A stretch of 64,000 bases of DNA from Chlamydiota bacterium (GTDB lineage: Bacteria; Chlamydiota; Chlamydiia; Chlamydiales; Simkaniaceae). The position numbers and the translations under genes are program-made. The stretch lies in NCBI GenBank assembly GCA_021772245.1, contig JAJFMH010000002.1, positions 4,690-68,689 of the forward strand. Reading direction: 5' to 3'. Positions 1 to 64,000 of this stretch are shown piece by piece. The notes beneath the pieces are model-generated. The model did no database searches. It saw only the letters and a list, made by a program, of their open reading frames with translations, and was not told where the DNA came from. Each line of letters opens with the position of its first letter. Positions within the stretch are counted from its first letter, which is position 1.

Positions 1-263
1 TGGACTTTAAATATGGTTCTTTTTTTGGGTTAACGCCTCCTGACGCGTATGAAAGACTAATCTGTGACTGCATCTATGGAGATCGAACTCTATTTGCAAG
101 AGAAGATGAGGTTTTCCATTCCTGGAAACTCTTCACGCCTCTTCTAGAGTACTGGGAAAAGAATCCACCTAAGGAATTTCCCAACTATGCATGTGGCACA
201 TGGGGCCCCAAAGCCTCTGATGAAATGATTGCAAAAGATGGAAGATCTTGGAGATTGATATAG
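1..263 (+). CDS. zwf: Glucose-6-phosphate 1-dehydrogenase, C-terminal fragment (5' end lies outside the window)
   Basis: Frame 3 is open from the window edge to TAG 261-263. The translation DFKYGSFFGLTPPDAYERLICDCIYGDRTLFAREDEVFHSWKLFTPLLEYWEKNPPKEFPNYACGTWGPKASDEMIAKDGRSWRLI matches the conserved G6PD C-terminus. opcA and pgl follow directly. Confidence 0.85.
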   Translation, partial: DFKYGSFFGLTPPDAYERLICDCIYGDRTLFAREDEVFHSWKLFTPLLEYWEKNPPKEFPNYACGTWGPKASDEMIAKDGRSWRLI

Positions 264-267
264 CATT

Positions 268-1362
268 ATGAAACAAGTGATCCCCCCATCTCAAATTGAA
301 TCTGAACTCGTTAAAATTTGGGATTCGCTGCAAACCGCGAATAAAATGAGAGCATGCCTTTTTAATTTGGTGATCTACACTAGAAAAGGCAAGCGATCTG
401 AATATTTAAGTAATGTTGCGAAACAAATCATCAAAAAGTTTCCCTCTCGCATTCTTTTTATTTCAATTGATGACACAAAGCCCAAAGATTATTTAGAAAC
501 TTCCGTATCTGTAATGACAGCGGAAGAAGGCGACTGTGAAATCGTCTGCGATTTCGTGGAAATAGATCTAGGCCTTGATCAGAAGGTGCAAGCGCCCTTT
601 CTTGTATTGCCCCATATTTTACCCGATCTTCCCATTTATATTGTGTGGGCGGATGACCCAACCAAAGAAGATCCTATTTCCTATAAATTGGAAAAGTTTG
701 CAACGAGAGTCATTTACGACTCAGAGGCATCAGATAATCTTGTATCCTTTTCTGAAATTGCGCTCAAACACAAGGAAACTTCTCATACTGATATTGCTGA
801 TTTAAATTGGGCAAGAATTCAAGGGTTTAGAGATCTATTTGCATCCACATTTCATACACCTGATAAATTGAAAACGTTGCAATCGGCAAATGACATTAAA
901 ATTACCTATAACTGCATGGAAACATCCTACCTTTGCCATACCAAAGTACAATCGATCTATCTCCAAGGCTGGCTTGCAACGCGCCTTAGATGGAAATTAA
1001 AAAGTATTTCTACAAAAGATAAAAACCTTATCTTCCAATACGACAATCATGGAAAAGATCTTTCTGTTACATTGATCCCCTCCACATTAGATGGACTATC
1101 TCCTGGCAGAATTATTGGTATAGAGATTACCTCAGAAACCAATGAAAAAATTGAGTTTATTCGAAAAAAAGATCTTCCTCATCACGTGATTATTACCAAA
1201 ACAACAGAAACGACATGTGAACTTCCAGTCCATTTTATTTTTGCTCAAGACGAAACAGGATTATCTCTCGTAAATGAGATTTGTCATAATGGGACAAGTT
1301 CTCATTTTACAGACCTCTTAGATTACCTTTCTAAACTTAACCCGAAAGACATTTGCTCATGA
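268..1362 (+). CDS. opcA: OpcA-like glucose-6-phosphate dehydrogenase assembly protein
   Basis: 364-aa ORF between zwf and pgl. The N-terminus IESELVKIWDSL...MRACLFNLVIYTRKG...FPSRILFISID follows the OpcA pattern seen in actinobacterial and cyanobacterial proteins. Its stop overlaps the pgl start (ATGA). Confidence 0.6.
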   Translation: MKQVIPPSQIESELVKIWDSLQTANKMRACLFNLVIYTRKGKRSEYLSNVAKQIIKKFPSRILFISIDDTKPKDYLETSVSVMTAEEGDCEIVCDFVEIDLGLDQKVQAPFLVLPHILPDLPIYIVWADDPTKEDPISYKLEKFATRVIYDSEASDNLVSFSEIALKHKETSHTDIADLNWARIQGFRDLFASTFHTPDKLKTLQSANDIKITYNCMETSYLCHTKVQSIYLQGWLATRLRWKLKSISTKDKNLIFQYDNHGKDLSVTLIPSTLDGLSPGRIIGIEITSETNEKIEFIRKKDLPHHVIITKTTETTCELPVHFIFAQDETGLSLVNEICHNGTSSHFTDLLDYLSKLNPKDICS

Positions 1363-2093
1363 AACAACAACAGATCGATAACAACATTCTTGTTTTTCCA
1401 GGCAGTAAAGAAGACAGCATTAAGTATGCCGCAAACGACTTTGTCTTAATTGGCAAACAAGCAATTGAGGATCATAATGCTTTCTATGTTGCTTTATCTG
1501 GTGGGTCAACACCAAAAGCTATTTTCGAAGTATTAGGTTCAGACCACAAAGGAAGTTTAGATTGGTCCAAAGTCTATTTTTTTTGGTCAGATGAAAGATC
1601 GGTTCCACCGGATCATGTTGATAGTAATTATAAATCTGCGATTGATTCTGGATTAAACAATCTACCCATTGACCCATCCCGAATTCATAGAATGGTTGCA
1701 GAAAATAATATTGAGACAAACGCGCAGTCCTATGAAGAAAAAATACTTTCTATTGTACCAGAGGCCTCTTTTGATCTAATTATGCTTGGCATGGGTGATG
1801 ATGGACATACAGCGTCTCTTTTTCCAAATACAGAAGGACTTGATGAAAGATCAAAACTTGTAATTGCAAATGAAGTTCCTCAAAAAGATACCACTCGAAT
1901 GACAATGACTTTTAATGCTTTCCATAAAGCTAAAAATATTGCCATCTATGTCATAGGTGATAATAAAGCCTCCATGCTAGAAAAAATATTCATAAAGAAA
2001 CAAACATATCCTATTTGCTCAGTTGCAAATGCATCTAATCATGCCAAATGGATAATAGATAAAGGTGCAGCAGAGTTATTATCCCCAGATTAA
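1359..2093 (+). CDS. pgl: 6-phosphogluconolactonase
   Basis: Motifs SGGSTP, WSDERSVPPDHVDSNY and LGMGDDGHTASLFP are present. The likely ATG at 1359 overlaps the opcA stop; the track's 1353 start is a TTG two codons upstream. Confidence 0.9.
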   Translation: MKQQQIDNNILVFPGSKEDSIKYAANDFVLIGKQAIEDHNAFYVALSGGSTPKAIFEVLGSDHKGSLDWSKVYFFWSDERSVPPDHVDSNYKSAIDSGLNNLPIDPSRIHRMVAENNIETNAQSYEEKILSIVPEASFDLIMLGMGDDGHTASLFPNTEGLDERSKLVIANEVPQKDTTRMTMTFNAFHKAKNIAIYVIGDNKASMLEKIFIKKQTYPICSVANASNHAKWIIDKGAAELLSPD

Positions 2094-2364
2094 TGCGATT
2101 TTTGTTTATTCAGATCTAACAAATCACTGAAGTCAATTATTTTAGCAAAATAATCTTCATCCAAAACACTCTCTTCAATACCATTTACATGAATAAGAAT
2201 TGGCCTGATTGAAAAAAACCGAGGAATTTTCAAACGATGCCTTTTTTCTTCTACTTCCTCTATAACGCTTTTACCAATACGGTTTTTAGAAAACTAATTT
2301 AACAGAAATATATTTTTCCATCCCAAAATCAGTAATTTCTCGATTTCGGGATGGAAAATATCTT

Positions 2365-2814
2365 TTATTCACTCGGAAGTCTTTCTTTGAGGTCTGTCCC
2401 AAAATAAATAAAGCTATCAGCAGCATTATCATCTGATCCAATCCCCACCTGCAAAGATCCTGTAAAAAGCTCCAAAAATGTTTTCCAATGAATCGTATCC
2501 AAAGAGAATAGAATCCCATTTTCACCATCACCTTTTACATAAAGATCTCTTTCAAATTCAATCTGATAAAAAAGGTCTTGAGCACTGGCTAAGATAAAAA
2601 ATTCACTATCGCATTTGATTGATATTGGAAAAGTTTCCCCTTTTGATAATCTCAAAACATAGGGGGAATTTTTCATAGTAAACAAATCTACCAGTTCTTC
2701 CTGGCTAAAATCCTTTGCATTTCTAATATCAGCATCAAATTCATTTGCCGAGATATTACCTATGCATCGAAAAAGAATCATTGTTGCGATCAATTTTATT
2801 CTATTTTTTTTCAT
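2365..2814 (-). CDS. Hypothetical secreted/periplasmic protein, candidate target of the BlaI-like repressor
   Basis: The ORF has the signal-peptide-like N-terminus MKKNRIKLIATMILFRCIGNISA. A GGAGA Shine-Dalgarno sits 5 nt before the ATG at 2814; the track start at 2826 is 4 codons upstream and abuts the operator. No family was recognised. Confidence 0.55.
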   Translation of the reverse strand: MKKNRIKLIATMILFRCIGNISANEFDADIRNAKDFSQEELVDLFTMKNSPYVLRLSKGETFPISIKCDSEFFILASAQDLFYQIEFERDLYVKGDGENGILFSLDTIHWKTFLELFTGSLQVGIGSDDNAADSFIYFGTDLKERLPSE

Positions 2815-2826
2815 GTCATTCTCCAT

Positions 2827-2842
2827 TACTACACTTGTAGTA
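2827..2842 (-). promoter_or_regulatory. BlaI/MecI/CopY-type operator dyad TACTACACTTGTAGTA (contains TACA-NN-TGTA)
   Basis: Perfect 7-2-7 inverted repeat in the 47-nt gap between the blaR-like stop (2862) and the next gene's RBS and start. It has the same TACTAC-N4-GTAGTA architecture as the site at 4317-4332. Confidence 0.6.
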
Positions 2843-2861
2843 TTTTAGGTTAAAAAAAAGG

Positions 2862-3923
2862 TTAAATTAGCCAAAACTTTCCGAGGAAAATTCCAACTAG
2901 AAAATAAGCTGCCATAACTAAAATGGCATAATGAAACACATTCCAATTTTTTTTAGTGTCTGAGCGCAGAGCTTTTATTCGTGATAGTACATTCATGGAG
3001 TCGAGTAGGTAAACTCTACTTGCATTAATTTCTTTTTGAAATTGCAGGTTTGCGAGTTTTCCTAAAGCAGTCGCTAAATGAATTTTTTCAATATCAAAAT
3101 CTTGCAATTTAGAATCTGCATCAAGCTCGAATTGGAAATATATCATTTTCCGCAATCTTCTTGTTGGAATCCAAGGAAAAAGAATTGAGATGATCGTTAA
3201 GCAAAGTCTAAAAAACGGGTCTTTCTTTTTGCAATGGCAAATCTCATGTGCTATGACTGCTTCTAACTCATCTGAGGAAACGCTTTGTATCCATTGTGCT
3301 GATAGCACAATTTTAGTGCGAAATAAGCCTGCTGTGAATGGAGATCCTTTATAAGCATTACTTGTAAGTATTGTAATATTGCACTTCTTCAAAGCCAATA
3401 AAATTTTTTTATTCTTAATTTTTTGGGTACAAGATCTGGCATCTTTCAAAATTGTTTGAAGGGAAGAAAAATCAAGCCATATTTTCCATAATCGAATGAT
3501 GGATAAAAGGGCGAAAATACAGATTGAAGCTATGATAAAAGTATGCAGCTGAAAAGAGTCTAAAATCTCTGCTAATATATCTACGAGAGAAAAGGAAAAT
3601 TGATCCTTGGTATACAATGTAATACCCATTTTAGGAACAAAAAAACTAAACATATCATGGGGCAGTTGACAAATGGCCACAAGTTTTCTTGAATCAATTT
3701 CACAATGGGCTGGAAAAACCCCTTTTGAAATTGCCCAATTGCTCCAGTTCATCAGACAAATATCTAAAGGAAGTTTGAATAGAAGAAGCATTCTTGCAAA
3801 GGCTTTAAATCTATAAGACCTAACTCGAAAAATAGCCAGAATAAACTCCACCAAGATCCATGAAGTTAGAAATGATAAAAAAATTGCTGAAATTATATTA
3901 AAAACCGTAAGGGAAAAAATCAT
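2862..3923 (-). CDS. BlaR1/MecR1-family M56 membrane zinc-metalloprotease-like signal transducer, without a penicillin-binding sensor domain
   Basis: 353 aa with multiple N-terminal TM segments, the HExxH motif (AHEICH) and a C-terminal TM. The start overlaps the blaI-like stop (ATGA). The protein is too short to include an extracellular PBP/beta-lactam sensor domain. Confidence 0.7.
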   Translation of the reverse strand: MIFSLTVFNIISAIFLSFLTSWILVEFILAIFRVRSYRFKAFARMLLLFKLPLDICLMNWSNWAISKGVFPAHCEIDSRKLVAICQLPHDMFSFFVPKMGITLYTKDQFSFSLVDILAEILDSFQLHTFIIASICIFALLSIIRLWKIWLDFSSLQTILKDARSCTQKIKNKKILLALKKCNITILTSNAYKGSPFTAGLFRTKIVLSAQWIQSVSSDELEAVIAHEICHCKKKDPFFRLCLTIISILFPWIPTRRLRKMIYFQFELDADSKLQDFDIEKIHLATALGKLANLQFQKEINASRVYLLDSMNVLSRIKALRSDTKKNWNVFHYAILVMAAYFLVGIFLGKFWLI

Positions 3924-4303
3924 TTACTTTTCATTTCCTTGATGAGTTTCTCGATTTCAGAAAGCTCATCCTCAGTAATGTTAGTATCTTCTTCTAGCAA
4001 ATATGAAACCATTTCAGAGGTATTTCCTTTAAATAGCTTTTCTTTAAGTTGAGCAAGAATTGGAGCTAACTTTTTTGATTGCTTCTTGTTTATCCAATAA
4101 AGATAGCAGGCCCCACTTTTTTCTCTAAAGAGATCTCCCTTTATTACCATACGATTCATTACAGTCATGATTGTAGTATATTTACGACTGTTTTGTAGTT
4201 CGTCACAAATATCTCTAACAGATGCTTTTTCTTTTTTTCTCAGAAGAGAATAGACTTCATTTTCTAACTCTCCAAGTGGTGCTCTTTTCATATTATCCCC
4301 CAT
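3920..4303 (-). CDS. BlaI/MecI/CopY-family winged-helix transcriptional repressor
   Basis: 127 aa. LGELENEVYSLL...ASVRDICDEL...YTTIMTVMNRMVIKGDLFREKSG.CYLY is typical of the penicillinase-repressor family. An alternative start is M5 at 4291. Confidence 0.75.
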   Translation of the reverse strand: MGDNMKRAPLGELENEVYSLLRKKEKASVRDICDELQNSRKYTTIMTVMNRMVIKGDLFREKSGACYLYWINKKQSKKLAPILAQLKEKLFKGNTSEMVSYLLEEDTNITEDELSEIEKLIKEMKSK

Positions 4304-4316
4304 TACCCGAAAACAC

Positions 4317-4332
4317 TACTACTATTGTAGTA
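4317..4332 (-). promoter_or_regulatory. BlaI/CopY-type operator dyad TACTACTATTGTAGTA upstream of the blaI-blaR-like operon
   Basis: 6-4-6 inverted repeat 14 nt upstream of the blaI-like ORF start. It differs by one base from TACA-NN-TGTA and shares the outer TACTAC/GTAGTA arms with the 2827-2842 site. Confidence 0.55.
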
Positions 4333-4421
4333 TTTCGTCAACCCATCCTATATTATCAGCTTCGAAAGAATCTTGTGATAAGGCATAATACTGATCTAAT
4401 TTCAAATAAACAGTTTCAGCT

Positions 4422-5438
4422 ATGATTGTACTTGGCATTGAATCTTCTTGTGATGAAACTTCTATCTCTATCGTTGAAGATGGATGTAATATCCTGTCTT
4501 TAATTACAGCTTCACAAATCGATACTCATCAAGAGTTTGGAGGAGTATTTCCAGAAATTGCTTCTCGAAAACATCTAGATATTATTTTTCCACTTATTGA
4601 AAAGGCATTAAGCGTAGCAAAAAAAAGTTTAACAGATATTGATCTGATTGCCGCAACGCAAGGTCCAGGTCTTGTTGGATCACTCCTTGTTGGTTTGCAT
4701 GCTGCAAAAAGTCTTTCATACGCACTTGACATTCCATTTGTTGGAGTAAATCACTTAGAGGCTCATTTATATGCCTCTATGATGGAAGAGCAAACACAGA
4801 TTTTTCCAGCGATTGGTGTTGTAATCTCTGGCGGCCATACATTTTTGGTCCATATTAAACACCTTCGAGATTATGAGCTTATCAGCACCACGGTTGATGA
4901 TGCCATTGGAGAGGCGTTTGATAAGGTGGCAAGAATGCTCGATCTCCCCTATCCTGGCGGCCCTGAAATTGAAAAAATGGCGCAAGGTGGCGATCCAAGT
5001 AGGTATCCTTTTAAAGGTGGTTTTGTAAAAGGCAAGCCATTGCATTTTTCTTTCAGTGGACTAAAAACAAGTGTTCTCTATGCATGTGAAAAAGAAAAAC
5101 CTCTTTCATTGGATGTCAAAAAAAATATTGCAGCAAGTTTTCAACGAGCTGCTATTTCCGATATTGTTGAAAAAACAAAAAAAGCACTTATGCTAATAGA
5201 TGGCAAAGCTATCTATTTAGGTGGAGGCGTTTGTAAAAACAAATTTTTACAAACGGAGCTAAGAAAGAATATCGAAAGTGATATTCCCCTGTTTTTCCCC
5301 AAAGGTGAACTTTGTTTAGATAATGGGGCCATGATTGCAGGGCTTGGATACCATATCTTTTTAGAAAAAAGTAAGGGTGATTCCTTAGAAATGCAGCCTT
5401 TTCCTAGAAAACCTCTTTCAAAAGACTTGTTTTTATAA
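4422..5438 (+). CDS. tsaD: tRNA N6-adenosine threonylcarbamoyltransferase (Kae1/Gcp family)
   Basis: The N-terminus ILGIESSCDETS, then GVNHLEAH and the GGGV.KN region, are typical TsaD signatures. Confidence 0.9.
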   Translation: MIVLGIESSCDETSISIVEDGCNILSLITASQIDTHQEFGGVFPEIASRKHLDIIFPLIEKALSVAKKSLTDIDLIAATQGPGLVGSLLVGLHAAKSLSYALDIPFVGVNHLEAHLYASMMEEQTQIFPAIGVVISGGHTFLVHIKHLRDYELISTTVDDAIGEAFDKVARMLDLPYPGGPEIEKMAQGGDPSRYPFKGGFVKGKPLHFSFSGLKTSVLYACEKEKPLSLDVKKNIAASFQRAAISDIVEKTKKALMLIDGKAIYLGGGVCKNKFLQTELRKNIESDIPLFFPKGELCLDNGAMIAGLGYHIFLEKSKGDSLEMQPFPRKPLSKDLFL

Positions 5439-5497
5439 GAGCCTTTTCTTTAAAATACCCGCAGTAATATACACAAATTTTCAAAGGATTCTTTGCT

Positions 5498-5659
5498 ATG
5501 GCAAAAAAGGGCGCAAGAGAAATTATCAAACTGAAAAGTACTGAAAGCTCAGAGACTTACTGGACAAAAAAAAACAAGCGAAATACTCCTGATCGTATTG
5601 AGCTAAAAAAGTATGACAAAAAACTAAGAAAGCACGTTGTTTTTAAAGAAGCTAAGTAA
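5498..5659 (+). CDS. rpmG: 50S ribosomal protein L33
   Basis: 53-aa ORF not in the track (below 60 aa): [53 protein letters not shown]. It shows the characteristic L33 pattern (I.L.S..s...Y.T.KNkrn.p.rlelkKYd..lrkH..fkE.K). Confidence 0.85.
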
Positions 5660-5676
5660 CATGGATAGTTTTATCC

Positions 5677-7644
5677 ATGGCCTTCTTTGAGCTACTGATA
5701 GCAAAAAAATACTTAATTCCCCGAAAAAAGCAGCTCTCGATGTCACTTATCGCCATCATGTCGGTATTTGTCATATCTCTTGTGGTTTGGCTGCTTTTAC
5801 TTTTTTTATCAGTAACAGATGGCATTGAAAAAAATTGGCTTGGAAAACTCACTTCCTTAAACGCTCCCGTTAAAGTTGTTCCAACAAATAAATACTACTC
5901 TTCCTATTATTACCAAATAGACTCTGTTTCAGAAAAATCAAATTACACCCATAAAACGATCTCAGAAAAATTAATCTCTGATACTTTTGATCCGTATGAC
6001 CCTGAAATAGATATGGAACTTCCCTCCCACTTCCCTTCAAAAGCGATCGAGAAAGATCTTGTCAAAGCAGCATTTGAAAGCGTGAATTCATTAAAGAAAA
6101 ACTACCCTGAGATATTAGCCTCCGATTATGAGTTATCAGGAGCATTAATGAAATTGCAAGCAAATCCAAAATTTGGGAATCCCTATTATGTGACTCAAGT
6201 CACATATGTAAATTCATTATCAGAAAATTCTTCTTATTTATTTGATTTAGTGGAAAAGCCCACTATTGAAGATTTGAATCAAATTCTCTATTTAGCAACC
6301 CTACATACCTATGACGAAAAGACGTTAACTTCTCTATTTGCACATCTAGATCTCAAGCAAGTATCGATTAATAGACCAAACTTTAACAAATTATTGCAGC
6401 AGCTTCCAAACGGAACAAAACTTGCAGTTACGCCAAACTATGTCGATGGAAACATCACGTATTTCACCCTAAAAGACAATCGTGATGAAGGTAAAAGGTC
6501 TATTACTACATTTAATAACGGGTTCTACTTCGAAGAGAAAACCTATACCCACACCCCTATTTTTTTAGATGAGTCTATGGTCATTGAAAAAATGGGAAAA
6601 GTAGACGTAGACCAAGGGCTATTATTAGACGCTGAGATACGAATCCAAGGGCAAACTCTTACGGTGAATTTACCGCTGCAAGACATTGAAATTACATCTG
6701 CTGAAATCATAACATCCTTTGCAAAAGATCCCGATATTTTGCCACTATGGGCATACGAAGTTAAGGATACAAGTTACCAGATCCCCAGCAAAAATGGACT
6801 TCCGGGGATAATTCTACCCAAAAACTATATCAAAAGTGGAATGAGAATCGGTGATGTTGGGCATTTTTCCTATGGGTCTGCAAATGTATCTTCGTATCAG
6901 GAACAAAAACTTAATTTCTATGTTGCAGGTTTTTATGATCCAGGAGTAATGGCAATTGGATCAAAATGTGTACTTGCATCCAAAGAGTTAACGCATCACT
7001 TAAATACAGCGTCATCTTCCCCCATGCTCGACTCTACCCTTACAAGTGGCATACATGTTTGGTTTCCAACTATAAAAGATGCTAAAGATGTAAAACAAAA
7101 ACTCCAGACTCTTTTTGAAGAGCAGGGCATCAGTGAATACTTTACAGTGAGCTCTTTCTATGAATATGACTTTGCCAAAGATCTTATCCAGCAGTTTCAA
7201 AGTGACAAGTACCTTTTCACATTGATCGGAGCTATTATCTTACTCGTTGCATGCTCTAATATTATTTCACTACTGGTTTTGCTTGTCACAAATAAGAAAA
7301 GAGAGATTGGAGTCCTTAGATCTATGGGGGCATCCACAAAAAGTATTGCTATCATCTTTGCTCTTTGTGGAATTATTATGGGAGTACTTAGCACAGCAAT
7401 TGGTACAACATGCGCATATCTTACACTTAAAAACATAGACTCTATTGCGCAGTTTTTAAGCTATTTGCAAGGCCATAGCGCTTTTAATGAGGCGTTTTAC
7501 GGGAAACAACTACCAAATGAATTATCGAAAAGCGCTCTTATTTTTATTGTAAGCGCAACGCCGGTTTTGTCACTACTTGCCGGGCTTATTCCAGCAATTA
7601 AAGCTGCCAAAATCAAACCTTCAATTACTCTGAAGGGAGGGTAA
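5677..7644 (+). CDS. ABC transporter permease, FtsX/MacB/LolCE type, with a very large periplasmic domain
   Basis: 655 aa. One N-terminal TM, a hydrophilic domain of about 450 aa, then a C-terminal three-TM FtsX-like domain (LVTNKKREIGVLRSMGAS...). A LolD-like ATPase follows immediately. Confidence 0.7.
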   Translation: MAFFELLIAKKYLIPRKKQLSMSLIAIMSVFVISLVVWLLLLFLSVTDGIEKNWLGKLTSLNAPVKVVPTNKYYSSYYYQIDSVSEKSNYTHKTISEKLISDTFDPYDPEIDMELPSHFPSKAIEKDLVKAAFESVNSLKKNYPEILASDYELSGALMKLQANPKFGNPYYVTQVTYVNSLSENSSYLFDLVEKPTIEDLNQILYLATLHTYDEKTLTSLFAHLDLKQVSINRPNFNKLLQQLPNGTKLAVTPNYVDGNITYFTLKDNRDEGKRSITTFNNGFYFEEKTYTHTPIFLDESMVIEKMGKVDVDQGLLLDAEIRIQGQTLTVNLPLQDIEITSAEIITSFAKDPDILPLWAYEVKDTSYQIPSKNGLPGIILPKNYIKSGMRIGDVGHFSYGSANVSSYQEQKLNFYVAGFYDPGVMAIGSKCVLASKELTHHLNTASSSPMLDSTLTSGIHVWFPTIKDAKDVKQKLQTLFEEQGISEYFTVSSFYEYDFAKDLIQQFQSDKYLFTLIGAIILLVACSNIISLLVLLVTNKKREIGVLRSMGASTKSIAIIFALCGIIMGVLSTAIGTTCAYLTLKNIDSIAQFLSYLQGHSAFNEAFYGKQLPNELSKSALIFIVSATPVLSLLAGLIPAIKAAKIKPSITLKGG

Positions 7645-8319
7645 GTGGAAAAAGCAATTTTAGAGGTAAAGTCTCTTGCGAAATCTTTCGAAAAGCCCCT
7701 TTTTGAAAACCTTTCCTTTTCGGTAAATCCCGGCGAATCTGTTGCCATTACTGGCCCATCAGGTGTAGGTAAAAGTACACTTCTACACATTCTTGCGGGG
7801 TTAGAGTCTCCAGATGCTGGCAGTGTATTTATCCTTGATAAAAACATTCATGAAACATGCCAAGATCTTATTAGAAATAATCATATCGGTTTTGTGTTTC
7901 AGGGATTCCATCTTTTAGAAGATTACAATGTTCTTGAAAATGTGCTCATGCCAGCAATTATTAAAAGAGAAAAAGTCTCGCTTGGTTCAAAAGCATACCA
8001 AAGAGCTATCAAGCTTCTGACTCATGTTAATATGAACGACAAACAAAAAGCTTCTATCAAACATTTATCAGGCGGCGAAAAACAACGAATCGCTATCGCC
8101 AGAGCCCTTTGCAATGGTCCAGATCTACTTCTTGCCGATGAGCCAACAGGGAATTTAGATGAAGATAATTCAGGTATCATTTCTTCCTTGCTTCTTGATG
8201 CCTGCAAAGAGTTTAATAAAGCGCTTGTTATTGTAACGCATGATACTTACTTAGCAAAGCAATGCGACAGACACTTAGTACTAAAAAATAAAGCCCTTGA
8301 AACAGCAGTAAAAATATGA
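7645..8319 (+). CDS. ABC transporter ATP-binding protein (LolD/MacB-like)
   Basis: GTG start directly after the permease stop. Walker A GPSGVGKST, ABC signature LSGGEKQR and Walker B LLLADEPT are present. Confidence 0.85.
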   Translation: MEKAILEVKSLAKSFEKPLFENLSFSVNPGESVAITGPSGVGKSTLLHILAGLESPDAGSVFILDKNIHETCQDLIRNNHIGFVFQGFHLLEDYNVLENVLMPAIIKREKVSLGSKAYQRAIKLLTHVNMNDKQKASIKHLSGGEKQRIAIARALCNGPDLLLADEPTGNLDEDNSGIISSLLLDACKEFNKALVIVTHDTYLAKQCDRHLVLKNKALETAVKI

Positions 8320-9698
8320 ATATCACAATTATTGGCGTTGGCTACGTTGGCCTTGTAACGGGAGTCTGCTTTGCAGAAATGGGACACAACGTAACATGTT
8401 TAGACATCGATGCAGCAAAGATCAAAAATCTTCAAAATGGGATATTGCCTATTTATGAAAAAGGCCTTTTAGAGATGCTTGAAAACAACCAGAACAGATT
8501 GTGTTTTACAACGGATTATCCTAGAGCATTAAACGATTGCAAAGCCTGCTTCATCTGCGTTTCAACCCCTGAAAAAGAAGATGGATCTTGCGACTTAAAA
8601 TATGTGAAACAGGCCGCAAAATCAATTGCAAAAACAATGAACGATGATCTAGTCATCATCAACAAATCGACATCACCTGTTGGAACAGCCAACATGATTC
8701 AATCAATTTTGAAAGAGGAATTAGCCAAGCATGCAAGAGACATTTCTTTTGCAATGGTCTCAAACCCTGAGTTCTTAAAAGAGGGTTCTGCAATCGAAGA
8801 TTGCATGAAACCGGATCGAATTGTTGTTGGGGTTGAAAACAACAAAGCTAAACAAGTAATGAAAGAGATTTACTCTTCTTTCAATATCAAAAATAACAGA
8901 ATGTTATTTATGGATATTGCATCCGCGGAACTTACTAAATATGCATCCAATGCAATGCTTGCAACGCGCATTTCATTTATGAATGAAATGGCAAATTTAT
9001 GTGAAAAAGTAGGCGCTAACATCAATGACATTCGCCTGGGAATCGGTTCAGATAAAAGAATTGGTCCTGACTTTCTATATGCTGGAATGGGTTTCGGTGG
9101 TTCTTGTTTTCCTAAAGATGTCTCAGCGCTAATTAGCTTTGCTGCGCAAAATAAAATTGAAATGCCTATTTTATCTGGAGCTTTGGAAACAAACGCTAAA
9201 CAGAAAAAAAGTATGGGAATAAAAGTAAAAAAGCATTTTGAAAACAATGAAAATCGCATTAAAATCGCTATCTGGGGACTTAGTTTTAAACCAGAAACGG
9301 ATGATATTAGAGAAGCACCATCTCTTGTACTGATTAAAGATCTATTAGAGGATCCAAAATTTGAACTATCTGTGTTTGATCCGATTGCAATGGACCATGT
9401 CAAAAAACAAATCCAACATGAAAATGTAATCTATTGCTCCTCTGAATATGAAACAGCGAAAGATGCACATGCTATTATTCTAGTTACCGACTGGAAGCAA
9501 TTTCGCTTTGCTGACATGAAAAAAATATTGCAATCCATGAGTGGAAATGTTTTCTTTGATGGTCGTAACCAATACAATGCGAGCGAAATGAAAAAAATCG
9601 GATTTACTTATTTCGGAATTGGCTTACCTGTTAAAGAAGCTCCTACTCAAATTCTACAGTCTCTAAAGGAAAATTCAAATGCAAGAATTAAAAAGTAA
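8316..9698 (+). CDS. ugd: UDP-glucose 6-dehydrogenase
   Basis: Rossmann N-terminus IIGVGYVGLVTGVCFAEMGH, NPEFLKEG, the catalytic-Cys region GFGGSCFPKD and LSFKPETDDIREAP. ATGA overlap with the upstream gene. Confidence 0.9.
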   Translation: MNITIIGVGYVGLVTGVCFAEMGHNVTCLDIDAAKIKNLQNGILPIYEKGLLEMLENNQNRLCFTTDYPRALNDCKACFICVSTPEKEDGSCDLKYVKQAAKSIAKTMNDDLVIINKSTSPVGTANMIQSILKEELAKHARDISFAMVSNPEFLKEGSAIEDCMKPDRIVVGVENNKAKQVMKEIYSSFNIKNNRMLFMDIASAELTKYASNAMLATRISFMNEMANLCEKVGANINDIRLGIGSDKRIGPDFLYAGMGFGGSCFPKDVSALISFAAQNKIEMPILSGALETNAKQKKSMGIKVKKHFENNENRIKIAIWGLSFKPETDDIREAPSLVLIKDLLEDPKFELSVFDPIAMDHVKKQIQHENVIYCSSEYETAKDAHAIILVTDWKQFRFADMKKILQSMSGNVFFDGRNQYNASEMKKIGFTYFGIGLPVKEAPTQILQSLKENSNARIKK

Positions 9699-10557
9699 TT
9701 TTTCTGCATGCGACATCGAAGCAATCGATGAAAGAATGCTAGAGCTTGCCGGCAGTTTTGAAAATCCTGAATTTGAAAAGGCTTGCAAATATACCATGCA
9801 ATTGCCCGGAAAGCGAATCAGAGCGCGCATTGTAGCTATAATTGCAAAATCCTATGGAATAGAACTTGAAAAATGTATTGATTCCGCCTGCGCACTTGAA
9901 TATATTCATACTTACTCCTTGATCCACGATGATCTTCCTTCAATGGATGATGATGATATTCGGCGAGGAAAACCTTCTTTGCATAAAGTATTTGGTGAAG
10001 GCATCGCAATTCTTGTGGGCGACTTTTTGCAAACTAAAGCATTTGAGATCCTTTCAAGCATAGACTGTCTAAACGCTGTGACCAAATTAACACTAATTCA
10101 AATTCTATCTAAAAAATCAGGCGCTACTGGAATGGTTGGAGGTCAAGCGCTTGATCTACAAAACACTGGAAAACCAGCTGACTTAGATACAATTCTCGCG
10201 CTCCACAAGAAAAAAACAGCAGCGCTTTTTAGCGCAGCTTTTATGTTTGGTGCAGTTATTGCAGGCAAGCCTCTTGAAATCATCTACTCTCTTGAAACTG
10301 TCGGTTTTCTACTTGGTACTGCTTTTCAAATAAATGATGACTTATTAGATATCTCTGAATCACTTACTGAAAAGCCTAAATTTTCTGATCTAAAAAATAA
10401 AAAACCATCTATCTTGACCGTTCTGTCTGAGAAGTCTGCTAAGAACAAGGTTGAAAAATTAACCAATAGTGCGATTGAAAAGCTCAAGGAAATACAAACT
10501 ACACCAGCTGAGATTTTTGATATTTTTGATATTTCTTTTGATGAAGAAGGCTCTTAA
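9679..10557 (+). CDS. ispA: Polyprenyl diphosphate synthase (FPP/GGPP synthase type)
   Basis: First Asp-rich motif LIHDDLPSMDDDDIRRGKPSLH and second motif FQINDDLLD are present. Confidence 0.8.
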   Translation: MQELKSNFSACDIEAIDERMLELAGSFENPEFEKACKYTMQLPGKRIRARIVAIIAKSYGIELEKCIDSACALEYIHTYSLIHDDLPSMDDDDIRRGKPSLHKVFGEGIAILVGDFLQTKAFEILSSIDCLNAVTKLTLIQILSKKSGATGMVGGQALDLQNTGKPADLDTILALHKKKTAALFSAAFMFGAVIAGKPLEIIYSLETVGFLLGTAFQINDDLLDISESLTEKPKFSDLKNKKPSILTVLSEKSAKNKVEKLTNSAIEKLKEIQTTPAEIFDIFDISFDEEGS

Positions 10558-10596
10558 GTTATAGTATTATAATCTAAAAAACATCGAGCTATTCTA

Positions 10597-11226
10597 GTGG
10601 GAAAACGAATTTTTGATATCGGTTTTAGTTTATTTGCAATCTTACTTACCACTCCCCTTTTTCTTTTAATCATCCTAAGCATTAAATTATCTTCAAAAGG
10701 CTCCATATTTTATGTAAGTACAAGGCTTGGAAAAAATTTTAAGGAAATTCATCTTCTTAAATTTAGAACGATGTACACAAATAGTGAAAGCCGACTAGAA
10801 AAGCTTTTAAAGCAAAATTGTTCCTTCAAAAAAGAATGGGAAACATTTCAAAAACTGAAACATGATCCTCGAATTACACCCATTGGAAAAATTCTTCGAA
10901 GGCTATCACTAGATGAGCTTCCTCAATTTTTAAATGTTCTTACAGGAGATTTAAGCGTTGTTGGGCCAAGACCCTTTGTGCTTCTGGGGAAAAAAGAAGA
11001 GTTTCCACTCAAAATTAAGATCATGCTAGGGCCTAAAACCAATACAATCTTATCTGTAAAGCCTGGCATTACGGGAATCTGGCAGGTGTCAGGAAGATCA
11101 AATCTCACCCTTAAGCAAAGAATTCATTTGGAAGAGTCATACATAAAAAGAGGTGGTTTTTTCTCTGATCTCAAAATCATTTGGAAGACATGTTTTTGTA
11201 TCTTCCAAGAAAATGGCGCATATTAA
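10597..11226 (+). CDS. Small polyprenyl-phosphate sugar phosphotransferase (bacterial sugar transferase, PglC/WbaP C-terminal type)
   Basis: GTG start. One N-terminal TM, then KFRTM, DPRITPIGKILRRLSLDELPQ..NVL.GDLS.VGPRP, typical of this family. Confidence 0.8.
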   Translation: MGKRIFDIGFSLFAILLTTPLFLLIILSIKLSSKGSIFYVSTRLGKNFKEIHLLKFRTMYTNSESRLEKLLKQNCSFKKEWETFQKLKHDPRITPIGKILRRLSLDELPQFLNVLTGDLSVVGPRPFVLLGKKEEFPLKIKIMLGPKTNTILSVKPGITGIWQVSGRSNLTLKQRIHLEESYIKRGGFFSDLKIIWKTCFCIFQENGAY

Positions 11227-11227
11227 T

Positions 11228-12220
11228 ATGAAACCAAAAGTACTCGTTACTGGGGGCTGCGGCTTTATTGGATCACATGTAGCTAAAAAATTATCTCTTT
11301 CTGGTTTTTCTCCCGTTTCGTATGACAACTTATCGACCAGCAGCAAAGACTTCGCAAAATGGGGACCACTTATCCAAGGCAACCTTTGTGATGAAAAAAA
11401 ACTCATATCTGTTTTAGAAGAGTATCGGCCAGTTGGAGTAATTCATATTGCTGCATACGCTCTAATTAGAGAATCAATGCAAGAACCAGAGCATTGCTTC
11501 CAAACCAATGTTTCTGGAAGTTTATCCCTATTTCATGCCATGAGAAAAACAGCCGTAAAAAATCTGGTATTTGCAAGTTCCTGCTCTGTATATGGAAAAA
11601 ACGACATAGGCCCCATTAAAGAAATAGATACAAAAAATCCTATTACTCCATACGGTAAATCCAAACTCTATGTTGAAGAAATTTTGCAGGAAATGAATCA
11701 AGCATATGATTTTCCATATATAAATCTTCGTATCTTTAACGCAGCGGGTTCGGATCTAGACCTCGAAATTGGAGAGCGAAGAAAAAAAGAAACGCACCTT
11801 ATTCCTTTAGGAATAAGGGCTGCTCTAGATCCTTCTTTTACAATACCCATTTTTGGAAATTCGTTTGAAATAGAAGATCGGAGCCCCATACGAGATTATG
11901 TGCATATCGATGATATTGCAGATGCCTTTGTGTTATCTACCCAATTTTTACTGCAAACACCTTCTTCACAAATACTAAATATTGCATCTGGAAAAGGCCA
12001 TTCTTTATTACAAGTTATCAAAATGATTGAAGCTCAAACAAACCAGATTGTCAAAACTAAGATTATGGGGCCATCCATTGCTGACCCCACGACTTTAATT
12101 GCTGATATTCAAAAAGCAAAAAAAGTATTAAATTGGTTCCCCCGAAACTCTTCACTAGAGAAAATTATTCAAAGTGCATTAAGGTGGCATCAAAAGATGC
12201 TAACACAAAGCGTGCTATGA
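11228..12220 (+). CDS. galE: UDP-glucose 4-epimerase / NAD-dependent sugar epimerase
   Basis: KVLVTGGCGFIGSH Rossmann motif and the YGKSK catalytic YxxxK. The track ORF (11153) extends upstream into the preceding gene; the ATG at 11228 follows that gene's stop, with 11213 as an alternative. Confidence 0.8.
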   Translation: MKPKVLVTGGCGFIGSHVAKKLSLSGFSPVSYDNLSTSSKDFAKWGPLIQGNLCDEKKLISVLEEYRPVGVIHIAAYALIRESMQEPEHCFQTNVSGSLSLFHAMRKTAVKNLVFASSCSVYGKNDIGPIKEIDTKNPITPYGKSKLYVEEILQEMNQAYDFPYINLRIFNAAGSDLDLEIGERRKKETHLIPLGIRAALDPSFTIPIFGNSFEIEDRSPIRDYVHIDDIADAFVLSTQFLLQTPSSQILNIASGKGHSLLQVIKMIEAQTNQIVKTKIMGPSIADPTTLIADIQKAKKVLNWFPRNSSLEKIIQSALRWHQKMLTQSVL

Positions 12221-12765
12221 ATCGAAAACAAGCGTTACTCTACTTTGGATATTCATATCTTCTATTTTTGATAGGGACTCTATTTTTTCCAAACTTGAAA
12301 CTAATGTTTTTTGCTCCCCTTATTATCTATGTGATCTCAAAGTGCTCATTAATTCGATCGCTATGGATCACTTTTTTTTCAGCACTTATTCTTGAACTAT
12401 CCTCTTCCCATCCACCTGGACTCTATATTTTAAGTATGGTTATAACAGCAAGTATTCTCTATCGAAAAAAGTGTCATTTTTCTATGGAAAAAAACATGGG
12501 AATTTTTCTGAATGTGACTTTGTTTTCAAGTATTGCATCCATTCTTTTTTCCATTCTTTTCTACCTTAAATCACCGATGCAACTTACAATTAAAACAAGC
12601 ATCATTGAATATATCTTTATGCCTCTGCTAGATGGAGTCTATGGGTTTGTATGGCTCAGTTTGCCAAAAGTTTTATATACTTCCTATAAGTTGTGCCAAA
12701 AATGGATAAAATCTTTAAAATACTACTTCTTTACAAAAGGAAAGGAAATAAGCCATGAGCTCTGA
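12217..12765 (+). CDS. Hypothetical polytopic membrane protein
   Basis: About 182 aa from an ATG overlapping the galE stop (ATGA), with 4-5 predicted hydrophobic helices. No family was recognised with confidence; any MreD-like resemblance is only impressionistic. Confidence 0.45.
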   Translation: MNRKQALLYFGYSYLLFLIGTLFFPNLKLMFFAPLIIYVISKCSLIRSLWITFFSALILELSSSHPPGLYILSMVITASILYRKKCHFSMEKNMGIFLNVTLFSSIASILFSILFYLKSPMQLTIKTSIIEYIFMPLLDGVYGFVWLSLPKVLYTSYKLCQKWIKSLKYYFFTKGKEISHEL

Positions 12766-13594
12766 TTTTGGGATCCCCAATGTATTATTATCTCGACTCA
12801 CAAACGTCGCAACACTCGCAGCTCTTAATGCGGGAGAACTTTTAAAGAAAGGCTTTGGAAAGACGCATTCTGTTGATTTTAAAGACGGTCGCCATAACCT
12901 TGTTACTGAATATGATAGAGCTTGCGAAGAACTCATCATTAAACAAATCAAATCACATTTTCCTGAACATTCTTTTCTAGCAGAAGAGAGTGGATTAGAA
13001 AAGCAAGATAAAGATTCCATTTTATGGGTTATTGACCCACTCGACGGTACCGTAAATTTTGCTCATAATATCCCCATGTTTGCTGTAAGTATAGCAGCAA
13101 CTTATAAGTCACAAGTACTCGCAGGTGTCACTTATCAGCCCCTTTTAAATGAGCTTTTTATTGGTGAAAAGGGACATGGAGCCCATCTCAACGGGAAAAA
13201 GCTAAGTGTGTCACCAAACAAAATTTTAGATAAGGCCTTTTTAGCTACGGGATTTCCCTATAATGCTCATGAAAATCCTCTCCACTGCATAGAGCATTTT
13301 TCTCATATGATTAAAATGGGTATTCCAATGCGAAGAATGGGATCAGCAACTCTCGATTTGGCCTACTTAGCAACAGGTCGATATGATGGTTTTTTTGAGG
13401 TATCTCTATCTCCATGGGATTATGCTGCTGGAAAAATCATTCTGGAAGAAGCTGGTGGAAAAATAACCGATTTCAAAGGAGATCCAATTGAAAAACTAAT
13501 TGATACTCCGGTCGTTGCAACCAATACAGCTCTACATGAACAACTGATTACCCATCTAAAAGAGGATACAGCATCTGATGAACAAAATACTTGA
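12755..13594 (+). CDS. suhB: Inositol monophosphatase family protein
   Basis: Motifs EESG, WVIDPLDGTVNF and the WDYAAG region are present. Confidence 0.85.
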   Translation: MSSDFGIPNVLLSRLTNVATLAALNAGELLKKGFGKTHSVDFKDGRHNLVTEYDRACEELIIKQIKSHFPEHSFLAEESGLEKQDKDSILWVIDPLDGTVNFAHNIPMFAVSIAATYKSQVLAGVTYQPLLNELFIGEKGHGAHLNGKKLSVSPNKILDKAFLATGFPYNAHENPLHCIEHFSHMIKMGIPMRRMGSATLDLAYLATGRYDGFFEVSLSPWDYAAGKIILEEAGGKITDFKGDPIEKLIDTPVVATNTALHEQLITHLKEDTASDEQNT

Positions 13595-14426
13595 TGGGAA
13601 AAAAATCTCACAAACAATATACGAAGAGCTCAAGAAAAAAACAGCTCAAATTCAGGGAAGAAAACCTGGTGTTGCCTTTATTCTAATTGGCGAAGATGAA
13701 GGTTCCATGGCCTATGTTCGCATGAAAAAAAAACGTTGCGAAGAGGTTGGTTTTTTCTCTGAGACAATCAAACTTGAGAGCTGTGTCTCTGAGAAGGAAC
13801 TACTTTTTTATATTGATCGTCTCAATAAAGCTACAAACATTGATGGGATCTTAGTCCAGCAACCCCTTCCAAGCGCCATATCATCCAAAAAAGTGATTGA
13901 AGCAGTTGACCCAAGAAAAGACGTAGATGGATTTCATCCATTAAATCTTGGTAAAGCATTACTTGGTTATCACGATGGCTTTCTTTCTTGCACCCCCTTT
14001 GGCATTATCAAACTCCTGCAAGCATATAATATTGAAACTGAGTCGAAACACATTGTCATTTTAGGAAGAAGCAATATTGTTGGTAAACCAATGGGATCGC
14101 TTTTACTCCAAAAAGGCTCTTTTGGAAATGCCACTGTAACAACCCTTCATTCCAAAAGTAAAAATATCAATCAAATTGCAAGTACAGCTGACATTATTAT
14201 TGCCGCAATTGGAAAACCACTTTTTGTTAAAAAAGAAATGGTAAAGAAAAATGCCATTGTGATCGATGTTGGTATCAATCGAGTAAATGGCAAACTGGTT
14301 GGCGATGTAGACTTTGATGATGTATATGACAAAGTATCAGCTATCACTCCTGTTCCTGGTGGAGTTGGTCCAATGACCATTGCAACGCTTCTGCAAAATA
14401 CATTTGATAGCTTCAGCAAAGCGTGA
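13578..14426 (+). CDS. folD: Bifunctional methylenetetrahydrofolate dehydrogenase/cyclohydrolase
   Basis: ILDGKKIS, YVRMKKK, DGILVQQPLP, GRSNIVGKP and PVPGGVGPMTIA are present. Confidence 0.9.
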   Translation: MNKILDGKKISQTIYEELKKKTAQIQGRKPGVAFILIGEDEGSMAYVRMKKKRCEEVGFFSETIKLESCVSEKELLFYIDRLNKATNIDGILVQQPLPSAISSKKVIEAVDPRKDVDGFHPLNLGKALLGYHDGFLSCTPFGIIKLLQAYNIETESKHIVILGRSNIVGKPMGSLLLQKGSFGNATVTTLHSKSKNINQIASTADIIIAAIGKPLFVKKEMVKKNAIVIDVGINRVNGKLVGDVDFDDVYDKVSAITPVPGGVGPMTIATLLQNTFDSFSKA

Positions 14427-15421
14427 GATTTCTATTCCTATCTCTTCTTTTCCTCATGGCTTGCAACAAAAACAAGACAAAAATTACTACCTTTGAAGGT
14501 ATAGCTTATACTATCCCCTATCAAATTCATGTTGCGGAGCCACTTTCCAAGCTAAAAAGAAAGCAGATAGCTTCCATTATTGAAACAAACTTCAAAAAAA
14601 TAGACTCCACCTTTAACCATTGGAATCCCAATTCAGAGATTTCCAAAATAAACCGTGCAAAAGCGTATATACCCACTGAAATCTCTCACGAATTAATAAG
14701 TCTTATTGCATTTAGTAAAGTGTTAAATCAACTTACTGTAAATCGATATAACCCCCTTTGCGGGGCAGCCATTACAAGTTGGAAACATGCCCTTCCAGTG
14801 CAACGCATACCTTCCAACACTTATGAAAAATTTACCTTCGATGACTTTTATCTTAATAAAGAAAAGATCATCAAAAAAAGAGAGGACCTCCAATTTGATT
14901 TTGATGGGCTTATAAAGGGATTACTGGTTGATATGATTTCTGAAGATTTTTCTAGAATAGGTCTAGAGCACTTTTTTGTCTCATGGGGAGGTGAAATCTA
15001 TGCTCATGGAAGACACTCACTTAAAAGATCATGGATGGTAGGTATTAAACTCGACGAGACCGCAATAACCGTTCCCCTTTCAAACGAAGCAATTGCAACA
15101 AGCGGCAGCCTCACCCAGAATTACAATATTCTATACAGGGGAAACCCAACACAGTTTACACATATTATTAACCCGAATACGAATATTCCCCTAGTTGTTA
15201 AAAATAAAGCCATTGAAAGTGCAAGTATAAAAGCCCCTTATTGCGCCATCGCTGATGCGCTCGCAACAGCAATGATGATTTTTGACTCAAAACAAACAGC
15301 GATAAATTGGTTTGAGTCTACTTTTTCAAAAACTTATGAAAAAGGAAAAAGAAATAAGTTGCACTCTAACAAAAATAACCTGCAAAATGTCGAGCTATGG
15401 ATAAACCTACGCTCGAATTAA
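14423..15421 (+). CDS. apbE: ApbE-family FAD:protein FMN transferase lipoprotein
   Basis: GTG start overlapping the folD stop (GTGA). Lipobox LFLMAC. The internal FDFDGLIKG, ATSG and ADALATA regions are typical of ApbE. Confidence 0.7.
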   Translation: MRFLFLSLLFLMACNKNKTKITTFEGIAYTIPYQIHVAEPLSKLKRKQIASIIETNFKKIDSTFNHWNPNSEISKINRAKAYIPTEISHELISLIAFSKVLNQLTVNRYNPLCGAAITSWKHALPVQRIPSNTYEKFTFDDFYLNKEKIIKKREDLQFDFDGLIKGLLVDMISEDFSRIGLEHFFVSWGGEIYAHGRHSLKRSWMVGIKLDETAITVPLSNEAIATSGSLTQNYNILYRGNPTQFTHIINPNTNIPLVVKNKAIESASIKAPYCAIADALATAMMIFDSKQTAINWFESTFSKTYEKGKRNKLHSNKNNLQNVELWINLRSN

Positions 15422-16023
15422 ACATTAAAGCCATTTTCTTTGATTTAGGGAATGTCCTTGTCTCTTTCTCTCATCAAAAGATGCTAAAAAAACTTGCAAA
15501 ACTTTCTAAGCTTCCTGAAATGCAGATCGAGAAATTGTTTTTTCTAACCGGCATCGGAAAAGCTTATGAAAATGGTTCTCTTACTACGAAGCAAGTGTTT
15601 GAACTATTCTCCAAAAAATCTCCAGAAAAACTGCATTACCCACAATTTGTACAAGCTGCGTGTGAAATATTTTCCCCAATTGACCAAACTATTGACCTTC
15701 TTCCCAAACTTAAGGAAAAGGGGTTAAAACTCTTCTTACTTTCCAATACATCAAAGGTTCATTTTCAATTTATTAAAGAAAACTACTCTTTTTTATCCCT
15801 TTTAGATGGAACAATTCTATCCTTTGAAGAAGGGGTCTCCAAACCAAATATCGCCATCTATGAAAAAGCACTTCAGCGTGTAAATCTCAAATCTTGTGAA
15901 TGCTACTTTGTTGATGATCAAGAAGATAACATCTTTGCTGCCAAAAGTGTTGGACTACATTGCCATCACTTTACATCCCCAAATTCTCTTATCATAGAAT
16001 TAAAAAAAATAAATTTATTATAA
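15397..16023 (+). CDS. HAD-superfamily hydrolase (subfamily IA-like)
   Basis: Motif I AIFFDLGNVL, motif II LLSNTS and the C-terminal FVDDQEDN are present. Confidence 0.7.
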   Translation: MDKPTLELNIKAIFFDLGNVLVSFSHQKMLKKLAKLSKLPEMQIEKLFFLTGIGKAYENGSLTTKQVFELFSKKSPEKLHYPQFVQAACEIFSPIDQTIDLLPKLKEKGLKLFLLSNTSKVHFQFIKENYSFLSLLDGTILSFEEGVSKPNIAIYEKALQRVNLKSCECYFVDDQEDNIFAAKSVGLHCHHFTSPNSLIIELKKINLL

Positions 16024-16039
16024 TAATATATCAACTTTA

Positions 16040-16067
16040 TTGACATTAATACCAACAAATTTATAAA
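16040..16067 (+). promoter_or_regulatory. Candidate sigma-70-type promoter (TTGACA-16 nt-TATAAA) for the small lipoprotein gene
   Basis: Consensus -35 hexamer at 16040-16045 and a near-consensus -10 at 16062-16067, about 50 nt upstream of the ATG at 16119. Confidence 0.35.
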
Positions 16068-16118
16068 AGATGAATTATGGAGACAATTTAATTAACAATT
16101 GCTTTCGGGAGAAATAAA

Positions 16119-16322
16119 ATGAAAAAACTTTGTTCATCTTTTCTATTATTAAGCTTCTTGGGACTTGGCCTTGGACTTGCATCATGCGAGAATAGCCCAT
16201 GCCGCGCAAATTGCGGATCTCATGAGTATAGCAGTACAAAGTCTGGTCCTAAAAAAGGATGCAGTCCTTACAGACAAGACAATGTGCAACAAAAGCCAAA
16301 TAGATATAAAGGCTGCAACTAG
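16119..16322 (+). CDS. Small cysteine-rich lipoprotein (67 aa)
   Basis: Signal peptide plus lipobox MKKLCSSFLLLSFLGLGLGLASC. The 43-residue mature part contains 5 Cys (the lipidated Cys plus four more). A GGGAGA RBS lies upstream. Confidence 0.6.
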   Translation: MKKLCSSFLLLSFLGLGLGLASCENSPCRANCGSHEYSSTKSGPKKGCSPYRQDNVQQKPNRYKGCN

Positions 16323-16338
16323 ATAATAGATAATATTT

Positions 16339-16362
16339 GCCTCATGAATTTGTTTATGAGGC
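16339..16362. terminator. Hairpin between convergent genes (GCCTCAT-N10-ATGAGGC, then TTTTATT)
   Basis: 7-bp perfect stem located between the convergent stops at 16322 (+) and 16354 (-), which makes it plausible as a bidirectional intrinsic terminator. Confidence 0.5.
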
Positions 16363-17151
16363 TTTTATTACCTTCTCAATTTGATCTATCTGATCAAAAA
16401 TATCGATATCCACTTCTAATAGAACTTCCTGAAGATCGTCGCTTTGAAGATTGGTTTGATGTAACTCCATTTCTGCAAAAAGAGCATCTCTTTTTTCATA
16501 TAGCATCAGGATCTGAGGTTTGAAAAGGGCAACCATTGCATTTATACACTGGTTAAGAGGCCAGGATGGATAGGCGTGCTGCACTTGAAAACTATCAATA
16601 ATAGATTCCATATCCTCTTTCGAGTACAAATTATCCCCTGTAACAAATTGATTGGTCAAGAAAAGCTTTTGCGGCATTCCATCTTTTCCAATTGATATTC
16701 CAACAATATGCACGTAAGATGAGTCACTTGCATTTACAACTGGGGTAAGATCTGAGCTGATCCCATCGGTATGCATAAACAAATGGAAATGCCCGTGTTC
16801 CTTTGCTCGATGGGTATGATAGTAATATTGAGAGCTATACTCTACATCAAATACATCCTCCTTTGGGTAATGAATGCCTTTTTTCATGGCATATTCAGGA
16901 GCAATTTCTGTTACGAGATTACTATTTGTTTTATCCAAAATTGCAAGCCACTTGCAAAGAGATTCTCCTTTGGCATGCATGTGAATTAAAGCGCTCTCAT
17001 CTAATTTTTGAAAAGCTCTTTCTACATCCAATTTTGATAACAGAAAAGGTTTCTCTTGATTGTTGTCTTTCACTCCATAAAAGAAGAAAAAGGCAAAGAC
17101 AATAAACGCGGCGATGCAAATGCTACCAAAAAAATAGTACTTCTTTTTCAT
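16354..17151 (-). CDS. Hypothetical membrane-anchored protein with a His-rich motif
   Basis: 265 aa. N-terminal TM (FFGSICIAAFIVFAFFFFYG), a conspicuous YYYHTHRAKEHGHFHLFMH segment and an acidic C-terminus. No family was confidently recognised. Confidence 0.5.
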   Translation of the reverse strand: MKKKYYFFGSICIAAFIVFAFFFFYGVKDNNQEKPFLLSKLDVERAFQKLDESALIHMHAKGESLCKWLAILDKTNSNLVTEIAPEYAMKKGIHYPKEDVFDVEYSSQYYYHTHRAKEHGHFHLFMHTDGISSDLTPVVNASDSSYVHIVGISIGKDGMPQKLFLTNQFVTGDNLYSKEDMESIIDSFQVQHAYPSWPLNQCINAMVALFKPQILMLYEKRDALFAEMELHQTNLQSDDLQEVLLEVDIDIFDQIDQIEKVIKAS

Positions 17152-17332
17152 CGATCTCTTGCAAATAGGTAAAAAAATTTTCTATAACAACAAATTAGAA
17201 TCGAGTAAAGAAACATTCTGAATGAATAATGAAGTACTATGGAATTTGCCATACTACTTAATTTTCCAAGTAAATGACTCGCCTTTTTCAAGTAAGCTGG
17301 TAGAAAATGGCGCACAGTGTTATATTGCGCTT

Positions 17333-19465
17333 ATGACAAAACCATATAAAAGACGCCCTCAAAAATCATTCGACTATTCTAAAAAAATAGTAACTCATTT
17401 CAAAAACAGTAAGCTCTCATCTATTTCTGTTCCAACTATTCTAAGGTCTATGAAAGTTCCTCCTCAGTCAAAAAATGCTTTCTTTAAAGCAGTTGACTTT
17501 CTAGTGAAAAAAAGGATCTTAAGTAAAAAAGGTGATATTCTTTTTTTCAAGACAAAAGAACTATCCTCGAATACAACTGTTGGCCTCATTCATGTAAACC
17601 AACGTGGTTTTGGGTTTGTAACACCTTCAGATGGCTCTTATGATGAAGATATTTTCATTCCAAGACATGTGATGAATAATGCATTTGATAAAGACACCGT
17701 TGAGATTCTGGTTTCTAAGTCTAGAAAACCCAATATGGGCCCAGAAGGATCTGTTCTTAGAATCATCAAAAGACATACAGCAAGGGTTGTTGGAATTATT
17801 ACCAAACAAGAGAAAAATGGTAAATATCAAGTATTTGCAATCACTCTCGGTAAAGAAAAACCAATAGTATTAGACGCCAAAGGAAAAACACTTCCTGTTG
17901 GAATGCGGGTAATAATGCAAATCGATGACTATGGAGATAGGAACAACCCTATTCAGACATCTCTACTTGGTGAAATTGGACATATTGATGACCCAAGATT
18001 CGATATTGAATCCGCTGTTTTAGATTATCAAATACTATCTACATTTTCTATGGATGTCACAAATGAAGCGAAATCATTTGGAACGAAAGTAAGTAAAAAG
18101 GACTGCGAAAACCGAATCGACTTTACCAAAACAGAAACTTTTACAATTGACCCAGAAACAGCTAGAGATTTCGATGACGCTCTCTCTTTGTCTAAAGATA
18201 AAAAAGGGCACTATCACCTTCTTGTACATATTGCTGATGTTACCAACTATGTTAAACCGGAATCACTCCTTGATAAAGAAGCAAAATTAAGGGGAAACTC
18301 TACCTATTTTGTAGGAAAATGTATTCCAATGCTTCCACACGAGCTCTCCAATGAACTTTGCAGCTTGAAAGAAAAAGTAATACGCTTAACTGTGACTGTT
18401 TCTATGGAGTTTGAACCAGACGGAACTCTTGTTAATTATAGAATCGATAAAGGCTTTATCAAATCGCAAAAAAGATATACCTACGAGCAAGCTAAAGAAA
18501 TTATAGATGGTACCACCAAAAGCAAGCATAAAAAAACCTTGGATATGATGGTGGAACTCTGTTTGCTACTCAAAGAAAAAAGAAGAGAGCGTGGCTCGAT
18601 TGATTTCTCTCTTCCGGATGTTGTGCTACTTGCTGATGAAAATGGCATGCCAACAGGCTCAAAAACAGTGGAATATGACATCTCTCACCAACTAGTTGAA
18701 GAGTTTATGCTCAAAGCCAATGAAATGGTTGCAACCCACTTTGTAAATGAAGATCGCCATAGTGTATTTCGTATTCATGAAACTGCAAATGATGAGAACT
18801 TGGAAGAATTTTATAACGCGGCGAGGTTTTTTGGATTTGCTGTTCCAGCAAAACCCACAACAAAAGATCTTCAAAATCTCTTTAATGAAGCAAAAAACTC
18901 CCCTCATTATCATATGCTCTCAATTGCTTATATTCGCAGCATGAAACTGGCCGCTTATTCCTATGAAAATGTGGGACATTTTGGTTTATCTCTCGAAAAT
19001 TATTGCCACTTTACAAGTCCTATTCGAAGATATAGTGACTTGATGGTTCATAGACTGCTTTTTGATATTGAAACAGCTGCAGGACTGAAAGAGATCTCAA
19101 AACACCTTTCTGAAACAGAACGGCGCTCTTTCAAAGCAGAGATGAATGTCTTAAAACTAAAAAAGCACCGACTTTTACTTACCTATTATTTAGACGATCC
19201 TGACAAAGAATACGAGGCCTTTATTACAAAGATAAAGCCCAATGGTATCTTTTTTGAAGTTGCATGTTGCATGCTTGAGGGATTTATCCCTCTTTCTCAA
19301 ATGAAAAATGATTACTATGAATATCACCCCAAAAGAAGTATGCTTGTTGGATCTTCCTCGGGAGAAATCTTTCGAAATGGAGATCCCCTTGTATTACAAT
19401 TATCCAATATGAATCTTGTATATCAAGAAACCAAATGGGAACTTTTAGAGCATAAGTCTCATTAA
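17333..19465 (+). CDS. rnr: Ribonuclease R (RNB family 3'-5' exoribonuclease)
   Basis: Cold-shock-like GFGFV, RNB motifs TIDPETARDFDDALS and HFGL..YCHFTSPIRRY.DL.VHR, and a C-terminal S1-like domain. The likely start is M38 of the track ORF (MTKPYKRR). Confidence 0.85.
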   Translation: MTKPYKRRPQKSFDYSKKIVTHFKNSKLSSISVPTILRSMKVPPQSKNAFFKAVDFLVKKRILSKKGDILFFKTKELSSNTTVGLIHVNQRGFGFVTPSDGSYDEDIFIPRHVMNNAFDKDTVEILVSKSRKPNMGPEGSVLRIIKRHTARVVGIITKQEKNGKYQVFAITLGKEKPIVLDAKGKTLPVGMRVIMQIDDYGDRNNPIQTSLLGEIGHIDDPRFDIESAVLDYQILSTFSMDVTNEAKSFGTKVSKKDCENRIDFTKTETFTIDPETARDFDDALSLSKDKKGHYHLLVHIADVTNYVKPESLLDKEAKLRGNSTYFVGKCIPMLPHELSNELCSLKEKVIRLTVTVSMEFEPDGTLVNYRIDKGFIKSQKRYTYEQAKEIIDGTTKSKHKKTLDMMVELCLLLKEKRRERGSIDFSLPDVVLLADENGMPTGSKTVEYDISHQLVEEFMLKANEMVATHFVNEDRHSVFRIHETANDENLEEFYNAARFFGFAVPAKPTTKDLQNLFNEAKNSPHYHMLSIAYIRSMKLAAYSYENVGHFGLSLENYCHFTSPIRRYSDLMVHRLLFDIETAAGLKEISKHLSETERRSFKAEMNVLKLKKHRLLLTYYLDDPDKEYEAFITKIKPNGIFFEVACCMLEGFIPLSQMKNDYYEYHPKRSMLVGSSSGEIFRNGDPLVLQLSNMNLVYQETKWELLEHKSH

Positions 19466-19550
19466 ACAACATTCAAAAATCTTTTTTGGACGGATAATTC
19501 TCTGTTTGGTATAAGCTGTTTTTTTCTATTAATATGTAGGATGTTACTTA

Positions 19551-20210
19551 ATGAAAAAGTATTTTATTACAGGGCTTGTTATTTTACTTCCCTTAGCTGT
19601 TACAATTGCCATTGTAATTTTCATCGTAAATTTTTTAACGCAACCATTTATTGGCTTCGTTTCGGAAATGCTCAGTCAATTAAGTATCGTCAATAAAGGC
19701 CTCTTATTTACACCTGAAAAAACACTTCTCTACCTATCTCAATTTCTGATCATTATTTGCCTGTTTCTTTTCACAATTAGTTTAGGCCTGATTGCCAGGT
19801 GGTTTTTCATTAAAGGTTTGCTCAACTTAAGTGATAAACTCCTACAAAAAATTCCAGTCGTGAATAAGGTGTACAAGACAACGCAAGAGATTATTAAAAC
19901 ACTTTTTGTTACCGACAAAAACACCTTTAAACAAGTAGTAATGGTTCCCTTTCCTAGAACAGACACCTACGTTGTAGGCCTTGTATCAAGGGCCTCTCCC
20001 CAGATTTGTTCCGACGCAGCCGGCGCTGATCTCATCTCTGTTCTAGTACCCACAACTCCCAATCCAACAACTGGATTTTTATTGATGTATCCGAAAGATC
20101 AACTTGTCTACCTTGATATGAAACCAGAACAAGCAATTAAATATATTGTATCCTGCGGTGTAATTACACCTGATGGACCACCACCTAAAGAAGATCCAAA
20201 AACATCATGA
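19551..20210 (+). CDS. DUF502-family membrane protein (copy 1)
   Basis: N-terminus GLVILLPLAVTI, IPVVNKVYKTTQEI and PTTPNPTTGFLLM are typical of DUF502. Confidence 0.7.
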   Translation: MKKYFITGLVILLPLAVTIAIVIFIVNFLTQPFIGFVSEMLSQLSIVNKGLLFTPEKTLLYLSQFLIIICLFLFTISLGLIARWFFIKGLLNLSDKLLQKIPVVNKVYKTTQEIIKTLFVTDKNTFKQVVMVPFPRTDTYVVGLVSRASPQICSDAAGADLISVLVPTTPNPTTGFLLMYPKDQLVYLDMKPEQAIKYIVSCGVITPDGPPPKEDPKTS

Positions 20211-20866
20211 AAAAGAACTTTTTTGCAGGGCTCATTATTTTTTTACCAATAGCCATTACAATTTGGTTATTTGTCTTCTTTCTTGACCTTTTTACAGCGC
20301 CATTTATAGGAATCATACACGAATCGGTTGGAAAACTAAGCCAAAACACTAAGCATCTCCAAGAACATAAAGGATTGCTCCTGTTTCTCTCTCGCATCTT
20401 AGTTGCGGTGCTGATGATGATTTTTATTGTCATTATTGGATTTCTAGCGCAAAGGTTTTTCTTCTCTTATCTGATTAAAACATTAGATAGACTTCTGAAT
20501 CGAATCCCGATTGTAAAAAGAATCTATCGCGTACTTGTCGACATTACAAAAGGCATTTTTTCTTCTAATAAAAAAAACTATTTCCAAGGATCTGCGCTTG
20601 TTCCATTCCCCCACGATAAAACAAGGGCCCTTGGCTTGGTCGCTGGAGATGCTCCTGCGGAAATTCTGCAACTTAAACAAAAGATGAAAAGCGTTTTTGT
20701 GCCAACAGCCCCGCATCCTGTATCTGGATTTTTACTTCTCTATCATGAAGACGACATCAAAAATTTAGATATCAAGACAGATGATTTATTTAAGTTTTTG
20801 ATCTCTTGTGGTATCTATGAGTTTGATCAAGAGAAAAATCCCTGGCATGATGACACAAAAAAATGA
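20207..20866 (+). CDS. DUF502-family membrane protein (copy 2, tandem paralog)
   Basis: Same length (219 aa) and the same motif order as copy 1 (GLIIFLPIAITI, IPIVKRIYRVLVDI, PTAPHPVSGFLLL). ATGA overlap with copy 1. Confidence 0.7.
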   Translation: MKKNFFAGLIIFLPIAITIWLFVFFLDLFTAPFIGIIHESVGKLSQNTKHLQEHKGLLLFLSRILVAVLMMIFIVIIGFLAQRFFFSYLIKTLDRLLNRIPIVKRIYRVLVDITKGIFSSNKKNYFQGSALVPFPHDKTRALGLVAGDAPAEILQLKQKMKSVFVPTAPHPVSGFLLLYHEDDIKNLDIKTDDLFKFLISCGIYEFDQEKNPWHDDTKK

Positions 20867-21278
20867 TAAGCACATAAAGTCGACTTTCTTTCAGGTAAAA
20901 TCTCTGCAAGAAAAGTTAGATCGAATTACTATTATTGCCAAAGAATATTTTGAAAAAAAATCGCATTTACTTATCAGGGTGCCAAACAAGGAAGCTCTCG
21001 AATATATCAATGAACTTTTGTGGAAGTACCCGCAAGATAGCTTCTTACCTCACGTTGTAAAAGACACCCCCTGCGATGATTTTATCACGATTTGCGAGAG
21101 TGATCGTAATCCAAACAAAGCATCTAGTATTTTTAATTTGACAAATGATGCCATCTCGAGCTCATCTTTTAATAAAATTTATGAGTTAGAGGACACCTCC
21201 TCCACACAAAAAAATATTTTAGCCCAAAAAAAGTATCGCCGCTATAAGGAAATGGGTTTTACTATCGTCTCTATCTAA
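20847..21278 (+). CDS. holC: DNA polymerase III chi subunit-like protein
   Basis: TFFQV...IAKEYFEKKSHLLIRVPNKEALEYINELLWKYPQDSFLPHVV fits the HolC pattern (..LW......FLPH). The start was chosen at the MMTQKN methionines overlapping the end of the upstream gene. Confidence 0.55.
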   Translation: MMTQKNDKHIKSTFFQVKSLQEKLDRITIIAKEYFEKKSHLLIRVPNKEALEYINELLWKYPQDSFLPHVVKDTPCDDFITICESDRNPNKASSIFNLTNDAISSSSFNKIYELEDTSSTQKNILAQKKYRRYKEMGFTIVSI

Positions 21279-21364
21279 AAACCTTCTTGAATAATTCACC
21301 TTTCTTGACTATACTTTATGCTTTAATACAGCAAAATCATGCTACATGCATTTAGGAGACTACA

Positions 21365-21523
21365 ATGGTCAGAATTAGTAAAAAGGATCGTTTAAAAAAG
21401 TGCCCAAGAAAACCAAAAGTTTCGATCAATAAGACTGGGTCTAAAAAAGATAATCTCCCCAAGGGATTTAAAGAACATGCAAATGCGATTTCTACAGAAA
21501 ACGTATTCATTCCTAAAATTTAA
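21365..21523 (+). CDS. Hypothetical small lysine-rich protein (52 aa)
   Basis: Not in the track (below 60 aa): MVRISKKDRLKKCPRKPKVSINKTGSKKDNLPKGFKEHANAISTENVFIPKI. A GGAG lies 7 nt upstream, and a candidate TTGAAT-17-TATACT promoter sits at 21287-21315. Confidence 0.4.
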   Translation: MVRISKKDRLKKCPRKPKVSINKTGSKKDNLPKGFKEHANAISTENVFIPKI

Positions 21524-21547
21524 AATTGATACTTAAAGGTTTATTTC

Positions 21548-21709
21548 ATGTCTAGGCATCCAAGTTACGGCAAATCAATCAAGTCAGCTAAAAAAAGAAA
21601 TGTTCTGAAGAGATACGAGAGAATTGATGTTCTTCGCTCTATGGGAAAATGGAAAGATGGAGAAGACAAAAAAGTCACAGGCCTTCCAAAAACTCTTACT
21701 TCCAAGTAG
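21548..21709 (+). CDS. PVC-type 'small basic protein' (53 aa)
   Basis: Not in the track: MSRHPSYGKSIKSAKKRNVLKRYERIDVLRSMGKWKDGEDKKVTGLPKTLTSK. The pattern RNVL.R.ERI..L...GKW......V.GLPK matches my recollection of the small basic protein family of Planctomycetes, Verrucomicrobia and Chlamydiae. Confidence 0.55.
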   Translation: MSRHPSYGKSIKSAKKRNVLKRYERIDVLRSMGKWKDGEDKKVTGLPKTLTSK

Positions 21710-21724
21710 CAACTCAGCTCTTCT

Positions 21725-22177
21725 ATGGATATAAATTGCAGCAATCAACAAGATGAATTCAACATCGATGCAAAACAAATAGAAGAGATTGGAAAAGTCA
21801 TTTTATCTCACTACAAAGTAAAAACGGATGAAATTTCTTTTTACTTTGTAGATGAGCAAACTATATCAGATCTTCACAAGCAGTTCTTTAACGATAACAG
21901 TGTTACAGACTGCATTACCTTTCCATTAGACCCCCCTAATACAAGCACTCCATCAAATCTTGGAGAAGTATTTGTGTGTCCTAAAACCGCTGAAAAATAC
22001 GCTGCAGCGAACCAACTAGATACATATCAAGAGATCACACTCTATGTCATCCATGGTATTTTACACCTTCTGGGATATGATGATATAGATCCATCTGATG
22101 AAAAAATCATGCGTGAGCAAGAACAGATATGCATGAAAATACTCAATGATGATAATCTTGCCCTCATTGGTTACTAA
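21725..22177 (+). CDS. ybeY: Endoribonuclease YbeY (rRNA maturation factor)
   Basis: Zinc-binding motif HGILHLLGYDD. Size (150 aa) and the position upstream of a corC-like gene are typical. Confidence 0.85.
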   Translation: MDINCSNQQDEFNIDAKQIEEIGKVILSHYKVKTDEISFYFVDEQTISDLHKQFFNDNSVTDCITFPLDPPNTSTPSNLGEVFVCPKTAEKYAAANQLDTYQEITLYVIHGILHLLGYDDIDPSDEKIMREQEQICMKILNDDNLALIGY

Positions 22178-22260
22178 ACAGTGGATTTTTTCTCATCTAA
22201 ATTTGCATTGCATATTTCTAAAAAAAGCATTATGAACACAGATTAAAAGCCTAAAATTAT

Positions 22261-23565
22261 ATGTCCTTTGATTCTATTTTCTTTCCTCTTCTATTTTTAA
22301 TCGGAGCTGTCTCACTTACTTGCATTACAAAATCATTCCAGTCTTTGGGAAGGGTTCGTACCAAGCGAGAATTTTATAGAAGACAAAAACATTTTTTTTA
22401 TTATTTTTTCATACGTAAAATTTTCCCAAAAGATGTATGGGGAAGTCTTTACTTTATTATTAGCTTCTCCAAGCAAATCTTACGTATTTTGTATGCAGCA
22501 ACAGCATTTTTAACCCTTATACATATTTTTGATAAGGCGTATGTAAGTTTTGGGCTTACGCTATATTGGGCATCTATTATTATCGCCATTCTAACCATAT
22601 TCGGACTGCTTATAGATTTCAGCTTTCGACTTCTAGCCTCATATAACCCCCTCTTCTTTTTAAAATACATTATGCCATTTGGATCGCTGTTTTTATGTCT
22701 TTTTTCCATACTGACTTTTCCGATGTTAAAGTTACAAAAACTGCTCTTTCCAAGTCAAAAAAATCTTAAATCTGATTCTCGGGTCAATGTTAAAGAGCGG
22801 ATTTTAGAATTTGTACATGAAACAGAACTTAGCAAGCACTTAGATCATCATGATCAAAAACTGATTACCTCGATTGCATCTTTTAGAGATCGGATAGCTA
22901 AAGAGGTAATGGTACCAAGAGTTGATATTTACTCATTATCAATTAATCAAACCGTACACAAAGCTGCAGAAAAGCTGATTACAGAGGGTTATAGCCGCAT
23001 ACCAGTATATAAAGACACAATAGATAACATCGTGGGGGTTTTGCTTTTAAAAGATGTTATGCACTACTACATTGAAGCTCATCGCAAAAACACGCCAACC
23101 CTACTTAATACTCCCCTTGAGACTCTCATTACACCTGTAATATACGCCCCAGAAACAAAAAAGATTTCTCATTTACTACAAGAGTTCAAAGTTAAAAAAA
23201 TTCACTTAGCAATTGTTGTTGATGAATATGGGGGTACAGAAGGAATTGTTACCATTGAGGATATATTAGAAGAGCTAGTTGGAGAAATTTCTGATGAATA
23301 TGATATTGATGAAGAAACGCTTTTTATTGAAGAAGCTGATAGTAAATATATCATCGATGCAAAAATGAATCTCTATGACATTGAAAATCAGATTGGAATA
23401 TCTATTCCTAAAAGCCCCGAATACGATACTCTTGGCGGCTTTATTTATCATAAAGCAGGAACTATCCCAAAAATTGGATGGAAACTGCTACAGGATACAT
23501 TTGAGTTAGAAGTAATACGATGTTCTAACCGAGCAATTGAAAAAATTCGAATTATCAAAAAGTAA
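22261..23565 (+). CDS. CorC/TlyC-type membrane protein (DUF21 + CBS pair + CorC_HlyC transporter-associated domain)
   Basis: N-terminal polytopic membrane region, a CBS pair (VMVPRVDI...; IHLAIVVDEYGGTEGIVTIEDILEELVGEI) and a C-terminal CorC domain. Confidence 0.8.
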   Translation: MSFDSIFFPLLFLIGAVSLTCITKSFQSLGRVRTKREFYRRQKHFFYYFFIRKIFPKDVWGSLYFIISFSKQILRILYAATAFLTLIHIFDKAYVSFGLTLYWASIIIAILTIFGLLIDFSFRLLASYNPLFFLKYIMPFGSLFLCLFSILTFPMLKLQKLLFPSQKNLKSDSRVNVKERILEFVHETELSKHLDHHDQKLITSIASFRDRIAKEVMVPRVDIYSLSINQTVHKAAEKLITEGYSRIPVYKDTIDNIVGVLLLKDVMHYYIEAHRKNTPTLLNTPLETLITPVIYAPETKKISHLLQEFKVKKIHLAIVVDEYGGTEGIVTIEDILEELVGEISDEYDIDEETLFIEEADSKYIIDAKMNLYDIENQIGISIPKSPEYDTLGGFIYHKAGTIPKIGWKLLQDTFELEVIRCSNRAIEKIRIIKK

Positions 23566-23566
23566 T

Positions 23567-23755
23567 TTATTTTTTCTTACACTTATTTCTGTTTTTACAA
23601 AGAGAGCATGAATCTTTTTTACTTCCTGGCAACTTGCCACACTTATTACAGGAAAACATTGTTTTACCTGTAATAAGCCTTCCTATACCAAGCCCGATCG
23701 CACAAAAAAATGCGATCAATATTGCTAAAATAAGCGTCACTAAGAAAGTATTCAT
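23567..23755 (-). CDS. Small single-TM protein with a C-terminal Cys cluster (62 aa)
   Basis: MNTFLVTLILAILIAFFCAIGLGIG (TM), then SCNKCGKLPGSKKDSCSLCKNRNKC. It starts 1 nt after the upstream 636-aa gene's stop, so the two are probably co-transcribed. It resembles the 'FeoB-associated Cys-rich' and NqrM-like classes of small membrane proteins, but the Cys spacing does not match either cleanly. Confidence 0.45.
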   Translation of the reverse strand: MNTFLVTLILAILIAFFCAIGLGIGRLITGKTMFSCNKCGKLPGSKKDSCSLCKNRNKCKKK

Positions 23756-23756
23756 T

Positions 23757-25667
23757 TTACTTAGAAGCTTTTATTTTTTTCTTAAGAGGCACTTGTGCTT
23801 TCATTTTCACAAAATCTATCCATATCGGAGTGGACCATGCAATATGACCATCCTTTTGAACAACCCTCAGATAATAAAAAATAAAGGGCGGTCTATCATC
23901 GGGTGACTTAATCACCAGCTGCTTCATATTTTCATCATCATCAAATGTAAATTCAAGCTCATCCCCCGAGCACTTAAAGGAGTGAAAAGCCTCACCGTTC
24001 CTAAAAAGAGTCGCCTCTTTTAAGTCAGAAACGCCAGCAACAAATCCAGTAATATGTCTGTTAAATACAAGACCTGGTTTCTCTCCCGTTGAAAGCTCAC
24101 TTCCCATTGGATGCTTTGCAATTTCAAATCCTAAAATAATTCTAGCGCCTGTTGTTGCAAAACATGCTTTTTTCTGAAGAGCTGTAAAAATTGCATCTCT
24201 TGTATGATTTTTTGAAAATACAGCTGTGATACCAGGAGAATATTGGAATTGATCAGCTTCTTTTAATCCTGAAAACACACCTCTGTTATCTACACCACCC
24301 GCTGTAAATCCAAATCTATGATTTTGTTTAAGAGCGCGTCGAATGGATCCGTCCTTATTTTCTTGCACTCCTTTTTTACCCTTCCCTTTGATTGGTCTGA
24401 GATTACCTTCTTTTTCAAGACACTCTGACGATCCCCATGCATTATAGATTTCAACCACAGGCTCATATTCAGCATCAAAATTCTTAAAGTCATACTTTAC
24501 ATTCGATCCCATTGTGAAACTTGGTATAGAAATAATTTCATTTGGCGTGTGGCTCTTATAGATCTTTTTTAATTGGTTTGACTTAGAATCTTTGAGTCTT
24601 AGTAGAGGTTTATTGTCTTTAGCATAGATAAAGGTTCTAAGACCTTCTGCTCCAACTTCTCCATTCCATTGGAAACCAAGAAAAGAAGAAAATCGATCTT
24701 CTTCATTAAACTCTGCAACAAAACTTGACACCTTCTTCCAAAGATCATTCGAAGTAACTTTTTCATCTTCTATTGGAGATACTCCAAAAAACTGCATTGC
24801 TTGATCATCTCGCATATATCGAAGAGATGACTCTATATCTTCAGTTGTATTGTACAACTTCGTTTCCCCATGAAATATACCCCAAAAAAGTGATTCTGGA
24901 TTACTCCCAAAACATTTAATCGGTGATGAAACAAATTCTTCTTTTGTATTTAAATTCTGGAGTTTTATTTTGTAAATTCCCTCTTCATTAAAATAAAGAT
25001 TCGGAAGTGTGATAAATCCAGTTTCTGGGACAAAAAGTTTCCAAGAGATATTTTCACGGAGTTTTTGATAACTAAGTTCGATCAGCGTTCCCTCTGGAGC
25101 ATTTCCTGTCAAATTTCCAAATTGATCTTCAAATCTAACTACAACATCAAATCTCTGGTTTTTATTAACTGAAGACGGTGCTAAGATTCGAATAGAAGAT
25201 AACTTCCCCCCTTTAATATCTACATAAAACTCCTCAATCTCTTTGCTCTCTTTTTTGCCTTTCGGTTCAATATGCAAGTAGAATGGCTTTCTTCTTTGTA
25301 CAAACTGCTGGGCACTATTACCGCCTTTTTCTTTACCAAATGCACCAACCATTATAGCTAAACTTTCACCAGATCCAACCTCTTGTGGAAGTAAAAATTC
25401 AAACATAGAACATTTTGGGTCTTTTGGATCAGAAGGCTTACCATTAAGAATTTTTCCATCTGATAATTCCATCCAAATAAAATTAGATTTTTTCTTTGAA
25501 CTAACTACTGGAATTTCCCAATCGATTTCTTCTCCATGACTTGCCAAATCAAACTTAAGGGTAGTTCCCTTAGAAAGAGAATTTTCAGAAGTATAAATAA
25601 ATTTCCAGTTTGACACCATTCCTGCAATTGCAGCCTTGGGCTCTGAGTAACAAATTGATCGTCGCAT
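23757..25667 (-). CDS. Conserved hypothetical protein, possibly a DUF3604/PHP-like fold with degenerate metal ligands
   Basis: 636-aa ORF. From memory, segments resemble DUF3604 blocks (FWGIFHGET vs WGDLHxHT; EIYNAWGSSE; GITAVFSKNHTRDAIFTALQKKACFATTGARIIL). The assignment is not verified. Confidence 0.35.
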   Translation of the reverse strand: MRRSICYSEPKAAIAGMVSNWKFIYTSENSLSKGTTLKFDLASHGEEIDWEIPVVSSKKKSNFIWMELSDGKILNGKPSDPKDPKCSMFEFLLPQEVGSGESLAIMVGAFGKEKGGNSAQQFVQRRKPFYLHIEPKGKKESKEIEEFYVDIKGGKLSSIRILAPSSVNKNQRFDVVVRFEDQFGNLTGNAPEGTLIELSYQKLRENISWKLFVPETGFITLPNLYFNEEGIYKIKLQNLNTKEEFVSSPIKCFGSNPESLFWGIFHGETKLYNTTEDIESSLRYMRDDQAMQFFGVSPIEDEKVTSNDLWKKVSSFVAEFNEEDRFSSFLGFQWNGEVGAEGLRTFIYAKDNKPLLRLKDSKSNQLKKIYKSHTPNEIISIPSFTMGSNVKYDFKNFDAEYEPVVEIYNAWGSSECLEKEGNLRPIKGKGKKGVQENKDGSIRRALKQNHRFGFTAGGVDNRGVFSGLKEADQFQYSPGITAVFSKNHTRDAIFTALQKKACFATTGARIILGFEIAKHPMGSELSTGEKPGLVFNRHITGFVAGVSDLKEATLFRNGEAFHSFKCSGDELEFTFDDDENMKQLVIKSPDDRPPFIFYYLRVVQKDGHIAWSTPIWIDFVKMKAQVPLKKKIKASK

Positions 25668-25775
25668 ATGAAATGAAACCTTTAAGAGATTTTAAATGAA
25701 GGAGTTATTTTGCAAAATCTTTCATTCTTTTGCAAGAACCATATGAGATATCATGCTACGTTTAGCATAAAAAAA

Positions 25776-25801
25776 AAGCCACCCAATTTCATAGATGGCT
25801 T
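25776..25801 (-). terminator. Intrinsic terminator of paralog A (AAGCCA-N14-TGGCTT, followed by a T-run on the minus strand)
   Basis: The hairpin lies 39 nt downstream of the stop at 25840. The A-run at 25768-25777 on the plus strand reads as a U-tract on the transcript. Confidence 0.55.
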
Positions 25802-25839
25802 CAAACAATTCAGAATAGAACTGTATATTTATAGGAAAA

Positions 25840-26754
25840 CTATTCTATTTCTCCCTCATTTTGATTGCTTGCGATTAATGCTTCGAGCTGAGCAACTTGT
25901 CGAGTATACGCCATTTCGCGTCTATCTCCAAATAATGTAGGAGTAATGTATCCCCTCGCATAACGTAGTAGGTCAGAGTCACCTTGCAAATATCCACGTA
26001 CGACATTGATTAAAATGTCTGTATTAGGGTTAATTGGGATTACTAATCTTATAAAATCTACAACATTTTGTATTTTTGAAGGCTCGTTTTCAGCTTCTGC
26101 ATTTGACAAACTCTCAATAGATGAATATTCCATTAGTAACGCTGTAAGTAATGGTGCTTGCGCAAATGGATCTTCAGCAAGTACTCTCGATCCAGCGTTT
26201 TCCCAACCAATTCTTTCATCTCCCTCAGGAATCGATGCAAACACAGCACCGTAAACAATATCTTTCATGTCTTCTGTAATATGCTCATTAAAATATCTTA
26301 TAATTGATGCAGCAAGGGTCCCTTTCTCATCTGCAGCTATACTAGTTACATCAATAGAACACATCTGACATATCACGTGAAGTTTCTCTCCACTCGATAG
26401 GTCACTACCTTCTGGTGTAGTAAATACAGCTAAAGTATTAAGCTGCTCACTTAAAGACGCGCCTGTCTCAGGACGAACTTCTGAACCCTCAGTTTCTTGA
26501 GCAAATAGATACCCACATGTGATAATATTAATTACATATTTAAATATACCTACAGGCCCATCCCAAAGCACATTTTTCACTGCACTTCCAAGTCTTGAAC
26601 AAAAGCTTGGCGCTTGGGACGAAGTAGCTGGCGATTCCGAATTCATAGAGCTTGCTGCAGACGGATTACTAGCTTGAGACGCCTGAGCACCAACTTCAGG
26701 ACCTGAAACACATGTAATATTTGATTCAGAACCTGCGGTGATCGGTGTAGTCAT
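25840..26754 (-). CDS. Hypothetical secreted-effector candidate, paralog A of a local three-member family
   Basis: 304 aa. Ser/Ala/Pro/Thr-rich N-terminus with no signal peptide, then FCSRLGSAVKNVLWDGPVGIFKYVINIITCGYLFAQETEGSE, which aligns with the WCGS..DKI.SFFTAIFHIITCNCFSQSEQTPPE module of paralogs B and C. AGGAGG RBS. Confidence 0.6.
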   Translation of the reverse strand: MTTPITAGSESNITCVSGPEVGAQASQASNPSAASSMNSESPATSSQAPSFCSRLGSAVKNVLWDGPVGIFKYVINIITCGYLFAQETEGSEVRPETGASLSEQLNTLAVFTTPEGSDLSSGEKLHVICQMCSIDVTSIAADEKGTLAASIIRYFNEHITEDMKDIVYGAVFASIPEGDERIGWENAGSRVLAEDPFAQAPLLTALLMEYSSIESLSNAEAENEPSKIQNVVDFIRLVIPINPNTDILINVVRGYLQGDSDLLRYARGYITPTLFGDRREMAYTRQVAQLEALIASNQNEGEIE

Positions 26755-27046
26755 AGAAAAACCTCCTAAAAACGACTATATTTTTGAAGAAAGTGTGTTA
26801 AAAGACACTCTCTTTTCATACATTAAATTCATATGCCTGAGCATAATATTAAAGGGCCTAATAAAAAAAAAGTTAAAAGAGGTTAATTATTTCGAGTCCA
26901 CTTTATTTTTTTTGTAATCATAGTCATAAAGAAACCCAAAAAAATTTCCTTACCAAAAAACTATAAATCCCGTATGTTTTTTTGAAAAAGAATTTTGATA
27001 AAACACTAACTCTATCAGATTCTAAGCGTCTTTTTCAGCAAAAAAA

Positions 27047-34924: not shown

Positions 34925-35679
34925 GTTCCACTATTTTTGATAATTTCTATGAAAGAATGTAGATCTAGTGATGCTCCACCAACAAGAGCCCCATCAATCT
35001 CTTTTTCTTTCATTAAACATTCGATGTTATCTGGTTTAACAGATCCACCATATAAAAGAGAAATTTTCTCTGAAAATTCTTTGCTAAATAAGTCTTGAAG
35101 AACTTTTCTTATACACTGATGAGCTTTTGTGGCATCATTTGGGGTAGCCACTTTACCAGTTCCTATAGCCCAAACAGGCTCGTATGCAATAATAAGAGAT
35201 TGAAGCTCTTTTTCATTAAAATGAGATAAAACCTCAGTTAACTGCTTTTCAATTACATCTAGAGTTTTGCCACGCTCTCTTTGCGCAAGTGTTTCACCCA
35301 CGCAATATACCATTGTTAACTCTGTATCAATTGCTAAGCGAATCTTTTTTTCCAGGGATTCAGCAGACTCAAAAAAGAATTGTCTTCTTTCAGAATGTCC
35401 AATGAGTGTAAAAGCAGCGCCGCTCTTTTTCACCATCTCGGCAGAAACTTCACCCGTATATGCTCCTTTTGCATACATAGAAATATCTTGAGAACCAACA
35501 ACAAGGGGTGAATTTTGGCAAGATTCTATACTTTTGTCGATTGAAATGAAGGGAACAGAAAGCATAATTTGTGCATTCGATAAAGGAAGGCTCTGTTTCA
35601 AACCCTCAATAAAAGATTGTGCTTCATGGGAGCCTTTATGTAGCTTCCAATTACCAATAATATAGTGTTTTCTGCTCAT
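34915..35679 (-). CDS. tpiA: Triosephosphate isomerase
   Basis: IIGNWKLHK, LIGHSERR, AYEPVWAIGTG and LYGGSV are present. Confidence 0.92.
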   Translation of the reverse strand: MSRKHYIIGNWKLHKGSHEAQSFIEGLKQSLPLSNAQIMLSVPFISIDKSIESCQNSPLVVGSQDISMYAKGAYTGEVSAEMVKKSGAAFTLIGHSERRQFFFESAESLEKKIRLAIDTELTMVYCVGETLAQRERGKTLDVIEKQLTEVLSHFNEKELQSLIIAYEPVWAIGTGKVATPNDATKAHQCIRKVLQDLFSKEFSEKISLLYGGSVKPDNIECLMKEKEIDGALVGGASLDLHSFIEIIKNSGTCI

Positions 35680-35856
35680 TTTTCTTAAATCAAATAAGTA
35701 TTTAGCAGGGAATCATAACAATCTAACTAATAAAAAAACAGAAGTAGTTTCCCAACTGATGAAAATAATTTTAACCATTTTTTTGTTGCAATAAGCCTAT
35801 TGCATCTTAGAAAAATCTTCTTTACAATCTCAGGTTTTCATCTTATTTGGATCAAT

Positions 35857-37347
35857 ATGAGTTCCTCTATTTCAACTACCTCATTTCTGACTGTTACTGA
35901 GCTTACTCGAGCCATTAAAAAAAACTTAGAACCCACCTTTTCTAATGTCACTCTTAAGGGGGAAATCACAAATCTCAAACAGCAAGCATCTGGACATATC
36001 TATTTTCAATTAAAAGATGAAAACGCTCAAATTTCAGCAGTCCTTTTTAAGGGCAACGCCATAAAACTTTCGCAAGTACCAAAATCGGGTGATAACGTCA
36101 TCGTAAAAGGGGAGCTTTCAATTTACGCGCCACGGGGATCTTACCAAATTATTGTTCGATCCCTGCAGCAAGATGGCCTAGGAAAATACCTCATGAAACT
36201 CCATGAACTAAAACTTCTTTGTCAAAAAAAAGGTTGGTTCGATGAAAAACGCAAGAAAAAACTGCCCCTATATCCACAAACAATTGGAGTTGTAACCTCT
36301 CCTACAGGATCTGTTATTCAAGACATTATCCATGTTCTTAAAAGGAGATCTGCCCCCTTTACATTGCTTCTTTATCCAGTAGCTGTCCAAGGCGAACTTG
36401 CCGCTAAAGAAATTGCAACAGCTATCGATGAAATGAATCGATACAATCTTTGCGACTGTATGATTGTCGGAAGAGGAGGCGGATCACTAGAAGATCTTTT
36501 TCCTTTCAATGAAGAAATTGTTGCGCAGGCAATCTTCTCTTCAAAAATACCTATTGTTTCAGCAGTTGGACATGAAACGGATTTTTCTATAGCGGATTAT
36601 GTAGCAGATGTTAGAGCGCCAACCCCATCAGCTGGGGCTGAGATCGTCTGTATTGAAAAAACGGCGCAACTTTCTTTTTTAAATGAAATAAGAAAAAAAT
36701 CGAGCATGGTTGTGCTACAAAAAATCAAACTTTATCAATCTATTCTAGATAGATCGACAAAACATCCTCTGATGTCAGATGCCGACACGCTTCTTAGCCC
36801 ATACATGCAAAAAATCGACGAGGCAAAGATGGTTATTAACCACAGAGCGCAGTCACTTACCCGTGAAAATAGTTTGAAGCTATCCACTCTAAAAAAAAGA
36901 CTACATGACCTTAGCCCTATTGCCAAGTGCGCTTATCATCGCGAAAAACAAGCAAGCTTTCTACAAAGCAGCAAACGACAAATCCAAGAAAAGTTATCCC
37001 AAGAAAAAAGTAGTTTTGAAAAAATTTCTAACATGCTCCAAGATCGTGTTCAATACTACTTACAGGAAAAAAGAGCAGGGTTTGATACATCAAAACTTTA
37101 TCAAAATCTACAAAATAGATATCTTAGTCTAGTTTTACACAAAAAGCAGAAGCTTGCTCAAATACAAAAGCATTTAGAGTCTATCGATCCAAAAAATCTT
37201 TTACAAAAAGGTTACTCTATCATCACCTCAAAACAAAGTGGAGAGGCAATAAAATCTGCACATGATCTTTCAGTTGGCACTGAAATTTCTTTCCTTCTAG
37301 TTGATGGAAAAGCAGATGCTAGAATAGAAACAATAAGGGAGAATTAA
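35857..37347 (+). CDS. xseA: Exodeoxyribonuclease VII large subunit
   Basis: OB-fold N-terminus (TVTELTRAIKKNLE...V.LKGEITN....ASGHIYFQLKD), GVVTSPTGSVIQDI and GRGGGSLEDL..FN. The start was chosen at M20 of the track ORF. Confidence 0.88.
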   Translation: MSSSISTTSFLTVTELTRAIKKNLEPTFSNVTLKGEITNLKQQASGHIYFQLKDENAQISAVLFKGNAIKLSQVPKSGDNVIVKGELSIYAPRGSYQIIVRSLQQDGLGKYLMKLHELKLLCQKKGWFDEKRKKKLPLYPQTIGVVTSPTGSVIQDIIHVLKRRSAPFTLLLYPVAVQGELAAKEIATAIDEMNRYNLCDCMIVGRGGGSLEDLFPFNEEIVAQAIFSSKIPIVSAVGHETDFSIADYVADVRAPTPSAGAEIVCIEKTAQLSFLNEIRKKSSMVVLQKIKLYQSILDRSTKHPLMSDADTLLSPYMQKIDEAKMVINHRAQSLTRENSLKLSTLKKRLHDLSPIAKCAYHREKQASFLQSSKRQIQEKLSQEKSSFEKISNMLQDRVQYYLQEKRAGFDTSKLYQNLQNRYLSLVLHKKQKLAQIQKHLESIDPKNLLQKGYSIITSKQSGEAIKSAHDLSVGTEISFLLVDGKADARIETIREN

Positions 37348-37351
37348 ATTC

Positions 37352-37642
37352 GTGGATAATACAGAGCAAAAAGAATCATTTTCCTTCGAAGATGCTTACC
37401 AAAAATTAGAAGAGATTTTAGAAGAGTTAAGTTCTAACGAAACTCCCCTTGAAAAATCACTAGCCCTATATGAAATGGCAGACAAGTTAATTCGAGCGTG
37501 TTCGCATAAATTAAATGCTGCTGAGAGTAGAATTCAGATGCTGATCAAAGATCGAAATGGATCATTAGATACTTCGTCTGGCGCTCCTCAAGCAAAGCCA
37601 CTTGAGTCGAGCTCGAATGCAATGATTGATCGCAATATATAA
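37352..37642 (+). CDS. xseB: Exodeoxyribonuclease VII small subunit
   Basis: GTG start 4 nt after xseA. FEDAYQKLEEILEEL......LEKSLALYE....L...C...L is the typical XseB helix pair. Confidence 0.8.
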   Translation: MDNTEQKESFSFEDAYQKLEEILEELSSNETPLEKSLALYEMADKLIRACSHKLNAAESRIQMLIKDRNGSLDTSSGAPQAKPLESSSNAMIDRNI

Positions 37643-37656
37643 GGCTTTTGCAGTTT

Positions 37657-39558
37657 ATGCCGTATAATTTAAATGCTCTTACTCCATCTCTAATTAAGCA
37701 GCTTTCTTTACAAGAGCTTGAAAATCTATGCGCTGATATCCGTAAACAAATTATTAGTGTTATGTCGGTAAACGGTGGACATCTAGCTTCAAATCTTGGG
37801 TCTATTGAGCAAACCATAGCAATTCACTACGTTTTTGACTCACCAAACGACCCCATTCTTTTTGATATTGGTCACCAAGCCTATACACATAAAATTATAA
37901 CAAGTCGTGGGAGCAAATTCCCAACGGTTAGAAAAAATAATGGGCTTTGTGGTTTTACAGATCCCAAAGAATCTAAACATGATATTTTTCATGGTGGACA
38001 CGCAGGAGCTTGCCTATCTCAATCTCTTGGTCTTGCAAAAAGTAGGGACCTTCAAAATATGCCAAATCATATTGTCTCCATTCTTGGTGACGCTGCCTTT
38101 ACTTGTGGACTCACCTTTGAGGCTTTAAATAATATCCCCAAAGGTCTTGAGAGGTTTTGTGTAATATTAAACGACAATGAAATGGCGATTTCTAAAAATG
38201 TAGGTGCTATTACGCAGATTCTTTCCCGCATGCTAAATAATCCTACCTCGAATAAAATTTATAATGACATCAAGAAAACTTTAGAAAAAATTCCTGGTTG
38301 CGGCTCATTTCTTACAAAACATGGGCACAACATTAAAGAATCTTTAAAAAATTTAGTCTCTCCCGCACCCTTTTTTGAACAATTCGGACTTTCGTATATT
38401 GGACCAATAGATGGGCATGACATCAAAAAATTGATCGGTACATTTCAAGAAGTAAAAAATGGAAAGTCTACTTGCCTTATTCATCTGATGACCCAAAAAG
38501 GGCGAGGAATGGAAACAGCACTTTTAAACCCAACCGCCTACCATGGCGTCATTCCATTTGACAAGCTAACAGGTAAATTTCATCCTAAAAACACTACAAA
38601 ACAAACATTTCCCAAAATTTTTGGTAAGCAAGTTTTGAAAATGGCAAATGAAGACGCAAGCATCGTAGTAGTTTCTCCCGCCATGCCCAAAGGATCCTGC
38701 ATCGAAGAATTCATGGAAATTCACCCAAGTAGATGCATTGACGTCGGAATTGCAGAGGGACATAGCATTACATACGCAGCTGGAATTGCTAAAGACGCTA
38801 AACAAAAAGTAATCTGCGTTATATATGCTACATTTCTACAGCGAGCACTGGACAATGTTTTTCATGATGTTTGTCTACAAGATATTCCCTTAGTAATTGC
38901 GATTGATCGAGGAGGAATAGCTGGTGGAGATGGCGCCTCCTTAAATGGAATCTATGACATTGGATTCTTAAATGCCATGCCAAATATGATAATTGCGCAG
39001 CCAAGAAATGGAAATGTCTTAAAAGAGCTCATGCAGTCAGCGTTTGATTGGAAAAAACCAACTGCAATTCGATATCCAAACATCACAACCTCAGAAAACA
39101 ATCGTCCTCTTCAAAAGAGATCCCCCGGCTGCGGGGAACTGCTCTTCAATGGTACAGATATTGCAATCATAGCTCTTGGGGTTATGTGTGAAATTGCAAC
39201 AGATGTAAAAACTAAACTTGAGGCATATGGTATAAATATTACCATTATAGATCCCGTGTTCGTGAAACCCCTAGATGAAACTCTTTTTTCAAGTATATTT
39301 GCAACGCACAAGCTCATTTTTACCTTAGAAGAACATGCCTTAAGCTCTGGATTTGGATCCATAATCAATTCTTTTATTCTTCAAAATAATTTTCAATCAT
39401 GTCATGTAGTTAATTTGGGCATACCTGATGATTTTGTTCCGCATGGCAATCGAAATACATTGCTTGCAAACTTAGATTTAGAACCTGAAAAAATCGCAGA
39501 GTTTATTCTAGAAAAAGTTGAAGCCCTAGATATGTTGGAGCATCCCTTACAAGTATGA
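37657..39558 (+). CDS. dxs: 1-deoxy-D-xylulose-5-phosphate synthase
   Basis: GGHLASNLG, DIGHQAYTHKI, the ThDP motif GDAAFTCG...LNDN and IAEGH are present. The ATG at 37657 is preferred over the track's TTG at 37648. Confidence 0.9.
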   Translation: MPYNLNALTPSLIKQLSLQELENLCADIRKQIISVMSVNGGHLASNLGSIEQTIAIHYVFDSPNDPILFDIGHQAYTHKIITSRGSKFPTVRKNNGLCGFTDPKESKHDIFHGGHAGACLSQSLGLAKSRDLQNMPNHIVSILGDAAFTCGLTFEALNNIPKGLERFCVILNDNEMAISKNVGAITQILSRMLNNPTSNKIYNDIKKTLEKIPGCGSFLTKHGHNIKESLKNLVSPAPFFEQFGLSYIGPIDGHDIKKLIGTFQEVKNGKSTCLIHLMTQKGRGMETALLNPTAYHGVIPFDKLTGKFHPKNTTKQTFPKIFGKQVLKMANEDASIVVVSPAMPKGSCIEEFMEIHPSRCIDVGIAEGHSITYAAGIAKDAKQKVICVIYATFLQRALDNVFHDVCLQDIPLVIAIDRGGIAGGDGASLNGIYDIGFLNAMPNMIIAQPRNGNVLKELMQSAFDWKKPTAIRYPNITTSENNRPLQKRSPGCGELLFNGTDIAIIALGVMCEIATDVKTKLEAYGINITIIDPVFVKPLDETLFSSIFATHKLIFTLEEHALSSGFGSIINSFILQNNFQSCHVVNLGIPDDFVPHGNRNTLLANLDLEPEKIAEFILEKVEALDMLEHPLQV

Positions 39559-40394
39559 TTATTGCCATTTTCCCAAGTCTACACATTAAACAATCCAAAA
39601 AAATTACCGAAGAAATTATTTCCTTTTTTCATTCGAAAAAAGTAAGCATTGTATGTGATGATGAATCCGCAAAAGATTTAAATATTCCCCCTATTTCTTC
39701 AATCGATCCAAACGACATTACTTTTTTACTCACAATGGGCGGCGATGGCACTATCATACGCATAGCGCATCAGTACGCCAATCTTAATAGACCTATTCTT
39801 GGAATAAATTTAGGACATCTTGGTTTTATGGCGGATGTGCCCTTGCCTGATATCATTCCAAGTATGCAAGACCTTCTCGATGGAAAGTATGAAATCGAAA
39901 AGAGAATGACGCAAAAGGCAACTTTTCAAAGTGGAAAGGAAGTATTTTCAATCAATGATATTGTTGTACATCGAGCAAGAAACCCATCACTTATAGAGCT
40001 CTCTATCCATGTCGATGGTAGTTACTTAAATACATTTGAAGCAGATGGAATCATCGTAGCAACACCAAATGGATCTACAGCTTATTCTCTTGCTGCAGGG
40101 GGCCCTATTCTTAGCCCCAAACTAGAAGCTTGCGTCATTACGCCTATCTCTGCTCACACCATATCAAATCGACCCATTGTAATTCCAGGTGATGTTGAGA
40201 TCAAAATACAGTATTTGAGTTCAAACGATCCCGTCGAAGTAATTTGTGACGGAATCGACAACACTGAGCTTCAAACAGGAGGCTATTGCACCATTACAAA
40301 AAACCCAAATTACTTCAAACTTGTTTCCCTTCATCGAAAGGAGTACTTCCAAACCCTTCGCTCTAAATTAAACTGGGCCGGAAAACTTCGCTAG
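39555..40394 (+). CDS. nadK: NAD kinase
   Basis: GGDGT, the ADGIIVATPNGSTAYSLAAGGPI motif, and an ATGA overlap with dxs. Confidence 0.88.
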   Translation: MIIAIFPSLHIKQSKKITEEIISFFHSKKVSIVCDDESAKDLNIPPISSIDPNDITFLLTMGGDGTIIRIAHQYANLNRPILGINLGHLGFMADVPLPDIIPSMQDLLDGKYEIEKRMTQKATFQSGKEVFSINDIVVHRARNPSLIELSIHVDGSYLNTFEADGIIVATPNGSTAYSLAAGGPILSPKLEACVITPISAHTISNRPIVIPGDVEIKIQYLSSNDPVEVICDGIDNTELQTGGYCTITKNPNYFKLVSLHRKEYFQTLRSKLNWAGKLR

Positions 40395-41413
40395 TAACTA
40401 TGGTGATCCATTTTTACTTTTCCCCGAAAGATATGATAGATCCAAATTCCATAAGCTAGCACTAACGGTACTCCAATACAGGCAACTGTAAGAATCACTT
40501 TCAATGTTTTAACAGAAGAAGCGCTATTAAAAATAGTAATACTATTTTCTGTAATTCCAGACGATTGGATAATGTTTGGAAAGGTTCCAAGCCCAAACAG
40601 GACAAACAATAGAGCTATGCTCAAACAAGAGAATAAAAATGCGCTTCCATCCTTCCTTTGATTAGAGCAGCGAATTACGTTTGCAAAGCTGAGTATTGCT
40701 AATACAGGAACTAAGAATAACACTGGGTATTCCTTAATTTTTACAGCCATGGTTGGCTTATAAATAAGTGTTGCCATAGTAAGTACAGCAAAAAGTATTA
40801 CAAAACATAATATACTTGGGCTTACCCATCTTCTCAGTTTTTCATGCAAATCATTTTCTGTTTTCATCACAAGATATATAATTCCGTGCATACTAAAAAG
40901 TGCTATAGCCGTAAGCCCAATTAAAACAGGAAATGGTGTAAAAAACTCACTAAAAGTCCCTAAATAATCTCCCTTACTATCAAGAGGAATCCCCTCTACT
41001 AGATTTCCAAGAACAACTCCAAAACTAAAAGTCATTACAATACTTGCTAAAGAAAATAACCCATCCCAAATTTTTCTCCATCTAGCAGATTCTAATTTAG
41101 ATCTAAATTCTATGGCTACTGCTCTAAAAATTATACCGGCTAGCAATATCATAATCGGAGTGTAAAATGCAGAACATAGCGTTGCATAAGCCATTGGAAA
41201 CCCTGCAAAAAGAGCGCCTCCAATAACTACAAGCCAAACTTCATTTCCATCCCAAACTGGACCAATTGCATTTAGAAACACTCTTCTTTCTTCATCTCCT
41301 TTACAAAAAAGATGCACACACCCAACACCGAGATCAAATCCATCTAATACGATATAAAACATGACACTTGCGCAAATGACAAAATACCAAATAAGTTCCA
41401 AATATGTTTCCAT
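40391..41413 (-). CDS. cydB: Cytochrome bd ubiquinol oxidase subunit II
   Basis: 340 aa and polytopic. The N-terminus ....WYFVI.ASVMFY.VLDGFDLGVG and the WDGNEVWL motif are present. It lies directly downstream of cydA. Confidence 0.88.
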   Translation of the reverse strand: METYLELIWYFVICASVMFYIVLDGFDLGVGCVHLFCKGDEERRVFLNAIGPVWDGNEVWLVVIGGALFAGFPMAYATLCSAFYTPIMILLAGIIFRAVAIEFRSKLESARWRKIWDGLFSLASIVMTFSFGVVLGNLVEGIPLDSKGDYLGTFSEFFTPFPVLIGLTAIALFSMHGIIYLVMKTENDLHEKLRRWVSPSILCFVILFAVLTMATLIYKPTMAVKIKEYPVLFLVPVLAILSFANVIRCSNQRKDGSAFLFSCLSIALLFVLFGLGTFPNIIQSSGITENSITIFNSASSVKTLKVILTVACIGVPLVLAYGIWIYHIFRGKVKMDHHSY

Positions 41414-41415
41414 GT

Positions 41416-42789
41416 CTATACTCCCTTTTTGTATGGGTCAGAAAAAACAGCATCATCATATCCCGGTTTAGATTCCCCTTCAGGCCCTGTTTGAATCTTT
41501 CGATTCATCAAAAATATAAAGAGAGAAAATAAAAGGATATAAATCAAAATAAACATGATGATTGACCCTACAACTTGCTCCTTTCGAATTCCAGTTGAAA
41601 CGCCATCAGCTGTGCGAAGCACGTGATAGACGACCCAAGGCTGCCTACCCATCTCAGCGGTAAACCACCCGGATTGATTAGCAATATATGGAAATAGAAT
41701 AGACACTACAAGTCCTCTAAGAGTCCATTTAGCTTTATCAAGCGTTTTTCTTTTATAAAAAATAAAGCCCAAGAGTGTCATGATAACCATGGCGCCCCAC
41801 ATAAAAATCATCAAGTGGTACATTTGAAAAACAGCTGCAACATTTGGCCAGTCAGTTTCTGGAAAATGCTTTAATCCAGTAACAGGTGTTTTGAAATTCC
41901 GATATACCAAAAAACTCAAAAGAGATGGAATTTTTATTCCCTTAACAACTTGTTCTTTCGTATCCACATAACCAGCAACTGTCATCGGAGTGTGATCGCG
42001 CGTCTCATATACACCTTCCATTGCTGCAAGTTTCTCAGGTTGATATTTTGCAACGCCTCTCGCTGTAGAATCTGCAGATATCAATTGCAATACAAGTAAA
42101 ATTGCAGCAACCGCAAGACCAAGCTTCATTCCAATTCTTGCAAATTCAGTATGTTTTTTCTTAAGGTAGTAATAACTACAAACACTGAGAACAATAAATG
42201 CACCTGTAAGCCAGCATCCAATGATCACATGGGTTAGACGATCTAAAAAAGATGGGTTAAAAATCACGCCCCAAAAATCAGTAATAACAGCTCTTCTATT
42301 TACACCTTCACCAACTAGTTTAAATCCTTGTGGTGTCTGCATCCATGAGTTTGCAGCCACAATCCATATCGCGCTAAAGTGCGCCCCTAGTGCTACGCAA
42401 ATTGTCGAAAAGTAATGCAACCTTGCGCTTACTCTTTCCCACCCAAAGAGCATTAGTCCAATAAAGCCAGCTTCTAAAAAGAACGCAAAAATTCCTTCAG
42501 CAGCTAAAGCTGATCCAAAAACATCTCCAACGAACCTTGCAAATCTTGACCAATTATTCCCAAAAGCAAATACCTGGACAATCCCAGTTGCTACTCCAAG
42601 GGCAAAACTTAGGGCAAAAATCCGAGTCCAAAACTGAGCCATTTTTCTATACTTTTCAGACTTGGTCTTAATGTACATACCTTCAATGATTACAATCATG
42701 AGACTTAGCCCTATACTTAAAGGGGGATAGAAGTAATGAAAAGCAATATTGAGCGCAAATTGAATTCTAGATAAGATGAGAACATCCAT
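41416..42789 (-). CDS. cydA: Cytochrome bd ubiquinol oxidase subunit I
   Basis: LSRIQFALNIAFHYFYPPLSIGL, the Q-loop region and GWFTAEMGRQPW are present. The start was chosen at the MDVLILSR methionine; the track ORF begins 4 codons upstream at 42801. Confidence 0.9.
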   Translation of the reverse strand: MDVLILSRIQFALNIAFHYFYPPLSIGLSLMIVIIEGMYIKTKSEKYRKMAQFWTRIFALSFALGVATGIVQVFAFGNNWSRFARFVGDVFGSALAAEGIFAFFLEAGFIGLMLFGWERVSARLHYFSTICVALGAHFSAIWIVAANSWMQTPQGFKLVGEGVNRRAVITDFWGVIFNPSFLDRLTHVIIGCWLTGAFIVLSVCSYYYLKKKHTEFARIGMKLGLAVAAILLVLQLISADSTARGVAKYQPEKLAAMEGVYETRDHTPMTVAGYVDTKEQVVKGIKIPSLLSFLVYRNFKTPVTGLKHFPETDWPNVAAVFQMYHLMIFMWGAMVIMTLLGFIFYKRKTLDKAKWTLRGLVVSILFPYIANQSGWFTAEMGRQPWVVYHVLRTADGVSTGIRKEQVVGSIIMFILIYILLFSLFIFLMNRKIQTGPEGESKPGYDDAVFSDPYKKGV

Positions 42790-43062
42790 AAAAGCCACCA
42801 AAGAGGAAATAAATTTTTAACAAATTTGGAAACTATTAAATATTTGAATGTTTGTCAACAAAGAGCTTCAAAACCCCAAAGAAACTTCTTTAGAAAAAAA
42901 CCATTAGTGAGATATCAACTCCTCTATACCAATGGTTGGCCAAGCTCCTGAATTAGTAATCTCGACCAATTACTTTGGGATGCAGTTAACCTTATACTTC
43001 ATGGAATCTGATAAATCACTCACCTTTTTCTTTTCCTTTGACTTATATTTATTTTTAAGGAG

Positions 43063-43086
43063 AATGTGCATCTAGAGATGCACATT
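43063..43086. promoter_or_regulatory. 11-2-11 perfect inverted repeat AATGTGCATCT-AG-AGATGCACATT upstream of cdaA
   Basis: Verified base by base. It ends 21 nt before the cdaA ATG (43108) and lies in the cydA/cdaA divergent intergenic region. It is a candidate operator or 5'-UTR hairpin. Confidence 0.45.
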
Positions 43087-43107
43087 TAAAGCGCAAGAAA
43101 ATTAAGA

Positions 43108-43905
43108 ATGTATTTTTACCAAACTATTACACCTTTTATAGAACTCATCATCATTGCTTTGATGATTAATTCTTTGCTATCGTTTTTTTGGAATACCAGA
43201 TCTATGGATTTGGTGCTTGGCTTATTGGCCTTTTTATTTATTTTCGCTCTTTCTTCATGGCTTGATCTACCCATCTTGCATAAACTTATGCTACTGGTGG
43301 GTAACGTTGCCGTCATTGCAATTTTAATTATTTTCCAACCAGAACTTAGAGTGGCTCTATCAAAACTTAGTCTCAAAGGGAAACGATATCGAGAGATCAC
43401 AGAATTTGATAGATTCTTAGATCAATTAGCAGGCTCAGTATATAAAATGTCAGAAAAACGTATTGGCGCTTTAATCGCTCTTGAAAATGATGACTCACTA
43501 GAGGAATTTGCAAGAAAGGCTGTCATGCTTAATGCAAATTTTTCATCAGAGCTTCTAGAGTCTATTTTCACAACGACTACTCCATTACATGATGGAGCGA
43601 TCATTATTCGAAATCTTACCATCACAGCGGCATCTGTGATACTTCCCTTAGCAGAAGACACCTCACAAATTGCTAAATCAATGGGAACAAGACATAGAGC
43701 AGGTCTCGGTGCATCCCAGCTAACAGATGCCCTTATTATTGTGATTTCAGAAGAAACGGGTAAAGTCTCGATTGCAAGAGATGGTATTATTACCCGTGGA
43801 ATCAAAATTGATCGCTTTAAAGGAATTATAAGAAGCATTTATAATCCTCCACTAAGCACCATCGATAAAAATAAATTCAGCTTAAGAGCGTGGCTTAAAA
43901 AATGA
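43108..43905 (+). CDS. cdaA: Membrane-bound diadenylate cyclase (c-di-AMP synthase, DAC/DisA_N domain)
   Basis: Three N-terminal TM helices, then the DAC motifs GALIALE, TPLHDGAIIIR, GTRHRAGLG and ALIIVISEETG.VS. Confidence 0.9.
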   Translation: MYFYQTITPFIELIIIALMINSLLSFFWNTRSMDLVLGLLAFLFIFALSSWLDLPILHKLMLLVGNVAVIAILIIFQPELRVALSKLSLKGKRYREITEFDRFLDQLAGSVYKMSEKRIGALIALENDDSLEEFARKAVMLNANFSSELLESIFTTTTPLHDGAIIIRNLTITAASVILPLAEDTSQIAKSMGTRHRAGLGASQLTDALIIVISEETGKVSIARDGIITRGIKIDRFKGIIRSIYNPPLSTIDKNKFSLRAWLKK

Positions 43906-45152
43906 AGTCTCTGATTAAAAAACTTTTTATCAATAACTGGCCAAGAAAAGCTGTTGCTCTTGGTTTAGCAATTATTGTTTGGCTAGTTGTTAACCAATCT
44001 CTCACAACGACTAAAACAGTGAGAAATATTCCTATTCGAGTGATAAATATTCCTCAAAATAAAACTATAGACGGAATACGTTCTGATGGAGTCCTTAATC
44101 GCACAGTAACTCTCACGTTAAATGGAAAGAAAAATACTTTAGAAGAAATTAGCTCAAATGATTTAGAAGTAATCATTGATGCTGCCAATAAAGAAAATGA
44201 ATGGATTGTAACCATAACAAAAAGCAACTTATCTTCTCTCAACCCGGAAGTAAGTATAGCGCAAGGAATTAACAAGGTTTCTTCTAAAACATTTATTGTA
44301 AAACTTACAAAACAGGTAACGGATAAGATACCTATTATTGTAACCAAACCAATTGGACTTGCACCAAAGGGTTATCACTTTATTGATGTATGGCCCTATC
44401 ACCTAAATATGACAGTCTCAGGTCCTGAGGAAGTAGTAAAAAAATTAAAAGCAAGGGGCTTACGCCTTACTTTTAATTTAAATGATATATCTAAAAATGA
44501 GTTAGATGACATTCATGCGGATACCGTTGGAAAAAATAAAGATGCAGTCAGCTTTTATGTACCAAGCAATTGGAAAAAAATCTCGATTCCAAGTCTTTCT
44601 GATGCGCCCATCGAAATTAACGATCCAGAAGCAAAAAACTTAAGAATTGACTTTGTTCGTTATGAAATGCTCTCTCTTCTAAGCCCTGTTCCATTAAATA
44701 TTTATTTTCCACCAGACCACACCTCAAGTTTGCACCCACAAAAAGTTTCAATAACACCAAATGAAACTATCGAACTGAAAAATGGCTTAAAGATGATTAC
44801 TAAACCCCTCTATGCCAAGGGAGTTTCAGAACTATTTGTAGAAGTTATGAAAGACATGATTGAAATTCTTGTTATTGTAGATGGGTCAACAGCAAATTCA
44901 AAGTTACAATGGAGTGTGCAGTTTATCAATCCTCATGTATTAGAAAATCGATATGTCAGTATGCTGATGTCTGATGTGTCTGCAGAGCAAGATAAAAGCC
45001 TAAATCCAAAAGTTCGTGAAGAATACTTAAGAAACCGGTTTAGAAACTATATGAATCGATTTGAGCTATATGATAAAAACAACAAAAAGCTCTCTCTTTC
45101 TGCTCAAATCCATGGTAATCATATCCTAGTTTCTGAGGAAACTACCCTGTGA
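43902..45152 (+). CDS. cdaR: YbbR-domain protein (CdaR-like regulator of CdaA)
   Basis: ATGA overlap with cdaA. N-terminal TM (WPRKAVALGLAIIVWLVV), followed by repeated YbbR-like beta-rich modules. This is the conserved cdaA-ybbR pairing known from Chlamydia and Firmicutes. Confidence 0.65.
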   Translation: MKSLIKKLFINNWPRKAVALGLAIIVWLVVNQSLTTTKTVRNIPIRVINIPQNKTIDGIRSDGVLNRTVTLTLNGKKNTLEEISSNDLEVIIDAANKENEWIVTITKSNLSSLNPEVSIAQGINKVSSKTFIVKLTKQVTDKIPIIVTKPIGLAPKGYHFIDVWPYHLNMTVSGPEEVVKKLKARGLRLTFNLNDISKNELDDIHADTVGKNKDAVSFYVPSNWKKISIPSLSDAPIEINDPEAKNLRIDFVRYEMLSLLSPVPLNIYFPPDHTSSLHPQKVSITPNETIELKNGLKMITKPLYAKGVSELFVEVMKDMIEILVIVDGSTANSKLQWSVQFINPHVLENRYVSMLMSDVSAEQDKSLNPKVREEYLRNRFRNYMNRFELYDKNNKKLSLSAQIHGNHILVSEETTL

Positions 45153-46291
45153 AAAAGCAAAAAAATATTTATATCCTTAAGCAATCTATGCAAAGCATTG
45201 GTGGCTTAGAAAAGTATACGATCCGTTTAGCAAATGCATTTGTAAAGAAGGGCGCAAAAGTTACCCTTGTCTGCACAAACAAAACACCACCTTCACTTTC
45301 TCCACAAATTACTACTAAACTTCTTTCCCTTAAGCAAAAAACTAGCTTTTTGAAGATGGAAGAATTTTCCGAAAAAGCAGAGCTTCTTTGCAAAAAAGAT
45401 AAACCTGATATTATTTTTGCGATGGAGCGAACCAAATTTCAAACACATATCCGAGCTGGAAATGGGGTACACAAGTCTTTTTTAGAGCAGCGAAAACCAA
45501 TGGAAAGCCGTTTGAAAAATTACTTCCATAGGGTAAATCCTCTTCATAAAGCAATCTTGCTTCAAGAAAAACTTGCATTTGAAAGTAGTGATCTTCGAAC
45601 TTTATTTACCAACTCAGAGATGGTAAAACAAGAAATTCTTTCTCACTATCAAGTAAATCCAAACAAAATCCAAGTTGTACACAATGGCGTGGAATGGCAT
45701 GAAATGCAGCCAGAGTTTTCAAATTGGGTTGAAAAAAGAGCCGCGCTTAACAAAAAATATTCATTAGATCCAACCGCTTTTACTTTTCTCTTCATTGGCT
45801 CTGGCTTTAAAAGAAAAGGGTTAAAGCCACTTCTGCAAGCCCTTGCCCTTATGAAAAATCAAGATTTCAACTTACTTGTAGTTGGAAAAGACAAAAATAT
45901 TACCAATTTTCAAAAGCTTTCCAAAAAACTTGGTCTTGCATCTAAAGTACATTTTGTCGGTGAACAAAAAAATGTTTATCCCTTTTATCAAATGGCAGAC
46001 AGTATTGTAATTCCATCTTACTATGATCCCTTCGCAAATGTTACCGTTGAAGCTCTAGCTATGGGTCTTTATGTTATTTCATCTAAATATAATGGAGGAA
46101 AAGAAGTTCTTACAGCAGATACTGGAACTGTAGTTCCATCACTTGTTGACATCGAAAGTTTTAGAGATACACTTCTCAAGAGCCTTGATTACAAAAAAAC
46201 CTGGATGAGCTCTCAAAAGATCCGCGAGCAAGTTAAACACCTTGATTATTCTAACCGATTATCTCCCATCATCAAAACTTGCCTTGTATGA
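45149..46291 (+). CDS. Glycosyltransferase, GT-B fold (family 4-like)
   Basis: GTG start overlapping the cdaR stop. GG.EKY...LA and the C-terminal FLFIGSGFKRKG...PSYYDPFANVTVEALAMG (E-x7-E region) are present. Confidence 0.75.
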   Translation: MKKQKNIYILKQSMQSIGGLEKYTIRLANAFVKKGAKVTLVCTNKTPPSLSPQITTKLLSLKQKTSFLKMEEFSEKAELLCKKDKPDIIFAMERTKFQTHIRAGNGVHKSFLEQRKPMESRLKNYFHRVNPLHKAILLQEKLAFESSDLRTLFTNSEMVKQEILSHYQVNPNKIQVVHNGVEWHEMQPEFSNWVEKRAALNKKYSLDPTAFTFLFIGSGFKRKGLKPLLQALALMKNQDFNLLVVGKDKNITNFQKLSKKLGLASKVHFVGEQKNVYPFYQMADSIVIPSYYDPFANVTVEALAMGLYVISSKYNGGKEVLTADTGTVVPSLVDIESFRDTLLKSLDYKKTWMSSQKIREQVKHLDYSNRLSPIIKTCLV

Positions 46292-47568
46292 AACATTTCT
46301 TAAGTTATATCGCGCTGTGGATTTTTTTATTTCCAATCCAGTTTTTACCTCTCGCTCTGATTCATAAATTAGGAAATACTTTCGGAAAACTCATGTTTCA
46401 TATCTCGTCAAAGTTTCGAAAGAGAGTGATGTCTAACCTTTCACTTGCAACTGAGCTTTCCCTATCCGATCAAGAAAAGAAACAAGTAGGCATTCAGTCT
46501 TTCCAAAATCTATGTATTACACTTTTGGAATATGGAAAATTTAGAAAAATTACAGATATTTCTAAAGTTGCCATTTGTGAAAACCCCGAAAAAGCCAATC
46601 AAATCTATCTCCAAAATAAAGGTCTTATCTTTTTTTGTGGGCACCAAGCAAATTGGGAAGTGCTCTTTTTAGAGGGAAGCTCACGCATGAAAGGTGTAGC
46701 TATCGGAAGACCTATCAAAAATAAATATCTTTACTCCTATATTCAAAAAATTCGCGAGCAGTTTAATGGGAACATCTTCTCTCCTAAAGAAGGAATTAAA
46801 AAAGGGCTAAAAGCACTTAAGGAAGGAAAGTTTTTCGGTATTGTAGGTGATCAAGGTATGCCAGAGAGTTCTTTTTCATCCAAATTTCTAGGCAGAAATG
46901 CCTATACATCTCCTGTGCCTGCACTTCTTGCTTGTAAACGAAACTGCCCTCTTCTTGTTGCAACAACAAGAAGAGAAAACGGAAAATACATCATTCATTA
47001 CTCTGATCCAATTTACCCAGATCCTAACCTCTCTTTAGAGGAAAACACACAAACTATGATGCAACAAGTACTTACGCTGTTTGGAAAAAGTGTAATAAAA
47101 GACCCTGGAAATTGGCTTTGGCAACATAATCGATGGAAGCAAGAGACACCAAAAAATGTCTTCTATAAATTTCGCTACGACTCAATCTTAATTATTCTTC
47201 CAAAATCAGGCTATGAGAGAATCCTTTTCCACCTTTCTACATTTAGAGAAATTTATCCCAAGGCTTTTATGAGTGTTTATTGCCCAGAAAAAATAGCCGA
47301 TAAAATTGATTTAGAAAATGTTGAAATCATTTCCTACCAACATTTGAATAACCCCATTAAAGATTATCGATTTAAATTGGTCTTTGATTTCTCCAATGAA
47401 ACCCATCTTAAAAAACATTTTTTAAAACTTTCTGCTTTTTCTGTATTAAATCTAAAGGATCTGAATAAACTTGCAAATGATCATTTGACGAGCAGTGATG
47501 ATTTATCTATGGTGATAAAAAAAGCAATTTGTAGACCAAACACCCTTTGGAGTCCCCATGCCACATAA
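46288..47568 (+). CDS. Lipid A biosynthesis late acyltransferase family protein (LpxL/HtrB-like) with a C-terminal extension of about 130 aa
   Basis: N-terminal TM, the HQANWE (HX4E-type) acyltransferase motif and GIVGDQG. The ATG at 46288 overlaps the stop of the upstream gene. Confidence 0.65.
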   Translation: MKHFLSYIALWIFLFPIQFLPLALIHKLGNTFGKLMFHISSKFRKRVMSNLSLATELSLSDQEKKQVGIQSFQNLCITLLEYGKFRKITDISKVAICENPEKANQIYLQNKGLIFFCGHQANWEVLFLEGSSRMKGVAIGRPIKNKYLYSYIQKIREQFNGNIFSPKEGIKKGLKALKEGKFFGIVGDQGMPESSFSSKFLGRNAYTSPVPALLACKRNCPLLVATTRRENGKYIIHYSDPIYPDPNLSLEENTQTMMQQVLTLFGKSVIKDPGNWLWQHNRWKQETPKNVFYKFRYDSILIILPKSGYERILFHLSTFREIYPKAFMSVYCPEKIADKIDLENVEIISYQHLNNPIKDYRFKLVFDFSNETHLKKHFLKLSAFSVLNLKDLNKLANDHLTSSDDLSMVIKKAICRPNTLWSPHAT

Positions 47569-48262
47569 TAGATATTTTATTGATGAAACAATTGAAATAG
47601 ATAAAACATACCCCCTTCTAGAAAATGAACTTCATCATCTCAATGTGATGCGATCAAGCGCTGGAGATAAAATTGAAGTTATCAATGGGAAAGGCTTTTT
47701 ATATGAAGGCATTATAACAAATATTGAGAAACGCTCTGCAGAAATTACAATTATAAAATTACTTGAAAAAGCTGACAGTGAACCGGATCTTTTTCTAGCC
47801 CAATGTTTCCCCAAGCTTTCCAGTCTAGAGTTAATCTTTGAAAAAGGCATTGAGCTTGGTTGTACCCGTTTCTTTTTCTTTCCAAGCAAATTATCTGAAA
47901 AAATTGTCCTTACAGAAAACAAAAAACAGCGCCTTGAACATATTAAGATCTCTAGTATGAAGCAATGTGGAAGACTCTTCATGCCTCAAATAACTTTCTT
48001 GGATGAAATGGTAGAAATGCAAGAAATTTCAGTCTGTATGCTCTATGGCGATATTTCAAAAAACTCCCCAGATATGCTTCACCATGTATGCTCTGATAAA
48101 CCCTATTTATTTATCAACGGCCCTGAGAAAGGTTTCACTGAAAATGAAATTGCCGTTATGGAAGAAACTCTATTTGCTAAAGGGGTTTCATTGAGTCCAA
48201 ATGTCTTAAGGTGCGAGACCGCCGCGATTGCTGCTATGGCAGTCCTCGCGCAAAAGCTCTAA
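47558..48262 (+). CDS. rsmE: 16S rRNA (uracil1498-N3)-methyltransferase
   Basis: MPHNRYFIDE... start, an N-terminal PUA-like domain, and the C-terminal SPOUT motifs INGPEKGFTENE and LSPNVLRCETAAIAA. Confidence 0.8.
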   Translation: MPHNRYFIDETIEIDKTYPLLENELHHLNVMRSSAGDKIEVINGKGFLYEGIITNIEKRSAEITIIKLLEKADSEPDLFLAQCFPKLSSLELIFEKGIELGCTRFFFFPSKLSEKIVLTENKKQRLEHIKISSMKQCGRLFMPQITFLDEMVEMQEISVCMLYGDISKNSPDMLHHVCSDKPYLFINGPEKGFTENEIAVMEETLFAKGVSLSPNVLRCETAAIAAMAVLAQKL

Positions 48263-50058
48263 AATTTACAGGAATTAAGAAGGTCTGTCTTATTCAGACT
48301 TTCATTTCCCAAAAAAACGAGTCCTTTACTCGAATCAAGAGTTACCTCTTGCCCATCTTTCAAAATTTTACAAGCAGAATCAGCTCTTCTTAGAAGTGGG
48401 ATTTTATATTCTTCGCATAGCGCCTTAGCCCGTTTTTCTGATTCCTTATCTTCTGGATGATTTTGCAAAATCACCCCAAGAGCATTTTTAAATAAGGGTC
48501 TCATAATTTCATCACATGATGAAATTACGATAAGAGCTTGTTTACAATCATATTTCTTGTTCTTATCAAATGCTGGTATAAGACAAACTTTCCCAAAAAC
48601 AGAATCCCCTTTTGAGGGAGCTCCTCGAACTAATACATCTCCAACACTTTCAACAACAAGAGTATTTGTGGTGCCACTAATTCCAAATGGCGTTCCAGCA
48701 GATACAACAACTAGGTCACCATACTCTACGAGTCCTTTTTCAAGCGCGAAACATGAAGCAACTTTAAAACCTTCCTTTACATCTTTTACCTGATGTAAAA
48801 TGGGAACAACGCCCCAATTGGAGCCTAATTGATAGAATGTCTTCTCGTTGGAGGTTACCGCTATGATGGGGACTTTGGGTCTAAATCTTGCAATTGCCCT
48901 TGCAGTTGTCCCTGAATTTGTAAACACCAAAATAGCTTTACCTCGCGCGCTATAGGCAATTTTTACGGCAGCAATAGCAACTGACGAAGAGATATCTTGA
49001 AACACTTTTGTTGCAATATCGGTATAAAAAAACTGTTCAAAATTAAAATCTTTTTCTGTTTCTTCGATTGTTTTTTTCATAATTTGAAGAGTTTCAATCG
49101 GATATTTTCCAACCGCAGTCTCACCCGAAAGCATGACTGCAGATGTACTGTCATAAATAGCATTGGCAACATCTGATACCTCAGCTCGCGTCGGCCTTGG
49201 ACTTTGAATCATTGATTCTAGCATCTGGGTTGCCGTAACTACTGGCTTGAATACTCGATAACATTTACGAATCATCATTTTTTGCAATCTAGGAACATGT
49301 GTTAACGGGAGCTCTACCCCTAAATCTCCCCTTGCAATCATTATCCCATCCGATGCTTGTAAAATAGAATCGAAGTTTTTTACTCCAAGTGCGCTCTCTA
49401 TTTTTGAAAAAACTAAAATATTTGAGCTGTTATTTTTATGTAGCAATTTTTTAATTTCTAAAACATGTTCATAAGAGCGGATAAAGGAAGCTGCTAATAT
49501 ATCTATATCTTGCTCGCACCCAAAGGAAATATCAGCAATATCTCTATCTGTCATAGCAGGAAGGTTTACTTCCTCATGCGGAATATTTACCCCCTTATGT
49601 GGCCGAATCAAACCTGGATTTTCAATTTCAATGACCACCCCTTTTTTATTCACCTCGATGACCTTCGAATAGATGTACCCATCGTCAATGAGAACTTTCA
49701 TTCCTTTTTCAAGATCATCTAAAACAGAGGGTGGAGAAATTGATACACCATCTTCGCTACCCAAAATATCTTCTTTTACAAGCTGTAACTTCTGTTTTCG
49801 TTTTACTTCAAAAGATGGTTCTTTGAGGTTACCAAGGCGAATTTCAGGTCCCTTTGTATCAAGCATAATCGATAATGGAACTTTTTTTTCAGCTCTTGCT
49901 TTTTTTAAAAGCGCTATAACGTTTGCATGCTCATCATGGGTACCATGACTAAAATTAATCCTAGCAACATTCATACCTGCATCAATTAGCTTTTTAATCG
50001 ATTCATATGAATTTACTGCCGGGCCAATAGTACAAACAATTTTTGTGCGTGTACGCAT
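48259..50058 (-). CDS. pyk: Pyruvate kinase with an extra C-terminal PEP-utilizer-type mobile domain
   Basis: KIVCTIGPA, MNVARINFSHG, MLDTKGPEIR, IMIARGDLGVE and MLSGETA are present. An additional ~110 aa beyond the canonical C-domain is also present, as in Bacillus-type PK. Confidence 0.9.
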   Translation of the reverse strand: MRTRTKIVCTIGPAVNSYESIKKLIDAGMNVARINFSHGTHDEHANVIALLKKARAEKKVPLSIMLDTKGPEIRLGNLKEPSFEVKRKQKLQLVKEDILGSEDGVSISPPSVLDDLEKGMKVLIDDGYIYSKVIEVNKKGVVIEIENPGLIRPHKGVNIPHEEVNLPAMTDRDIADISFGCEQDIDILAASFIRSYEHVLEIKKLLHKNNSSNILVFSKIESALGVKNFDSILQASDGIMIARGDLGVELPLTHVPRLQKMMIRKCYRVFKPVVTATQMLESMIQSPRPTRAEVSDVANAIYDSTSAVMLSGETAVGKYPIETLQIMKKTIEETEKDFNFEQFFYTDIATKVFQDISSSVAIAAVKIAYSARGKAILVFTNSGTTARAIARFRPKVPIIAVTSNEKTFYQLGSNWGVVPILHQVKDVKEGFKVASCFALEKGLVEYGDLVVVSAGTPFGISGTTNTLVVESVGDVLVRGAPSKGDSVFGKVCLIPAFDKNKKYDCKQALIVISSCDEIMRPLFKNALGVILQNHPEDKESEKRAKALCEEYKIPLLRRADSACKILKDGQEVTLDSSKGLVFLGNESLNKTDLLNSCKF

Positions 50059-50150
50059 AGAGATACATCCTAACTTTTACCTAAAAATTTCAGCATATAG
50101 GAATAAGGAGTTAAGTGAAAAATAAAAAGCATATAATAAGTGATGTCTAT

Positions 50151-51851
50151 CTAAGTAATAAGACCAGGCATGCGCATTCTTGCTTGCTGAGCCTTCGATT
50201 GCTGTAAAAAACGAGAAAAATCTCCCGATCTTCCAAGTGATTCACCAAAAAGATCACCAACATCCCTTCTCATCTCCTCCCAACGCCTGTAATCACCATT
50301 TGCATTATTTAGTAAGCGAGTTACTTCATGAAAATTTTCTTCGTTGTTGAAGCTTTGAACAACAAACTGGGATTCAGTATCGGCTTCAAAACTTGATGCA
50401 GTCGTCTCTCTTATATGAGCTCCTGTAAGTGACTCTCCAATACGCCTTGCAGCCGAAAAAAAGCCTTCAGGAAGTATATGATGCAAAGGATCGATATCCA
50501 TCTCTTCACCTGATAAAAGCAATGTGACTTTCACTCTTGCTTGCTCACTCACAGTATTTATACCTAAATGCTCAGCGCCACCGAGACGAATTCCATCATC
50601 CATTTCCCAAATATAGTGAACATCAATCGGTTCATCAAGTTGAGATACTTTATGCTGGAACCATTCCGATGTAGCTCCATCAACTCCCGGATTACAAAGT
50701 CCAGTTATTTTGGATACAAGTCCCATAAATAAAGTAGTATCTCGCTCAACTTGTGCGCCCCCTAAACTGTAACCAATAAGCTCCACTTTTTCGCCAGGTC
50801 GATCGATAAAACGAAGAGTTGGATCAGTAAGATAATTAAGAGTATCACGATAGGTTGACTTTACACCAAAGACACCTAAATCTGGTCTTAAGTCATCGAA
50901 AATAGATGCCCAGTCATTTTGTGGTAATTGAGTGCCAAGATAAAAAATCTTATTTTTTATCTCCTCTGATTTATTCATTGCCTTCATGAGATATTTTGTA
51001 GATCCACCACCTCTAATTCTTTGATGCACATAATGGAAACCACCCTGCAAGCGAATTACAAGACCATCAGGAGTATAAGAGCCAAAAATTTTCTTGGAAA
51101 GACGCACGAGCTCTTCAACCTCAGTTGCTCCCTCAGTTCTCTTCATCTGCTCTAACTTATATATTGTTCTTTTAATATTAGAGAGTCCATACCACCTTAT
51201 CCCATAATCTTTATATGACCTAGGGTCTTCATGCATAAACATAGTTTCAAGGCGCTTGAAAGGACTTGCAATCTTGTATAATTCATCCAAGTCTTCATAA
51301 TTGAGCTGGGAAAATGTTTTACCTTCAAAACGCTCTCTTGCTGCAGCAGTCTGCTCTTCAGATAAATGTATATAGTTTCCATCTGCAATTTGTAGATCAT
51401 AGAATATCGTTTGCAAATCTTGTTTACGAACGTCTCCCATAGCAGCAAAAAGAATCTCAACATCCTGTTTAGTAAGATCTAAACCGAAAACTCTTTTTTC
51501 CTGTAAATGGAGGCTGTATCTTTCTGAAATTCGATTCACCCTTATCCGACCAAAAGTCTCATAAAAAAAATCAATGGTTTCTCTATTTTCCTGTTTATAA
51601 CTATCTGAAAAAAAGAGTGAAAAAAAGCTCGAGACAAAACTTAAAATACTATTTATGGAAAAGTCTGTTGTGCACGAAAAAGTCTCCGGAGTCACTTTAA
51701 TGACGACCCTCTTGTAAAAAGGAATATCCGCCAAATCATATGAAATCTGCTCAAGATAACCTGGCATCATACAAGACTGAATAGGACTATATAAGGCAAT
51801 ACTAGACATTTTTTTAGTAAGTTCTTTAAATTTGCCTGGATTATTACACAA
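50151..51851 (-). CDS. Hypothetical protein with an alpha/beta-hydrolase (lipase/esterase-like) nucleophile elbow
   Basis: 566 aa with no signal peptide. A GYSLGG (GxSxG) motif is encoded at 50757-50774, preceded by the hydrophobic strand KVELI. The alternative start is M15 (MSSIALYSP). No family was recognised. Confidence 0.5.
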   Translation of the reverse strand: MCNNPGKFKELTKKMSSIALYSPIQSCMMPGYLEQISYDLADIPFYKRVVIKVTPETFSCTTDFSINSILSFVSSFFSLFFSDSYKQENRETIDFFYETFGRIRVNRISERYSLHLQEKRVFGLDLTKQDVEILFAAMGDVRKQDLQTIFYDLQIADGNYIHLSEEQTAAARERFEGKTFSQLNYEDLDELYKIASPFKRLETMFMHEDPRSYKDYGIRWYGLSNIKRTIYKLEQMKRTEGATEVEELVRLSKKIFGSYTPDGLVIRLQGGFHYVHQRIRGGGSTKYLMKAMNKSEEIKNKIFYLGTQLPQNDWASIFDDLRPDLGVFGVKSTYRDTLNYLTDPTLRFIDRPGEKVELIGYSLGGAQVERDTTLFMGLVSKITGLCNPGVDGATSEWFQHKVSQLDEPIDVHYIWEMDDGIRLGGAEHLGINTVSEQARVKVTLLLSGEEMDIDPLHHILPEGFFSAARRIGESLTGAHIRETTASSFEADTESQFVVQSFNNEENFHEVTRLLNNANGDYRRWEEMRRDVGDLFGESLGRSGDFSRFLQQSKAQQARMRMPGLIT

Positions 51852-52256
51852 GACTTTAATTAAATCAACCAGAACATAAAAAGTTAATTGTTTTTAAAAT
51901 CTAATAACAAATAAAACAAATCCCCGAGCTAATAAACAAAGTGTTTTAGCTTGTTGAAACAAGGTATAAATTTATTTACAGTTTATTTTAAAAAAAACTT
52001 ACTGAAACTTGGATTCGTACTCTCTAAAAAAGTCTCTAAAATCCAAGTTGGGCATTTGAAAAGAAAATTTTGCAGTGAGCCTATTATTATAAATCGTTGA
52101 GTTTTGGTGAAAACCTGAGCAACGTCTCAGCATTTCAAAATCATCACTTCATTTTTCAAGCGCAATGTGAATCTATCCAGTTGGAGCATTGCTCTAAGTT
52201 CCTATTGATAAATCCTACAGTAGTAACTATAATCGAGCCTTTTGCAAAAGGGTTCC

Positions 52257-55200
52257 ATGAAAAAAATAGACTTAAAGAAAGTCAAAGTTCACAACTTAAA
52301 AGAAGTTGATCTTTCTTTAGAATCACAGAAGCTAATTATTTTTACTGGAGTGTCAGGGTCTGGAAAATCATCTCTTGCTTTTGATACGATCTATGTAGAA
52401 GGACAAAGACGCTATGTCGAGTCTCTTTCTTCATATGCAAAGAGATTTTTAGGTGATCTAACAAAACCCGAAGCTGAATCCATTACGGGCATCTCTCCAA
52501 CCATCGCAATCGAGCAAAAAACAGTCAGTAAAAATCCAAGATCCACAGTTGGTACGCTTACTGGGATCTATGACTTTATGAGAGTTCTTTTTGCAAGAAT
52601 TGGAACGCCCTATTGCCCCATTAGCCAAGAGCCTATTTCGTTTCAAAGTAGAGATCATATTTTTCATGAGGTTATGAAGCACACCCCTGCAAAAGGAATC
52701 TTTCTATCTCCCTATATCCAAGGAAAAAAAGGAGAGCTTAAAGATGTTTTTGAAGACCTCTTACGCAAAGGATTTATGAAAATCCGCCTCGGCAAAGAGA
52801 TCTACGATCTTTCGGAAGAAATTAGCTTAGATAAAAGTAAACATCACGATATTGATATCGTGATTGATCGTGTGGTAATTGAAGAAAATAATCGATCAAG
52901 AATCAAAGAAGCAATCACCTCAAGTTTAGATCTTGGCAGTGGGCTTATGACTCTTCTGATACAAACAGATAACAAAGAAGAGGAAATCCTTTTCTCTGAA
53001 TTTGCCTACAGTAAAAAATCTAAAACCTCCTATCCCCCACTTGAGCCCCAAGATTTTTCATTTAATCACCCAAAAGGAATGTGCTCTGCATGTGAGGGTC
53101 TTGGTCAAACACTCGATTTCGATTTTGATAAAATTATTGATCCTAAACTCTCCATTAAAGAGGGCGCCGTATCTATTGCTGGATCGTACAATACTGTTCG
53201 ATGGGGCAATATCTACGATAACCTAGCTAGGCTTTATAAATTTTCAGTCGACACACCGTGGGAAGATTTGCCCAAAAAAAACAAAGACATCTTTTTAAAT
53301 GGCGTGGATAAAAAATGGATCAAGATGCGTTTTGTCCATCCTGAAAAGGGAAATACATGGACTGACTATGTTTCATGGAAAGGTGTGATTTTTGAGGCTA
53401 AAAAAAGATACGCTGATGCAAAAAGTGATCTATATAAAGCAAATGTAGAAAAGCTAATGAGTAGACTTCCCTGCTCAGCTTGTAATCAAGCTAGAATTAA
53501 ACCTTATCCAGCTGCATGTAGACTTAATGGAAAAACCATCAAAGATCTAATCTCTATGCCTCTACATGACCTTCTTGCATTCTTTGAGAACTATGCCCTT
53601 ACAAATGAGGAAGAAAGAATCGGCTCAGCTCTTATACAAGAGATCAAAAAACGAATCGCATTCTTACTCAACGTTGGTCTTTTTTATCTATCGATAGATA
53701 GATTAAGTCCATCACTCTCAGGTGGTGAAGCGCAAAGAGTAAGACTTGCATCGCAGATAGGCTCTGGACTTGTTGGAACAACATATATCCTGGATGAACC
53801 ATCCATAGGTCTTCACCCAAGAGACAATGAAAAGCTTATCGGTACCCTTAAAGAGCTACGCGATAAAGGAAATACTGTCATTGTGGTAGAGCACGATGAA
53901 GGAATGATGCTGCAAGCAGATCAAATCGTAGATGTAGGCCCCTTTGCAGGAGTAAATGGTGGGGAAATTATTTCTAGTGGATCGTTGCAGGATCTTGTAA
54001 AAAACCCCAAATCTCTAACTGGCGCGTATCTTTGTGGGAAAAAGTCTCTTCCCACTTTTGCAAAAAGAGTTGATGCGGCAAAGCATACACTTACAATAAC
54101 AGGCGCAACTCTCCATAACTTGAAAAAGGTTTCTCTTACACTTCCTCTGCAAAAATTTATTGCCATTACAGGTGTATCAGGTTCTGGAAAATCTTCCTTG
54201 ATTTCACAAACGCTTGTACCAGCTCTTCTAAATGAACTCCATGACTCTCGTCACAAAGTAGGTCCATACTCTGAAATTTTAGGGTTAGAGCACATTGACA
54301 AAGTGATTTCAATTGACCAAAGTCCCATCGGAAGAACACCAAGATCCAATCCCTCTACTTATATCAAAGTATTTGATGATATCCGTAACCTCTTTTCGTC
54401 TCTTCCAGAAAGTAAGACAAATGGATTTACAGTCGGTCGTTTTAGTTTCAACGTAAAGGAAGGATCTTGTCCAAATTGCTCAGGAATGGGGCAAATTCGG
54501 GTTGATATGGACTTTATGGAAGATGTATGGCTAAGCTGCCCGCAGTGCAATGGAAAAAGATTTGATCCTAAAACGCTTTCTATTCTTTATAAAGGGAAAA
54601 ACATCAATGATGTTTTAGAAATGAGCGTCGAAGAAGCGCAAAGCTTCTTCGAAGCAACGCCTCCCATCAGGCATAAACTCGATATTCTTCTGAAAGTCGG
54701 TCTTTCTTACGTAACGCTTGGGCAATCTTCTGTTACACTTTCGGGTGGAGAAGCGCAAAGAATCAAACTTGCGAAAGAAATCATCCGAAGAGATACTGGG
54801 AAAACGCTATATGTATTCGATGAACCAACAACCGGTCTTCATATCCATGATATCGCGAAACTACTTGAAATTCTGCAAGAACTTGTTGAGCGCAAAAACA
54901 CCGTTCTTGTCATAGAACACCAGATGGATCTTGTAAAAGCTGCCGATTATGTAATAGACATTGGACCGGAGGGCGGTTTTCAAGGTGGGAAAATCATGTT
55001 TGAAGGTACACCTGAAAACCTTTCTAAAAAAAGATCGCCTACAGGAATTGCACTTAAAGAAGCTTTTGCTCCTAAAAAAATTAAACCCGCTACTATTTCT
55101 CATGATGCTGAAAAAAAAGTTACAACGATTGAAGTAACCAATGCATGTCAAAACAACCTGCAAAATGTTTCTCTATCTCTTCCAAGAGATAAAATTACCG

Positions 55201-57902
55201 TTTGCACAGGTCCATCTGGCTCTGGTAAATCATCCTTTGCTTTTGATACGATCTTTGCCGAGGGGCAAAGAAGATATATTGAATCCCTCTCTTCTTATGC
55301 TAAGCAATTCATTAAACCCATGGAAAAATCCAAGGTAGAAAAAATTGAAGGCTTATCGCCATCTGTTGCAATTGAGCAAAAAAAACATGCAGGAAACCCA
55401 AGATCAACTGTTGGAACCATGACAGAGATCTATGATTACCTTCGAATACTCTATGCAAATTTAGGTGTAGCCTATTGCCCAGATACTGGGGAAAAAATTG
55501 AATCTATTAGCACAAGATATGTTGTAAACCATCTCCAAACAATGAGACAAGGCGCAAAATTCTATATTTTATCAAAGGTAGAACTGCATAATATTCCCTT
55601 TGAAGATGTGATTGAATCTCTACAAAGACAAGGGTTTCTACGTATTCGACTTAATAAAGCATACTATGAGTTAGATGATCAAATTCCGTATCAAAAAGAG
55701 AAGAAGAATGAACTTTTTCTTGTTATTGATCGAGTGGTTCTGCAACCCAAGATTGAAAAGAGACTTTTTGAGGCTGTAGAGAGAGCAGCTTCTTTTTCAA
55801 GAGACTGCTTTGTTGTTGATATCGATGGCAAAGATCACCTCTACAACCTCTCTTTTGCTGTTAAGAAAACAGGAAAGACTTATCCAAAAATCACCCCACA
55901 TACCTTCTCTTTTAATGCAGACGATGGCATGTGCAATGACTGTTTGGGACTTGGTTATGTTCTTGGAGCCAATTTATTATCTTTTCCTAAAATTCTAAAA
56001 ATGACACCTGTTTCCATTGTAGAAAAGCTGTGGAAAGACTACCTTACCGATGATGCCATTGAGCTATTTTTTAGTATATTGCACTTATTCGATATAGACT
56101 CAAAAACAAAAATCAAAGATTTATCTGAAGAAAAACTACAAATCCTCTTTAAAGGAGCACCTCAAGATAATTGGGTCGATTTTGATGGGTGCAAATATCG
56201 TTGGATTGGGTTGAATCACTTTTTTGAAAAGGCAGCAAAATCTAATAATCGCATGCTCAAAGATCGACTGCAGCCTTTTTTAAAAAAAACAACCTGTAAT
56301 ACCTGCCAAGGAGAAAGATTACACCCACTTGCTAGGAAAGTTGAAATTGATAAAGTTACTCTTCCCAAACTTTGTCAAATGTCTATACTTGAGACCAACT
56401 CATTTGTTTCGCGTCTAAAAGCTCCCAAAGAAATGGAACATGTTTTAGAAGAAGTACTCACCCAACTCAAAAATAGGCTCCGCTTTTTAATTGATATTGG
56501 AATCGAATACTTATCGCTCGATCGAGCAGCTCCGACTCTTTCAGGAGGTGAAACACAACGAATTCATTTAGCAAAACAAATTGGATCTCAAATAACAGGA
56601 GCTCTATATGTACTTGACGAGCCATCAATTGGACTGCACCCTCATAATAATCAGAAATTAAATGAAGCTCTTCGAAAACTTTGCAACCTCGGCAATACTT
56701 TAATTCTCGTCGAGCATGATCCATTAACGATTGAGGCATCTGACCATATTATTGATTTTGGCCCCAAAGCTGGATCCCATGGGGGAAAAGTCATTGCTGA
56801 AGGATCCTTTCAAGAAATCAAAGAAAACCCAGCATCCCTTACGGGTAGATACTTAAGTGGAAAGACAGAAATCTCTATCCCGAAAAAAACGCGTCCTTTT
56901 AAAGATACAGTTACTCTTCAAAATGCCTCTATTAACAATTTAAAAGGCATTTCAGTTGAGATTCCAACAAAGAATTTCGTTTGCATTACTGGGCTTTCGG
57001 GCAGTGGTAAATCGAGCCTTATGCATCAACTGCTAAAACCTATGATGCAACTAAGCCTTGCAAGTCGAGATCGAGAATCCCCTATAGAGTACTTAGGTGC
57101 TACACTCGCAAATCATGATCAGTGGAATAAAATGATCGCCATTGATCAAAATCCAATCGGCACTACCAATAGAGCCAATGTTTGTACCTATAGTGAGCTT
57201 CTAACGCCTCTGCGCCAATTTTTTTCCAGTATGCCGCTTGCTAAAACTAAAGGCTTAAAGCCCTATCACTTTAGTTATAATCACAAGAGAGGGATGTGTA
57301 AAACATGTTACGGACTTGGATACAAATCTATCTACCTTCAATATATGCCGCCCGTTAAAACAAAGTGCGATGCCTGCAAAGGCAACCGCTTGAACCCCTT
57401 AAGCCTAGAAGTTACCTATAAAGGTAAGAACTTGGGACAGTATTTAGATATTACCGTTGAAGATGCCAAGCAAATGCTTCCTCCCATTCCTAAACTTCTT
57501 AAGAGTTTACAGAGTTTAATAGATGTTGGGCTCGGATACCTTAAACTTGGACAAGACATAGCAACTCTCTCTGGCGGAGAAGCTCAAAGGCTACGCCTTT
57601 CACGAGAACTTGCCAAAAGATCTACCGGTAAAACGCTCTATATTTTTGATGAACCAACCATCGGTCTTCATTTTGAAGATATTGAAAAACTTCTCCCCAT
57701 TTTCCATTCTCTTGTTGATAAAGGGAATACCCTTATTATTATTGAACATAACCAAAATATGATTGCCAATGCTGATTATATTATTGATCTTGGGCCTGAT
57801 GCTGGTTATGGAGGCGGTGAAGTAGTTGCTACTGGAACACCTAAAGATATCATCCAAAATAAGAATTCTTATACTGGGAAATACCTCCAGGCAATTTTGT
57901 AA
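52257..57902 (+). CDS. uvrA: Excinuclease ABC subunit A, tandemly duplicated (two complete UvrA units fused, about 1881 aa)
   Basis: Four Walker A sites (GVSGSGKSSLAFDT, GVSGSGKSSLISQT, GPSGSGKSSFAFDT, GLSGSGKSSLMHQL), four LSGGE(A/T)QR signatures and the Zn-module cysteines are present. Unit 2 begins near residue 945. The ATG at 52257 is preferred over the track's TTG at 52242. Confidence 0.92.
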   Translation: MKKIDLKKVKVHNLKEVDLSLESQKLIIFTGVSGSGKSSLAFDTIYVEGQRRYVESLSSYAKRFLGDLTKPEAESITGISPTIAIEQKTVSKNPRSTVGTLTGIYDFMRVLFARIGTPYCPISQEPISFQSRDHIFHEVMKHTPAKGIFLSPYIQGKKGELKDVFEDLLRKGFMKIRLGKEIYDLSEEISLDKSKHHDIDIVIDRVVIEENNRSRIKEAITSSLDLGSGLMTLLIQTDNKEEEILFSEFAYSKKSKTSYPPLEPQDFSFNHPKGMCSACEGLGQTLDFDFDKIIDPKLSIKEGAVSIAGSYNTVRWGNIYDNLARLYKFSVDTPWEDLPKKNKDIFLNGVDKKWIKMRFVHPEKGNTWTDYVSWKGVIFEAKKRYADAKSDLYKANVEKLMSRLPCSACNQARIKPYPAACRLNGKTIKDLISMPLHDLLAFFENYALTNEEERIGSALIQEIKKRIAFLLNVGLFYLSIDRLSPSLSGGEAQRVRLASQIGSGLVGTTYILDEPSIGLHPRDNEKLIGTLKELRDKGNTVIVVEHDEGMMLQADQIVDVGPFAGVNGGEIISSGSLQDLVKNPKSLTGAYLCGKKSLPTFAKRVDAAKHTLTITGATLHNLKKVSLTLPLQKFIAITGVSGSGKSSLISQTLVPALLNELHDSRHKVGPYSEILGLEHIDKVISIDQSPIGRTPRSNPSTYIKVFDDIRNLFSSLPESKTNGFTVGRFSFNVKEGSCPNCSGMGQIRVDMDFMEDVWLSCPQCNGKRFDPKTLSILYKGKNINDVLEMSVEEAQSFFEATPPIRHKLDILLKVGLSYVTLGQSSVTLSGGEAQRIKLAKEIIRRDTGKTLYVFDEPTTGLHIHDIAKLLEILQELVERKNTVLVIEHQMDLVKAADYVIDIGPEGGFQGGKIMFEGTPENLSKKRSPTGIALKEAFAPKKIKPATISHDAEKKVTTIEVTNACQNNLQNVSLSLPRDKITVCTGPSGSGKSSFAFDTIFAEGQRRYIESLSSYAKQFIKPMEKSKVEKIEGLSPSVAIEQKKHAGNPRSTVGTMTEIYDYLRILYANLGVAYCPDTGEKIESISTRYVVNHLQTMRQGAKFYILSKVELHNIPFEDVIESLQRQGFLRIRLNKAYYELDDQIPYQKEKKNELFLVIDRVVLQPKIEKRLFEAVERAASFSRDCFVVDIDGKDHLYNLSFAVKKTGKTYPKITPHTFSFNADDGMCNDCLGLGYVLGANLLSFPKILKMTPVSIVEKLWKDYLTDDAIELFFSILHLFDIDSKTKIKDLSEEKLQILFKGAPQDNWVDFDGCKYRWIGLNHFFEKAAKSNNRMLKDRLQPFLKKTTCNTCQGERLHPLARKVEIDKVTLPKLCQMSILETNSFVSRLKAPKEMEHVLEEVLTQLKNRLRFLIDIGIEYLSLDRAAPTLSGGETQRIHLAKQIGSQITGALYVLDEPSIGLHPHNNQKLNEALRKLCNLGNTLILVEHDPLTIEASDHIIDFGPKAGSHGGKVIAEGSFQEIKENPASLTGRYLSGKTEISIPKKTRPFKDTVTLQNASINNLKGISVEIPTKNFVCITGLSGSGKSSLMHQLLKPMMQLSLASRDRESPIEYLGATLANHDQWNKMIAIDQNPIGTTNRANVCTYSELLTPLRQFFSSMPLAKTKGLKPYHFSYNHKRGMCKTCYGLGYKSIYLQYMPPVKTKCDACKGNRLNPLSLEVTYKGKNLGQYLDITVEDAKQMLPPIPKLLKSLQSLIDVGLGYLKLGQDIATLSGGEAQRLRLSRELAKRSTGKTLYIFDEPTIGLHFEDIEKLLPIFHSLVDKGNTLIIIEHNQNMIANADYIIDLGPDAGYGGGEVVATGTPKDIIQNKNSYTGKYLQAIL

Positions 57903-58017
57903 ATTATCTATAGAAATCTATACCATTATTTAGATGTTTTTCCATGCCAATATTATTATTTTTCAAAGGATTAATTCTTTCTTTCAAAAAAAGAATCTGG
58001 TTTGCTATTATCGGGTA

Positions 58018-58114
58018 GGTCGGGGACCTTATAGAATGAGGCCCTCTTACCCCGGTCAGAACTGGGAAGTAGCAGCCATAAGAGTAAAGCCACATGCTAT
58101 AAGTCTTCTCCGAC
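58018..58114 (+). ncRNA. ffs: Signal recognition particle RNA (small bacterial 4.5S type)
   Basis: GC-rich island in an AT-rich spacer. The conserved domain IV core GGUCAGAACUGGGAAGUAGCAGCC compares with E. coli GGUCAGGUCCGGAAGGAAGCAGCC. A long imperfect hairpin is closed by GUCGGGGA / UCUCCGAC, with further pairing of CUCUUA/UAAGAG and CUUAUAG/CUAUAAG. Confidence 0.85.
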
Positions 58115-58123
58115 ACTCATTCC

Positions 58124-59113
58124 CTAAAAATAAAATCCAAGACCTGCTAAAAATCCGTGATAGAGCACATCACCCTTGTGTTTTAAGCCCCTTCCCGACC
58201 TGTTTGGGGTAGCTAATTGATTCGGCGCTAGAATCATGTCAGAAAAATAAAGAAGTTCATAGTTGAGCTTTATATAAAACCAATCTGTAAAATAATAACT
58301 TGTATAATGCGTAGCTTGCCCCATATAGTTCACGTTCCAACCATTTGGATGTGAACTAATTAAAGTAACGCTATTGTCGTTATCTAGCACCGTTGTTTTT
58401 TGATCACCATAATTTGCAAGAAGCCCAAACTTTCCACCAAGAGCCCAAACCCAGTTTTTGATTGCGCACAGTTGAAAATCAAAGCCAACTTGTGGACCAA
58501 AAGTTTGTGATCTTGTTCCAACTTTATAGTCCGATACACTCAGGTCTCTTTGATAAATAAGTTTCAATTTTTCATTTACATCAGCATATCTACCACCAGC
58601 GAGCACTGTAAAGGAAAAGTAATCCACATTTCGGGGTGTCACATGATAGAGGTAATTGAGTTCTGATGTCCATAAAGAGGATCGGTACCGCCCCTTAACT
58701 TTGGTTGCTTTAACGTAATCTAAGGTGTCATTTGGAATAAATGTATTCCCCACTTGCTTAACAAACGGGTAAAAGAGTTTTGTACCAGAATAGGTTTTAT
58801 TGCCTTTCCATTGAAAATTTCCAAGATAAGCTCCCTCTAAAGAATGCTTTTGATTGTGCAAGTAAGATGCTGTAATTTTAAACCCAGGCTCAAAATCCAT
58901 GTGGTGAACAAGATCTTTTGCTGTCATTTTGCATGGAGTAATGACTTCGTTCTGAATAGATTCATTTTGTTTGACAAGACAGACTTTTTTAGCTTTTGCT
59001 CTTTTGAAGTAAACAAACTCACCATCAATTCTAAAGTGGTGTTCCACTTCATTTGCTGCAAATAAAAAACTTGTGCATGTTGCTAAAAGAAAACAGAGCG
59101 AAATCGCGCGCAT
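58124..59113 (-). CDS. Putative beta-barrel outer-membrane protein (porin-like; Legionella-MOMP/chlamydial MOMP-like class)
   Basis: Signal peptide MRAISLCFLLATCTSFLFA, alternating amphipathic beta-strand pattern, and a C-terminal OMP signature ...GFLAGLGFYF ending in Phe. Confidence 0.55.
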   Translation of the reverse strand: MRAISLCFLLATCTSFLFAANEVEHHFRIDGEFVYFKRAKAKKVCLVKQNESIQNEVITPCKMTAKDLVHHMDFEPGFKITASYLHNQKHSLEGAYLGNFQWKGNKTYSGTKLFYPFVKQVGNTFIPNDTLDYVKATKVKGRYRSSLWTSELNYLYHVTPRNVDYFSFTVLAGGRYADVNEKLKLIYQRDLSVSDYKVGTRSQTFGPQVGFDFQLCAIKNWVWALGGKFGLLANYGDQKTTVLDNDNSVTLISSHPNGWNVNYMGQATHYTSYYFTDWFYIKLNYELLYFSDMILAPNQLATPNRSGRGLKHKGDVLYHGFLAGLGFYF

Positions 59114-59169
59114 TCATCCCTCTTGGATATCGATCTAAAAAATCCAACAGTACAAAAACAAAGTAATAA

Positions 59170-59811
59170 TTACAATTTTTGCATTTCTTTTTCGCGAAAC
59201 TCTTTTTCTTTTACATAAAGAGTGGATAAAAGTGCATTTTCAGCGTTGATGCCCATATCATGAGCTTTGTCTACGAGCTCAAAAAGAGCCTCTCCAAGAT
59301 CTTCTTCTGACTTTATTTCCGTATTTTTTCGAATAAAGTGAGATCCCGCTTTTTTCATGCGCTTCCACATTTTCTGGGCTCTTGCTAAAGCATTCAGTGA
59401 CTTAGGAATACCATCTAACACACTTGTTCGATGATTCTTTTCGATTTTTTTGATGCGTTCCCAGTGATAGATCACCTCATCTATTTTAGTAACTTTGATA
59501 TCTCCAAAAACATGAGGATGACGCCGAATCAATTTTTCTTTAACAACCTCTATAATCTCTTCCATCGTAAAACGGTTTTCTTTCTCGGCAATCTTAGCGT
59601 AGAAAATAATAGTATAAAAAAGATCCCCAAGCTCTTCCTTAATGTGGTTGTCATCCTCCTCTTCAATAGCCTCTATGATCTCATGAGCCTCCTCCAACAA
59701 ATAAGGCCTAAGGCTTTTAAAATTTTGTTTTAAGTCCCATGGACAACCACCCTCAGCATTTAACTTATTTGCAACCTCGATGAGTTCATCAAATTTTTTC
59801 ATAACAACCAA
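59170..59811 (-). CDS. mazG: MazG-family nucleoside triphosphate pyrophosphohydrolase
   Basis: CPWDLKQ....L.PYLLEEAHE..EAIE and EELGDLFY......A are present. The alternative start is at 59802 (MKKFDEL). Confidence 0.85.
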   Translation of the reverse strand: MVVMKKFDELIEVANKLNAEGGCPWDLKQNFKSLRPYLLEEAHEIIEAIEEEDDNHIKEELGDLFYTIIFYAKIAEKENRFTMEEIIEVVKEKLIRRHPHVFGDIKVTKIDEVIYHWERIKKIEKNHRTSVLDGIPKSLNALARAQKMWKRMKKAGSHFIRKNTEIKSEEDLGEALFELVDKAHDMGINAENALLSTLYVKEKEFREKEMQKL

Positions 59812-60086
59812 TTAAAATTTAAAATTCAATATTCTATTATATCTGAGAATCTTGAATAAGAACAAATTTTTTAAACTTTTACCCTAAGATTGCATTTATT
59901 TTCCTAAAGGCGTACGATACTTCATTAATAAAATTTATATTTACAAACTCTTAAATTAAAATAATTTAATATGTTTATATTATAAATCAATTTTGTTATT
60001 ATATTTATCTAAAGTAGTTTGATTTTGTTTCAACAAGAAGCAGTCTTGATTGAATTAAAAACACTAAAAAAATAATTGGTATTCAA

Positions 60087-63000
60087 ATGAGCTCAGTTGA
60101 AAATAATCTTATACGAGGCCTAGATTTAGCGACCGCCCATACCGGTAATGACAATCCTACTAAACTACGAAGAACTAATTCCGAATCTAATTTAGGCTAC
60201 TCTGCAGAAAACATTACTGCTGATGTTAACGATATTTTGAGCACCAGAAGAGCGAATAATGATGACATTGACGGCATGTCCCAAACCTCTGCTGCTTTAT
60301 CTGATATTACAGAAACAGATGAGGGTGACGATGTTTTTGTAGACGCTGTCGAAACACAAGACGCTGATGGTTCCGATTCCGAAGACAATACACTTCTACC
60401 AGGTCCTAATGAGGATAACGATGTTTTTGTAGACGCTGTCGAAACACAAGACGCTGATTCTAATTCCGAAATTGAACACATAGACATTACATCTCTAGAT
60501 GATATTGAACCAGAAATGCGAATTGATTATGCAAAAATAGGAGGCTACGTTGCTTCCGCAGCTACTGCAACATTAATTGCAACTGGCAACTGGGAGCCTG
60601 TATATGAAATAGCCACAAGTTTTGTAAGTAATGGATTATTTTGCCTTATCCCTGTAGCAGGTCTTGCGACTTACAGAAGTCAGGAATTAATCTTAGCCGC
60701 TTGTACTAGATTTAAAGACCGCCTAGTAGATACCACATTAAACGGTATTGATAATGCTTTAAATGGTCCTCAAACAGAGGGAAGCATTACATATGATCAA
60801 ATATCTAATCTGAATACACTAATATTAAACAACGCCCCTCAAAAAGAAATTACACCTGCAATCGAACAACTTATACCTCGGATTCCTGAAACGACATTAA
60901 AAACTGTTTTAACCCGTAGTGTTAATAACGGCGCAGATATCAATCCTGCTCATTTAGAAGAAACTCTAGAGAAAATTGCAAGAGATGAAGGCGTTGCTTT
61001 TCGATTGGGATTAATTGCTAAAAAAACTATTACTAACAGAACTTCTGCGTTATTAGCATCCGCAGTTGGAGAAGACTCATCTGCAGGCACTACACCTATC
61101 GAAACGCGCCCAACAAACCAAGTCAACGAGACAACAAATGAGCATGCGCAACCAACTCAACCCACAGTTGCTAGAACTTTACTTGCAGCTGCAGCAACTG
61201 GCTACCAAGAAGGAAATCTAGCTGGAAGACTGGGAGCTGCTGGCTTAAATATGGTCGCACAAGCTGCAACAAACGCTTTACTTGGACCCCTGCCTGCAAC
61301 ACCTCAAGTACGTTCTGACGATGCAACAAATACAACTGGAACAGAAGGGACGTTTATATCCTTTTTCTCAGCTGGATTGCAAGCAATCCAGACCTATTCT
61401 GGAGCAGCATTGACTCAATTTGCGGGAATTTTACTGAATCCATTAATTTTCCGCGCGAACACCTACTTACAGCAAACACCTAATGTTCCACAAGAAGTCA
61501 AAGATGCATTTGCTGCACTTGTCCCTCAAATTCACACTGCAATTGACTCAGGCGATCTAACTGAAATCACAAGAATTAGTAATGCAATATTAGATTTATC
61601 AAGAGATAATTTACTCTACTTTAATGGAATTGCATTTCCATATTCTGCTCCACCTGAAGACTCCCCAGCCAAACTTTATTGGGCTGAAAATCATTTAGCT
61701 GATGATGTAAATAACACCAAACGAGCTTTTTTCAATGCCGTTTGCAGCTATGTGCAAACTGATTTAGATGAAACTCAGAGGGCTCATATCGATACATCAA
61801 GTCCAGAAATGTTCTCCGATCTTATTGCAATTGATAGGGAGAGATTCACCCCCCTTCAAACTTTTTACAGCACCATTGGTACACCACCAACTGATGATCG
61901 AGCGTTTAATCTGAATCCAAATGCTTATCTGTTTGAAAAATTAAATGCTGCCAATCAAATTCTTGTGCAAGGTGTAGAAGGAGCTTCAGGAGTTTTAAAC
62001 CGAACTCTTATTAATTTAGCAAGAAATGTAAATATCGACAACTTGGTAGAGATAACAGATCAACTCAGAGAAACTCGAAGGACCCAACAACTTATAAGAG
62101 AAGAAATCTCCGGAACACCTTCTGAAAGAATTGCAGAAGAACAACAAAAGCTAAAACTAAATAGTAAAATGCGAGCAGTCTTTTACTGCATATACGAATA
62201 TATTTGTGGATGTGATTCAACAGACTATACTTTCTTTGATATCTGCAGCGCAGTAGAGCATAGTGATGATAAGGAACGAGCTTTTGAACACGGCATGATC
62301 AACGCCCTTTGGAATAAATCAGACCTATCATGGCCTAAATGGATTCTTGCAAGAACACTTTTTCCAATAGTTTGGAAAATTACTAATCTTTTTGTAGATC
62401 ACTCTGCAAATGGATTATTTGGAAATGTCGACCAGGAACTTGGAAATGTCACACGAAGCTCTACCTCAAGCATTACTACTCCCTTAGAGGCCGTAGGAAC
62501 ATATCTTGGTGACTTCGCAAAAGCGCAAGAAGCATATGGTAATAATAGTGATAATCTTGGGTCTTCTCAAGATGCTGAACTTACGAGAAGTATGTTATCA
62601 CCCTCATTTAATGATGGTCGGACACAGGAAGAGATTAACAAAGCAACAGCTCAGATTTTAAGTAATGACATTCCACCGTTTGGTTTTGTTAATTGGGTTG
62701 ATAATAAATTTAATGTTTTTGAATGGGCTGAAAGTACGCAATATGGATTAGAGCCACCAGCTATCGTAAAAGCGTTCAAATATGGTGTAGCATTTTCTCT
62801 TACAGCAATCGCTCAACCTTTTAAAGTGTTGGCTTGGCTATCTGAAAAAATCTCACTCGGCACTGTCCGTTATTTTGCAAGACGGATTCTTGAGGGTACC
62901 ATTGCGAATATTTCTGAGTCAGCGAAAGTTTCATTGCAAGACGACCCAGAACTCACTCTTGTTATCTACGATGAAATTGGGAAAGTGTTAAAGCTTGCTT

Positions 63001-64000: not shown

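Follow-up and report, generated by a model that had tools for sequence, protein, structure and literature searches.

A BlaI/BlaR-type three-gene module with two matching predicted operators in an uncultured Simkaniaceae chlamydia

The minus-strand gene trio described here probably forms a three-gene BlaI/BlaR-type proteolytic derepression module, a reading to which we assign a probability of about 0.75. It lies in a 64,000-nucleotide stretch of DNA (the window) from an uncultured chlamydia of the Simkaniaceae, and comprises genes for a BlaI-like repressor, a membrane protease of the M56 family, and a small exported protein (gene 3). Our analysis supports it well as a new example of a recently recognised kind of system, not as a new kind, and literature searches on BlaI/BlaR in chlamydiae found no paper describing it. 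How environmental chlamydiae regulate their genes has hardly been explored, since most of these bacteria are not amenable to genetic manipulation; in this locus the complete predicted wiring, from repressor and protease to the two operators and their target, is legible from sequence alone, and it offers a concrete testable regulon for Simkaniaceae, Parachlamydiales, and Waddliaceae. Recent work found most BlaIR systems to be unrelated to beta-lactams, and the module adds a Gram-negative intracellular case. The understanding of how BlaIR systems work stays unchanged. The three genes are the following:

3920..4303, minus strand: winged-helix repressor of the BlaI/MecI family, 127 aa (123 aa with the ATG at 4291 as start); Penicillinase_R match over the full length, E 2.1e-20
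2862..3923, minus strand: sensor-less M56 membrane zinc protease, 353 aa; Peptidase_M56 match, E 3.6e-11
2365..2814, minus strand: gene 3, a 149-aa protein with a signal peptide; no sequence match in Pfam, NCBIfam, or PDB

The stop codon of the blaI-like gene and the start codon of the M56 gene overlap in an ATGA (3920-3923), and 47 nt separate the M56 stop (2862) from the MKK start of gene 3 (2814). For blaI, the next ATG, at 4291 (MKRAPLGELE, with GGGGGA ahead of it), is the more likely start, which would give the 123-aa form. Gene 3 can be read as 153 aa (2365-2826) or 149 aa (2365-2814), and an alignment of homologues backs the shorter form. A sequence-only reading of this DNA had described these genes, the overlap, the gap, and two dyads, and all of its statements about the letters proved correct on re-reading; its two domain assignments, Penicillinase_R and Peptidase_M56, were confirmed by Pfam, which returned no match for the third protein.

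The repressor matches Penicillinase_R (PF03965) with 73.6 bits against a cut-off of 22.6, its residues 10-123 covering model positions 1-115 of 115. Searched against the PDB, the profile of its family retrieved MecI (1OKR, E 4.5e-9) and Mycobacterium tuberculosis BlaI (2G9W, E 7e-9); it spans the whole length of MecI and BlaI of Staphylococcus aureus, including the helix that is cleaved. In S. aureus, BlaR1 cuts BlaI directly at N101|F102 (PMC9834060). In our alignment of the C-terminal helix, VSY|LLE (…lvsy|lle…) stands opposite MecI N101|F102 (…LVLN|FVE…); the P1' residue at this position is hydrophobic (L or F) and conserved among the homologues, and the residue opposite the P1 Asn of MecI is Tyr, Thr, or Cys in chlamydial repressors.

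The protease matches Peptidase_M56 (PF05569) with 43.2 bits against a cut-off of 31, with HEICH as its HExxH motif, and the catalytic residues H226, E227, H230, and E266 are invariant in the 15 sequences compared. Its profile matches residues 4-329 of S. aureus BlaR1 (8EXP) with an E-value of 5.6e-14, which takes in the four-helix N-terminal membrane domain and its zinc protease and leaves out only the sensor domain. The penicillin-binding SxxK sensor domain is absent from the chlamydial protein, which ends at residue 353 with an alignment that stops at BlaR1 residue 329; a role as a beta-lactam sensor was rejected on this ground. Because this domain is missing and the BlaR1/MecR1 model NF000326 scores 37 bits against a cut-off of 400, the protein is best classed from its sequence as a 'BlaR-like' M56 protease, not as a BlaR1 equivalog. 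Hydrophobic segments cover residues 5-34, 120-152, and 327-353, and the chain ends with the last transmembrane helix. Only the loop joining membrane helices 2 and 3 (roughly residues 60-120) and a few residues at the very C-terminus are predicted to face outward. The outer loop holds no conserved Cys or His suggestive of a ligand, and a GRFWIF motif is conserved at the C-terminal end.

Two dyads of the design TACTAC-N4-GTAGTA, TACTACAATAGTAGTA at 4332-4317 and TACTACAAGTGTAGTA at 2842-2827 in minus-strand reading, are predicted to be matching operators of the repressor, a view that their conservation supports. Of 35 named chlamydial loci, 31 have both dyads in the two corresponding positions; as dyads in relatives were located by a near-identity pattern, the half-site invariance listed here is partly circular:

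4317..4332, no strand assigned: predicted operator 1, TACTAC-AATA-GTAGTA; fills the spacer of the proposed promoter P1; half-sites invariant in 29-31 of 31 loci
2827..2842, no strand assigned: predicted operator 2, TACTAC-AAGT-GTAGTA, with core TACA-AG-TGTA; half-sites invariant in 30-31 of 31 loci

The central N4 varies freely, with 21 and 16 different versions at the two sites across the 31 loci, and in most cases dyad positions 7 and 10 form a complementary pair (A..T or G..C), which extends the palindrome. The TACA-NN-TGTA core at operator 2 is found in 21 of the 31 loci. The mycobacterial BlaI operator follows a TAC-N-AC-N4-GT-N-GTA design, the same as that of the chlamydial dyad. Within the window, two matches occur at no more than one mismatch, against 0.05 expected from shuffles. 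The claim of two matching operators stood up to comparison across loci, and a genome-wide search showed that the dyad is not frequent: the whole assembly of 1,791,027 bp (1.79 Mb) contains just two exact copies, both in this locus. Of the three nearest genomic variants, two fall within ORFs of 844 and 261 aa, and the third has no complete ORF of at least 100 aa within 1.5 kb.

Sequence elements around the two dyads point to where transcription and translation may start:

4336..4341, minus strand: TTGACG, putative -35 box of P1, the promoter of blaI; from the consensus TTG.c..AAATACTAC of 31 loci
4313..4318, minus strand: candidate -10 box TAGTGT of P1; its first two letters are the dyad's final TA, and 17 nt separate it from the -35 box
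2848..2859, minus strand: T-tract with AACC (TTTTTTTTAACC), located behind the M56 stop and ahead of operator 2; conserved upstream of dyad 2
2821..2824, minus strand: GGAG, ribosome-binding site of gene 3, with 2 nt between it and the dyad and 6 nt between it and the ATG

Most of the 31 aligned loci have TTGACn at a distance of 3-4 nt ahead of operator 1. In thirteen loci, read by eye, a hexamer that begins TA and mostly ends in T has its first base at dyad position 15, with 17-19 nt between it and TTGACn. Ahead of dyad 2, 31 loci with just 20-30% identity between their proteins keep the consensus TTTTTTAAcct.AAA, and this T-tract/AACC probably serves gene 3 as a promoter element. In most of the 31 loci, 1-10 nt separate the dyad from a GGAG behind it (2-3 nt in the consensus). 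A second promoter is proposed ahead of gene 3. No convincing -35/-10 pair was found at operator 2: TAAAAT (2842-2847), which adjoins it, could serve as a -10 box and has no conserved -35 box, and with a -10 box inside the dyad the transcription start would fall in the ribosome-binding site. A general consensus promoter and terminator scan called neither proposed promoter, with counts at the level of shuffled sequence.

At rest, the BlaI-family repressor would be bound as a dimer at both identical 16-bp operators (TACTACR-NN-YGTAGTA). At operator 1, in the P1 spacer and overlapping the -10 box, it would make repressor and protease limit their own synthesis; at operator 2, in the short gap before the gene 3 ribosome-binding site, it would shut off the second promoter and possibly read-through as well. 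An envelope or membrane cue at the outward parts of the M56 protein may activate the cytoplasmic zinc site, upon which the protease would cleave the C-terminal dimerisation helix of the repressor close to VSY|LLE. Cleavage would free both operators and release a burst of the exported gene 3 protein as output.

All 15 relatives that were looked at to begin with share the gene order and both dyads, and the wider set of 31 of 35 loci likewise bears out the proposal of a three-gene unit. The sequence-only reading had called the module unusual for a chlamydial genome, which did not hold: among 400 sampled genomes of the phylum, about 80 (~20%) carry a strong M56 orthologue, and the module is common. 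Gene 3 was found in 126 of the 400, and 56 of its 142 homologues in these genomes have an M56 orthologue upstream on the same strand, at a distance of 45-235 nt. In a tree of M56 proteins, a clade A with gene 3 as cargo (29 of 30 rows) is separated from a clade B with other cargo (15 of 15) with support of 100/99. Clade-B proteases are accompanied by unrelated cargo and no gene 3, under the same two-operator wiring.

The gene 3 protein has a signal peptide and a mature form of about 14.4 kDa with a pI of 4.3. A word-based homologue search recovered only gene 3 itself, and a profile search, needed to reach its relatives, gathered 761 clusters from 1.84 billion proteins; the NCBI homologues are labelled 'hypothetical protein'. 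Neither Pfam nor NCBIfam gave a match to the single sequence, the family profile likewise had none in Pfam, and PDB sequences gave nothing below E 0.68. An AlphaFold2 model reached a pLDDT of 88.7, and a Foldseek search of the PDB with this model returned no match at E<1 (best E 1.2, TM-scores at most 0.22). By sequence and by model, gene 3 thus appears to represent an undescribed exported family with no fold match in the PDB. That an unnamed exported family is the preferred cargo of this switch suggests that it likely matters for the chlamydial envelope or host interface.

Gene 3 also exists independently of its regulators. In 25 of 28 genomes tested, all picked from those in which gene 3 does not adjoin an M56 gene, it occurs without BlaI, and 24 are without a strong M56 orthologue. 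In the genus g63, nucleotide alignment within the genus shows the regulators visibly decayed, as short stubs, beside an intact gene 3. Stand-alone gene 3 loci retain the T-tract/AAC element wholly or partly and have a degraded dyad; a tblastn search for M56 or BlaI remnants beside them found only one (L039). An intact gene 3 with a kept T-tract where the regulators have decayed points to a promoter of its own and to gene 3 as the output.

Among published systems, CenIR of Clostridioides difficile (PMC13492132, J Bacteriol 2026) comes closest. It shares a BlaI-family repressor and an M56 protein without a beta-lactam-binding domain, a small signal-peptide protein encoded just downstream, which in C. 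difficile is the most strongly repressed target, and a regulon without a beta-lactamase. In C. difficile the exported protein has 136 aa, is encoded 215 bp downstream (cdr_0474), and is repressed ~500-fold, and CDR_0474 is reported to be restricted to this species (PMC13492132). The systems differ in that ~125 residues of CenR extend beyond the membrane as a tail, while the chlamydial M56 protein ends with its last membrane helix; that the downstream distance in the chlamydia is only 47 nt; and that the CenI regulon comprises ~12 genes, whereas the chlamydial dyad is confined to the cassette. The S. aureus pairs BlaI/BlaR1 and MecI/MecR1 (8EXP, 1OKR, 1SD4; PMC9834060) share the M56 HExxH...E region (BlaR1 4-329), two palindromic operators with a TACA/TGTA core, and autoregulation, the last two as predictions on the chlamydial side. 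BlaR1, in contrast, has a penicillin-binding sensor (residues 332-585); the S. aureus genes form a divergon, whereas the chlamydial genes run in series on one strand with the repressor first, and the chlamydial output is neither a beta-lactamase nor a PBP. In M. tuberculosis BlaI/BlaR (Rv1846c/Rv1845c), a sensor-less BlaR likewise adjoins blaI (PMC4757040, PMC13492132), the regulon includes blaC and ATP synthase genes (Sala et al. 2009 via PMC4757040, PMC13492132), and, unlike in the chlamydial cassette, no small exported cargo gene comes after the pair. PetR/PetP of Synechocystis sp. PCC 6803 combines a BlaI-family regulator with a short M48/M56 membrane protease without a separate sensor, and PetR is degraded through PetP (bioRxiv 10.1101/2020.07.31.226407); this pair answers copper and switches cytochrome c6/plastocyanin, whereas the chlamydial cassette shows no pointer to metal.

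A very improbable reading makes the repressor a CopY-like metal sensor, released from DNA when it binds copper, with the M56 protein not its signal transducer. Its best NCBIfam match by E-value is indeed CopY/TcrY (TIGR02698, 1.8e-11), operator 2 carries the TACA-NN-TGTA 'cop box' core, and PetR/PetP is a copper-responsive pair of BlaI/M56 type (bioRxiv 10.1101/2020.07.31.226407). Against this, the match scores 44.4 bits under a cut-off of 121.95, the last 60 repressor residues contain no cysteine, so that the C-terminus (…EIEKLIKEMKSK) lacks a CxCx4CxC metal site, no copper-handling gene is in the regulon, and strict coupling to an M56 protein with intact catalytic residues argues for proteolysis. 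The CopY-type repressor was therefore rejected for its low score and absent cysteines; of the resemblance first drawn to beta-lactam and copper pairs, the BlaI/BlaR1-type part stands, without a penicillin-binding domain, and the CopY comparison falls. It is also unlikely that operator 2 lies outside any promoter, with a single P1 transcript on which bound repressor acts as an elongation roadblock, or with the dyad acting as an RNA hairpin by the ribosome-binding site. The shortness of the gap, the 2 nt between dyad and GGAG, and the want of a clean -35/-10 pair fit such a reading, and in RNA the dyad would form a stem of 6 bp closed by a 4-nt loop. However, both stem halves are invariant with no compensatory changes among loci at 20-30% protein identity, for which the hairpin was rejected, and the identical dyad sequence in the promoter spacer at site 1 fits a DNA site recognised by protein. 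The T-tract/AAC element retained at least partly by stand-alone gene 3, with only a stub upstream, implies a local promoter, and in CenIR the downstream exported gene is regulated separately and far more strongly than the regulators (PMC13492132).

The first description left gene 3 as either a secreted output or a co-sensor. As a co-sensor, it would be a detached sensor docking on the M56 outer loop in place of the BlaR1 sensor domain, all three proteins forming the sensing device. The missing sensor domain with an exported protein encoded next door, and the almost exclusive pairing of clade-A proteases with gene 3, speak for it, as does S. aureus BlaR1, in which the loop EL1 binds the sensor domain and its displacement is the signal (PMC9834060). 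Yet gene 3 persists without BlaI and beside the decayed g63 regulators, clade-B proteases keep the wiring without it, and a sensor repressed by the system that it activates would be an odd design. We consider the co-sensor role unlikely, and gene 3 is more likely the output, as its retention after loss of BlaI and M56 suggests. A more speculative proposal, which we hold to be unlikely, makes the gene 3 protein the founder of a chlamydia-wide exported family with an unseen fold, at once output and feedback ligand of clade-A M56 proteases, whose outer loop and GRFWIF end would read its periplasmic level or occupancy. If so, the cassette would be a self-contained homeostat for one envelope component, and lineages without the regulators would have fixed the gene 3 component 'on'.

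On the minus strand, the repressor gene is followed in tandem by the M56 protease gene and then by gene 3 (the gene for a small signal-peptide protein). The two dyads are located exactly where the sequence-only reading had placed them when it described a sensor-less BlaI/BlaR1-type module with two operators.

4332-4317: operator 1, dyad in the predicted blaI promoter, TACTAC-AATA-GTAGTA
4303-3920, minus strand: BlaI-family repressor gene, 127 aa
3923-2862, minus strand: M56 protease gene, 353 aa, its ATG overlapping the TGA of the repressor gene
2842-2827: operator 2, dyad before gene 3, TACTAC-AAGT-GTAGTA
2814-2365, minus strand: gene 3, 149 aa, after a 47-nt gap behind the M56 gene

The domain assignments were confirmed with Pfam, in which the first protein is a full-length Penicillinase_R (2.1e-20) and the second a Peptidase_M56 (3.6e-11) with an HEICH motif. 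The annotation of blaI is probably four residues too long, since a second in-frame ATG at 4291 (window 4291-4303) follows a GGGGGA ribosome-binding site, and the resulting 123-aa protein agrees with the N-termini of homologues (MKR..FGELE). The repressor profile matches MecI (4.5e-9), Mycobacterium tuberculosis BlaI (7e-9) and Staphylococcus aureus BlaI, and the sequence VSY|LLE of the window repressor aligns with the MecI/BlaI cleavage position N101|F102, at which the hydrophobic P1' residue is conserved and the asparagine is not. A metal switch of the CopY type was rejected because the C-terminal cysteines are absent and the score of the CopY model is far below its cut-off.

A profile of 15 chlamydial M56 sequences aligns to residues 4-329 of S. 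aureus BlaR1 (PDB 8EXP; E 5.6e-14), a span that comprises the entire membrane and zinc-protease part and stops at the start of the sensor domain (332-585). All 15 sequences share H226, E227, H230 and E266 (window numbering), and the conserved ending GRFWIF reads GKFWLI in the window. The last hydrophobic segment of the window protein (327-353) is also its end, and therefore only the helix 2-3 loop (residues 60-120 or so) and a short stretch at the C-terminus would be extracytoplasmic. In BlaR1, the signal consists in the displacement of this loop, EL1, which binds the sensor domain (PMC9834060).

Dyads with at most one mismatch occur twice in the window, against 0.05 expected from shuffled sequences, and a search of the whole assembly (1.79 Mb, 36% G+C, 100 contigs, about 95% complete) returned operators 1 and 2 as the only exact matches. 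Two of the three nearest variants lie inside ORFs (844 aa and 261 aa); around the third, no complete ORF reaches 100 aa within 1.5 kb. On the evidence of this assembly, the predicted regulon does not extend beyond the cassette.

Among 60 relatives searched with the M56 protein, orthologues (24-32% identity) were found in 15, and the order of repressor, protease and small signal-peptide protein is kept in all 15 loci. The two dyads occur at the same two places in each of them except L009, which carries another cargo gene and extra dyads. Scanning the repressor alignment against named genome records added 35 chlamydial loci from Simkaniaceae (the family of the window), Parachlamydiales, Waddliaceae and Anoxychlamydiales MAGs, 31 of which have two dyads and no more, separated by 1.35-1.55 kb. 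At both sites, each of the twelve positions in the half-sites is unchanged in 29-31 of these 31 loci, an invariance partly built in by a search pattern that allowed only one or two deviations; the fixed position of two dyads in nearly every locus is not an artefact of that pattern. The four central bases vary (21 and 16 forms at the two sites), and since the bases at positions 7 and 10 usually form a complementary pair (A..T or G..C), the full palindrome read from the alignment is TACTACR-NN-YGTAGTA.

In the alignment of the 31 loci, operator 1 is preceded by TTGACn and 3-4 nt, and a hexamer starting with TA and mostly ending in T begins at the last two dyad bases, 17-19 nt from TTGACn, the presumed -35 box (read by eye in 13 loci; TAGTGT in the window, TATAAT, TACAAT and TAGATT in others). 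We infer from these flanking elements that operator 1 fills the spacer of an autoregulated blaI promoter, which a generic promoter scan did not call. Upstream of operator 2 lies another conserved element, TTTTTTAAC(C/T)TnAAA, and no -35/-10 pair could be fixed there; downstream, GGAG follows after 1-10 nt (consensus 2-3 nt), and then the start codon. A role of the dyad as an RNA hairpin is unlikely, because its halves never vary, compensatory changes are absent and the same sequence stands in the promoter spacer at site 1.

The secreted protein had been proposed as either an output of the module or a co-sensor, and its distribution favours the output. In a sample of 400 genomes of the phylum, 126 carry gene 3 and about 80 a strong M56 orthologue, so the earlier view that the module is unusual for chlamydiae was wrong. 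Of the 142 gene-3 matches, 56 sit 45-235 nt downstream of a same-strand M56 gene (86 do not), and 25 of 28 tested genomes whose gene 3 does not follow an M56 gene lack a BlaI homologue. Genus g63 of family f8 (L038, L039, L041, L044, L047) displays a stepwise loss of the regulators beside gene 3, which is itself intact: in one genome M56 survives as a truncated pseudogene containing a stop codon, together with a half-decayed dyad, and in the four others the M56 gene is reduced to a 70-100-nt 3'-end stub (TGG to TGA, plus indels), the T-tract element is kept wholly or partly and the dyad is degraded. Gene 3 thus appears to work without the regulators and to have a predicted promoter of its own, for which these lineages offer independent support. 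Conversely, about 30 M56 orthologues in the sample have no adjacent gene 3, and ten such loci that were fetched show the same two-operator wiring with a different cargo: a signal-peptide thioredoxin-reductase-like flavoprotein (Pyr_redox_2, 1e-44), a rhodanese (4e-10), a weakly methyltransferase-like protein, or several proteins matching no known family. A co-sensor is disfavoured by both observations, the persistence of gene 3 without regulators and the pairing of M56 with other cargo.

In a maximum-likelihood tree, 45 M56 proteins fall into a clade with gene-3 cargo (29/30 rows) and a clade with other cargo (15/15), split with support of 100/99, and two changes suffice for the cargo label (0/500 shuffles as low). 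Sensor type is thus matched to cargo type, as expected if each clade had a different cue and a fitting output. In most loci of the sister clade (L134-L143 and L009, from G232, G110, G099, G386, G167, G322, G149, G216, G214, G367 and G052), dyads both precede blaI and follow the M56 gene. Its M56 proteins have a conserved outer-loop cysteine (NPFSC or NPLSCxSC) and often a terminal one (FWIC*), which together with the flavoprotein and rhodanese cargo suggests a thiol or redox cue.

The gene 3 protein matches nothing in Pfam or NCBIfam; it has a signal peptide and an acidic mature part of 14.4 kDa (pI 4.3). Searched against 1.84 billion representative proteins, a profile of 14 homologues retrieved 761 clusters, of which 471 had E≤1e-10; the length is 125-160 aa in almost all of the best 150, and the few homologues named in databases are "hypothetical protein" entries (Parachlamydiales, Chlamydiae and Simkania MAGs). 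AlphaFold2 gave a model that is largely beta and of good confidence (pLDDT 81 from 14 sequences; pLDDT 88.7 and pTM 0.76 with 128), for which Foldseek found no match in the PDB (best E 1.2, TM≤0.22), and searching PDB sequences with a profile gave none either. The residues conserved in the family are one Trp, one Ser, a Pro and glycines (…LFS.DL..WK.F.EFFTG…); Cys and His are not among them, which speaks against enzymatic activity or metal binding. The 226-aa member P0007 and its cluster (Parachlamydiales MAGs, e.g. OGN64343.1) carry the domain tandemly duplicated within one polypeptide.

Our search of the literature found no description of the module in chlamydiae. It is of a kind now recognised from CenIR: CenR has no beta-lactam domain, CenI acts most strongly on an exported 136-aa protein of unknown function, encoded 215 bp downstream and derepressed ~500-fold, and the inducing signal could not be found (PMC13492132). 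Among roughly 15,000 M56 proteins, only about 6% have a transpeptidase domain and 96% have a blaI-like gene nearby (PMC13492132). Particular to the chlamydial module are an M56 protein without any extracellular tail, a very compact in-line layout with the second operator within the 47-nt gap, a predicted regulon limited to the cassette and a cargo family widespread in one phylum. The original observation is confirmed and its interpretation largely supported; the finding is solid and ordinary in kind, and is of value because it supplies, for a phylum whose regulation is poorly known, a testable predicted regulon and a family of exported proteins that has no name.

The branch of the window M56 protein (2862-3923) is long, at 1.44 changes per column, and the protein pairs weakly (88/86) with that of a Waddliaceae MAG, apart from the other Simkaniaceae, which are spread over at least two further sub-clades. 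This departure of the cassette tree from the family assignments points to exchange among chlamydiae or to old paralogy. L077, a locus on a 2.05-Mb contig (CAWIGG010000002.1) of a MAG labelled Spirochaetota, has a BlaI/M56 pair of the type found with gene-3 cargo and both TACTAC-N4-GTAGTA dyads, with gene 3 absent after the second; unless the MAG is mislabelled, the cassette has crossed a phylum boundary.
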